Shown here piece by piece: positions 1-41,785 of a stretch of 41,785 bases of DNA. The notes beneath the pieces were generated by a model that was given only the letters and a program-made list of their open reading frames with translations, did no database searches and had not been told where the DNA came from. The position numbers were made by a program, and so were the translations under genes. The DNA is taken from positions 1-41,785 of IMG/VR virus record IMGVR_UViG_3300011422_000004; one strand, written 5' to 3'. Each line of letters starts with the position of its first letter. Position 1 is the stretch's first letter. This stretch comes from a virus (taxonomy: Duplodnaviria > Caudoviricetes).

Positions 1-123
1 CATCCAACGCCCTGGCATCCCGGTCCCCCTGCCCCTCACCCGTGGCGGCACGGAAGCCACCACGCCTGCCGGCGCGCGCACCAAGCTCGAGCTCGGGGAC
101 CTCGCCCTCCTGACGGCGCCAGG
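1..123. repeat. Terminal direct repeat, left copy (circular assembly overlap)
   Basis: Bases 1-123 (CATCCAACGC...GCGCCAGG) are identical to 41663-41785. Confidence 0.97.
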
Positions 124-2476
124 GGGGACCACGACGTTCCTGCGTGCCGATAAAACGTGGGCCGTACCCCCTGGTGGTGGTGGCGGTGGCGTTTCGACCT
201 TCCTCGAACTCACCGACGCGCCCGATACGTACGCCGGGCAGGGCGGCCTCAGCGTGCGTGTCAACGCTTTAGCCACGGCGCTGGAGTTCGCAGCCCTGCC
301 GGCGGCCTCGGAGACCGCCCCAGGCCTGGTCGAACTCGCCACCACCGCGGAGGTGCAGGCCGGCACGGATACGACACGCGCCGTGACGCCGGCCGCCCTC
401 GCGGCGAAGCTCCCCCTGACCACGAAGGGCGACCTGCTTGTGCAGGGCGCGAGCGTGCTGACGCGGCTGCCGTTGGGCACGGACGGCCAGGTGCTGACGG
501 CGGACGCGGCGCTGGCGCTGGGCGTCAAGTGGGCGACGCCCGCAGGCGGCGGCACGAACTACTGGAGCCGCGTCGATCTGGGCGGCTCGACCCTGGCGAC
601 GGGGCTCCTCGCCTTCTGGCCCATGGAAGAAGCCACGGGCAACCGCCTCGACAGTGTCAGCAGCCAGGCCCTCATTCCCACCGGCACCGCGGTCCAGGTG
701 TCCAATGCCGCAGGCAAAATTGGCCAGGCCCTCGCCATGAATGGCACCGCGGGCACGTACCTGAGCATTGCCGACAACGCCACCTTCTCTGCAGCCCCCA
801 ATATGAGCCTGACGGTGGCGTGCTGGGTCTATGTCGCGGGGACGGGCGCCAACATGGGCTTTCTCGGCAAGGGCTCCGCTGCCGTCAGCAGCAATAATGT
901 GGAATATCTGCTCTGGCTCTTTGGGAGTCAGTGGTGTTTCATGGTGGGGAGTGGCAGTTCGTTCGTCAACCTGGCCTCGCCTACGACGCCGGTTGCCAAT
1001 ACCTGGACGCTGCTGGTGGGCTGGTACGATCATGTCGCCGACCTCCAGTATATCCAGGTCAATAACGGCACGCCGACGCAAGTCGCCAACTCGGCAGGCT
1101 CCTACGATTCGACGCTGGCCTTTGAAGTGGGGCGGACGGTCGGGCATGCCACGCAATCCCTCACGGGTCGTCTGGACATGCCCTCGTTCTGGAAGCGCGT
1201 GCTGACGCCAGCGGAGCGGACGTCCCTGTGGAACAACGGCAACGGCCTGGCCTATCCCTTCCTGACGCCCTCGCAACTCAAGACCGTCACGGCTGGCGAT
1301 CAAGTCCTCCTCGCGGAGACGGCCCTCACCGCAGAGCGGCTTGAAGTCGAGAGTGGCATCAAGGTTGGCAACTCGACCGGCACGCTCGATGGCATCCTCC
1401 GCTGGACGGGCACCGAGTTCGAGGGCCGCAAAGCCGGCGCCTGGGTGCCGCTGACGCGCCCGACACTCCCTCTGGCCATCGCGGAGGGGGGCACTGGCGC
1501 CACGACCGCGGCGACCGCACGCACGGCGCTGGGGCTGGGCACGCTGGCGGAGCAGCACGCCAACGCGGTGGCGATTACGGGGGGGAGTGCGGCGCTGAGT
1601 ACGCTGCAAGCTGCGAACATCGGTGCTGGCATAGCGCCAATGTCCAACGTGCGTGTTGCGGCTGCGAATAACCCCGCGAACGATTCGATTGGTTTTTATA
1701 CGACGCAAGCAGCGGGTACTGGATCGTATGCGGCATACTGTGCAGGCACCGCGCCCTCCTATTTTGGCGGCCCTATCACAGTCAGTAATGGCAGTGATGC
1801 TGCACTGACTACGGGTGGATACCTTCGCTCAACAGGCGAAGTCGTCGATAACCTTAATGTTGATGGTCGTAGCGCGTTCTACACGACGATGGCTGCGGCT
1901 GGAGCCACTGGTAAACGTGCGATTAATTGCGCAGGAGATGCGCCCTCCTATTTTGGCGGCGAGGTGACGGTGGCGTCGAGCGTGGCGATCAATACAACCG
2001 TCTTGGGGAATGCCCGTCTCCATATTAAGCACGATAAGAATCTCTATCATGCCATCCAGATTCAGGCACTCGCCACGGATGGAGGCGGTGGCTATGCTCT
2101 CAATTTGTTGAACGTGGCAGGAACACAAGTCGGCTCGATTCTTACCACTGGCTCTGGCACTTCGTTTGGCACAACGTCTGACGTGCGCCTCAAGCACGCC
2201 ATCGCCACGCTCACCGGCGCGCTGGAACGGGTACGAGCGCTGCGGCCTGTCACATTTACGTGGAACGCGGACGACACCCCTGGCATCGGTTTCCTCGCGC
2301 ACGAACTCCAGGCACAGATTCCTGAAGCCGTCACAGGTGAGCCAGATGCGGTGGATGCGCAGGGGGACGTCGTGCCCCAGCAGGTGGACAACTCAAAAGT
2401 GGTGCCCTGGCTTGTTGGCGCGATCCAGCAACTCCTAGCGCGTGTGGAAGCGTTAGAGGCAACCCTCGGCGCATAG
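2..2476 (+). CDS. Tail fibre/receptor-binding protein with LamG-like domain and C-terminal peptidase S74 chaperone
   Basis: Open frame from base 2. Fibre motifs GLVELATTAEV and GGTGATTAATARTALGLG; LamG-like segment (FWPMEE...WTLLVGWYD...LTPAERTSLWN); S74 motif SDVRLKH...LRPVTFTW...GFLAHEL...AIQQLLARVEALE. Confidence 0.9.
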   Translation: MQRPGIPVPLPLTRGGTEATTPAGARTKLELGDLALLTAPGGTTTFLRADKTWAVPPGGGGGGVSTFLELTDAPDTYAGQGGLSVRVNALATALEFAALPAASETAPGLVELATTAEVQAGTDTTRAVTPAALAAKLPLTTKGDLLVQGASVLTRLPLGTDGQVLTADAALALGVKWATPAGGGTNYWSRVDLGGSTLATGLLAFWPMEEATGNRLDSVSSQALIPTGTAVQVSNAAGKIGQALAMNGTAGTYLSIADNATFSAAPNMSLTVACWVYVAGTGANMGFLGKGSAAVSSNNVEYLLWLFGSQWCFMVGSGSSFVNLASPTTPVANTWTLLVGWYDHVADLQYIQVNNGTPTQVANSAGSYDSTLAFEVGRTVGHATQSLTGRLDMPSFWKRVLTPAERTSLWNNGNGLAYPFLTPSQLKTVTAGDQVLLAETALTAERLEVESGIKVGNSTGTLDGILRWTGTEFEGRKAGAWVPLTRPTLPLAIAEGGTGATTAATARTALGLGTLAEQHANAVAITGGSAALSTLQAANIGAGIAPMSNVRVAAANNPANDSIGFYTTQAAGTGSYAAYCAGTAPSYFGGPITVSNGSDAALTTGGYLRSTGEVVDNLNVDGRSAFYTTMAAAGATGKRAINCAGDAPSYFGGEVTVASSVAINTTVLGNARLHIKHDKNLYHAIQIQALATDGGGGYALNLLNVAGTQVGSILTTGSGTSFGTTSDVRLKHAIATLTGALERVRALRPVTFTWNADDTPGIGFLAHELQAQIPEAVTGEPDAVDAQGDVVPQQVDNSKVVPWLVGAIQQLLARVEALEATLGA

Positions 2477-2487
2477 AAAGGACGGAG

Positions 2488-3072
2488 TTATGCCCTCCTG
2501 CGCTTCTTTGCTGCGGGTGCGATGGTCAATAAGAGTGGTTGTACCGGAATATGAGGAGCACTCGTATGCTTCTTGGAATTGCAGGATCTACATGCACCGA
2601 TAACGTTGTGTAGCGTATGCGAACCGCCTTGACTTAAGGGCTGGACATGGTCTTGCGTGAGATGCCACTTAAAACGTTTTCCGCAGTAGTAGCAGCGGTG
2701 GTCTTGTGCCGACTGAATTTCTCGCCACTGTGCTGCGGTGAGATCATTGATGGGAGCGCCCTTTTTGCGAGCGCTGTAGCTTTTCGTCCAAGCGGCGCTC
2801 AATTCAGGATGGGCATGTCTGCGGGCGCGAGACTTGGCGGTAAGTTCTGCCCGATGTATGAGACCATAAGCCTGCTGATAAGCAGCACGCTCTGCCTTGT
2901 GCGTTTCACCGTATTCACGGGCATAGGCAAGCGCGTGTTCTCTTTGAGCAACATACCAGGCGCGTTTCCTGGCATTCTGCTTGGCTCGTTCTTCTTCTGT
3001 CCATTGCAAACGCTTCGCATTTGCCCAGGCGTTCTTATAGGCACGGTCGGCTTCACGATTTTTGCGCGCCAT
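2488..3072 (-). CDS. HNH endonuclease A with N-terminal ~15-aa helical repeats
   Basis: CYYC...DHVQPLSQGGSHTLHNVIGACRSCN is an HNH (McrA-like) motif; antisense to flanking structural genes; lower GC. Confidence 0.92.
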   Translation of the reverse strand: MARKNREADRAYKNAWANAKRLQWTEEERAKQNARKRAWYVAQREHALAYAREYGETHKAERAAYQQAYGLIHRAELTAKSRARRHAHPELSAAWTKSYSARKKGAPINDLTAAQWREIQSAQDHRCYYCGKRFKWHLTQDHVQPLSQGGSHTLHNVIGACRSCNSKKHTSAPHIPVQPLLLTIAPAAKKRRRA

Positions 3073-3158
3073 GAGTCCATCCTCCGTAGATGGTCCGGGT
3101 TAGGTGTCCAGCAACGCGCCGGAAACGCGCTTGTCGGGTTGCAATCCCTAGCTGGACA
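3073..3158 (-). ncRNA. Structured leader RNA A (c4-antisense-like three-way junction plus RBS hairpin)
   Basis: Minus strand: UGUCCAGC-UA-GGG AUUGCAA CCC-GACAAG-CGCG UUUCCGG CGCG-UU-GCUGGACA, followed by CCGGA and CGGAGG (RBS), which are complementary to the loop; covaries with copy B. Confidence 0.7.
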
Positions 3159-3163
3159 AAGAA

Positions 3164-3172
3164 AGTATACCA
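3164..3172 (-). promoter_or_regulatory. Extended -10 promoter for leader RNA/HNH A
   Basis: TGGTATACT on the minus strand, 5 nt upstream of the RNA stem; copy B has TGCTATACT at the equivalent position. Confidence 0.7.
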
Positions 3173-3173
3173 G

Positions 3174-3205
3174 AATTATATCTTAGTTTAGGAGAAACTA
3201 CCATG
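3174..3205 (+). promoter_or_regulatory. Conserved cassette-end motif A containing the RBS of the downstream gene
   Basis: AATTATATCTTAGTTTAGGAGAAACTACCATG, 28/32 identical to 31423-31454. Confidence 0.8.
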
Positions 3206-3490
3206 CCTATGTCTGTTTTGGAACACGATACGCTCGCCAAAAGTTTTGCCGTGGCGAAAACGCTCCTGAACGACTTGCAACCCAAGCTCGCGGGGCTGGC
3301 GCAGATTTACGATAGTGAGGGCGGCATGCAAACCACGCTCACGCAAGAGGAACTCGACGAGCTGCCCGAATTGAGCGGCTTAACCGTGCAGCAGGTCACA
3401 GATGGGATGTACGCCATGACTACGATCATCTTGCCTGGTATCGTCAATGGCTATCCCGCGCTGGCCCAGCTCGCGGCGCGCTTCCTATGA
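3203..3490 (+). CDS. Hypothetical phage protein (tail-fibre associated?)
   Basis: RBS AGGAGA; 95 aa; first of an overlapping gene chain. Confidence 0.75.
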   Translation: MPMSVLEHDTLAKSFAVAKTLLNDLQPKLAGLAQIYDSEGGMQTTLTQEELDELPELSGLTVQQVTDGMYAMTTIILPGIVNGYPALAQLAARFL

Positions 3491-3747
3491 GCGCCGCGCT
3501 GCGCCCCGCCGCTGAGGCCCGCCTGGCCACGCTACGCCAGGAAATTGTCACGGGACGCGAGGCACTGACGCAGCTGGAACAGCGCCGGGCTGCGCTCACG
3601 GACATGCTCCTACGCATTGAGGGCGCCGTGCAGGTGCTCGAAGAAGTATTGGCCACGCGCGAACCAGCTGCCCCGTCTGCGGACGGAACACCAGAGGAGG
3701 ACCCATGCCAGAACCCCAACGAGGCCGCGCCTACGAATTCTCGCTGA
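3487..3747 (+). CDS. Small coiled-coil hypothetical protein
   Basis: ATGA overlap; LLRIEGAVQVLEEVL heptad pattern. Confidence 0.7.
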   Translation: MSAALRPAAEARLATLRQEIVTGREALTQLEQRRAALTDMLLRIEGAVQVLEEVLATREPAAPSADGTPEEDPCQNPNEAAPTNSR

Positions 3748-4340
3748 GCCTGGTGAGCGCGGCCACTGGCCAGCTCCTTGCCAGTCCCCCACTCGCCGCC
3801 GGGGATTTTCGCGTCGCCAAAGACCACGGCGCCTTGACCACCCTCGCGACCCTCCCCACCGTGGCGCCAGCGGGCTCCGCCATCGTGCGCGTGCAGCTCA
3901 GTGCCACCGAGATGACCGCGAACCAGGTGGACGTCTACGCGCACGATCCGGACGGCGTCTGGGAGGACGTGCACGTGCAGATCCAGCCGACCCTGACGCT
4001 CGGCAGTGATAGCCGCGTCCTCCTCTCTGCCGACCCGCAGCCCGCCCTGACGCTGGCGGTGGGCGCCATCACCGCGGCGCAGCTGGCGCTCGACGCCTGC
4101 CAGAAGGTGGCCGACATCCTGGCCAGACGCCACACCAGCGCGATCGAGGCCTCGCCGCACGGCGAGACGCTGGACGTGAATTCGCTCTACGGCGCGCTGG
4201 CGATGACGACCGGGCATAAGCGCGATACCACGACGCACGCGGACGCGCTCACGGTGTATCAGTCCAACGGCACGACGGAGCTCGCGCAGGTTCCGCTGCA
4301 GACGGACGCCCTCGCGGCGCCGATCGTCGAGGTGGGGTGA
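3705..4340 (+). CDS. Hypothetical virion-associated protein
   Basis: RBS GAGGAGG; 211 aa; GC3-rich codons. Confidence 0.7.
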   Translation: MPEPQRGRAYEFSLSLVSAATGQLLASPPLAAGDFRVAKDHGALTTLATLPTVAPAGSAIVRVQLSATEMTANQVDVYAHDPDGVWEDVHVQIQPTLTLGSDSRVLLSADPQPALTLAVGAITAAQLALDACQKVADILARRHTSAIEASPHGETLDVNSLYGALAMTTGHKRDTTTHADALTVYQSNGTTELAQVPLQTDALAAPIVEVG

Positions 4341-4753
4341 CAGGCGCCTGGGAGAGCACCGTGGCCGAACCGACGTCTGCAGCCACACCAGCGCCGGCCG
4401 CGCCGCCGGCCGGCGCGGCGACAAAATGGTGGCAGTGGCTCATCGTCTATCCAGCACTCGGGACCAGCCTGTTTGCCGCGGTGCCACGGGTGTGGGAAGA
4501 ATATAAGGCGCTACGCATGGGCGTGGCACGCGACCAGCTTCAGCTGGCGCAGGAGCAGCAGCGGCTCTGGCAAGCCAATTTGGAGTGTCTTCAGCAGGGG
4601 AGTAGCTACGAGGTGGATGGGCCGCATAACATTGTCGTGCGTGTGACCCTGTGCCAGCGCACGGGCGATACGCTGCTCCGGTATCACGTAGGCGACTGGA
4701 GCCCAATATATAGGTGGGTTTCACTTCCAGTGGAGAAGGTGAAGAAGCCGTGA
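4337..4753 (+). CDS. Single-pass membrane protein (possible lysis accessory)
   Basis: Hydrophobic WWQWLIVYPALGTSLFAAV followed by a Q-rich helix and two Cys. Confidence 0.65.
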   Translation: MTGAWESTVAEPTSAATPAPAAPPAGAATKWWQWLIVYPALGTSLFAAVPRVWEEYKALRMGVARDQLQLAQEQQRLWQANLECLQQGSSYEVDGPHNIVVRVTLCQRTGDTLLRYHVGDWSPIYRWVSLPVEKVKKP

Positions 4754-5328
4754 GAGCCCTCCTGCTCCTCGTCCTCCTCCTCGCCGTCTGCGCCTGCGCT
4801 GGCCCCCGCGACTACGTCGTGCTCCTGCCGGGTGGCACCGCGCCGCTCACCATCACCACCGCGCAGGGGCTTTCCCTGACGCTCGACACCGTGTACCAGA
4901 CGGCCACCGCGCGGCCGAGCGGCCGGCTCGAGGCCGGGATCACCACCGCCGAGATCGTGCAGGCGCGCTACGGCGCGGTGCTGCAAGCGACGCCGGAGGC
5001 GGGGCGGCTGTTTACGCTGCATTTCCAGACAGGTGGAACCACGCTCACGCCGGAGAGCCAGGCGGAGGTCCCGGGGCTGCTCGCCGAGGTCGTCCGGCGT
5101 GGCGCGGTCGAGCTCGAGATTACGGGCCACACCGATCAGCAGGGCAGTGATCAGGTCAACGATCCACTCTCCCTGGCCCGGGCAGAGGCGGTGCGCACAC
5201 TGCTCGTCGCGCAGGGCCTGACGGCCACGTTCGTGCGCGTCGTGGGACGTGGGGCCAGGGCGCCGCTCGTCGACGCCCCGGGGGAGCCGAACGCCACGAA
5301 TCGGCGTGTCGAGGTACTCATCCGTTAA
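4750..5328 (+). CDS. OmpA-family (peptidoglycan-binding) lipoprotein
   Basis: GTG overlapping the previous stop; lipoprotein signal RALLLLVLLLAVC; OmpA C-domain motifs GHTD...N..LSLARAEAV...GRG...NRRVEV. Confidence 0.88.
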   Translation: MRALLLLVLLLAVCACAGPRDYVVLLPGGTAPLTITTAQGLSLTLDTVYQTATARPSGRLEAGITTAEIVQARYGAVLQATPEAGRLFTLHFQTGGTTLTPESQAEVPGLLAEVVRRGAVELEITGHTDQQGSDQVNDPLSLARAEAVRTLLVAQGLTATFVRVVGRGARAPLVDAPGEPNATNRRVEVLIR

Positions 5329-5833
5329 GAGCTTGCCCCGGGCTGGACCCGTGGTCCTCGCGTCCCTCCCAGCAGGCGCACTCGCGCTCGCGCCGCGCCG
5401 TCAGGCCTCGGATGACGTGCCCGCCCGCCCGGTTCCACCGCCGCAGCTCGTCCGGCACGGCGTCCAGGTCCCCCGCATTCAGATGCGAAAGCAGCGTCGA
5501 GTGCCGCATGGCGGTGATCCCGACATTGAACACCCATGAGAGCAGCGCGTCCGCCTGGTGTGGTGCCAGCTCCACCTGCACGGCGTCTGTCAGTGCCCTT
5601 TCGCACGCGGCGAGGTCCTGCGCCAGGAGCTGGTCGATTTCGCGCGCCGTGAGCGCCCGCGCGCGGTAGGACACCGCCACGCCGGCGATGGACAGGACGC
5701 CGGTGCGCTGTTCGTCGGCCGTGAGCAGGTGACCACAGCCGACCGTCTCCAGCCCGGCGACGTCCAGGTACGGCGTGGCGCGCACGCCCTCGAGCGCCTG
5801 GAGCATGCGCCTGCCGTGCTCAGACATCTGCAC
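5318..5833 (-). CDS. Endolysin, GH24 phage lysozyme
   Basis: Catalytic E-x8-D-x5-T (EGVRATPYLDVAGLET), ALLSWVFNVG, WNRAGG..IRGLTARRERE. Start is GTG 5833 or ATG 5827. Confidence 0.92.
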   Translation of the reverse strand: MQMSEHGRRMLQALEGVRATPYLDVAGLETVGCGHLLTADEQRTGVLSIAGVAVSYRARALTAREIDQLLAQDLAACERALTDAVQVELAPHQADALLSWVFNVGITAMRHSTLLSHLNAGDLDAVPDELRRWNRAGGHVIRGLTARRERECACWEGREDHGSSPGQALNG

Positions 5834-6008
5834 CGGGCATCTCCTCCTCGTGCACACCCTCCTCCAGGACCTGGTCAATCAGCGTATCGATCCGCTCGCA
5901 GATCGCCTCCAGCGCGAGCTTGTGCGGCGAGAAGTCCACGCGCGCGCATTCCGCCTGGAGGGCGTCGGCGACGGCGCAGAGGGCAGAAAACAGCGTTTTC
6001 CTGGTCAA
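5820..6008 (-). CDS. Hypothetical protein
   Basis: Strong RBS GGAGGAGG before TTG 6008; acidic helical C-terminus; start uncertain. Confidence 0.5.
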   Translation of the reverse strand: MTRKTLFSALCAVADALQAECARVDFSPHKLALEAICERIDTLIDQVLEEGVHEEEMPGADV

Positions 6009-6121
6009 TCTTGCCTCCTCCTTCCTCCTGGCGTATCCTGCCCTCACGTCGCTATGCATCAGCGACTCTTTCGTCGATCCCGCTGCGGGTGCAGGGTGGC
6101 CTGTGGCGGGTGGCGACGGCG

Positions 6122-6424
6122 CTAGCACACCCCGCCGTCGCGTTCGCGCTGCGGCGGCACCCGCCCGTCCACATCAGGCGCCACCGGCACCAGGCAATCC
6201 CCGCGCGCGTGCCACACCTGCACGCCCTGCGACAGCGCGCCGCGCCGGGCCTGCTCCGCCTCCCACACCGCCGCGGCGACCGCCAGGCGCTGCTCGCAGC
6301 CGTCCCAGCCGCAAATCACGTACACCGTCCTGCCAGCGGGCGTTTCTAGGGCGCTGTGCGCCTGGTCGAGCGGGTGCGCCTTCGTGGCGTGCGCCGCGGT
6401 CGAGCGGACGGCGCCTTCTAGCAT
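6122..6424 (-). CDS. Hypothetical protein
   Basis: RBS GGAGGAG, ATG 6424 (MLEGAVRST...), C-x4-C; coupled to the upstream ORF. Confidence 0.55.
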   Translation of the reverse strand: MLEGAVRSTAAHATKAHPLDQAHSALETPAGRTVYVICGWDGCEQRLAVAAAVWEAEQARRGALSQGVQVWHARGDCLVPVAPDVDGRVPPQRERDGGVC

Positions 6425-6594
6425 GGCGTCTCCTCCTTTGGCGTCCACTGCGCCAGCACGGCCTGCGCGGCGGCGTCCCAGGCGCGGTGGATCTCTGGCG
6501 CGAGATGGCGCCAGGCCGGTTTCGTCCAGGTGTGATCCAACGTCGCGCAATACGCCTCGTAGGCGATCTGGCCTGGGGTGGGGGTGTCGCTCAT
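6418..6594 (-). CDS. Small protein, TPGQIAYEAY family copy 1 (58 aa, not in the ORF track)
   Basis: Hand translation MSDTPTPGQIAYEAYCATLDHTWTKPAWRHLAPEIHRAWDAAAQAVLAQW...; paralogue at 6841-7047. Confidence 0.75.
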   Translation of the reverse strand: MSDTPTPGQIAYEAYCATLDHTWTKPAWRHLAPEIHRAWDAAAQAVLAQWTPKEETPC

Positions 6595-6848
6595 GACGTC
6601 TCCTTCTGGCGCCAGAACGTGCGCCAGGCATAGGGCATGCAGTCCGCCGGGAGGACAGACACCATGGTCTCATCATAGGTTTCCATGAGCACGTCATGAT
6701 GGGGGGCATAGGTGTCGTGTCTGAGTGCCCACCTGAATGCACGGACATGCTCTGCATCCGAAATTGGATAAAAGTGGGCTTCAAACGTCGCACGGTCGAG
6801 CACGCCATAGATCCCGTTCCAGGCTGGGGGCGTGGTGGTGTCAGGCAT
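6591..6848 (-). CDS. Hypothetical protein
   Basis: RBS GGAGGA, MPDTTTPPAW...; overlaps its neighbours. Confidence 0.6.
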   Translation of the reverse strand: MPDTTTPPAWNGIYGVLDRATFEAHFYPISDAEHVRAFRWALRHDTYAPHHDVLMETYDETMVSVLPADCMPYAWRTFWRQKETS

Positions 6849-7047
6849 GGTCGTCCTCCTGCGTCGGGTGGGCCGGCATGGGGAAGTCCGGTGACGCGAT
6901 CCACGCCGTAATCGCGGCCTCAGCGGCGGCGTCCCAGGCGCGGTGGATCTCTGGAAGCTGCGCAAAGTCTGGTGTGCCCCACGGGGCAAGCGGGACCATG
7001 ATGGCCACATACGCCTCGTAGGCGATCTGGCCGGGGGTTGGGATCAT
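6841..7047 (-). CDS. Small protein, TPGQIAYEAY family copy 2
   Basis: MIPTPGQIAYEAY...EIHRAWDAAAEAA; RBS GGAGG. Confidence 0.75.
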   Translation of the reverse strand: MIPTPGQIAYEAYVAIMVPLAPWGTPDFAQLPEIHRAWDAAAEAAITAWIASPDFPMPAHPTQEDDHA

Positions 7048-7325
7048 GGGGTGTCCTCCGGGGCATGCCTCGGACAGTAATCCGTGTCCGGCTCCCGGTG
7101 CACCGCGTGCACCGCGCACACCGCCGCATCGCACGTGCGTTGGCGCGTCGCCTCCGGTCGCACCACCGCATCACACAGTACCAGCCGGAGTCCCTCCGCC
7201 TGGCCGGGAAGTCGCTGCCCCTCCTTCCTCTGACACACCACACAGCGCCGGGGTTCGGGCCGCCGGCCGCCGTGGCAGATGATGGTGACACCGCCATCAG
7301 GGTCCACACGTCGTTCACACCACAT
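7044..7325 (-). CDS. Cys/His-rich zinc-finger-like phage protein
   Basis: MWCERR...IICHG...CVVC...LCD...TCDAAVCAVH...DYCPRH. Confidence 0.7.
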   Translation of the reverse strand: MWCERRVDPDGGVTIICHGGRRPEPRRCVVCQRKEGQRLPGQAEGLRLVLCDAVVRPEATRQRTCDAAVCAVHAVHREPDTDYCPRHAPEDTP

Positions 7326-7537
7326 CAGGACCTCCCTTCGTCTGGCCCGTCCTCCCACAGCTCCCCCTGCACCGCCCGGTGCTCCCGTCGGTGCTCGCGC
7401 ACGCACGCGTCGCACAGCGCCGCCGTCCACGTGCGGCCCTGCCAGACGCGCACGGTGGCGGGCTGCGTCCAGCACGCCGTACACACGGGCTGGTGGGGCG
7501 GCAGCGGCTCGTAGCGAAAGCGCGGCGTGGTGGTCAT
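7325..7537 (-). CDS. Small zinc-ribbon protein
   Basis: CTAC...LCDAC; coupled overlaps. Confidence 0.6.
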   Translation of the reverse strand: MTTTPRFRYEPLPPHQPVCTACWTQPATVRVWQGRTWTAALCDACVREHRREHRAVQGELWEDGPDEGRS

Positions 7538-7770
7538 AACGGGGGCGTCTCCATCCGAATATACCGCACCGCTGCCGTGGGTTCCGCGTCGGCAAACCCT
7601 TCCTTGTGGAGATCACACATGAGGCTATAGCCGATATTGTGCAGGTTCTGCACCCACCACGTGGCCTGATTGAGGCAGGGGAGGTCCTCCCGCCACAGGG
7701 CCCAGCAGGTGCCGTGCCCCATCCGTGCAACTTCTTCGCTCTGCCACGGAATGATCCGGATGTCGCTCAC
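7534..7770 (-). CDS. Hypothetical protein
   Basis: RBS GGAGGAG, GTG start, Cys/His motifs. Confidence 0.55.
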   Translation of the reverse strand: MSDIRIIPWQSEEVARMGHGTCWALWREDLPCLNQATWWVQNLHNIGYSLMCDLHKEGFADAEPTAAVRYIRMETPPL

Positions 7771-7916
7771 GGCTCCTCCTCCCCCTCTTCATCCGCGAGG
7801 ATCGCCCCCGTACACGAGCGTTCGCAGCCGTCCTCGCCGCAGTGCGGGCAGGGCGTGTCGTCGTCGTCCTCGTCCATGCCCGTCTCGTCTGGCGTCCAGC
7901 TCCAGTGCTCAGCCAT
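7767..7916 (-). CDS. Small acidic Cys-rich protein
   Basis: MAEHWSW...DEDDDD.PCPHCGEDGC; RBS GGGAGG. Confidence 0.5.
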   Translation of the reverse strand: MAEHWSWTPDETGMDEDDDDTPCPHCGEDGCERSCTGAILADEEGEEEP

Positions 7917-8163
7917 CGTCCTCCCCTCCCGCTCGCATCCCCCCCTCGCCACGCGGCTGCCCTCTCGCCACAGCCAGCCGGGCCACCTCCTGGTGGCAGC
8001 GGTGGCAGTGGATGACCACCACGGCGGCGCCCAGGTACGTCAGATCGACGCCGGCAGCGCGGTGGCAGGACGGCGTCAGCCTGACCCCCTGTGCCCCCGC
8101 GCCTCTTCGTAGGCGCAGGACGTGGTCGAGGCCAGCCGTGGTCAGGCACCGCGTGCCACTCAT
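7909..8163 (-). CDS. Hypothetical zinc-binding protein
   Basis: LTPSCH..AGVDLTY...IHCHRC; RBS GGAGG. Confidence 0.6.
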   Translation of the reverse strand: MSGTRCLTTAGLDHVLRLRRGAGAQGVRLTPSCHRAAGVDLTYLGAAVVVIHCHRCHQEVARLAVARGQPRGEGGMRAGGEDDG

Positions 8164-9269
8164 GGCGCGGGGCCTCCCTCGTCAGCGCCGGGGGGCGTCA
8201 GCGCGGCGGGCGGCGCCGGGTGTGCCAGGGGCCGGGGCGGGGCAGGTCCTCCAGTCCCTGGAGGCCACGCGCCTGAAACCGCGCGACCCATTTGTAGACA
8301 AACCGGCGGCTGATCCCCACCGTCTGCGCCACCTCGGTGATCGGCACGCCGGCCTCCACCAGCAGGAGGATCCGTCCCCGCCGAGCCCGGGCCGCCGGGA
8401 TGGTGTGCGCCCGCTGCCAGGCCTCGAGGGTCTGCCGCTCCGCTTGCGTGAGGCGGACCTTCAGGCGCGTGGTGCGTCCAGGGGGCATGCGTCGCTCCTT
8501 CTCGGGTGGCGCTGGGGGCGTCGGGTGGGTCATCGTCGTCACGCCCAAGGCGCGCCATCAGTCCACGCACCCCGGCAAGATTGAGGGCACATTGTGCCTG
8601 GTCCGGCACGGATGACGCCTGGGGGGGAAGGGAGACCGGAGCGGGCGTGGTGTTATTCCCCTGCCCACACAAGAGAGAAAAATGTTCCCGTACCACGGGA
8701 GAGGTAGGAGAGGGATCTGTTCTCTCTCTTTGAGTCTCTCCGGAAGTCTCTTCTTTCTCTGATTCATTATTACAAATGCCCGAAACGTCAACTTGCAAGT
8801 TCCCCGAAGGGATACTTGCAAGTTCCCCAAAGGTCAACTTGGAAATTCCTGGTTCCATAATGTTTTCAAAGTATTGCATCAAGATTTTGACATTGAGATG
8901 GATGTGCATCATGCGAAGATTGTGGAAGTGGAACCTCCGGATGGTAATGAACCCTTTCTCGACAAGGACGTCACTGGCACGATCGAATTGCTTCGGGCTC
9001 AGCCGACATTCCCCGTGCCAATCGGTGCGTTTTTTGACGAGCCACCAGCGCTCCTCTTTCCAGGCGGCGCAGCCCTGCACACACATGCGATGTGGGCCCC
9101 CTTTTTTGGGCGGCAAATGCCAATACATGATCTGGCTGAGCAAGAGGCCTGCGACGACATCGCCCCCAGCAAGATCGATATAGTGGCGCTTGCAGTCGAT
9201 GGCATCGCGCGCCTTGCCTTCCCACTCGAGAAAGGCCGGAGGCAGCGCGGCACACGCGTCAGGGTTCAT
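8160..9269 (-). CDS. Replication initiator-like protein (wHTH N-terminus, internal iterons)
   Basis: YIDLAGGDVVAGLLLSQIMYW...WLVKKRTDWHGECRLSPKQFDRASDVLVEKGFI; contains 23-bp repeats; low-complexity C-terminal extension is doubtful. Confidence 0.75.
   Translation of the reverse strand: MNPDACAALPPAFLEWEGKARDAIDCKRHYIDLAGGDVVAGLLLSQIMYWHLPPKKGGPHRMCVQGCAAWKEERWWLVKKRTDWHGECRLSPKQFDRASDVLVEKGFITIRRFHFHNLRMMHIHLNVKILMQYFENIMEPGISKLTFGELASIPSGNLQVDVSGICNNESEKEETSGETQRERTDPSPTSPVVREHFSLLCGQGNNTTPAPVSLPPQASSVPDQAQCALNLAGVRGLMARLGRDDDDPPDAPSATREGATHAPWTHHAPEGPPHASGAADPRGLAAGAHHPGGPGSAGTDPPAGGGRRADHRGGADGGDQPPVCLQMGRAVSGAWPPGTGGPAPPRPLAHPAPPAALTPPGADEGGPAP
8198..8488 (-). CDS. Stand-alone helix-turn-helix protein (IS630-type HTH, no DDE domain)
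   Basis: RBS AAGGAG; RRGRILLL..GVPITEVAQTVGISRRFVYKWVARF...GLQGLEDLPRPG; nested in the 3' extension of the rep ORF in another frame. Confidence 0.8.
   Translation of the reverse strand: MPPGRTTRLKVRLTQAERQTLEAWQRAHTIPAARARRGRILLLVEAGVPITEVAQTVGISRRFVYKWVARFQARGLQGLEDLPRPGPWHTRRRPPR
8768..8853. repeat. Iteron-like 23-bp direct repeats (candidate phage ori)
   Basis: ACTTGCAAGTTCCCC at 8791 and 8814, degenerate copies near 8837 and 8768; core ACTTGCAAGT is palindromic; AT-rich flank. Confidence 0.7.
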
Positions 9270-9723
9270 GGCTCGCCGCGTCCTTCTGGCCATGCGTGGG
9301 GATCGTCCACCAGGCGCCGGGATGCTCGGTAGACATCAAGCGCGCGAAATCAAGCGCGACGCAGAGCTTCCTGGTGGCTCCCTGCTGGACGCTGCCGTGC
9401 CAGAGCAAGCCTTTCTTGCACAGCCGCTCGAGCGCCTGGTCGAATTCCTCCGGCGTGATCCGGCACTCGTCCCACCAGTCGTCACGCGAGGTGATGAGCC
9501 ACAACTTGCCATGATCCCAGCCCCCGTATCCCGACGTCACCAGGCGGCTTTTCCCGCTCGGTGCGTGCGGGAGATACCAGTCGAGAAGCGCACTGAGCAG
9601 CACCCCGGCGACCAGATCGCCCGCGAGATCGATGTAGAGCCGTTGCACCGTAATAGTGTCCCGCGATGCCATATCCCACGCCACAAACTTGTCCCAACCG
9701 TGGTACGTTGCTGCCTTGTCCAC
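9259..9723 (-). CDS. Paralogous initiator-like wHTH protein
   Basis: YIDLAGDLVAGVLLSALLDW...WLITSRDDWWDECRITPEEFDQALERLCKKGLL aligns with the 8160-9269 N-terminus; start uncertain. Confidence 0.75.
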   Translation of the reverse strand: MDKAATYHGWDKFVAWDMASRDTITVQRLYIDLAGDLVAGVLLSALLDWYLPHAPSGKSRLVTSGYGGWDHGKLWLITSRDDWWDECRITPEEFDQALERLCKKGLLWHGSVQQGATRKLCVALDFARLMSTEHPGAWWTIPTHGQKDAASHEP

Positions 9724-9763
9724 CGTGGTTCCTTCTCCGGATCGCTTCATGGGTGGGTGGCTC

Positions 9764-9985
9764 CTAGAGCCCATGGCTATCATGCAGGAGCTGGGCGTCT
9801 GCCATCAGCTTGTACATGCGCTCTTGCACTTCGTCTTCCGTATAGCCGGTTTTCGCGGCGATATGTCCGATGGGGATCAGTTGCGGTGGCCACCTATCGC
9901 ACTCATCCGCATAGGCCAGCAGGATGAACTTGTCCTGTGGCTCGAGTCGCAACCGCCAGACTTGTACCATCATATCCAGGCTCAT
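9764..9985 (-). CDS. Small HTH protein resembling replication-protein N-termini
   Basis: MSLDMMVQVW...KFILLAYAD...IGHIAAKTGYTEDEVQERMYKL. Confidence 0.65.
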   Translation of the reverse strand: MSLDMMVQVWRLRLEPQDKFILLAYADECDRWPPQLIPIGHIAAKTGYTEDEVQERMYKLMADAQLLHDSHGL

Positions 9986-10236
9986 CCGTGTGTCTCCGTG
10001 TCGTGTGCTGTCTCACTGAAAAGCTCCGCCTGCCTCGCGCCCTCGCCCGCCTCCGCCTCGACCAGCCCCTTCAGCGTCCGTACGATCGCGCGCATCGCGG
10101 CCAGTTCGCGGAGCGCCGTGCGCTGCGCCATCGTCCCGTGCGCGGTCAGGCGCGCGTAGAGGCACACGCGCAGCGCCAGCTCGCGACGGGCGCAGGCAAG
10201 CTGGAGGCGCAGGGGGACGTCAGGCATGGCCATCAC
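9982..10236 (-). CDS. Hypothetical phage protein
   Basis: QLACARRELALRVCLYARL...M......RELAAMRAIVRTL, a pattern common in small phage ORFs. Confidence 0.7.
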   Translation of the reverse strand: MMAMPDVPLRLQLACARRELALRVCLYARLTAHGTMAQRTALRELAAMRAIVRTLKGLVEAEAGEGARQAELFSETAHDTETHG

Positions 10237-10597
10237 GCCTCCCGAACAACGGCAGTTGCCCCAAGGCCTCCTTGGTCAGGCGCCTCGTCTCGGCCGCATG
10301 GCGCTGGTGCAAGGCCATGTCGGTACGCAGGTGACAGCGGTTACACATCGCCTTGAGATGCTGTGGATCCGCGCACAGCGGTTCACACAGGCACAGGTGC
10401 GCGACGGTGAGCACCACCGTCCCTTTGGCATGGATGGCCCCCGTGCCGCCCACTTCGATGCAGCGCCGGGGTCCCGGATGCGTGCGGTGGAGTCCACATT
10501 CCCCGGTACACTCGCACTGCCCGGTCGCACGCAGGGTCCGGATGGCGAGCGAGACGTCTGGCCACTCGGGAGGATAGATGGGCTTCGGGCGTCTCAC
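10220..10597 (-). CDS. HNH-like zinc-binding endonuclease (early operon)
   Basis: YPPEW...CEC...VVLTVAHL...LKAMCNRCHLRTD; lacks the repeats and leader of HNH A/B. Confidence 0.75.
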   Translation of the reverse strand: MRRPKPIYPPEWPDVSLAIRTLRATGQCECTGECGLHRTHPGPRRCIEVGGTGAIHAKGTVVLTVAHLCLCEPLCADPQHLKAMCNRCHLRTDMALHQRHAAETRRLTKEALGQLPLFGRRDGHA

Positions 10598-10854
10598 GGA
10601 CTCTCCCTCCACTCGCTATGCCACGCACGGCAAAAGCCACAGAACCTCTCCGCGATGTCTGCCGGATGGCCACTCCCTAACCCGCAACACAGGCACACGA
10701 TCGCCGCCTGCCCGCCGCGCATCCCCACCGTATACGTCTGGCACCCGGCGGCCACCAGCGCGGCCCGCCTGCGCTGCGCGTCCGCCCGCAGGCGCGTGGG
10801 GTCGTGCACGTCGGGCGGGAGCGCCCAGCGGCGCGGGGGTGGGGCGTCAGGCAT
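10594..10854 (-). CDS. Hypothetical zinc-binding protein
   Basis: RBS AGGAGG; IVCLCCG..S.HP.DI..RFCGFC..WH. Confidence 0.65.
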   Translation of the reverse strand: MPDAPPPRRWALPPDVHDPTRLRADAQRRRAALVAAGCQTYTVGMRGGQAAIVCLCCGLGSGHPADIAERFCGFCRAWHSEWRESP

Positions 10855-10867
10855 GGGGGTGCTCCTC

Positions 10868-11146
10868 CTAGCCGGGGCTAAGCCCCCAGACTGTGCCACG
10901 GCATTCCACCTGGCCGGCGCCTGTCTTGAGACACCAGCGTTCAATAGCGTCGTCCGTTGCGCCTGCCAGCGGCCCCTTGGCCTGCCAGCGGCCAAACAGG
11001 GCCCACACTTCCCAATACTTCTCCTCATCGTCAGGGGCACTCCGCAAGCGCACAAATCCTGCGTCCCTCAGAATGGCGGCACGTGTCTCATACACCAGCA
11101 GATCGCTGTAATACCCCGCAATCCCATGCAGATAGATGTTGCTCAC
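10868..11146 (-). CDS. Hypothetical protein
   Basis: RBS GAGGAGG, GTG start, 92 aa. Confidence 0.6.
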   Translation of the reverse strand: MSNIYLHGIAGYYSDLLVYETRAAILRDAGFVRLRSAPDDEEKYWEVWALFGRWQAKGPLAGATDDAIERWCLKTGAGQVECRGTVWGLSPG

Positions 11147-11158
11147 GGCCCGTCCTCC

Positions 11159-11446
11159 TCAGTGCGGCGCCCTTGAAGCGCGCCGGCGTCGTGGCGTCGT
11201 CAGCGCCAGCACGCGCGCGGACGGAGCGGGGGGAAGCGGGGGTAATGGGTCCATCGGTCCCGGATCACTTGTGGACGTCCGATCACGCGCGGCCTGCCAC
11301 CGGTCCAGTTCCCCCTGATCGTAGAGCACCCGGTCCCCCAGTTTGCGAAAGCGTGGACCACCACCACGCACGCGCCAGTTCTCCAGCGTGCGCGGCGACA
11401 GGCGCAGATACGCCGCCGCTTCGGGGGTGGTGAGGAGATCAGACAT
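11159..11446 (-). CDS. xis: Excisionase-like HTH_17 protein
   Basis: LLTTPEAAAYLRLSPRTLENWRVRGGGPRFRKLGDRVLY. Confidence 0.85.
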   Translation of the reverse strand: MSDLLTTPEAAAYLRLSPRTLENWRVRGGGPRFRKLGDRVLYDQGELDRWQAARDRTSTSDPGPMDPLPPLPPAPSARVLALTTPRRRRASRAPH

Positions 11447-11795
11447 GGGGCTGCTCCTGACCACCCTGCACACCCGCCTCATCGGTATAGAACGCGACGT
11501 CTTGCAGCGCGCTCGCCATCGCCGCCGCATGCTGTGCACAGGCGTGCAATGCTTCACTGAGGGTGGTATAGGTTGCGCACGCCGCGACGGGAGCATCGTC
11601 TTGCGGAAAAAACGTCATGACCGAGACCTCAAACACGCGGGCGAGCATGACCAGATCCTCAGCAGGAATACGGACAAGCCCTTTTTCCCACCGATAAATC
11701 TCTTGCTGAGAACGCCCGATGGCCTCCCCTAACCGCTGTTGTGTCCACTTCCGTTGGCGCCTCAGTGCGCGCACGCGTTGTCCTAACGTCTTCAT
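11439..11795 (-). CDS. Cro-like XRE regulator (first gene of the early operon)
   Basis: LGQRVRALRRQRKWTQQRLGEAIGRSQQEIYRWEKG; divergent from a second XRE gene. Confidence 0.85.
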   Translation of the reverse strand: MKTLGQRVRALRRQRKWTQQRLGEAIGRSQQEIYRWEKGLVRIPAEDLVMLARVFEVSVMTFFPQDDAPVAACATYTTLSEALHACAQHAAAMASALQDVAFYTDEAGVQGGQEQPHV

Positions 11796-11802
11796 ATGCC
11801 CC

Positions 11803-11858
11803 TCATCAGATTTGATGTCTCTGTCACATATTTTCATCAAACCTGTTGTGAGTTGCAA
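11803..11858 (-). promoter_or_regulatory. Early promoter with two operator-like sites
   Basis: Minus strand TTGCAA-17-GAAAAT; TCATCA-N4-TGWTGT at 11803-11818 and 11834-11849. Confidence 0.55.
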
Positions 11859-11946
11859 GGAAAAAAGACGATTTATGCTTAAGTTTTGCCCATGTCACGC
11901 CGACACGTATTTTGCTGTTTTAACAACAATGTGGTTTATTTTTCCT

Positions 11947-12258
11947 ATGAGCATCGCTGAGCGCATCCGTACACTTCGTCGGGCCAGGAAGCTGAGCCAG
12001 CGACAACTCGGGGCACGCATCGGACGTACCCAACAAGAGATCTATCGCTGGGAGAAGGGATTGGTGCGCGTGCACGCTGATGACGTGGGCTTGATGGCGG
12101 CTGCGTTAGATGTTCCTGTTAACGCATTTTATGATGACAAGGAATGCACCGGGGAACATGTGGATTGGGAATTACAGGCAGCAAGCAGTCACATGCCACA
12201 GCAAGACCGGAAAAAATTGATTGATTTCCTTTCGACTGCCTATGGTCCCAGCCAGTAA
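11947..12258 (+). CDS. CI-like XRE repressor (103 aa, no peptidase domain)
   Basis: IAERIRTLRRARKLSQRQLGARIGRTQQEIYRWEKG; no clear RBS, possibly leaderless. Confidence 0.85.
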   Translation: MSIAERIRTLRRARKLSQRQLGARIGRTQQEIYRWEKGLVRVHADDVGLMAAALDVPVNAFYDDKECTGEHVDWELQAASSHMPQQDRKKLIDFLSTAYGPSQ

Positions 12259-12285
12259 CGTGTGCCTGGACATCGCAGTGCGAGC

Positions 12286-13440
12286 CTACCCACCCAGCGC
12301 ACGCTCCAGCGCCTCTCCGACCAACCGCGCCGCCTGCGCCACAGGATCCGGTGCCAGATGCGCGTAGCGCTGCGTCGTCTGCGTATCGGCATGCCCGAGC
12401 AACCGCCCGACCACCTGCAGGGACAGGCCCAACGTCGCCCCGAACGACGCGAATGTATGCCGCAGATCGTGCAGGCGCAGGTTCTCAAGCTCGGCAGCCG
12501 TACAGAGGCGCTGCCACTGTCTGAGAGGATGGGCACGCGGCTGACCACGCAGACCCGGCAAGACCAGACCGGACGCACGCGGCTCCAGCCCCTGGAGCAC
12601 GCCCAGGGCTCCGGGAGACAGGTAGAGCGTTTTTGCGCCGGTTTTCGACTCGGGCAGTCGGGCCGACGCGCGTGGCCAGTCAATCCACTCCCACCTCAGC
12701 GTGCGGATTTCTCCCCAACGTGCCCCGGTCAGGAGCAGCAGCCGGACCAGCGCCACCGTCCAGCCCGACGCCAGGCCTTCAGCATCGGCACGCGCCAGCA
12801 CCGCCCCGAGGCGCGCCAGTTCGGTGGGCGTCAAATACCGCTCGCGCTTCACTTCCCGGAAGCGCGAGATACGCCGGGCCGGATTGGAGCCCTCCGGACG
12901 CAGCCCCCACGCTTCGGCCACCTCAAACAGGGTGCCACAGAGGGCCAGCACGCGGTTGGCCTGTGTCGGCGTGGCGGTGAGCCGACTGTGCAGCGCCTGG
13001 ACGTCCGTACGTGTGACCGCCGTGAGCGGCCGCGTGCCGAGCGCCGGGAGGACATGGCGCGTGAGTGTACCCTGGTAATTGTGCACGGTTTGGGGACGCA
13101 GACGCTGTGCCTGCGTCTCCAGCCACCGGCTGGCGAACTCCGCCACGGTGGCCTCTATCCGTGCGGTTTTTTTCTCCTGGGCCGGATCGCCACCGGCGCG
13201 AACCCGTGCCAGGTAGGTCTGGGCCATGGCCCGAGCCTGCTCGGGTGTCAGCACCCCGTGTGGCCCGAGGGCGAGGCGACGGGTGCGTCCAGAGCCCACG
13301 GCACGGTACTGGATGAGGTAACTCTTGCGGCCACTGGCGTAGACACGCACACCGAAGCCCGGGACCTCCGGTTCCCAGACAAAGTAGTCGGAGGCCTGGG
13401 ACGCGAGTTGATCGACGAGGCGCTTGGTAAGTTTTGGCAT
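12286..13440 (-). CDS. int: Tyrosine integrase with N-terminal arm-binding domain
   Basis: MPKLTKR...PGFGVRV...GRKSY...; catalytic residues in TGARWGE, SKTG, HDLRH, LGH, RYAH. Confidence 0.95.
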   Translation of the reverse strand: MPKLTKRLVDQLASQASDYFVWEPEVPGFGVRVYASGRKSYLIQYRAVGSGRTRRLALGPHGVLTPEQARAMAQTYLARVRAGGDPAQEKKTARIEATVAEFASRWLETQAQRLRPQTVHNYQGTLTRHVLPALGTRPLTAVTRTDVQALHSRLTATPTQANRVLALCGTLFEVAEAWGLRPEGSNPARRISRFREVKRERYLTPTELARLGAVLARADAEGLASGWTVALVRLLLLTGARWGEIRTLRWEWIDWPRASARLPESKTGAKTLYLSPGALGVLQGLEPRASGLVLPGLRGQPRAHPLRQWQRLCTAAELENLRLHDLRHTFASFGATLGLSLQVVGRLLGHADTQTTQRYAHLAPDPVAQAARLVGEALERALGG

Positions 13441-13459
13441 AGGCCCTCCCGGTTCTGCA

Positions 13460-13745
13460 GAGGAAGCATAGCACAGCCACGGAAGCATGGCGGAAGCAGG
13501 CTACAGTGAATCACAGAGTATCACAGAGTAGTACAGAGTACAAAAGGCGTGTTGAAGAGGTAGGGAAAAGAGTAGCTTAGCGTAGGATCGTGCACCAGGG
13601 AGTACTACAGCGTACACAGGGAGAGGTGTTATGGAGACAGTTGGATTCTAGGAGAAGTTTGTGCAGGAATGTGCAGGTATATCACGACAATGACGCGTAT
13701 GGACCTCTCCTCCTCTGTCGTCTGCGGAAGCATAGCGGAAGCGCC
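13460..13745. other. attP-like region
   Basis: Non-coding gap beside int; CGGAAGCATRGCGGAAGC at 13480 and 13725 (arm-type sites); 10-bp-period ACAGAGTA repeats at 13501-13540. Confidence 0.65.
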
Positions 13746-13786
13746 GCGTCACCGAGATGGCTGGTCAGGAGGGTGAGGAGTGGCGT

Positions 13787-14743
13787 CTATCGGTACCCAC
13801 AGGCCTGCAAGAACTCCCGTTCAATATCCGTCCCAGAGATACGAGCCGTCACGAGCTCTTTCTCCGTATATATTTTGAAATGCGGCATGTGTCCTTGCGC
13901 ATCGAAGTAGGTGACAAAGGGTTGTGCACCGACATAGCCGCCAAACGCGTTCTTGGCATTGACCGTCCCACAGACCAGCGAACCCCAGGGGAGTGCGGTG
14001 AACGCCACTTTACGCGAGTCTGGGTCTTTGAGCATGCGCACCAGCATGGTATCAATGCGTGCCTGATAATCCCCCGGACGCTTGATCTGTTTCAGCCCTG
14101 CGAGCACCATCTCCAGCGCTTCACGGCGGGATTGTTCGGCGCTTTTCTGCTCGACGAGCACCGCTGCCTGCTGCGCCGCTCGTTCCTGCTCACGCATGGC
14201 ATTCCAGCGCTGTTCGCTTTCCTGGGTCGCGACCTGGCGCGCTTGCATGTCTGCCTTGCGCTTGTCTTCCGCTGCTTTCTCCCGTGCTTCGTGGACAGCG
14301 TGTTGCTGGCGGACAGCATCCGCGGCTGGGCTTTCACGCGTGACCTGTGCGAGGACGGTACTGAGGTTGTCGGTATTGTCGAGCAGAACATCTGCCAGAA
14401 GAGCCTGGGCGTCGGCCTGGCGTACATAGACGCCGACCGTTTTCCCGAGACAGACGACGCGCAATTCTTCGGCACTGATCGCCCACCGACGATTGATGAC
14501 AGGGCGGACCAGTACCGTCTTGCCTTCCGTCTCAACCTGCAGTGTCTCGTGATCGAGCACGTTGGTCACTTTCCCAAGGAACATCTGACGCGGTTGTGAG
14601 GTGACGGGAAGCCGCTGGCCTGTCCTGACCATCTCACAGGTCATCTTACCATTGAGAACGCGGCATTCTTGGACATCTGCACTGGCCACGCCTGCCAGGC
14701 TCAGGGCCAGCGTCAACGTAATGGTCGCGAGGGGGGTACGCAT
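13787..14743 (-). CDS. Exported moron protein (signal peptide, SNase-like OB fold, coiled coil, LKDPDS...CG.VNAKN.FGGYVG domain)
   Basis: Signal peptide MRTPLATITLTLALSLAGVASA; GKVTNVLDHETLQV resembles the thermonuclease N-terminal strands. Confidence 0.7.
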   Translation of the reverse strand: MRTPLATITLTLALSLAGVASADVQECRVLNGKMTCEMVRTGQRLPVTSQPRQMFLGKVTNVLDHETLQVETEGKTVLVRPVINRRWAISAEELRVVCLGKTVGVYVRQADAQALLADVLLDNTDNLSTVLAQVTRESPAADAVRQQHAVHEAREKAAEDKRKADMQARQVATQESEQRWNAMREQERAAQQAAVLVEQKSAEQSRREALEMVLAGLKQIKRPGDYQARIDTMLVRMLKDPDSRKVAFTALPWGSLVCGTVNAKNAFGGYVGAQPFVTYFDAQGHMPHFKIYTEKELVTARISGTDIEREFLQACGYR

Positions 14744-14962
14744 ACATCGTTCTTTCGTGTGTAGAAGTGGGTGTGATGGGTCTCTAGGGTCTCGTATCGG
14801 CACCTTTCTTCCAACGCGTTATCAGCCAAACCCTGATGTGCCTGTCCGTCTTTCCCTGACACGCGCGCTGGCGGCGCTGGTGTGGGGCGACGCGTCCATG
14901 CGCGTTTTTACATGTAGTGTTAAGGTGTAAAACTTCCGTATGACACACCGCTGGCGCTAGGG

Positions 14963-15046
14963 CGTGGTATCCACCGATGGCTATCCATGGCGGGCTATCC
15001 ACACACGGCTATCCATGGGCAGGTATCCACACACGGCTATCCGTTG
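14963..15046. repeat. Six tandem 14-bp repeats centred on TATCC
   Basis: TATCC at 14968, 14982, 14996, 15010, 15024, 15038 (exact 14-bp period); extra copy at 15077. Confidence 0.85.
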
Positions 15047-15106
15047 AAGCTGATGTCGGTTCAAGTGATGTGGCGTTATCCATGGAAATAATCACGCGAA
15101 GGGTAC

Positions 15107-15131
15107 AGCCCTCTCCCGAGAGGAGAGGGCT
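15107..15131 (-). terminator. Hairpin, probable terminator of the SWIM operon
   Basis: AGCCCTCTCC-CGAGA-GGAGAGGGCT perfect 10-bp stem just past the 15146 stop; weak U tract. Confidence 0.5.
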
Positions 15132-15145
15132 ACGTGTGTGAGTGG

Positions 15146-15388
15146 TTACGCCGCCTCGGGGAAGGGATCCTCCTCTGCGGCCTGCGCCTGCTTGTCCGCC
15201 ACCGCCGCCAGATGTGCGACCGCCTCGCACAGTGCCGGCAGGTGCGCCGTCTCGAAGCGCACGCTAAAGCCGGTGCCGGTGCTGGTGAGGGCGCCGCAGA
15301 GCAGCACACTCACGGCGTCGGGGTGCGTGACGACCTGCAGGTGTTCGCGCGCGTCGGGGTAGTACGTCGTATCCGTCCAGGTTCTCAT
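15146..15388 (-). CDS. Hypothetical protein
   Basis: RBS AGGAG; 80 aa. Confidence 0.6.
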   Translation of the reverse strand: MRTWTDTTYYPDAREHLQVVTHPDAVSVLLCGALTSTGTGFSVRFETAHLPALCEAVAHLAAVADKQAQAAEEDPFPEAA

Positions 15389-15438
15389 CGTGAGTCTCCT
15401 ATGCTATGGAAAGGGGGAGCAGCGCGCTCCCCGCATGG

Positions 15439-16107
15439 TTATTTCGCCGGGTATCTCCAGGTGCAATACGATTGGTCGGCCATGCGTTTCGTGCAGTACC
15501 AGGTCCCTGGCGCCTTCGTCGACTCCTTGCCAGGCCCGTGATGGGGGCACGTCGGCGTCCCCTGCGCCTGCCCCTGCGCGGGCGTCCCTTCCGGCGCGCG
15601 GGCGGCGGGCGGATCGAAGAGCGCGTGCACGGCGTCGAAGTGGATCTTGAACTCCTCCAGCGTCTGGCCACGCGCGGTGAGCTGCGTGTCGATCCCCCGC
15701 ACGGTGCCACGCAAGCAGGCCGAAAAGAGGGCTTCGGGGCAGGTGTTGTCAGCGGCCGCTGGGGTGGACCTTCCCTCGCCAAGGGGGAGGGTGCGGTGGA
15801 GCACCTCGCCCGCGCGTTTGTAGAGTTGGACCGCCAGCTTATGCTTGCAGTACCCCTGCGGCGCTCTGGGCGCATCGAGACACGTACAATTGCCGTTCAC
15901 CCGGTACCACGTCTGCCCATCGCTGGAGAGCACTTGCGCGTGGCGGCCGTCCTCGCCCAGCCAGACGTGCCGATGCAGCACCAGGGCCGTGGCCCGCTCC
16001 AGATGCCCATGCAGGCTCTTGTCGAGCTTCGCGTGCGCCAGCTCGGACACGTACAGCACGGCATCGCGAAAGGTGGTGAGTCTTTCCTCTCCGAGTGTCA
16101 GGTCCAT
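15439..16107 (-). CDS. SWIM zinc-finger protein with C-terminal Cys/His module
   Basis: WYRVNGNCTCLD...YCKHKLA (CxC...CxH); C-terminal CPHHG...WYC...YC. Confidence 0.8.
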   Translation of the reverse strand: MDLTLGEERLTTFRDAVLYVSELAHAKLDKSLHGHLERATALVLHRHVWLGEDGRHAQVLSSDGQTWYRVNGNCTCLDAPRAPQGYCKHKLAVQLYKRAGEVLHRTLPLGEGRSTPAAADNTCPEALFSACLRGTVRGIDTQLTARGQTLEEFKIHFDAVHALFDPPAARAPEGTPAQGQAQGTPTCPHHGPGKESTKAPGTWYCTKRMADQSYCTWRYPAK

Positions 16108-16328
16108 TACCGCAACTCCTCCAGCGCCACGAGCACCAGGCGGTGCATCTCCGAGCCCTCGAGAATGCCATAGTCGGCCAACGTCCACGGTCGCCCTTCA
16201 TCCTGCTTGAGTGTAATCGACTCCGCCACAAACCGCGCTTTGCGTGCCGGCGTGAGCGCCTGCGAGCGGTGGTACGCGGCGCGGTGCAGGCGCTTGTGGA
16301 ACGTTGGGGTATCCGTTATGCTTGCCAT
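16107..16328 (-). CDS. Hypothetical protein
   Basis: TAATG coupling to the SWIM gene; RBS AAGGA. Confidence 0.6.
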   Translation of the reverse strand: MASITDTPTFHKRLHRAAYHRSQALTPARKARFVAESITLKQDEGRPWTLADYGILEGSEMHRLVLVALEELR

Positions 16329-16433
16329 CGTTCTTTTCCTTTTACGGGGTGAGGAACCGAGAAGGCGCTGCGCAACTTTCCACGGGAACGCAGCGCCTTT
16401 TTGCTTGCCGAGTGCGTCTCAGCATCTACTAAT

Positions 16434-16508
16434 AGTATACCCAACTAGTTTGTATTATCAAGTACAATGTACAAAAAAGTTGAGAAATTGTTACTGCTCA
16501 GCTACACT
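16434..16508. promoter_or_regulatory. Divergent promoter pair
   Basis: Leftward TTGATA-16-TATACT (16461-16434); rightward TTGAGA-17-TACACT (16480-16508); AT-rich. Confidence 0.6.
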
Positions 16509-16550
16509 TTCTCAGAAGCGAAAAACGTATCTTTCTGAGGGAGACCAGCC

Positions 16551-16979
16551 GTGCCGGAACCGATTATTGGAGAGCGGATGCGTACGCTCCGCCAACGTCA
16601 AAACATCTCGCAAGCGGACCTGGCGCGTGCGCTTGGTGCGTCTATCAATGCGATTAACATGATCGAATGCGGTCAGGTCAAAGCGCCACATATTGAGCGT
16701 CTCATGGCGATGGCGGACTTGTTTGACGTCTCCCTGGATTATCTCGTCGGCCTCACGGATGATCCGACCCCGGTTGCGCGGCGCCGGACACCGGCTGGAG
16801 GCAGTGACCAGGGGCTCACCGTCGTTCCTACAGTCCTCCGCCATCAAGCCATGCCGCTCGTCTTTGGGCGCTGGAAGGACAAGGTTCCCCCAGATTTTGA
16901 CGCCCATTTTGACGAGCTCGACGAAGAGATCATCCGCCTGTTTGAGGGCGAGGACGAGGCGGATGCATCTGCTCGATAG
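16551..16979 (+). CDS. XRE HTH regulator fused to a VapB-like antitoxin tail
   Basis: N-terminal XRE (IGERMRTLRQRQNISQADLA...VSLDYLVG); C-terminal FGRWKDKVPPDFDAHFDELDEEIIRLFEG; overlaps the PIN gene. Confidence 0.75.
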   Translation: MPEPIIGERMRTLRQRQNISQADLARALGASINAINMIECGQVKAPHIERLMAMADLFDVSLDYLVGLTDDPTPVARRRTPAGGSDQGLTVVPTVLRHQAMPLVFGRWKDKVPPDFDAHFDELDEEIIRLFEGEDEADASAR

Positions 16980-17337
16980 TCACATCCTCCTGTGGATGCT
17001 CACCGATGACCAGCGGCTGAAGGCGTCTATCCGTGCCGCGCTCGTCCAGGCCGCCCCGCAGGTTTTTGTGAGTGCCGCGAGCGTCTGGGAGTTGAGCATC
17101 AAGCACGCGCTCGGGAAGTTACCCATGCCCGAGGACCTCGTCCAGGCGACGCTCGCGAGCGGGTTGCAGCCCCTGCCCATCACTATGCTGCACGCGCTCG
17201 CCGCTGGCGCCTTGCCGCCGCACCACCGCGATCCGTTCGACCGCATGCTCGTGGCGCAGGCGCAGATCGAGGGGTTGACGCTCGTGACGCACGATGCGCG
17301 TATGCGGCCTTATGACGTGGCGGTGCTGTGGGCGTAG
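16963..17337 (+). CDS. vapC: VapC/PIN-domain ribonuclease toxin
   Basis: LLDSHILLW...VSAASVWELSIK...HHRDPFDRMLVAQA..EGLTLVTHD; acidic tetrad intact. Confidence 0.92.
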   Translation: MHLLDSHILLWMLTDDQRLKASIRAALVQAAPQVFVSAASVWELSIKHALGKLPMPEDLVQATLASGLQPLPITMLHALAAGALPPHHRDPFDRMLVAQAQIEGLTLVTHDARMRPYDVAVLWA

Positions 17338-17358
17338 GAGAGGAGGAGGAGAGATGCG

Positions 17359-17574
17359 ATGGAGCTGAGCACCGACCCGATTCTGATAGGATCCATACTT
17401 CTCTACTTCCTCCCGGTTATTATCGCGGCGGTTCGGAACCACCACAACGGCTGGTCTATCCTGGTGGTCAATCTGTTCCTGGGTTGGACCATTGTGGGCT
17501 GGGTTGTCGCGCTGGCCTGGGCAGTCAGTGCCCTATCCCCCACGAAGCCTACCGCAGGAGACCAAGGGCTGTGA
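17359..17574 (+). CDS. Superinfection immunity protein (T4 Imm-like)
   Basis: LYFLPVIIA..R.H.N..SILVVNLFLGWTIVGWVVALAWA signature. Confidence 0.88.
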   Translation: MELSTDPILIGSILLYFLPVIIAAVRNHHNGWSILVVNLFLGWTIVGWVVALAWAVSALSPTKPTAGDQGL

Positions 17575-17706
17575 AGATGGATCACACCCTTTGCCCCATG
17601 CGCGATTGGGCGAAGCGCCAACCCGAAGGCGCCTCCCTTCGTTGGTGCGGCGCCTGCTCGCGGCGGAGCAGAGGCGGCGGGAGGGACGGGCGAAGGAGGC
17701 CAGCAC

Positions 17707-17955
17707 ATGACCGGCGAGCCATGCCCCGACACCCCCTGCGAACTCTGCGGCGACGTGACGCCTGGCGCGGCGCTGGTCGAGGACCCCGACCGCGGCTGGG
17801 ACGCGCTGTGCCCCGCGTGCTGGCAGCTGCAACAGCCGCCAGAGCCGCCACTGCTGTGGTCACGACGGACGCGGTCACGTCCACCGTGGCGCCCTGGTCT
17901 GGGGCGGCCGCGGCGCGGGCCGGGGCGCCCGGAGCGCGACGAGGAGGCGTGGTGA
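17707..17955 (+). CDS. Small zinc-ribbon hypothetical protein
   Basis: RBS AGGAGG; CELCG...LCPAC. Confidence 0.5.
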   Translation: MTGEPCPDTPCELCGDVTPGAALVEDPDRGWDALCPACWQLQQPPEPPLLWSRRTRSRPPWRPGLGRPRRGPGRPERDEEAW

Positions 17956-18056
17956 GGGCGGGGCAGCACGACGTGTGCGCCGGCGTGCTGCTGGCGCTGC
18001 TGTGCGTGGCGATGCTCGTCGGGGGGTACGGGGTGTTGCGGCTGATGGTGCGCTAG
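17952..18056 (+). CDS. Small membrane peptide
   Basis: GTGA overlap, RBS GAGGAGG; ...VCAGVLLALLCVAMLVGGYGVLRLMVR. Confidence 0.4.
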   Translation: MRAGQHDVCAGVLLALLCVAMLVGGYGVLRLMVR

Positions 18057-18080
18057 GGAAGGCCCCTGTCACAAGAACGC

Positions 18081-18132
18081 TTGACTATGTTAATTTTTTA
18101 CTCCATACTAGATGGAGTGATTTTTTAACATA
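18081..18132 (+). promoter_or_regulatory. Promoter overlapped by a long inverted repeat (autoregulatory operator)
   Basis: TTGACT-17-CATACT; TATGTTAA...ACTCCAT-ACTAG-ATGGAGT...TTAACATA. Confidence 0.7.
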
Positions 18133-18141
18133 GGAGTGTCT

Positions 18142-18753
18142 ATGTACGACATGGTCCCGACTCTGATCTATCGTGAACCTCATGCTGTTCACCGTCGCCT
18201 GGCAGAATTAGGCCTAACACTCGAAGGGCTGAACAAAGCGCGGCACGTCGCCCTTGGGGCGAGCACCGACGCGACTGACTTCCATCCGGCCAATGCTCCT
18301 GGCATGTTCGCCTACCTGCACGGCACATGGGCACTGCGGAACGAATTTTGCGGTGAGGTCTGGCAAAAAGATACGGAACATGGCGTTGAGGCAATCCGCA
18401 ACGATGCCGCGAAAGTCAAGGTGATGTTTGCGAATGTGGATATCGCCTGTAACGATGAGCAGCCACCCAAGCCGCGCTCGCGCAAAGGGGCGGGGTCTGA
18501 AAGAGCATGCCAGTGTAATCTCTTTGGTCTGCTGCCGCAGTATGCCCCGCAGCAACATGACATCTGGGCGACGTACTACTTGATGATGGATGCAGATGGT
18601 GTTGCAGAATTAACGCGTCCCATCATCAAAGGCAATACCTTCAGCTCCTATGTGGAACGTATCTATCTTCCCAAGCCTGACGAGATGGATGTGACTGACG
18701 GGAACACCGAGCATGATGTGGTGGAGATGGATCCTGTCGTCGTGCGGAAATAA
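18142..18753 (+). CDS. Putative toxin of a RosmerTA-like pair (RmrT-like)
   Basis: Lower GC; directly upstream of an HTH-zinc peptidase; ELTRP...VERIYL C-terminus. Confidence 0.55.
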   Translation: MYDMVPTLIYREPHAVHRRLAELGLTLEGLNKARHVALGASTDATDFHPANAPGMFAYLHGTWALRNEFCGEVWQKDTEHGVEAIRNDAAKVKVMFANVDIACNDEQPPKPRSRKGAGSERACQCNLFGLLPQYAPQQHDIWATYYLMMDADGVAELTRPIIKGNTFSSYVERIYLPKPDEMDVTDGNTEHDVVEMDPVVVRK

Positions 18754-18765
18754 CAGGGGGCGCGC

Positions 18766-19848
18766 ATGTTCAATGCGAAGCGCTTGTGTCTCGCCAGACA
18801 GCGACGACGATTGACGGCAAAAGCCCTTGCTGAAGCTGCTGGGCTCTCGCACGTCACGATCTCACGATTAGAAAATGGGGAAAACACGCCAGATGAGGAT
18901 ACCGTCGCCAAATTGGCGAACGCTATGGGCTACCCTCGCACGTTTTTCTTTCAAGAAGATCCCGAGTCGATCGATGTCCGTGCGGTGAGTTTCCGCAGCC
19001 TGTCAAAAATGAGCGCGAAAGAACGCGATGCCGCTCTCGCCTCTGGGCTTCTTGGGTTAGAAGTGGCGGCGTGGCTTGAAGAACGCTTCTGTTTACCCAC
19101 GCCTGATCTCCTCGATTTGAGTTATGAGACGGACCCCGAGATCGCTGCACGGACACTGAGGCAGCACTGGGCCATAGGAGAAAAACCTATCGGCCATATC
19201 ATTTCCTTCCTGGAAGCGAAGGGCGTGCGCGTGTTTTCGCTCGCAGAAAATACCGCCGATGTTGATGCCTATTCCTTCTGGAGAGACGATAAGCCTTATA
19301 TGTTTCTGAATAATTTCAAAACGCCAGAACGTAGTGTCATGGACGCAGCACATGAACTTGGCCATCTCGTGCTGCATAAACATAGTGGAACACAGCCGGA
19401 GACGGACCTCAGTCGTGCGGCTGAGCGTGAAGCCGATCAATTTGCCTCTGCCTTTTTAATGCCCCAGCACGATCTGAAAGCGCAGATGCCTCGCCGGGTG
19501 ACTATGGCAAAGATTCTTCAGGCGAAAGCCCGATGGCGCGTCTCTGCGCTGGCCCTGGCCTATCGGCTCCATACGATAGGTCATCTGACCGATTGGCAAT
19601 ACAAATCCGTCTGTATAGAGCTAGGGAGGCGTGGGTTTCGCACAGGAGAACCAGGTGGGATGGCGCGAGAGACTTCTGCAGTGTGGCCGAAGGTGCTAAC
19701 ACAGTTGTGGGTTGAGCGTACCACCAAAGCAGGAATGGCTGAAAGCTTACATCTACCGCTGGATGAACTCGAGAGTTTAATATGGGGACTCACCGACACT
19801 CACCAGCCAAGTGAGAACAAGTGCCGTGTGCTGTCTCTTCTGAAATAG
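18766..19848 (+). CDS. XRE-HTH + ImmA/IrrE-family zinc metallopeptidase (RmrA-like)
   Basis: N-terminal HTH; DAYS...AAHELGHLVLH (HExxH); EREADQFASAFLMP. Confidence 0.9.
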   Translation: MFNAKRLCLARQRRRLTAKALAEAAGLSHVTISRLENGENTPDEDTVAKLANAMGYPRTFFFQEDPESIDVRAVSFRSLSKMSAKERDAALASGLLGLEVAAWLEERFCLPTPDLLDLSYETDPEIAARTLRQHWAIGEKPIGHIISFLEAKGVRVFSLAENTADVDAYSFWRDDKPYMFLNNFKTPERSVMDAAHELGHLVLHKHSGTQPETDLSRAAEREADQFASAFLMPQHDLKAQMPRRVTMAKILQAKARWRVSALALAYRLHTIGHLTDWQYKSVCIELGRRGFRTGEPGGMARETSAVWPKVLTQLWVERTTKAGMAESLHLPLDELESLIWGLTDTHQPSENKCRVLSLLK

Positions 19849-19914
19849 AGCCGTCTCTTTCTCCCCCGCCCCCCGCGCCGCACGCGCGAAACGTCCGCCG
19901 CTGGGCGCGTGCCC

Positions 19915-19943
19915 TTGACACCCCGCGCTGCGCTTGGCATGCT
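19915..19943 (+). promoter_or_regulatory. Promoter upstream of terminase
   Basis: TTGACA-17-CATGCT. Confidence 0.55.
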
Positions 19944-19963
19944 CCTGCGTGAGGAGGATGGCC

Positions 19964-20413
19964 ATGCCCAAGCCCGCACCGAGCGCCTTATTTCCCACAA
20001 TTTCCCATCCTAAAAAAAGAGCCTTCTTGCTCGCCTATGCGGAGCAGGGCAAACTCCGCTCGGCCTGTGTCTCTGCCGCCATTGATCACAAATTGCACTA
20101 CTACTGGAAGCGTACTGATCCGGATTACGCCGCCGCCTATGCCGAGGCGCAACAGATGGCGGGCGAACTCCTCGAAGAGGAAGCGATGCGGCGCGCACTC
20201 GGCTGGGAAGAGACGCACTACACGGCCCAAGGCATGCCCTATGAGGTGACCAAACACAGCGATACGCTCCTGATCTTTCTCCTCAAGGGCGCCATGCCGA
20301 AGAAGTACGGCGACAAGGTGACCCATACCGGCAAAGACGGCGGTCCCATCGACGTGCGCGGCCTGGCCGATCTCCTCACCCACGCCAGAAACGGCAGCCA
20401 TGCCGACGACTAA
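19964..20413 (+). CDS. terS: Terminase small subunit
   Basis: KKRAFL...AC..A.I....HYYW...DPDY...LEEEAMRRA...SDTLLIFLLKG; immediately precedes terL. Confidence 0.8.
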   Translation: MPKPAPSALFPTISHPKKRAFLLAYAEQGKLRSACVSAAIDHKLHYYWKRTDPDYAAAYAEAQQMAGELLEEEAMRRALGWEETHYTAQGMPYEVTKHSDTLLIFLLKGAMPKKYGDKVTHTGKDGGPIDVRGLADLLTHARNGSHADD

Positions 20414-21851
20414 ACCCAGGCTCCAGCCGTCGCCCCTCGCCGCGTACCTGGAGCTCCGCACGCTCTGGCGCGACGCGCCCCTGCTCTACGTGCGCCAGCG
20501 CTTCGGGGTCGAACCGTCCTCGCAGCAGCGCCAGATTCTCGACGCGATCCTGCCCCCAGGCGCGAAAGTGTCCGTCCGCTCCGGCCATCTCACCGGCAAA
20601 TCGAGCAGTGCCTCGTGGATCATTTACTGGTTCCTTGAAACCCACGACTATGCCAAAATCCCCTGCACCGCCCCCACCGCGCATCAACTCGCCGACGTGC
20701 TCTGGGGTGAGCTCCGCAAGTGGCAACGCGCCGCCGATGACGCCAGCGCCCGCCGGGGTGATCCGCCGTATCTGTGGCTCTCGAACCTCTTTACCCTCAA
20801 GATGGATAGCCTCTATGACCCTGGCGCGCGCGATTGGGCCGCCCTCGCTCGCACCGCCCGTCCCGAAAACCCCGACGCCCTGCAGGGCTTTCACGCCGAG
20901 CATCTCCTCTACGTGCTCGATGAAGCCTCGGGCATCCCGGAAGCCATCTTCGAGGTCGCGGAAGGCGCGATCGCTGGCAAGCACAACCGCCTCCTCATGC
21001 TCGGCAACCCCACCAAAACCAGCGGCACGTTCTACCAGTCGCACCATAAAGACCGTGGCGCGTATACGACGATTCATCTCCGCTCTGCAGAGAGTACCCT
21101 CCCGACTGCGGACCCGGACTACCGCAACCGCCTGGTCCGGAAGTGGGGCGAAGACTCGAACGTCGTCCGCGTGCGTGCCGACGGCGAGTTTCCCAAGCAA
21201 GAAGATGACATCCTCATCGCGCTCGAACTCACCGAACCCTGCACGACCCGGGAGCAGGTCGCCGGCGTCGGGCCGCGCAAGCTCGGGGTGGATGTGGCGC
21301 GGTTCGGCGCGGACCGCACCGCCCTGGTGCTGCGTCAGGGCCGCGTGGTCGACCACATCGCCATCTATGCGCGGCAAGACACCATGGTCACCGTGGGGCG
21401 CGTCGTGTCCGTGCTGGATGCCTGGCAGGTGGACGAAATCGACGTGGACGTGATCGGCCTGGGCGCGGGCGTGTATGATCGGTTGGCAGAGCTGAAAGCG
21501 CAGGGGAAGATCGCCGCACGCGTCGTTGCCGTGAACGTCTCCAACGACCCGCCGGTGCAGCCGCGCAAGGGGGAGCCGCGCCCGCGCCTCATGCGTGACT
21601 ACCTGTGGCTGGAGATGGCGCGCTGGTTGCGTGAAGAGGAACCGGTCTTTCGTGCGGACGAGCGCGAGGCCTGCGAGGACCTGGCGGGCGAGCTCGCCAG
21701 CGTACGCTACCGCCTCGATAGCGAAGGGTGTATAGTGGTCGAGGACAAGGACGGCATGAAACGGCGCCTGGGGCATAGTCCGGATCTCGCCGATGGGCTG
21801 GGCTGTACGTTTGTCCCGGGCGAGACGGGACGCCGCATACGCGCCTGGTGA
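20400..21851 (+). CDS. terL: Terminase large subunit
   Basis: Walker A SGHLTGKS, Walker B YVLDEA, LGNP, nuclease motifs GVDVARFGAD and SPDLAD. Confidence 0.95.
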   Translation: MPTTKPRLQPSPLAAYLELRTLWRDAPLLYVRQRFGVEPSSQQRQILDAILPPGAKVSVRSGHLTGKSSSASWIIYWFLETHDYAKIPCTAPTAHQLADVLWGELRKWQRAADDASARRGDPPYLWLSNLFTLKMDSLYDPGARDWAALARTARPENPDALQGFHAEHLLYVLDEASGIPEAIFEVAEGAIAGKHNRLLMLGNPTKTSGTFYQSHHKDRGAYTTIHLRSAESTLPTADPDYRNRLVRKWGEDSNVVRVRADGEFPKQEDDILIALELTEPCTTREQVAGVGPRKLGVDVARFGADRTALVLRQGRVVDHIAIYARQDTMVTVGRVVSVLDAWQVDEIDVDVIGLGAGVYDRLAELKAQGKIAARVVAVNVSNDPPVQPRKGEPRPRLMRDYLWLEMARWLREEEPVFRADEREACEDLAGELASVRYRLDSEGCIVVEDKDGMKRRLGHSPDLADGLGCTFVPGETGRRIRAW

Positions 21852-21860
21852 GGAGAGACG

Positions 21861-22223
21861 ATGTTTTCACCACAGACAGCCGCAGAGTTTGACGCCTGGC
21901 TGGCGCTCAATCGCTACCCTTACGGCAAACGGTTGGCGGACGGGCGAATTATCACGGTCAACCCGATGGCGTTCCATACCAGGCTCCAGGTGAGCCAGGC
22001 CGGAGACTATTTCGGCTATGCGCAAGGCTGGGACTATCCCGGCACACACCGGGCCATCCTTGCCGCTGTGGGGTGGGATGGTGCCGGCGATCCCCCGGAC
22101 GGCTGGGAACGGCATATCCCCTCGAACCGTTACCGGCCTGACGGTGACCCAGCGCGCGAGTGTCTCTGGCTTGACGATATCGCGGTTGATCCGGTCACCC
22201 TAGAGCCCATTGACCAGAGGTAA
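21861..22223 (+). CDS. Hypothetical protein inserted between terL and portal
   Basis: RBS GAGGAG; WDGAGDPPDGWERH....RYRPDGD. Confidence 0.7.
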   Translation: MFSPQTAAEFDAWLALNRYPYGKRLADGRIITVNPMAFHTRLQVSQAGDYFGYAQGWDYPGTHRAILAAVGWDGAGDPPDGWERHIPSNRYRPDGDPARECLWLDDIAVDPVTLEPIDQR

Positions 22224-22235
22224 GGGAAAGAGACC

Positions 22236-23597
22236 ATGTCCGAGACCAACGGCCACACCCTCACCCCCGACGCCCCCGGTCTCCTGCGCCAGTTCGCCGC
22301 CGCCACGGCGCGCACGCTGCGCGAGGCCTTCACCCCGTGGCAACTCGCACCACGCCGTAACCTGGCGCATATCCTGGGCTACAAGCCCGAGCTGGAGTAC
22401 GCCGACTATAAAGCGTGCTACGAACGGCGCGACCTGGCGCATCGCCTGATCCGCGCCTACCCGGAGGCGACGTGGAGCCAGCCGCCGACCGTGCAGGAAG
22501 ACGACCAGGACGACGTCGAGACACCCTTCGAAGTCGCCTGGCTCTCTCTCGTCATGCGTCTGGGCGTCTACGCCAGGCTGGTGCGCACGGACGTGCTCGC
22601 CAACCTGGGCCAGTACAGCGTGCTGCTCATCGGCCTGCGCGGGCAGCCCGACCTGGCAGCGCCGGCCAGGCCGGTGCGCAGTCCGGACGACGTGCTCTTT
22701 CTGGCGCCCTACAGCGAGGAGTTTGCGGAGATTGAGGCCTTCGAGACCAACCCCGCCTCCCCGCTCTTTGGGCAGCCGTCTCTGTACAAGATCAATTTCA
22801 ACCGCCAGACCACGTCTTCCTCCCGCACACTCCCGCGTAAGATCGGGTTCGTGCACGCCAGCCGCGTGCTGCACGTGGCGGAAGATTGCCTCGACGATGA
22901 CGTGTACGGCATTCCACGGCTCAAGCCGGTGTTTGACCGCCTGGAGGACCTGCTCAAGGTCGTCGGGGGCAGTGCGGAGTTCTTCTGGCGCGGCGCGAGT
23001 CGCTTGATCGGGCTTGAGGGCCGTGACGACTATCAACTCCAGGCGGGGGACGAGGAGGTCTTCAAGCAGGCCATCGAGGAGTTTCAGTATCGCTTGAAGG
23101 ACTATATCCGCGTCGAAGGCGCCACGATCAAAGAACTCAGCGGCCAGGCGGCGAGCCCGCGCGATCATTTTGACGTGCTGATCGACCTGATCGCGGGCAC
23201 GACGGGCATTCCCAAGCGCATCCTGACGGGTTCAGAGCGTGGGGAGCTCGCCAGTACACAAGACCAGGAAGCGTGGCTGCAGCGTATCTCGCGCCGTCAG
23301 ACGACGTTTGCGGAACAGAGCCTGCTCCGGCCGCTGATTGACCGGCTGCTGCTGCTGGGGGCCCTCCCTGCGCCGGCGCAGCCGTACACGGTCGTGTGGG
23401 AGAACCTCTTTGCCCTTTCAACGGCCAAACAAGCCGAGGTGGCGCAGCACGTCGCGACCGCGCTCAATCAATACGCTGGGCAGGGGATGGCGTCCACGGT
23501 GGTGCCAGAACCCGAATTTCGCAACGTGTATCTGGGCTTGCCGCCAGAGTCAGACTATGCCCTCCCGGACGCCCTGCCGGATGACGAGGACCTCTAG
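22236..23597 (+). CDS. Portal protein (DUF1073-like)
   Basis: Position after terL; VHASRVLH, YGIPRL, IPKRILTGSERGELASTQD. Confidence 0.88.
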   Translation: MSETNGHTLTPDAPGLLRQFAAATARTLREAFTPWQLAPRRNLAHILGYKPELEYADYKACYERRDLAHRLIRAYPEATWSQPPTVQEDDQDDVETPFEVAWLSLVMRLGVYARLVRTDVLANLGQYSVLLIGLRGQPDLAAPARPVRSPDDVLFLAPYSEEFAEIEAFETNPASPLFGQPSLYKINFNRQTTSSSRTLPRKIGFVHASRVLHVAEDCLDDDVYGIPRLKPVFDRLEDLLKVVGGSAEFFWRGASRLIGLEGRDDYQLQAGDEEVFKQAIEEFQYRLKDYIRVEGATIKELSGQAASPRDHFDVLIDLIAGTTGIPKRILTGSERGELASTQDQEAWLQRISRRQTTFAEQSLLRPLIDRLLLLGALPAPAQPYTVVWENLFALSTAKQAEVAQHVATALNQYAGQGMASTVVPEPEFRNVYLGLPPESDYALPDALPDDEDL

Positions 23598-23600
23598 CCT

Positions 23601-24548
23601 ATGCCCCTCACTATCCTCGTCGCCGCGCGCCCCGCGCAACGCCGCTTCGTCGACACCCCATCGCGCGTCGAAGCGTGGCAGCTCCTGCACCGCGAAGCCG
23701 ACCGCGCCTACCCGCAGCTCCGGACCGTCTGGGCGACCGTGTTCGCCGATTACCGCGCCGACCTCGACACGGACGCCATGCGCGCCGCGCTGCGCAGCGG
23801 GAATCTCCTGGACGTCGAGCGCCTCATCGCGCCGGCCTGGCGCACGGTCAGTGACGCGGTGCGGCTGCCGCTCGAACTCCTCTTGCGCGAGACGGCAAGC
23901 CGCGGCGCGGAGGCGGTGCTCCCAGCCACGGAAGCCACACTAGGGGCCCAGGTCTCGGTGCAGTTCGGGCGGGTCGTCCCCGAAGCCCTTACGGCTATCG
24001 AGACCTACGCGGGCACACAGATCCAGGGCATTGGCGACACGACGCTGCGGAACGTGCGCGCGGTCATTCGGAGCGGGTTCGAGGACGGCCGCAGTATGAC
24101 CCAGATGATGCGCGATCTCGAATCCTTCGTCGGCCTGACGCCGCGCCAGACGGAGGCCCTAGAGGCCCTACGCCAGCGCCTGCTGGACGCCGGCAAGACA
24201 CGAGCGCAGGCGCAGCAAGCCGTGGACCGGGCGGCGAGGCGGGCGCTGCAGCTGCGGGTGGAGAACATTGCACGGACGGAAAGCATCTGGGCGAGCCTCG
24301 AAGGCCAGGCCCAACTCTGGCAGGACGCCGCGCGGCAAGGCACGCTCGATCCGGCGCGCTTTCGGAGGACCTGGCTGGTCACGCCGGACGATCGGCTCTG
24401 TCAGACCACCTGTGCGCCGATTCCCGGGATGAACCCAAACGGTGTCGGGTTGTACGAGCCGTTTCAGACGCCGGTCGGGCCGGTCATGCATCCACCCGCG
24501 CACCCGATGTGCCGGTGTGCCGTGAATGGGAGGGTGAGCGATGCCTGA
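23601..24548 (+). CDS. Minor head/morphogenesis protein (Mu gpF-like)
   Basis: IARTE...W...DDRLC...C...PPAHPMCRC. Confidence 0.88.
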   Translation: MPLTILVAARPAQRRFVDTPSRVEAWQLLHREADRAYPQLRTVWATVFADYRADLDTDAMRAALRSGNLLDVERLIAPAWRTVSDAVRLPLELLLRETASRGAEAVLPATEATLGAQVSVQFGRVVPEALTAIETYAGTQIQGIGDTTLRNVRAVIRSGFEDGRSMTQMMRDLESFVGLTPRQTEALEALRQRLLDAGKTRAQAQQAVDRAARRALQLRVENIARTESIWASLEGQAQLWQDAARQGTLDPARFRRTWLVTPDDRLCQTTCAPIPGMNPNGVGLYEPFQTPVGPVMHPPAHPMCRCAVNGRVSDA

Positions 24549-24756
24549 ACGTTCGGCGACCGCGCTGCTTGGGATCCTCCAGCGCCATGGCGTCACACGC
24601 GACGTCCTCGAAGTGTGGGTGCACTTTTGCGAAGCGCGCAAGACAGGCGTCGTCACGTACCATCATGTCAACGGGAAGGTCGAGATGGTCGAGGTGTCGC
24701 ACAAGAGCCGGGTGAGCGAGACGGGCAATGGGCTTGACAAAGACGTAGCACTCTGA
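24541..24756 (+). CDS. Small protein, DUF2292/YezD-like
   Basis: GVVTYHHVNGKVEMVE resembles the G-x-V-x-I-xx-x-D-G-K-V-xx-I-E pattern (family match from memory). Confidence 0.5.
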   Translation: MPERSATALLGILQRHGVTRDVLEVWVHFCEARKTGVVTYHHVNGKVEMVEVSHKSRVSETGNGLDKDVAL

Positions 24757-24763
24757 CGATACT
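24734..24763 (+). promoter_or_regulatory. Promoter upstream of head genes
   Basis: TTGACA-18-GATACT. Confidence 0.55.
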
Positions 24764-24812
24764 GTAGCATCGATTGCTGGTGCGTCCAGCACCAAGCGGG
24801 CCAATCTACAGG

Positions 24813-24858
24813 AAGCCCCATGGAGAGAGGTGTCCCTCTCTGCTATGGGGCTTTTTTT
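24813..24858 (+). terminator. Intrinsic terminator in the head-gene leader
   Basis: AGCCCCATGGAGAGAGG-TGTC-CCTCTCTGCTATGGGGCT followed by a T run. Confidence 0.8.
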
Positions 24859-24871
24859 GTTGGAGCACGTG

Positions 24872-26326
24872 ATGCCACGCACGACACGGCGCCTCACCAT
24901 CCAGACCGCCCTCACCGTTCCCCCCGCGCGTCTCACCCTGAACAACCGAGAATACCTCACTGCCCCCGCTGTGCTGATTGTGGAAGGCGTGTTGAACGGA
25001 TCATACATTCCCGGCAGCGAACTCGTTGCGCCTGACTGGAACAACGTCCCCGTCGTTATCAATCATCCGCTCGATGCGCAGGGCGTGCCTATGAGCGCGC
25101 GTACCCCCGAGGTCCTCGCCGCCTCCGGCGTCGGGCATCTCTACCATGCCCGGTTGGGCACGGGGCAGCGCCAGGGGCATACGGTCACCAGCTTGCAAGC
25201 CGAACTCTGGCTCGATGTGGCCCAGGTGCAGACGGTCGGCGGCGAAGCGGTGCAGGCCATGACGATGCTCGAAGCGCAGACGCCCCTCGAGCTCTCCACC
25301 GGCTTTTACTCCTACGCCGAAGAGACCAGCGGCGCCTTCTACGGTGTGCCCTATAGCGAAGTGCATCACGATCTCCGGCCTGATCATCTCGCCCTCTTAC
25401 CAAACGGCATCGGCGCCTGCGACTGGCAGAGCGGCTGCGGTTCGCCGCGCCTCAACCAGCAGTGCACCTGCCATCAGGAGACGCCTATGGATCATGCTCA
25501 GGCGCGCGGCTGGCGCGGCTTTGTGCACACCCTCAAAACCTTTGTGCAGCAGGAAGAGGCCGGGAGAGAGCCGGGTCCGCCGGTCGTCTTTGTCAATGGC
25601 TACTACGTGGGCGATGGCACACAGGAGCAGGTCTGTGCGCTGGCGCGGCAACTGCCGACACCCCCTGTGCGCACGAACCAGACCGACGCCGACACCCGCG
25701 AGGCGCTCTACGGTGCCCTGGCGCGGGAGATGGGTATCGATTTCACCCCGATCTTCATAGATGCGGTCGACATGGCCAATCAGACCTTCACGTACCGGCA
25801 GGGCGAGCGCCTCATGCAGCGGTCCTGGACGCTCGAAGATGGCCAGATTGCCCTCACCGACGGCGCGCAGGACGTGCAGCGCCAGACGACGTACGTGCCC
25901 GTCACCCAAGCAAAGGAGGACCCCCCTATGGCCACTGAGGCGGTAAAAACCCGCGTCACAGCGCTCATTACAAACACCGCCACGGCTTGGCAGGAAGCCG
26001 ACCGCCCACAGCTTGAGGCGATGAGCGAAGCGCAACTGGAACGCTTAGAACCCAATACGGACGCGCTCGCGGCACTGCAGGCGCAAGAAACGCGCAAGGC
26101 GGCGGTGATTGCGGCGCTGGTGGCGAACACCTGGTGTCGGCTGAGCGAGTCCACCCTGAAGAGCATGGCGCTCCAGGAGCTGGAGGACCTCACGGCGATG
26201 GGCGCGCAGCAGGACCCCTCCTACGCCGGGCAGGGCTTGCCCGCCAGTCCGCAGCAGACCGAGAAGCTTGAGGACTGGAAGCCCCTCTCCATTCTGACCA
26301 GGCAGGTCGAGGCCAAGAGCGCGTAG
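24872..26326 (+). CDS. Prohead protease/scaffold (DUF2213-like)
   Basis: VEGVLNG...PVVINHP...ELSTG...DHLALLP...GAC; helical C-terminus; precedes capsid genes. Confidence 0.8.
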   Translation: MPRTTRRLTIQTALTVPPARLTLNNREYLTAPAVLIVEGVLNGSYIPGSELVAPDWNNVPVVINHPLDAQGVPMSARTPEVLAASGVGHLYHARLGTGQRQGHTVTSLQAELWLDVAQVQTVGGEAVQAMTMLEAQTPLELSTGFYSYAEETSGAFYGVPYSEVHHDLRPDHLALLPNGIGACDWQSGCGSPRLNQQCTCHQETPMDHAQARGWRGFVHTLKTFVQQEEAGREPGPPVVFVNGYYVGDGTQEQVCALARQLPTPPVRTNQTDADTREALYGALAREMGIDFTPIFIDAVDMANQTFTYRQGERLMQRSWTLEDGQIALTDGAQDVQRQTTYVPVTQAKEDPPMATEAVKTRVTALITNTATAWQEADRPQLEAMSEAQLERLEPNTDALAALQAQETRKAAVIAALVANTWCRLSESTLKSMALQELEDLTAMGAQQDPSYAGQGLPASPQQTEKLEDWKPLSILTRQVEAKSA

Positions 26327-26362
26327 GCTGGCAGTATTCTCTTGCAACGAAAGGGGGTTGGC

Positions 26363-26803
26363 ATGCCCAACCAGCAAATAATGCGTTGGGGGCCGTGTAA
26401 TCAGGCGCACGCGACCGCGCAGGCGCTCATCACGCCTGGGGATCTCATCGAGATGATTGCCACGCCTGGCGCGGACAATGGCAAAGTCCGGCCCCATGGC
26501 ACGGCTGCCGGGCGTGCCGCGCCGCTCTTTGCGGACGGCAACTGGCAGTTTGGGAAGTGCATCGACGACGTGTACCCCATTGGCGACACGGTGTTCACCC
26601 TCGCGCCCAGTCAGGGCGCGCGCATCTTCGCGCGCTGTGCGACGGGCACGGCGATTCCCGTGGGGACGCCCCTGGAATCAGCGGGCAATGGCCTCTTGCG
26701 CGCGGCCACGACGGGACCGATCGTCGCCGAAGCGTGGGAAGCGGAACTCGCGTCGGGTGATCCGTCGCCCGGACGTCTCGTGGTGCGCATCGTCGCGCAA
26801 TAA
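26363..26803 (+). CDS. Capsid decoration/cement protein
   Basis: ITPGDLI...G..LESAGNGLLR; position before the major capsid gene. Confidence 0.7.
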   Translation: MPNQQIMRWGPCNQAHATAQALITPGDLIEMIATPGADNGKVRPHGTAAGRAAPLFADGNWQFGKCIDDVYPIGDTVFTLAPSQGARIFARCATGTAIPVGTPLESAGNGLLRAATTGPIVAEAWEAELASGDPSPGRLVVRIVAQ

Positions 26804-26816
26804 GGAGCCCCTCACT

Positions 26817-27827
26817 ATGCCAGTCGCCCTTGAAACTCAGGCCCTGCGCGGGGGGCCGCTGCCGTCGATGCTCTCGTATGAGGGGATCGCGCGCTTGCGG
26901 CTCGAGGCCATCCAGCAATCCCAGCAGCGCTATCAGCTCCAGACCAATGCCACGACGCTCATGAAGGACCAGTGGTTGCTGATTGACACGCTCCTCTTGC
27001 GCGTCGCGGACCAGTATATGGCGGGTGTCCTCGATCTCACCAGTCGCGGACTCACGCAGACCATTCCGAACCTCGGCGTCGCGGCGTCCATGTACCAGAC
27101 CGTCACGCGGATGGACCCGGCCTTAACCGACATGCGCATGAGCGCGGCTGGCAATAACCAGCGCTTGAGCCTCGCCCCGCATCTGGTCCCCCTGCCCTTT
27201 GCCTACGAAGATTGGGAGTTCGATCTGACGGAAGTGGAAGCGATGCAGCGCAACGGCGGCACGCTCGACACGGCCTATGCCGAAGAGGCCATGCGGAGTG
27301 TGGATGAGAAGTTTGAGGACTGGCTCTTTAATGGCGCCCCCGATCATGTCTATGATGGGCTGACCATTTACGGCTACCGCACGCATCCCCAGCGGATCAC
27401 GGGCTCCGGCGCCACGTGGACCGATCCCGACAATATCTATCCAACCATTCTCGCTATGATCAACGCCCTCATCGGCATCCAGCGTCCTGGGCCCTACGCG
27501 CTGTATATGAACGTCCTCCAGTATGGCCAGATGTTTGCGATGGAAGGGGTGGACCGGGCCTGGAATATGTTTCGGCGTATTCAAGAGTCCTTCCCCCAGA
27601 TCGTCTCGATCAAGCCGATTTACGCCATGCCAGCGGGCCAACTCGTGCTCGTGGAGCTGCAACGTCGCACGATTGATCTGGCGATCAAGATGGACCCGGC
27701 CAATGTGCCCTGGGATATTATGGGCGGCCTGGCGCAACATGTACGGGTCATTGGCTCGATTGTGCCGCGCATCAAAGTGGATGGCAGCGATAAGGTGGGC
27801 GTCGTGCATTATTCGGGTGTCGCATAG
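26817..27827 (+). CDS. Major capsid protein (HK97 fold, encapsulin-like type)
   Basis: RBS AAGGAG; 336 aa; TLMKDQWLLID...LDT...FNG...IYGYRTHP...VPRIK.D....GVVH. Confidence 0.85.
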   Translation: MPVALETQALRGGPLPSMLSYEGIARLRLEAIQQSQQRYQLQTNATTLMKDQWLLIDTLLLRVADQYMAGVLDLTSRGLTQTIPNLGVAASMYQTVTRMDPALTDMRMSAAGNNQRLSLAPHLVPLPFAYEDWEFDLTEVEAMQRNGGTLDTAYAEEAMRSVDEKFEDWLFNGAPDHVYDGLTIYGYRTHPQRITGSGATWTDPDNIYPTILAMINALIGIQRPGPYALYMNVLQYGQMFAMEGVDRAWNMFRRIQESFPQIVSIKPIYAMPAGQLVLVELQRRTIDLAIKMDPANVPWDIMGGLAQHVRVIGSIVPRIKVDGSDKVGVVHYSGVA

Positions 27828-27850
27828 ACGCGCCAGCAGAGGGGAGTCGT

Positions 27851-28090
27851 ATGGCTGAGCAGTATCGTCTCAAAACCGATTTTTCGCGTCTTGAACGCGA
27901 TGAGAAAGATCGACTGCGTGGCAAGCAATACGCCGCGGGCGATCTCATCGAGCCGACCCCGGAAGAACTGCGCGCGTTTCCCGACAAGTTCGAGGCCCTC
28001 ACGGGAACGCCAGCGCCGGCGACACCACCGCCGGTGACACCGCCTGTCGAGCCACCGCCGGAAGAACCGACGCCGCGCAGTCGCCGGTAG
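27851..28090 (+). CDS. Small Pro-rich head-associated protein
   Basis: Y.AGDLIE...FPDKFE plus Pro-rich tail, directly after the capsid gene. Confidence 0.7.
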   Translation: MAEQYRLKTDFSRLERDEKDRLRGKQYAAGDLIEPTPEELRAFPDKFEALTGTPAPATPPPVTPPVEPPPEEPTPRSRR

Positions 28091-28098
28091 GAGGTCCT

Positions 28099-28446
28099 GT
28101 GCCGCCACGCACCACGGTCGAGGAGGTCCGTCTCATTTGTCCCACGTCGGCGACGGATGCGCAGGTGCAGCAGTGTATTGACATGGCGTCCGTCCTGGTG
28201 GACACGTATCTCGTCCCGACCGGGACGGCCGATCCGATGCTCGAGACGATTGAAACGTACCTCGCCGCCGACAACGTGTGTCTCATTGACCCACGCGCCA
28301 CGGACATCGGCGACGGCGATACGCGCGTCTCACTGCAACGGAGCAAGGACGCGCGGCCCTATTACGACCGGGCGGTCGCCCTCGACGCGAGTGGCACGCT
28401 GGCGACGCTGGGCACACGCAAGCGCACGGTGATCAAACTGTACTGA
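28099..28446 (+). CDS. Head-tail adaptor
   Basis: Synteny; IETYLAA...ALDASGTL. Confidence 0.7.
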   Translation: MPPRTTVEEVRLICPTSATDAQVQQCIDMASVLVDTYLVPTGTADPMLETIETYLAADNVCLIDPRATDIGDGDTRVSLQRSKDARPYYDRAVALDASGTLATLGTRKRTVIKLY

Positions 28447-28455
28447 GGTGCTCCT

Positions 28456-28800
28456 ATGCTCTCCCAGACCGCTATGGACGCGCTCGCGGGTCACGCGGTG
28501 CAGATGTATGGCTCCCTCATGGAGCTGCTCACGTACCGCAACCGCCATGCACCGAACGCCACGCCAGTGGTGTACACGGACGTGCCGGCGCGCCTCAAAC
28601 ATTTTCGGGCGAGCGAGATCGACCTGGAGCAGATCCTGCGCAACGATCTCGAATGCCGCATCCAGACGGTGCTCGTCACGTGGGTACCGACGCGCTACGA
28701 CGACTTCGACCGCGCGGACGGCACGACGTGGCAGGTGTTGAACTTCATGGGCGGTCCTGGACACCCCTGGTGGAAGCTCCAGGTAAGGCAGGTAGGTTAA
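28456..28800 (+). CDS. Head closure-like protein
   Basis: Synteny and size; D....DGTTWQV. Confidence 0.6.
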   Translation: MLSQTAMDALAGHAVQMYGSLMELLTYRNRHAPNATPVVYTDVPARLKHFRASEIDLEQILRNDLECRIQTVLVTWVPTRYDDFDRADGTTWQVLNFMGGPGHPWWKLQVRQVG

Positions 28801-28803
28801 GCC

Positions 28804-29304
28804 ATGGCTGAACCGTTCATCACGTACAAGCTGACCGTCCCGAACATCCCCCTCCTGCACGCCGAGCAGAGCCGGGAGATTCTCTTTCGGGAAGCCAGCC
28901 TGGCGGTACGCGCCATCGTCGAAGACGTCGCCAGCGAAGCGCGCCAGCGTACACCCGTGAGTACCGGTGTGCTCCGCGCCTCGATCGCCACGGACATGAC
29001 CACCGGCACCTCGCTCAGCGCCGCGATCCGGGGCACGGTCTTTACGGGGGCCCAGGCACCCTACGCGCCGTATGTGGAAGAGGGGACGGCGCCGCACTGG
29101 GCCCCCATTGGGCCGTTGCTCCTGTGGGCACGGCGGGTGCTGGGGAACGAGCGGGCGGCCTACGCCGTGCAGCGCGCCATCGCCCGGCGGGGCACACGCG
29201 GGCGGCATATGTTTCGGAATGCGATTGCGGCTGTGGCGCCGCGGGCGCAGGGGGTGTTTGCGCAGGCGATGCAGCGCGCGGCGCGGCTGCTCCAGGGGGG
29301 GTAG
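28804..29304 (+). CDS. HK97 gp10-like tail completion protein
   Basis: TPVSTGVLRASI...YAPYVEEGT. Confidence 0.85.
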   Translation: MAEPFITYKLTVPNIPLLHAEQSREILFREASLAVRAIVEDVASEARQRTPVSTGVLRASIATDMTTGTSLSAAIRGTVFTGAQAPYAPYVEEGTAPHWAPIGPLLLWARRVLGNERAAYAVQRAIARRGTRGRHMFRNAIAAVAPRAQGVFAQAMQRAARLLQGG

Positions 29305-29306
29305 AC

Positions 29307-29555
29307 ATGCATCTACGCTGCTTCGTCGGTCTCACACCTGTGCTGGAGATCCTCGCCGAACCGCAAGACATCCCCCGCGTGGGCGAGTCGTGCATCCTGC
29401 CCTTGCCAGCGGGGAGGGAGCGGTTTCGCGTCGAAGGCCTGCTGCGCACGTATGGGTTTGCACGGGCGCTCGCGGGCATTGATCGCCTCGACCTGGAGAC
29501 CGTGCATCTGATGCTCGTGCCAGAAGGGGACGGAAAGCCGTATGCCACTCGCTGA
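29307..29555 (+). CDS. Hypothetical protein
   Basis: ATG 29307 (MHLRCFVG...) fills the gap between tail genes. Confidence 0.55.
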   Translation: MHLRCFVGLTPVLEILAEPQDIPRVGESCILPLPAGRERFRVEGLLRTYGFARALAGIDRLDLETVHLMLVPEGDGKPYATR

Positions 29556-30468
29556 CATCATGACCGCGCTGCTGACACCGCTCCAGGCCATTCCCGACAT
29601 CGGCCACGTCTACCCCTACGACCGCATCGCCCTTGAGCCGACCGCCCTGAACGGCGTCCTGGGGCCGCTGCCCACCCTGCGCTACTGGTGCCTGTCGCGT
29701 GCCGGTACCGCCGAAGTCTGGCGCGGCAATGCGAGCGTCGAGCGGCTGCACCGGCTACGGCTGCGGGGCTACCTGGCGCTGGATGACCCGCAGGCCTCAG
29801 AGCGCGTGTATCAGGACCTGGTGGATGCGGTACTCGACACGTTAGCCAGTGTGGTCACTGTGCCAGGAAGTGCCGAGTACCTCACTGCCCCGACGCTTGA
29901 GAGGCAAGAGCCGCGCCGCCTGTCAGACACGGTCGATGTGCACTTCAGTGAGACGTTCGTGGTAGCGTCCGAGTATCTCACGGTCCCTGCACAGGAGGTC
30001 CCTGACGACACCATTACGACGTATCGCGCTCTGGGCGACTGGCTGACTGCGCAGCTCGCCACCATTCCGCAGATCGGCCTGGTGCATTCCTACGAACGGC
30101 TGACGGTGGAACCGGATCTGGCGTCCGGCGTGTTCGGCGATCCCCAGGCGTTGCGCGCCTGGACGCTGACGCGTGAGAGCGTGCAGCACGAACGCAGCCC
30201 TGGCCTGGAAAGCCGCGGGCAGGCGCGGCTGGTGCTGCGCGGCTTTCTCAGCGTGGACGACCTGCAGGCCTCCGAACTGGTGCTGCAAGGGCTCCTGGAG
30301 GACGTCGCAGCGGTGCTCAGGCCGATGCATACGGTGGGAGCGTTTGACCGCGTGGGGCCACTGCAGATCGAGGAGGTGTCGCACAGCAGGGTTGGAGCCA
30401 CGCACCTCTGTCACTACGCCCAATGCGCGTGGCCGGTGGAAGCATTTGCGCTGGCGCTCAGTGCATGA
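29542..30468 (+). CDS. Tail terminator-like protein with an internally duplicated domain
   Basis: Two halves: IPDIGHVYPYDR...RLRGYLALDDPQASE and IPQIGLVHSYER...VLRGFLSVDDLQASE. Confidence 0.7.
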   Translation: MPLADIMTALLTPLQAIPDIGHVYPYDRIALEPTALNGVLGPLPTLRYWCLSRAGTAEVWRGNASVERLHRLRLRGYLALDDPQASERVYQDLVDAVLDTLASVVTVPGSAEYLTAPTLERQEPRRLSDTVDVHFSETFVVASEYLTVPAQEVPDDTITTYRALGDWLTAQLATIPQIGLVHSYERLTVEPDLASGVFGDPQALRAWTLTRESVQHERSPGLESRGQARLVLRGFLSVDDLQASELVLQGLLEDVAAVLRPMHTVGAFDRVGPLQIEEVSHSRVGATHLCHYAQCAWPVEAFALALSA

Positions 30469-30539
30469 CAGACGATTTCGTCATCATCATCGCGCTGCTC
30501 GGGCTGGTCGGGCTGGCGCTCTACATGGTCTTTCTCTAA
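30465..30539 (+). CDS. 24-aa membrane peptide (not in the ORF track)
   Basis: ATGA overlap; MTDDFVIIIALLGLVGLALYMVFL. Confidence 0.45.
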   Translation: MTDDFVIIIALLGLVGLALYMVFL

Positions 30540-31306
30540 GAGGCTTTCTTCTTTTTGCTGGGCGCGATGGTCAAGAGCAGGGGCTGCACCGGGCACAATG
30601 GTGGGCCGGTATTTTTTCGAGAATTACAGACTCTGCATGCTGCAATCACGTTTGTGAAGGTATGCGAACCACCTTGCGACAAAGGAAGAATGTGATCTTG
30701 TGTGAGCTTGCCTTTGCACCGTATGCCACAGTAGGCACAACAGTGATCCTGAGACGCCTGGATCTCTTGCCATTGGGCAGCGCTCAAATCATTCACAGGT
30801 GCAGCGGCTTTCCGGGCACGGCGACGGCGTCTTATGGCAGCGATGATAAGAGGATTGGCTGCCTGATACATCTTTTTATACGTAAGTATGGCCTCGCGAT
30901 GAGCACGATGGTAGCGGTGTTTCGCCGCAAGTTCTGCGTCGCGATGCGCTACGTAATACGCGCGGTCTCGCAGACGTATGGCCTCTTGGCGTCTTTGTCG
31001 GGCCGCACGCTGTCGCGCGTTTCGTTTCTCTTTATGCAGAGCACAATAGGCGCGGTCGCGTGCCCTGATTTCCTCGTTGCGTCGCACACGATCAGCATGT
31101 TGTTTCGCCTTAAAACGTTCTGGATTAGCAGCATAGGCTGCATTCTGGCTCGCGCGTCTGCGTTCTATGTGTGCGGCATCATACAGACGTCGTTGGGGTT
31201 TATGTGTCGCAGCATAGAGGCGATTCTTCAGACGGATGAGTTCCCGTTTCGCTTCGCGATACGCCGCATGGTAGGCACGATGCGCTTCTGGATCTTTGTA
31301 TGGCAT
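30536..31306 (-). CDS. HNH endonuclease B with ~10 N-terminal 15-aa repeats
   Basis: CAYC...DHILPLSQGGSHTFTNVIAACRVCN; nuclease region 61/86 identical to HNH A by hand alignment. Confidence 0.92.
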   Translation of the reverse strand: MPYKDPEAHRAYHAAYREAKRELIRLKNRLYAATHKPQRRLYDAAHIERRRASQNAAYAANPERFKAKQHADRVRRNEEIRARDRAYCALHKEKRNARQRAARQRRQEAIRLRDRAYYVAHRDAELAAKHRYHRAHREAILTYKKMYQAANPLIIAAIRRRRRARKAAAPVNDLSAAQWQEIQASQDHCCAYCGIRCKGKLTQDHILPLSQGGSHTFTNVIAACRVCNSRKNTGPPLCPVQPLLLTIAPSKKKKAS

Positions 31307-31392
31307 GGCGCTCTCTCCTCAGTAGAGAGTCTCAGGAAGTGGCACGGCAACCCGCTGAGACGGGCTTTCGGGCTGCAGACCCTAGCCGTACC
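31307..31392 (-). ncRNA. Structured leader RNA B (c4-antisense-like)
   Basis: Minus strand: GGUACGGC-UA-GGG UCUGCAG CCC-GAAAG-CCCG UCUCAG CGGG-UU-GCCGUGCC, followed by CUGAGA and CUGAGG (RBS), complementary to the loop; a G-U pair in the outer stem forms only on the minus strand. Confidence 0.72.
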
Positions 31393-31398
31393 GTGTGC

Positions 31399-31407
31399 AG
31401 TATAGCA
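31399..31407 (-). promoter_or_regulatory. Extended -10 promoter for leader RNA/HNH B
   Basis: TGCTATACT. Confidence 0.7.
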
Positions 31408-31422
31408 CAGGACACATAGGAT

Positions 31423-31454
31423 AATTATATCCTAGTTTAAGGGAAACTGCCATG
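31423..31454 (+). promoter_or_regulatory. Conserved cassette-end motif B containing the RBS of the tail-tube gene
   Basis: AATTATATCCTAGTTTAAGGGAAACTGCCATG. Confidence 0.8.
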
Positions 31455-32624
31455 GCCGAACCATCGGTAACAAGTATTGGGTATTTAACCCGAATAGGAA
31501 TAGGTGAAGAGGAAATTTACGGGACGCCCGTCCTCACGACGCAGGTCCTGCCGAGTATCAGCGAGTCGCTCAACGACGTGTACGCGGAAATTCCCGACGA
31601 ATCGTTGCAGGGCTCGCCGGTCTATGGGACACCGGAGCAAGGCAATTTCTCAGCCACAGGCGATATTGTTGTCCCGATGCGCTACGCCAACGAGTGGGTG
31701 CTCCTGAAGCATTTCTTCGGGGCGTTCGCCGCTGGACGCTATGACCTCGTCGATAGTCTGCAAGGCCAGGGACTGACCATCTCCATCGACAAGCAGGTGC
31801 TGGGCGTCTGGGATTATCCCGGCAGCAAAGCCACGCAGATCCAGTGGACGTCGAACGCCGATGGTGTGATCCTCACCACCAGCGTGATCCCTGGCGGCTT
31901 GCAGCTCAACTCGACACTCAATACGCATGCGCACCTCGTCACCCTCCTCCAGGACTCCAGGCGCCTCCTGCATCACCATCTCAAGCTCTGGGTTGGGACG
32001 CAGGATCACGCGCTGACGATCGCCGATGATCTGTGCTGTAGCGAACTGACCCTGACCATGGCCAGGCCCATGGCCATTGACTACACGAACTGTAGTCAAA
32101 ATCCCATGGAGCCCATCGAAAACGCCTTTCTGACCTTTCGCCTGGCGATCACGTTCCCGCGCTTCCGCACTGAGGAAGAGCAAATCATCACCTGGAGGCA
32201 GAACTATACGCAGCTCCAGGCCCAACTCACATACACGCATCCCACGACTGGCCAGACCAAGACGCTGGTGATTCCGAACCTCACGTTCGTCACGGCGACG
32301 GCGCCGACGGCTGGTCCCGGGCCGCGCGTGCTCACGACCGAGGCCTCGATTACACGGGGCGGCGGCGTGACGACCAGCGCGCAGATCGCCATTGCGTCGA
32401 ATGTGCTGACCATCACGGCCGGCACCTTTCCCCGGGTGGAACCGGGCTCCCAGGTCACCATCAGCGGCGCGACGACGCCGGCCAACAACGGGACGTTCGA
32501 AGCCACAGCCTGGACGCCCACGTCCATCACGCTGAAGACGCCGCCGGCGCTGACGGACGAGGCGGCGGGGGCGACGATGACGGTAGCAACAGAGAATCCA
32601 GTAATATATCTTTTGGAAACATAA
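31452..32624 (+). CDS. Tail tube/major tail protein 1 with C-terminal beta-rich accessory domain
   Basis: IGIGEEEIYGTPV...SISESL...TISIDKQV...YPGSK; position between terminator and chaperone. Confidence 0.75.
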   Translation: MAEPSVTSIGYLTRIGIGEEEIYGTPVLTTQVLPSISESLNDVYAEIPDESLQGSPVYGTPEQGNFSATGDIVVPMRYANEWVLLKHFFGAFAAGRYDLVDSLQGQGLTISIDKQVLGVWDYPGSKATQIQWTSNADGVILTTSVIPGGLQLNSTLNTHAHLVTLLQDSRRLLHHHLKLWVGTQDHALTIADDLCCSELTLTMARPMAIDYTNCSQNPMEPIENAFLTFRLAITFPRFRTEEEQIITWRQNYTQLQAQLTYTHPTTGQTKTLVIPNLTFVTATAPTAGPGPRVLTTEASITRGGGVTTSAQIAIASNVLTITAGTFPRVEPGSQVTISGATTPANNGTFEATAWTPTSITLKTPPALTDEAAGATMTVATENPVIYLLET

Positions 32625-32636
32625 AAGGAGATCCCC

Positions 32637-32762
32637 ATGTCCGAAGAGCCGACGCCCAGCCCACAACCGACCCCAGCGCCGCAGCCTCACCCTGTGCCGG
32701 AGCCCGCACCGACCCCGCATCCCGCGCCGGAGCCGGAGCCGCATCCGCAACCGAGCACATAG
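32637..32762 (+). CDS. 41-aa (Pro-X)18 peptide (not in the ORF track)
   Basis: RBS AAGGAG; MSEEPTPSPQPTPAPQPHPVPEPAPTPHPAPEPEPHPQPST. Confidence 0.6.
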   Translation: MSEEPTPSPQPTPAPQPHPVPEPAPTPHPAPEPEPHPQPST

Positions 32763-32765
32763 TCC

Positions 32766-33974
32766 ATGGCCGAACCCCGCGGCGATCTGCGGAGCCTGGC
32801 GCTCGGGCTCGGGCTCTTTCGCTGGGGGCGTGGCACGCATGTGCCACCGGTGCCCGTGCCGACGCTGTCGATCGGCACACAGACGCTGGCTGGCTTCGCG
32901 CACGAATCGGCCACAGACGGCGCGCAGTGGCCCGCGGAGAGCCCGGCGCTGGTGCGGGAAATCTGGCCCATCCTCAGCGCGGACTTCGACCCTGGCGTGC
33001 AGCAGGTGCCGGTGGTCACCCGGTCCCACGCGCTCGGCCCGCACGCCCTCGACGTGGTAGCGAAAGCCCCGAGCGTGCGTATTGGCTTTCGCTGGCGCTA
33101 TCAGGGCGTAGAGGCGCTGCTAGGGTGTGCCTTGGGGTATATGCCGGCGGCCTTGCCGCAGGCGCTCGGCAGTGGAGTGTACCGCCATGTGTACGAACTC
33201 AGTGCGGACCTGGCGTCCGAGCCGTGGCCAAGTGCCGATAGTCAGCCGACAGGCACGCGTCTGGTGCGCCGAGGCACGTTTGCCGCCTGGCGCCAGGTGA
33301 GTGTGTGGGAGCTCATGAGCGGCATGGTGCAGTCGCTGGCATTGGTGAGCGATGGCCTGACGGTGAGTGGCGAGGTCGTGCTGGTGGGTGAGTCCCTCTC
33401 CCGGAGCTCCGCCGTCAATACGGTCCGTGTCATGCAGGCCATGCCACCGTATGGCTGGCCCCTGGTGAGTGTGCGGCATGGCCGCTTGCGCCTCGGGCCA
33501 CGCAGCGCGGCGGTACCGCTCACGGCGGCGCATGAGGTGTGCTACCGCACGCTGGAGGTGCGACTGGAGAATAACCTGGTGGCCACACAGGGCCCCCGCA
33601 CCGGGCTCGCCCCAGAGGAATATACGCGCACGGCACCGCCCATGCTCACGCTGGCGTTCGAGCTGCCGCGGTATGCCAGTGATGCCTGGCTGGAAACCTG
33701 GGACGACGGCGAGCCGCTCATGGGGGAGCTCCGCTACCAGGGGCCGGAGGTTGGCGGCAGTGGGCAGGTCGCACAGCTCACCTGGTACCTCCCGGCGCTG
33801 CGCCTGACGGATGTGCGGCCCTCCCCCGTGGCGCTCGGGCTGCCCAGCGTGCGGCATGTGATGCAGGCGGAGGTGCCGGAGGCGCCGGCGGCGGGGATGC
33901 CGGCGACCGCCCTGGGAGGGCCGGTGGGGGTCGAGGTGGTGTGTGGGGTGCAGAGCAATCCACTACTTGCGTAG
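32766..33974 (+). CDS. Second tail tube-like protein
   Basis: Parallels tube 1 (WRYQG vs MRYAN; RQVSVWE vs KQVLGVWD; LRLGP vs LKLWVG; FELPRY vs ITFPRF; LPALRL vs IPNLTF). Confidence 0.65.
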   Translation: MAEPRGDLRSLALGLGLFRWGRGTHVPPVPVPTLSIGTQTLAGFAHESATDGAQWPAESPALVREIWPILSADFDPGVQQVPVVTRSHALGPHALDVVAKAPSVRIGFRWRYQGVEALLGCALGYMPAALPQALGSGVYRHVYELSADLASEPWPSADSQPTGTRLVRRGTFAAWRQVSVWELMSGMVQSLALVSDGLTVSGEVVLVGESLSRSSAVNTVRVMQAMPPYGWPLVSVRHGRLRLGPRSAAVPLTAAHEVCYRTLEVRLENNLVATQGPRTGLAPEEYTRTAPPMLTLAFELPRYASDAWLETWDDGEPLMGELRYQGPEVGGSGQVAQLTWYLPALRLTDVRPSPVALGLPSVRHVMQAEVPEAPAAGMPATALGGPVGVEVVCGVQSNPLLA

Positions 33975-33983
33975 GAGAGCGGT

Positions 33984-34415
33984 ATGGCAGAGGGGACGAA
34001 CGGCCAGGTCACGTTACCACCGAGCGATCAGCGTCCGGTGTTCATCATTACGGAGAAAGAACGCCTGAGCTTCACGGTGGGTGAGACGACCTTTCTGTAT
34101 CGACGCATCACGCCGTCCAAGCATAGCGAGCTGCGGGCCGCGCATACGGAGCGTGGGCTCTTTGATGAACAGGCGCGGCGGAATTTCCTGGTGGATATCG
34201 CGACCTATTGTCTGTGTGGCTGGGAGAATCTGCGGGATATGGAGATGCACGCGGTGCCCTTTCTCCCGGAGGTGATTCCCCATCTCCCGTTTGCGGTCTT
34301 AGAGCAGCTCGATCAGCTCGCGCTGGAGCCCTCGCCTGATGAGCTGATGGCGAGGTACCTGCGTTTTTTGACCGACAGTTCACCCTCGTCTCCCCCAGGA
34401 CCGGACAGCCCATAA
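33984..34415 (+). CDS. Tail assembly chaperone (G-like)
   Basis: CLCGWENLRD...VPF; lies before the tape measure gene. Confidence 0.75.
   Translation: MAEGTNGQVTLPPSDQRPVFIITEKERLSFTVGETTFLYRRITPSKHSELRAAHTERGLFDEQARRNFLVDIATYCLCGWENLRDMEMHAVPFLPEVIPHLPFAVLEQLDQLALEPSPDELMARYLRFLTDSSPSSPPGPDSP
34364..34370 (+). other. -1 programmed frameshift heptamer T TTT TTG
   Basis: XXXYYYZ in frame; the -1 frame is open from here through 34720. Confidence 0.75.
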
Positions 34416-34720
34416 CGTGTGGGAGCTGTCGCCAGCAATTAGGGGAAGACGCGGAACCCGTGCCCTGTGATACGGGTGGACTCCAGGCGTGCTATTTCTT
34501 TAGGACCCATGGGATGAGCCCTGGCGAAAAAGACCACCAGGATGATCTGCTGGTGTGGGAGGTGTACTGGCAGGCGCAGCGCGTGGGCTTCGAGACGGTG
34601 TACCGTTTGCGGCGCCTCGATCTTCTCGGTGCGTACGCGGCCGATTGGTTGCTCAGGTGTCTGGTGACCTTGCAGGACGCCGTCTGGCAGCAGCAGCGCG
34701 CGGCCCAGGAGCAACGCTAG
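34370..34720 (+). CDS. Frameshift extension of the tail chaperone (GT-like)
   Basis: FDRQFTLVSPRTGQPITCGSCRQQ...VPCD...VWEVYWQ. Confidence 0.7.
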   Translation, partial: DRQFTLVSPRTGQPITCGSCRQQLGEDAEPVPCDTGGLQACYFFRTHGMSPGEKDHQDDLLVWEVYWQAQRVGFETVYRLRRLDLLGAYAADWLLRCLVTLQDAVWQQQRAAQEQR

Positions 34721-34732
34721 GAGGAAGGACCC

Positions 34733-37663
34733 ATGCCACCGATCGTGCTCGAAATCATCGTCGATGACTCAAAAGGCACGCCCCAGATCCGTGTGTTCGA
34801 CAAGGCCATCACGGACACCACGAAAACCGTCCAGCAGGGCGGGCAGGCGACCGCGCAGGCGTCGCAGAGCACGCAAGCCTACGGCAGTTCCCTGGGTGCC
34901 TCCGCTAAAAGTGCCCTCACCTTTGCCGGCGCGCTGACCGGGGTGCAACTCGGCATCAGCGCCATCAGCAGTGCCGTGCAAGGGGCCGTCACGCAGGTGG
35001 TGTCGTTTGAAGCGGCCATGGCGAATGTCAACACGCTGGGCGTCCGCAGCGCGGAGGTGCAGCAACAACTCCGCACGCAACTCCTGCAACTGCCGCCCGC
35101 GCTGGGGTCGGCAACGGAACTGGCGCAAGGGCTCTATGAGGTCCTCTCCTCGGGCGTCGCGCCCGCCAACGCCGTCGCGTTTCTGGGCGAAGCCGCGAAG
35201 CTCGCCAAGGCGGGACTGGCCAGTCTCGACACGTCGATCGTCTCGCTGACGAAGACGATGGCCGCGTACAACATCCCGACTGAGAAAGCCGGCGAAGTCA
35301 GCGATCTGTTCTTTAAGACGGTCGAAGTGGGACAAGGCAGCTTGCAACAGTTCGCCAGCGCCATGCCCCAAGTCACGCAGCTGGCGGCGAGCATGGGTAT
35401 CTCGCTCAAAGATACCAGCAACGCCATGGCGACGCTGTCGCAGACGTTTCGCTCAGCCGACACGGCTGCGACGGGGCTGCGCTCGCTGCTGACGCAGGTT
35501 ATCCAGAATAACGACAAGTTTCTGGCACTGGGTATCAATATCAAGCAAGTCATTGGCGACGAGGGCTTGCTGGGACTCGTGCGCGTGCTCCAGCAAGTCT
35601 CGCAAGGCGACACGGGCACGCTGCGCCAGTACGTCAACGACATTGAGGGGCTCAACGCTGCTGTCGCCCTGACGGGTCCACAGTTTCAGACACTCATCAA
35701 AAATCAAAAAGAGTTTGAGAACGCCGCGGGCGCAGTCGATCGCGCGGTCAAGGTCCAGACGCAGACAGTCAGCGCGTCGTTTAGCGCCATGGTCAACGCG
35801 CTCGGCCAGCTGGCCAACGACATCGCCCCGCCCTTCTTGCACGCGTTTACACGCGTCGCCCAGGGCGCGACACAGGTCATCGAGGGCACGCGCCAGACGT
35901 TCAAGGACCTCCCCAAGATCACGCGCGAAGCGCTCGATGGTATGCAGCAAGAAGTCGACAAGTTTCGCGCAGCGACCAGGGGAAAGCCCCTGTTCGCGTT
36001 TACGCAAGAAGACGTCGGCATGGCCGCGCTCAAAGAGTTTTTCCGCGCGCTCGCGCAAGGCGCTGACTCGCTCAGTATGACCAGCAGCGCGTTTCGTGTC
36101 TATCGTGACCAGCAAGTGCTGGCGACGGACGCGACAAAAGGCTGGCGCGACGAGACTGAGCGCTCCACTGCAGCGCTCGCCGCGCAGACTGCGGGACTGG
36201 CGCAGAACAGCGCTGAGCGCAGACAGGCTGAGCACGCGACGAAAGGCTGGCGCGATGAGAGCGAGCGCAGCGCGGCGTCGCTGGCGCTGCTGAAAAAGCC
36301 CATCGACGACGCGAACAGCGCCATGCAGGGCTTTAACAAGGGTCTCGAAGAGTTGCGCAGCGGGGGCGCACGCTCTGCGCAAGATCTGGATACGCGTTTC
36401 GCTGCGCTGGCCAAGAACCTCGACACCATGGCGACGAGTGGCGCGCTGTCTGCCAGCGAAGTGCGCAGCGCGTATGAGAAGATGGCCGACGCGATCCGCG
36501 ACCAGTTTGGCAAGCTGCCCCCCGTGCTGCAAGCGGCGTACGACAAGTTTGTCGCGGGCGCGCGGGGCAGCGCTGACAGCATCGACGCGTCGTTCAAGAA
36601 GCTCGGCATTCAGTCGCGCGCCACGTTGCAAAAGCTCGCCACTGACGCGCTCGCCAACTTTCAAGAAATTGAGAAAGCTGGCACGGCGAGCCCGCGCGAG
36701 CTGCTCGACGCATGGCTCGCCGTCGTCGACCAGATCGACAAGGGCGCGTTTAAGAAGCTGCCAGAGGGTCTTGACGCGTCGAGTCGCAAGATGGTCGACA
36801 TCGCCAAGAAACTTGGCGTCGACTTGCCCAAGCCCATTATCAACGCGTTTGGCGACATCGAGTTCGCCAGCACGAAAGCTGCGCAGGCCATTGACACGTC
36901 CTGGCTGCAGACCCGGGGCGCACTGGAGCGCGCCAAGGGCGCGATCGACGATCTGGCGTTGAGTACCGTAGGACTGAGCGAGAAACAGTTGCAGCTGGGC
37001 TATGCCATTAAAGCCAACGGCGACATTGTCAACGCGTATGGCAACGCCATTGCCCAGTTGACTGAAGAGACCGAGCGTCTCAACAACTTGCAGATCGACA
37101 TCAAGACGCCGTTTGGTACCACCATCGACGCGCTGCAAGAGCAACTGCGCCAGGCCAACCGCGACTTACTCGACTTACCGAACCGTATCAACGATTTGGG
37201 TTTTGCAGGCTTCCAACAACAGCAGAAGGTCCTGCAGGACCTCATCAAGGAGCTGGAAAAGCGTATAGCGGAGCTCCAAAAAGCACAGAAAACGAGCGCC
37301 ACGGGCACCACGACGACCGGCACCACCGGCACCACGACGACCGGTACGACGGGCACCACGGCGACCGGTACGACGGGCACCACGGCGACCGGTACGACGG
37401 GCACGACCACCACCGGCACCACCGGCACCCGGCCGACCAGTTCGCTGGTGGTTGGCGGTGGCAGCGGCGGCGGGCAACCGCCCGGCTTCACGCAGATTGG
37501 CACGACCGTGACCACGACAGACATGCAGGCGCAGCGCGGGGTCACGGTCAACGTCAGTCTCAACGCGCAGATGCTCACTGCAGATCGCGCCACGCTGCAG
37601 AGTGCCGTCGACCAGCTCGCGCCCGCGATTAACGAGGCGATTCGCCGGGGGACCATTCACTAA
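34733..37663 (+). CDS. Tape measure protein
   Basis: 976 aa; TP901-type core FEAAMANVNTL...ELAQGLYEVLSSG; Ala/Lys-rich helices. Confidence 0.92.
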   Translation: MPPIVLEIIVDDSKGTPQIRVFDKAITDTTKTVQQGGQATAQASQSTQAYGSSLGASAKSALTFAGALTGVQLGISAISSAVQGAVTQVVSFEAAMANVNTLGVRSAEVQQQLRTQLLQLPPALGSATELAQGLYEVLSSGVAPANAVAFLGEAAKLAKAGLASLDTSIVSLTKTMAAYNIPTEKAGEVSDLFFKTVEVGQGSLQQFASAMPQVTQLAASMGISLKDTSNAMATLSQTFRSADTAATGLRSLLTQVIQNNDKFLALGINIKQVIGDEGLLGLVRVLQQVSQGDTGTLRQYVNDIEGLNAAVALTGPQFQTLIKNQKEFENAAGAVDRAVKVQTQTVSASFSAMVNALGQLANDIAPPFLHAFTRVAQGATQVIEGTRQTFKDLPKITREALDGMQQEVDKFRAATRGKPLFAFTQEDVGMAALKEFFRALAQGADSLSMTSSAFRVYRDQQVLATDATKGWRDETERSTAALAAQTAGLAQNSAERRQAEHATKGWRDESERSAASLALLKKPIDDANSAMQGFNKGLEELRSGGARSAQDLDTRFAALAKNLDTMATSGALSASEVRSAYEKMADAIRDQFGKLPPVLQAAYDKFVAGARGSADSIDASFKKLGIQSRATLQKLATDALANFQEIEKAGTASPRELLDAWLAVVDQIDKGAFKKLPEGLDASSRKMVDIAKKLGVDLPKPIINAFGDIEFASTKAAQAIDTSWLQTRGALERAKGAIDDLALSTVGLSEKQLQLGYAIKANGDIVNAYGNAIAQLTEETERLNNLQIDIKTPFGTTIDALQEQLRQANRDLLDLPNRINDLGFAGFQQQQKVLQDLIKELEKRIAELQKAQKTSATGTTTTGTTGTTTTGTTGTTATGTTGTTATGTTGTTTTGTTGTRPTSSLVVGGGSGGGQPPGFTQIGTTVTTTDMQAQRGVTVNVSLNAQMLTADRATLQSAVDQLAPAINEAIRRGTIH
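37301..37428 (+). repeat. 24-nt coding tandem repeat (TGTTGTT[T/A]) in the tape measure C-terminus
   Basis: ACCGGTACGACGGGCACCACGGCG-like unit, about 5 copies. Confidence 0.85.
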
Positions 37664-38049
37664 TGCCGTATCCGACGTTTAGCAAAGAGGGCATTGGCAC
37701 GCTCACGTTCTCGCGTGGGAACGTCTGGCCCGATCGCCATCTCTATCAGCCCCGCCAGGTCGTGGCGCGCAGCGAAGCGGGGCAGACGCGCGTGGCGACG
37801 CTGAGCGATCCCGATGAAACCTTCCCGCTGGTCTTCGAGCGCTTGCCCCTGGCCGACTACACGGCGCTGCGCCAGTGGTTTGCCGATCCGCGCATTAATT
37901 GGCAAGCGACGAGCTTCACCTACACCGACACGGCCGGTGTGGCGACCGTCGTGCGCTACGCGGATGCGGCCTTCGATCTGGCGGAAGTCGCCCCGGGCCG
38001 CTACAGTGGCACCATCACCCTCAGACGCGAGCCCTTCAGCGATGCGTAA
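37663..38049 (+). CDS. Distal tail (Dit)-like protein
   Basis: TAATG coupling to the tape measure; SFTYTD..G....VRY. Confidence 0.6.
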   Translation: MPYPTFSKEGIGTLTFSRGNVWPDRHLYQPRQVVARSEAGQTRVATLSDPDETFPLVFERLPLADYTALRQWFADPRINWQATSFTYTDTAGVATVVRYADAAFDLAEVAPGRYSGTITLRREPFSDA

Positions 38050-40972
38050 CGTCACCCCCGACTGGCTCACGGCGGCGCAGCATGACGCCACCCGCGCCCA
38101 CACCTCGGGCGCGTACGCACCCGTGGTGCTCGTCGACTTTCCGACCCTCGAGCGCTACTTCGCGACCAGACAGCACCTGAGTAGTGCGCGCACGTATGAA
38201 TACGACGTCGCGCGGCTTTCTGAAGGCGGCCTCCAGCCCTTGCGGCTCGATCTGGACGAAATGTCCAACGCCGTGCGCTTGTCGAGCATGACGCTGCGTC
38301 TGCTCAACGTCGAGCAGCTCTGGCGCACGTTTACGGGCCTCCTCGATAACACGCGCGTGCACGTCTGGCTGACGTTCGCGGGCCTGGAGGACGTCGACGC
38401 CCTGCCCCTCTTTCCCGGCGTGGTCGATCGGCACGACATCAGTCGCAGCGCCCTCGATGTCATCCTCATCGATGCCAGCTTCCGGCTGCACCGCAATCTC
38501 AGCGTGGCCATTGGCGGGCAATACTTCCCCAGCGCGCCGCTGGCGTCGCGAAGTCAATTTATCCCGATTGTGCTCGGCGTCGCGGTCGATGCGCCGACCA
38601 TCCAGGTCAGCGGCGACGCGCAAGGCACGCTCGCCTTTGGCATTGGTCAGGCGGCGCCCGAGCTGCTCCTGGTGGAAATCGGCGCCCCGTTTCCGACCAC
38701 GGGGACGGTGAGCATTGGCCCGGAAACCGCTGTCCCCTATACCAGCCGGGATCTCGTCCTGGTATCCGGCGTGACATACCTGCGCCTGAGCGGGCTGGAC
38801 CGCGCCGGCACCACAGGGCACTCGGAGGGGACCGTCGTCACGCTCACGAGCCAGACCTATGCGTACCTGATTGGCTACGAGGTGCGCAGCCTGCAAGCCG
38901 TTCGGGATGACGGCGCCCTGGTGCATCCCGCTGACTATACGCTGGTCACGATGGACGCCGATCGGCCGGTGTCCGTGCTGGTGTTTGCGACCCAGCGGGG
39001 ACGGATCACGGCCGATGTCAACGGCCCCAATGTGGACATGGACGAACGGCTGGTGAATGGCGGCTTTGAGGCGGGCGATCTGACAGGGTGGACCGTGGAG
39101 GCGGGCAGCGCCCTCGTCGCCAGCACCGCGCCCGAGCCCTACGTCGGCCAGTACCGCGCCGCGCTGACCGGGCCAAGCGTCAACGTCGATGGCACGCTGT
39201 CCCAGGACTTTCCCGCGACGCCCGGGGCCACGTTTCTCCTGCGCCTGACGTACCGCAACGATCAGGGCGACAGCACGCTCGACAATGCCAGCTTCGAGAG
39301 CGGCGATCTGGCGGGCTGGACCGCCACGCCCATGTTCGCGGGCACGGTCTACGGGGTCGTGCGTGCGCATAGTCCCGCGGGGACGTACGCCAGCACGTTT
39401 GGTCCCTTGCCACTGTATCAGGGGGCGAGCGCAGATGGCTCGTCGTATCTCGAAGTCACGGGCCACGGGAATCCCTGGCGTCTGGAGTTATATCAAGACG
39501 TGGTCACGGTACCAGGGGCGACGTATCGTTTCAGCGCGTTTGTCTGGGGCGGCGCGGTCGATACCAACGTGGTCGATGAGACGCACGTGGGCGGACCCTC
39601 TGAGCAGTTTTACGTGACGCGCCAGGGGGACTACATGCTGGGCACGCCGACGAATCCCTCGCTGTATGGCGGTGGGACGCTGTTTAGTCATACGGGCATT
39701 GCGCCCAACACGAGCGGACTGCCGGACGCGTGGCAGCAGAGCACCCCCGTTACGTTCGTGGCGACGACGGCGAGTACACGCGTCACGCTGGTGGCACGTG
39801 GCACGTTTAGCGGGCTCATGCCGCGCCCGATCTGCATTGACGGCGTGCAACTCGCACAGGTGGACACGCTGACGACGAGCAGCGCCCGCTGGAGCCTCGG
39901 CACGCCCGCCGATCCAGCCCTCTGGAGTACGCAGATGCTGGGCGCGATCTATGCGTGGACACCGCTGGAGGCGGCATTTCATCCGACCTCAGAGGTGGGC
40001 CGCCTGACGCTGCACAGTCAGTACAACGGGGGGCCGCTGGCCAGCTACTTCGATCACTGCTCGATCCGCCTGGGCTACAATCCCGGGGGCCTGGGCGGGC
40101 AAAATCCCGTCGATGCCATCCGCTATATCCTCGACACCTTGCTGCCCGAGGCGGAGTACGACCTGGACAATTTCAACGTCGCGGCCCAGCAGCTCATGGG
40201 CTGGAAGTTTGGCGCGGTCCTGACCAACCCGGGCGACTCCCGTGCCCTGCTCCAGCGCATGGCGTATCAGTGCGGCGCGCTCCTGTTCCAGGACGGCGCG
40301 GGCGTGTTCAAGTTGAGCGTCCTCCACGGCTCGCACGCCGTCCGCGTGGGCTTTGATACGACGAACATCGTGGAAGGGTCGTGCACCGCGGGCTTCGAGC
40401 CCATGGACAACGTGTATAGCGACATCTACGTCTGGTTTGCGGCCAAGACGGGCGGCTCGAGCGCGTCGAGCGACTTTCAAGGCGTGGTCTATGCGACGCC
40501 GACCGCCACCACCGCGACCAGTACGCCCTTGCTGGTGACGCAGTGCAGCGCGGCGCGCACGCTCTATGGGCGCGAGCATCGTTTGGACTACTACGCCGAC
40601 TTCATCCAGGACGTGGGCACGGCGCATCTGCTGCTCACGTGGCTGGTGTCGCGACTCACCATTCGCCACTCGCTCATCACGTTTCGGACATGGTTGGATG
40701 GCATCCGTCCCGAACTCGGCGACCGGGTGCAGCTGACACACCCGCTCATCACGACGGACGAGGATCCGGTCATCTGCGAGACGATGGGCCAGCACGTCGA
40801 CTTCGCGACCATGCAGGTCGAGCTGGTCGTGCGCACGCTGACGCTGGGCGGCTGGCGTGCCCGCTTCGAGTACGACGTGCGTGTGCTCGACGACGCGGGC
40901 TGGCATGCCGCATTTGGCTTCGACAGCGTGCCCGACGAGGACGAAGGCTGGAGCGCAGACTTTGAGGACTAG
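38042..40972 (+). CDS. Baseplate hub/tail tip protein with CBM4/9-like inserts
   Basis: IPIVLG, NPVDAIRYIL, LELGD-like PELGDRV; two N[G/A][G/S]FE.GDL.GWT motifs. Confidence 0.78.
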   Translation: MRNVTPDWLTAAQHDATRAHTSGAYAPVVLVDFPTLERYFATRQHLSSARTYEYDVARLSEGGLQPLRLDLDEMSNAVRLSSMTLRLLNVEQLWRTFTGLLDNTRVHVWLTFAGLEDVDALPLFPGVVDRHDISRSALDVILIDASFRLHRNLSVAIGGQYFPSAPLASRSQFIPIVLGVAVDAPTIQVSGDAQGTLAFGIGQAAPELLLVEIGAPFPTTGTVSIGPETAVPYTSRDLVLVSGVTYLRLSGLDRAGTTGHSEGTVVTLTSQTYAYLIGYEVRSLQAVRDDGALVHPADYTLVTMDADRPVSVLVFATQRGRITADVNGPNVDMDERLVNGGFEAGDLTGWTVEAGSALVASTAPEPYVGQYRAALTGPSVNVDGTLSQDFPATPGATFLLRLTYRNDQGDSTLDNASFESGDLAGWTATPMFAGTVYGVVRAHSPAGTYASTFGPLPLYQGASADGSSYLEVTGHGNPWRLELYQDVVTVPGATYRFSAFVWGGAVDTNVVDETHVGGPSEQFYVTRQGDYMLGTPTNPSLYGGGTLFSHTGIAPNTSGLPDAWQQSTPVTFVATTASTRVTLVARGTFSGLMPRPICIDGVQLAQVDTLTTSSARWSLGTPADPALWSTQMLGAIYAWTPLEAAFHPTSEVGRLTLHSQYNGGPLASYFDHCSIRLGYNPGGLGGQNPVDAIRYILDTLLPEAEYDLDNFNVAAQQLMGWKFGAVLTNPGDSRALLQRMAYQCGALLFQDGAGVFKLSVLHGSHAVRVGFDTTNIVEGSCTAGFEPMDNVYSDIYVWFAAKTGGSSASSDFQGVVYATPTATTATSTPLLVTQCSAARTLYGREHRLDYYADFIQDVGTAHLLLTWLVSRLTIRHSLITFRTWLDGIRPELGDRVQLTHPLITTDEDPVICETMGQHVDFATMQVELVVRTLTLGGWRARFEYDVRVLDDAGWHAAFGFDSVPDEDEGWSADFED

Positions 40973-40975
40973 CCT

Positions 40976-41635
40976 ATGAGTGATCTCGACGATTTTACGT
41001 TTCACAAAAGCCTGGCCGGGCTCTTTGTAGGTCTCGAAACCGCCGCGCCGCTTCGTGGCACGGGCTCGCTCAAAATGCACCGCAACGGCCAGCCCGCGGG
41101 CTACGTGTCCAGCGTCCGCAACACGGGCAACAAGGCCTTTACCACGGGACGCGTGCGCTTCTTGTGTCAAGCGAGTGGCTTCGCGAGCAACACGTCGATC
41201 GGCTTTTGCTTCCAGATGTCCCAGGCCAATCTGACAGGCGCAGCGGGCACGGGCTACTGGTTTCGCTGGTTTATCGGGGCGTCGAGCACGACGCACACGC
41301 TGCGCATAGATCGCTTGACGTCAGGACTGGTGCAGAGTTTCGTCAATATTTGTCTCAGTCCCGCCTTTACGCTCGCCGTGAACACGCCCATGGCGCTGGA
41401 GTGTAGTTGGATACTCGATCTGGTCGCGCTGGGCGGGATTCAATTTAACGTCCAGCGTGGCAGCGCACTGGACTATAGCGACCTCGCGCCGGTCAGTGGC
41501 ATGACGGGCGTCGTCAGTAGCACGTCCGTCTTGCAGACGTCGGTCGGGGAGGGTCCCGCGTGGCAAGCAGACGTCACGACGCAGCACAATTTTCTGTGGG
41601 ACGATATCCACTGCGTCCCCCTGCTGGTCGGCTAG
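40976..41635 (+). CDS. Beta-rich virion protein
   Basis: 219 aa between hub and fibre; lectin-like composition. Confidence 0.65.
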   Translation: MSDLDDFTFHKSLAGLFVGLETAAPLRGTGSLKMHRNGQPAGYVSSVRNTGNKAFTTGRVRFLCQASGFASNTSIGFCFQMSQANLTGAAGTGYWFRWFIGASSTTHTLRIDRLTSGLVQSFVNICLSPAFTLAVNTPMALECSWILDLVALGGIQFNVQRGSALDYSDLAPVSGMTGVVSSTSVLQTSVGEGPAWQADVTTQHNFLWDDIHCVPLLVG

Positions 41636-41648
41636 AAAGAGGTACGGC

Positions 41649-41785
41649 ATGTCCGCGCTCACCATCCAACGCCCTGGCATCCCGGTCCCCCTGCCCCTCA
41701 CCCGTGGCGGCACGGAAGCCACCACGCCTGCCGGCGCGCGCACCAAGCTCGAGCTCGGGGACCTCGCCCTCCTGACGGCGCCAGG
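41649..41785 (+). CDS. Tail fibre, N-terminal part (continues across the junction)
   Basis: RBS AGAGG before ATG 41649; MSALTIQRPGIPVPLPLTRGGTEATT... reads in frame through the repeat into the 254..2476 ORF, about 829 aa in total. Confidence 0.88.
   Translation, partial: MSALTIQRPGIPVPLPLTRGGTEATTPAGARTKLELGDLALLTAP
41663..41785. repeat. Terminal direct repeat, right copy
   Basis: Exact copy of 1-123. Confidence 0.97.

Follow-up and report, generated by a model that had tools for sequence, protein, structure and literature searches.

The int-alpA motif (Rfam RF02996) is an orphan RNA family that is reportedly traced to a survey by Weinberg in 2017. Our search of the literature, which took in few subscription papers, returned no function or mechanism for this RNA and no remark on a palindromic loop; the supplement of the original survey may already mark the loop pairing or the palindrome described below, and the main text of PMC5737381, in the portion available, does not name the motif. 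A second point of comparison is the c4 RNA (RF01695) of phages P1 and P7, where, according to the sections of PMC5320573 that treat it, hairpin loops of variable code pair near the ribosome-binding site of the element's own transcript. The c4 RNA uses two such loops, a' and b', it arises when RNase P processes a longer transcript down to about 77 nt, and an altered code could change its specificity (PMC5320573). RNA structure also limits the translation of the mobile endonucleases I-TevI, segB and Aeh1 mobE of T4-like phages: the parts of PMC2988022 that concern them describe simple cis hairpins that sequester the ribosome-binding site and are relieved by a late promoter from which one arm is left out, and report an antisense orientation for T4 segD. 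In retroviruses, 6-nt palindromes (the HIV-1 DIS) and GACG loops (MoMuLV and MoMuSV) are described kissing motifs of the 5' leader, and the monomer-dimer state modulates translation (PMC7357161, in its passages on dimerisation).

The DNA examined here is a viral record of 41,785 bases, which we refer to in its entirety as the window. Its terminase, portal, head, neck, tape-measure and tail-fibre genes lie on the plus strand, and inside these late structural operons there are two intergenic ORFs in antisense orientation that encode HNH proteins. HNH endonuclease A (2488..3072, minus strand, 194 aa) matches PF01844 with an E value of 2.7e-13 and retains its Cys, His and Asn motif residues; HNH endonuclease B (30536..31306, minus strand, 256 aa) also matches PF01844 and is 51% identical to A over 81% of A. 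The catalytic and zinc-binding residues C127, C130, H142, N156, C161, C164 and N165 are unchanged across 77 aligned HNH sequences, and the predicted nuclease motif of both proteins is intact. Elsewhere in the record we observed a hydrophobic 24-aa ORF (30465-30539, plus strand), possibly a small membrane peptide, whose stop codon overlaps that of HNH B; an OmpA-family domain protein shortly past the tail-fibre region (4714-5328, plus strand); a PIN-domain protein and a protein with HTH and IrrE/ImmA-type peptidase domains just 5' of the terminase genes (16693-17337 and 18766-19848, plus strand); and a sub-threshold Rfam match to mir-23 (29759-29882, E 0.085) that is most likely due to chance.

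Both HNH genes are preceded on the minus strand by one shared layout, and every element that an earlier sequence-only reading of this DNA had named was found in its place. In copy A an extended -10 box (TGGTATACT, 3164..3172), recognised by consensus match only, stands 5 nt before a three-way-junction leader (3105..3158). An 8-bp stem, P1 (3151-3158/3105-3112), encloses UA, the hairpin P2 (GGG-7 nt-CCC, 3136-3148), a GACA linker and the hairpin P3; a second TATAAT lies at 3175-3180. The loop of P2, L2 (3139..3145), consists of one base and the palindrome UUGCAA and is predicted to be a kissing loop. The loop of P3, L3 (UUUCCGG, 3119..3125), targets the ribosome-binding site by complementarity: it matches T1 (CCGGA, 3094..3098), 6 nt past P1, and T2 (CGGAGG, 3081-3086), which is the Shine-Dalgarno sequence and sits in the loop of a weak RBS hairpin (3077..3093). 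The corresponding parts of copy B are an extended -10 box (TGCTATACT, 31399..31407) 6 nt before P1, a second TATAAT at 31424-31429, the three-way junction itself (31341..31392) with P1 at 31385-31392/31341-31348, an L2 made of one base and the palindrome CUGCAG (31373..31379), an L3 that again targets the ribosome-binding site by complementarity (UCUCAG, 31355..31360), T1 (CUGAGA, 31330..31335) 5 nt past P1, and the Shine-Dalgarno target T2 (CUGAGG, 31317-31322) in the loop of a weak RBS hairpin (31311..31329). The palindrome in the 7-nt loop of the first hairpin had gone unremarked in both copies. The 61-nt cores of A and B fold with z scores of -3.30 (0/200 shuffles as good) and -3.11 (1/200). 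The RBS hairpin is unremarkable on its own, with z values of 0.00 and +0.34 in the window and a median of -0.75 over the tails of 25 leaders of class I (defined below), and it was dropped as a separate conserved element because it is not significant. A search of the window with model R1 returned the two copies and no third.

Homologous leaders were gathered through the protein that follows them. A protein search gave 341 relatives among 471 candidates, and an alignment of 77 was used to fetch loci from viral, metagenome and genome contigs, 244 in all, with HMM scores of at least 140 being kept. The 135 nt before the best start codon were parsed for a three-way junction; four loci without a start codon were left out and copy B was merged with the identical L161, giving 85 distinct regions. 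Geometric filters, set after the leaders had been viewed and blind to loop pairing, accepted 53 of these and rejected 32, nine for having no junction and 23 for the wrong geometry; some of the rejects visibly bear the motif and were misparsed, and others are truncated. One distant HNH locus without loop pairing, L091, is included in the test of L3 against its targets (37 loops) and excluded from the L2 and later counts. A search of GTDB genomes yielded 59 loci, all of them short HNH core matches and none from the close HNH subfamily, and a cultured-phage search with leader B gave no match. Viral contigs were also searched with sequence patterns: the class I pattern, in which L2 was left as seven Ns, found 47 stretches (29 distinct hits), and the class II pattern found 26, of which nine are structured, all nine preceding HNH-type genes.

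L3 is matched to its own tail. Among 37 distinct loops (apical 8-mers of P3), 27 have at least six Watson-Crick pairs with their own tail, as against 27 of 1332 mismatched combinations, and a run of at least five occurs in 35 of the 37 as against 122 of 1332. The summed longest Watson-Crick run is 224 compared with 130.5 +- 5.4 under permutation, no permutation in 20000 being as high; a repeat of the test gave 221 against 127.0 +- 5.4 (0/5000). The region 5' of P1 gave no match to L3 (4240/5000 permutations as good). The earlier proposal that this loop covaries with targets around the ribosome-binding site is borne out by these counts. It is also right about the stems, which pair in 95.5% of cells in a MAFFT alignment of 21 class I leaders, where the search pattern fixed the P2 stem of the rows, and in 88.6% of cells in 18 class II rows, where P1 is partly cut off and so uncounted; in both alignments none of 500 shuffles is as high, and the pairing is far above all slid controls.

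The leaders fall into two classes. Class I (25 leaders, including both window copies) has a short P3 and, in 24 of the 25, two sites 10-15 nt apart, the first lying 5-12 nt past P1 and in 16 leaders just 5-7 nt past it. Class II, with 27 leaders, is marked by a long P3 and a single strong site that abuts the Shine-Dalgarno sequence, with no matching distal site; junction and site are 20-24 nt apart, the spacing being exactly 22 nt in 19 of the 27. Class II leaders such as L108, L113 and L027 have a junction strand of the form CG...AAG. Covariation shows L3 pairing at the ribosome-binding site with a single target in class II and with two in tandem in class I. P1 length and linker length are negatively correlated, but this follows from the fixed total distance and is no evidence for pairing in trans.

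The second loop obeys a different rule. The central 4-mer of L2 is palindromic in 33 of 39 distinct P2 hairpins, where 5.7 would be expected naively, with seven different cores, and a 6-nt palindrome is present in 29 of the 39 (expected 1.4); P3 loops, taken for comparison, have a palindromic 4-mer in 6 of 47 and a palindromic 6-mer in 1 of 47. The six exceptions are two GACG tetraloops, two GC centres with U-U mismatches and two apparent misparses. Among the pattern hits, L2 is palindromic in 21 of 22 with a P1 of at least 5 bp (six kinds of core) and in 1 of 7 without P1; these hits overlap the lineage of the window and 12 of the 22 have the core UGCA, so they do not represent 22 independent events. 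A quick tree of 51 HNH domains left 33 of 48 inner branches open and its L2 labels were loosely assigned, so independent loop changes could not be counted on it and it was not used. The two central self-pairs of L2 hold in all 21 class I rows, with 5 and 9 double changes, and in all 18 class II rows, with 5 and 6. L2 matches neither its own tail (125 compared with 120.2 +- 4.0; 689/5000 permutations as good) nor the upstream region (2184/5000). The double changes indicate an apical loop whose self-complementarity is maintained by compensatory change.

Adjacent loop bases cannot pair within one strand, so this constraint would imply either a second molecule or a symmetric DNA site. The strongest reason for favouring RNA kissing over an operator is that L2 alternates between exactly the two motifs, palindrome and GACG, of the retroviral kissing loops, and we regard the formation of kissing dimers through L2 as quite probable on these grounds. 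The likeness extends to the position of the loop, at the apex of a hairpin in a 5' leader (PMC7357161, in the passages cited above). The retroviral loops serve genome packaging in animal viruses, whereas here the loop is coupled to another that pairs with the Shine-Dalgarno sequence in a predicted phage mRNA; the comparison is an analogy and no homology is claimed. In five leaders (L154, L180, L170, L124 and L117) the whole P2 hairpin is a near-perfect palindrome of 14-16 nt that could form an extended duplex like that of the mature HIV-1 DIS dimer.

Among described RNA families, int-alpA is the nearest to the window leaders. An Rfam scan of the window gave a single relevant match, to int-alpA on copy B (31.9 bits, E 0.0073); the gathering cut-off of RF02996 is 35.8 bits and copy A was unreported at E values up to 5, so neither copy reaches it and we call them int-alpA-like. 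Four of 15 class I pattern loci pass the cut-off (L294, L305, L277 and L313; 37.4-53 bits) and four more match below it; none of five class II loci matches any Rfam family at E values up to 2. The window leaders have the int-alpA architecture, namely a three-way junction with an 8-bp P1, CUAG at J12/P2 and a GAAA-type J23, and their L3 is complementary to the 3' tail, as it is in the Rfam consensus and in canonical members. They differ in location: the name of the family points to an integrase or alpA neighbour, but the window leaders lie in late operons before HNH genes. A pattern built from the int-alpA consensus had no hits in a viral search, and RF02996 was found in none of four single genomes; in 151 genomes of the class to which G005 belongs there were 19 matches in 12 genomes. 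Seventeen of these were analysed as canonical, a duplicate and one below the cut-off being left out. Their L2 is palindromic in seven, a GACG tetraloop in seven and neither in three, so that 14 of the 17 have an L2 of the self-kissing type. Their L3 pairs at least five bases with its own tail in 15 of the 17, against 22.9% of 884 mismatched pairs, and all 17 have two sites of at least four pairs, the tandem arrangement of class I. An integrase adjoins 10 of 12 canonical loci (a tyrosine integrase; 26 of 74 ORFs were scanned), and none of 14 ORFs downstream of the RNA has a Pfam or PHROGs family. Matches to Druantia DruA lie at L328:2237-3004 and L340:288-992, just past the ORF that follows a canonical int-alpA beside integrases. 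The window leaders are thus divergent RNAs of int-alpA type, and both loop rules hold across the family; unlike the canonical members, they precede mobile endonucleases and have their own -10 box. What is new relative to the known orphan RNA is the mobile-endonuclease variant and a single-target class without an Rfam match, together with a mechanism that we did not find in print.

The leaders had previously been taken for a recruited c4-like module. The Rfam check for C4 gave no match at E values up to 5 in the window or up to 2 in 20 related loci, and the two-loop targeting characteristic of c4 is absent, since only L3 pairs with the mRNA; c4 membership was rejected on these two counts. The resemblance lies in the use of a variable loop code near the element's own ribosome-binding site, but here one loop targets and the other is self-complementary, and the RNA begins at a predicted +1.

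The units to which these leaders belong are mobile, which agrees with the sequence-only reading of them as cassettes. Cassette A (2477..3191, approximate ends, minus strand) lies between the tail-fibre stop codon (2474-2476) and the ribosome-binding site of the next late gene (ATG at 3203). In a relative (G001/L318) the tail-fibre stop stands directly before the ribosome-binding site and start of the orthologous gene and cassette A is absent, so A is an insertion of about 715 bp; the same relative does carry cassette B, with 88% identity over the region. Conversely, two head-gene junctions at which the window has no insert are occupied in L170 and L038 by cassettes of roughly 800 bp. Such optional presence between genes, and above all the absence of A from its site in a close relative, identifies these as mobile endonuclease cassettes. 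The empty head-gene junctions lie at 26327-26363 and about 24620-24900 in the window and bear cassettes in L170/L173 and L038/L249. Both window cassettes share a segment of 34 nt (3174..3207 for A and 31423..31456 for B, plus strand) that includes the second TATAAT and provides an outward-facing ribosome-binding site and start for the interrupted late gene, which for B is a 390-aa gene at 31452. Similar segments flank L005, L035, L170 and L374. In 24 of 39 loci a divergent ORF that has an RBS-like word begins 15-110 nt 5' of P1.

The leader is not confined to nuclease genes. Of 18 downstream proteins scanned, nine are HNH or endonuclease VII proteins and one is a GIY-YIG/NUMOD3/AP2 endonuclease; the other eight are a Mom-family protein, a replication initiator, a primase-like protein, two glycosyltransferases, a tail chaperone and two that fall into no clear family. 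Leaders before non-nuclease genes (Mom, replication initiator, glycosyltransferase, primase-like and tail chaperone) include L286:1501-1542, L271:1501-1541, L279, L284 and L294. Its occurrence before unrelated proteins marks the leader as portable and not as a nuclease subunit. An RNA-guided nuclease, with the leader as guide or scaffold for HNH, was rejected on two grounds: the match of L3 is to the mRNA of its own cassette, and genes for proteins other than nucleases also have the leader. The T4-like hairpins resemble these leaders in limiting translation of a mobile endonuclease through RNA structure, but they are without a junction, a loop code or a palindromic loop as far as the relevant parts of PMC2988022 describe them. 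By analogy with what is argued there for T4 segD, transcription of the late operons through the antisense cassettes may silence them at a second level (PMC2988022, in part).

Of 49 leaders, 39 have a -10-like box no more than 20 nt from P1, at a gap of 2-9 nt, and only 2 of 52 have a U-tract past P1; on this evidence the RNA resembles the opening 55 nt of the mRNA. So short a gap would leave RNase P no 5' stretch to remove, and a CCA-like 3' end occurs in 7 of 52. Neither extended -10 box coincided with a full promoter in scans for sigma-70 promoters, in which one site ended at the upstream TATAAT of B, and a search past leaders A and B found no terminator. Together with the fixed spacing, the predicted +1 and the rarity of U-tracts suggest a tethered leader rather than a freely diffusing small RNA, and the fixed spacer argues for tethered pairing, either within one molecule or within a dimer.

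We also considered how far the loop codes keep coexisting cassettes apart, as had been proposed. In the window each L3 prefers its own tail to the other's (-7.8 compared with -5.2 kcal/mol, and -11.1 compared with -3.8 kcal/mol), which agrees with that proposal. L2 does not separate cassettes A and B, since the two share the UGCA core and cross-pairing equals the self-pairing of A (-4.5 compared with -4.5 kcal/mol). In one related lineage, that of G003 and G004, there are two leaders with the same L3 and a different L2, which refutes orthogonality by L3 alone. G173 has two leaders with the same L2 and a different L3, both loops differ in G163 and in the L160/L170 contig, and in G180 L2 differs while the L3 core is shared. 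Within the six multi-copy lineages no two leaders agree in both loops, but such agreement is rare in random leader pairs as well (37 of 1326), which leaves this comparison without power; the multi-copy records fit a two-key code composed of L2 and L3.

These observations suggest a circuit in which L2 joins two transcripts and L3, once they are paired, masks the ribosome-binding site, so that nuclease dose would be capped by RNA alone; we give this about an even chance of being correct. Transcription would start at P1 from the extended -10 box, as its consensus match indicates. P1, P2 and P3 then form and L3 pairs with its site or sites at the ribosome-binding region, the step that covariation shows. 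L2 would find its pairing partner in another molecule, since the two pairs at its centre are impossible within a single 7-nt loop. A lone transcript would be translated and paired transcripts would be locked, so that a short burst of nuclease would be followed by an RNA-only cap as the phage replicates, and an incoming copy with the same loop codes would be silenced. Expression on entry into a naive cell is possible under such dimer repression. We count in its favour that the downstream genes code for DNA enzymes whose dose matters and whose folds are unrelated (HNH, GIY-YIG, Mom, replication initiator and primase). With the usual figures for helix rise, a T1 just 5-7 nt past P1 would, on rough geometry, be marginal for spanning a stacked helix of about 14 bp within one molecule. 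Against dimer repression stands the report that removal of the hairpin restraining I-TevI left the viability of T4 unaffected, which may mean that such genes can do without tight control (PMC2988022, in part). The exceptions to the L2 rule (6 of 39 hairpins, and 3 of 17 canonical RNAs with neither motif), the relatedness of many rows, the cross-pairing of the A and B loops and the 32 of 85 regions without an acceptable junction also count against it.

Covariation separates neither cis from trans pairing nor repression from activation, and a switch of the opposite sign has to be weighed first. Here the monomer would lock its own ribosome-binding site in cis, with L3 on T2, and kissing would shift L3 to the T1 of the partner or remodel the junction, so that nuclease is made late, when copies are many and homing pays. 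The same covariation of L3 and L2 would be seen, a second site distal to the ribosome-binding site is present in nearly all class I leaders, 10-15 nt from the first, and T2 is easily reached in cis. Class II, however, retains the palindrome while having one site at the Shine-Dalgarno sequence and no matching distal site, and to put a nuclease or a Mom-type enzyme under positive feedback looks hazardous; we think activation by dimerisation unlikely. We take a similarly sceptical view of a pseudoknot acting purely in cis, in which L3 would toggle between T1 as a decoy and T2 at the ribosome-binding site, giving a low constant rate, and the L2 palindrome would serve something else, such as a DNA operator bound by a dimeric protein. 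The fixed distance from junction to target fits pairing in cis, the palindrome and the P2 arms together make an inverted repeat in the DNA next to +1, and some T4 endonucleases autorepress at operators (PMC2988022, in part). An operator would nevertheless need a matching protein for each of the palindromic cores, seven among the 39 P2 hairpins and six among the pattern hits, and the leader stands before proteins of unrelated folds; the replacement of the palindrome by the non-palindromic GACG in some leaders fits RNA kissing better than a DNA operator. Very unlikely, finally, is the model of the sequence-only reading, in which a c4-like small RNA, released by cleavage or termination, builds up and acts in trans to silence the HNH mRNA, giving cassette-specific immunity: loop and target do covary, tandem targets 10-15 nt apart could suit the two L3 loops of a small-RNA dimer, and Rfam types int-alpA as Gene; sRNA, but there is no C4 match, one loop alone targets and has no upstream target, U-tracts and CCA-like ends are rare past P1, the spacer length is fixed, and two cassettes of one phage can have the same L3 code.

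Extended from the window to the int-alpA superfamily as a whole, dimer repression would describe protein-free and ligand-free riboregulators that count themselves, the leader being both sensor and repressor: L2 would homodimerise, L3 would lock the ribosome-binding site, the unit could be fitted before any dose-sensitive gene, and the two loops, each varying on its own, would give the several cassettes of one phage a two-key address. We place this generalisation a little short of an even chance. If it is true, an orphan Rfam family gains a concrete mechanism. The findings also widen that family to take in mobile endonuclease cassettes and a single-target class that had not been catalogued. Few reports exist of RNA oligomers that occur naturally, and what they mean for biology is described as mostly mysterious in the accessible part of a 2026 review (PMC12990946); a clear example with a function would be provided by a bacterial mRNA leader whose homodimer governs translation of that same mRNA. 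The unit of roughly 55 nt, with its two recodable loops, would be a compact part for concentration-feedback circuits, and its place before HNH genes would offer a new answer to the question of how selfish nucleases limit their dose.
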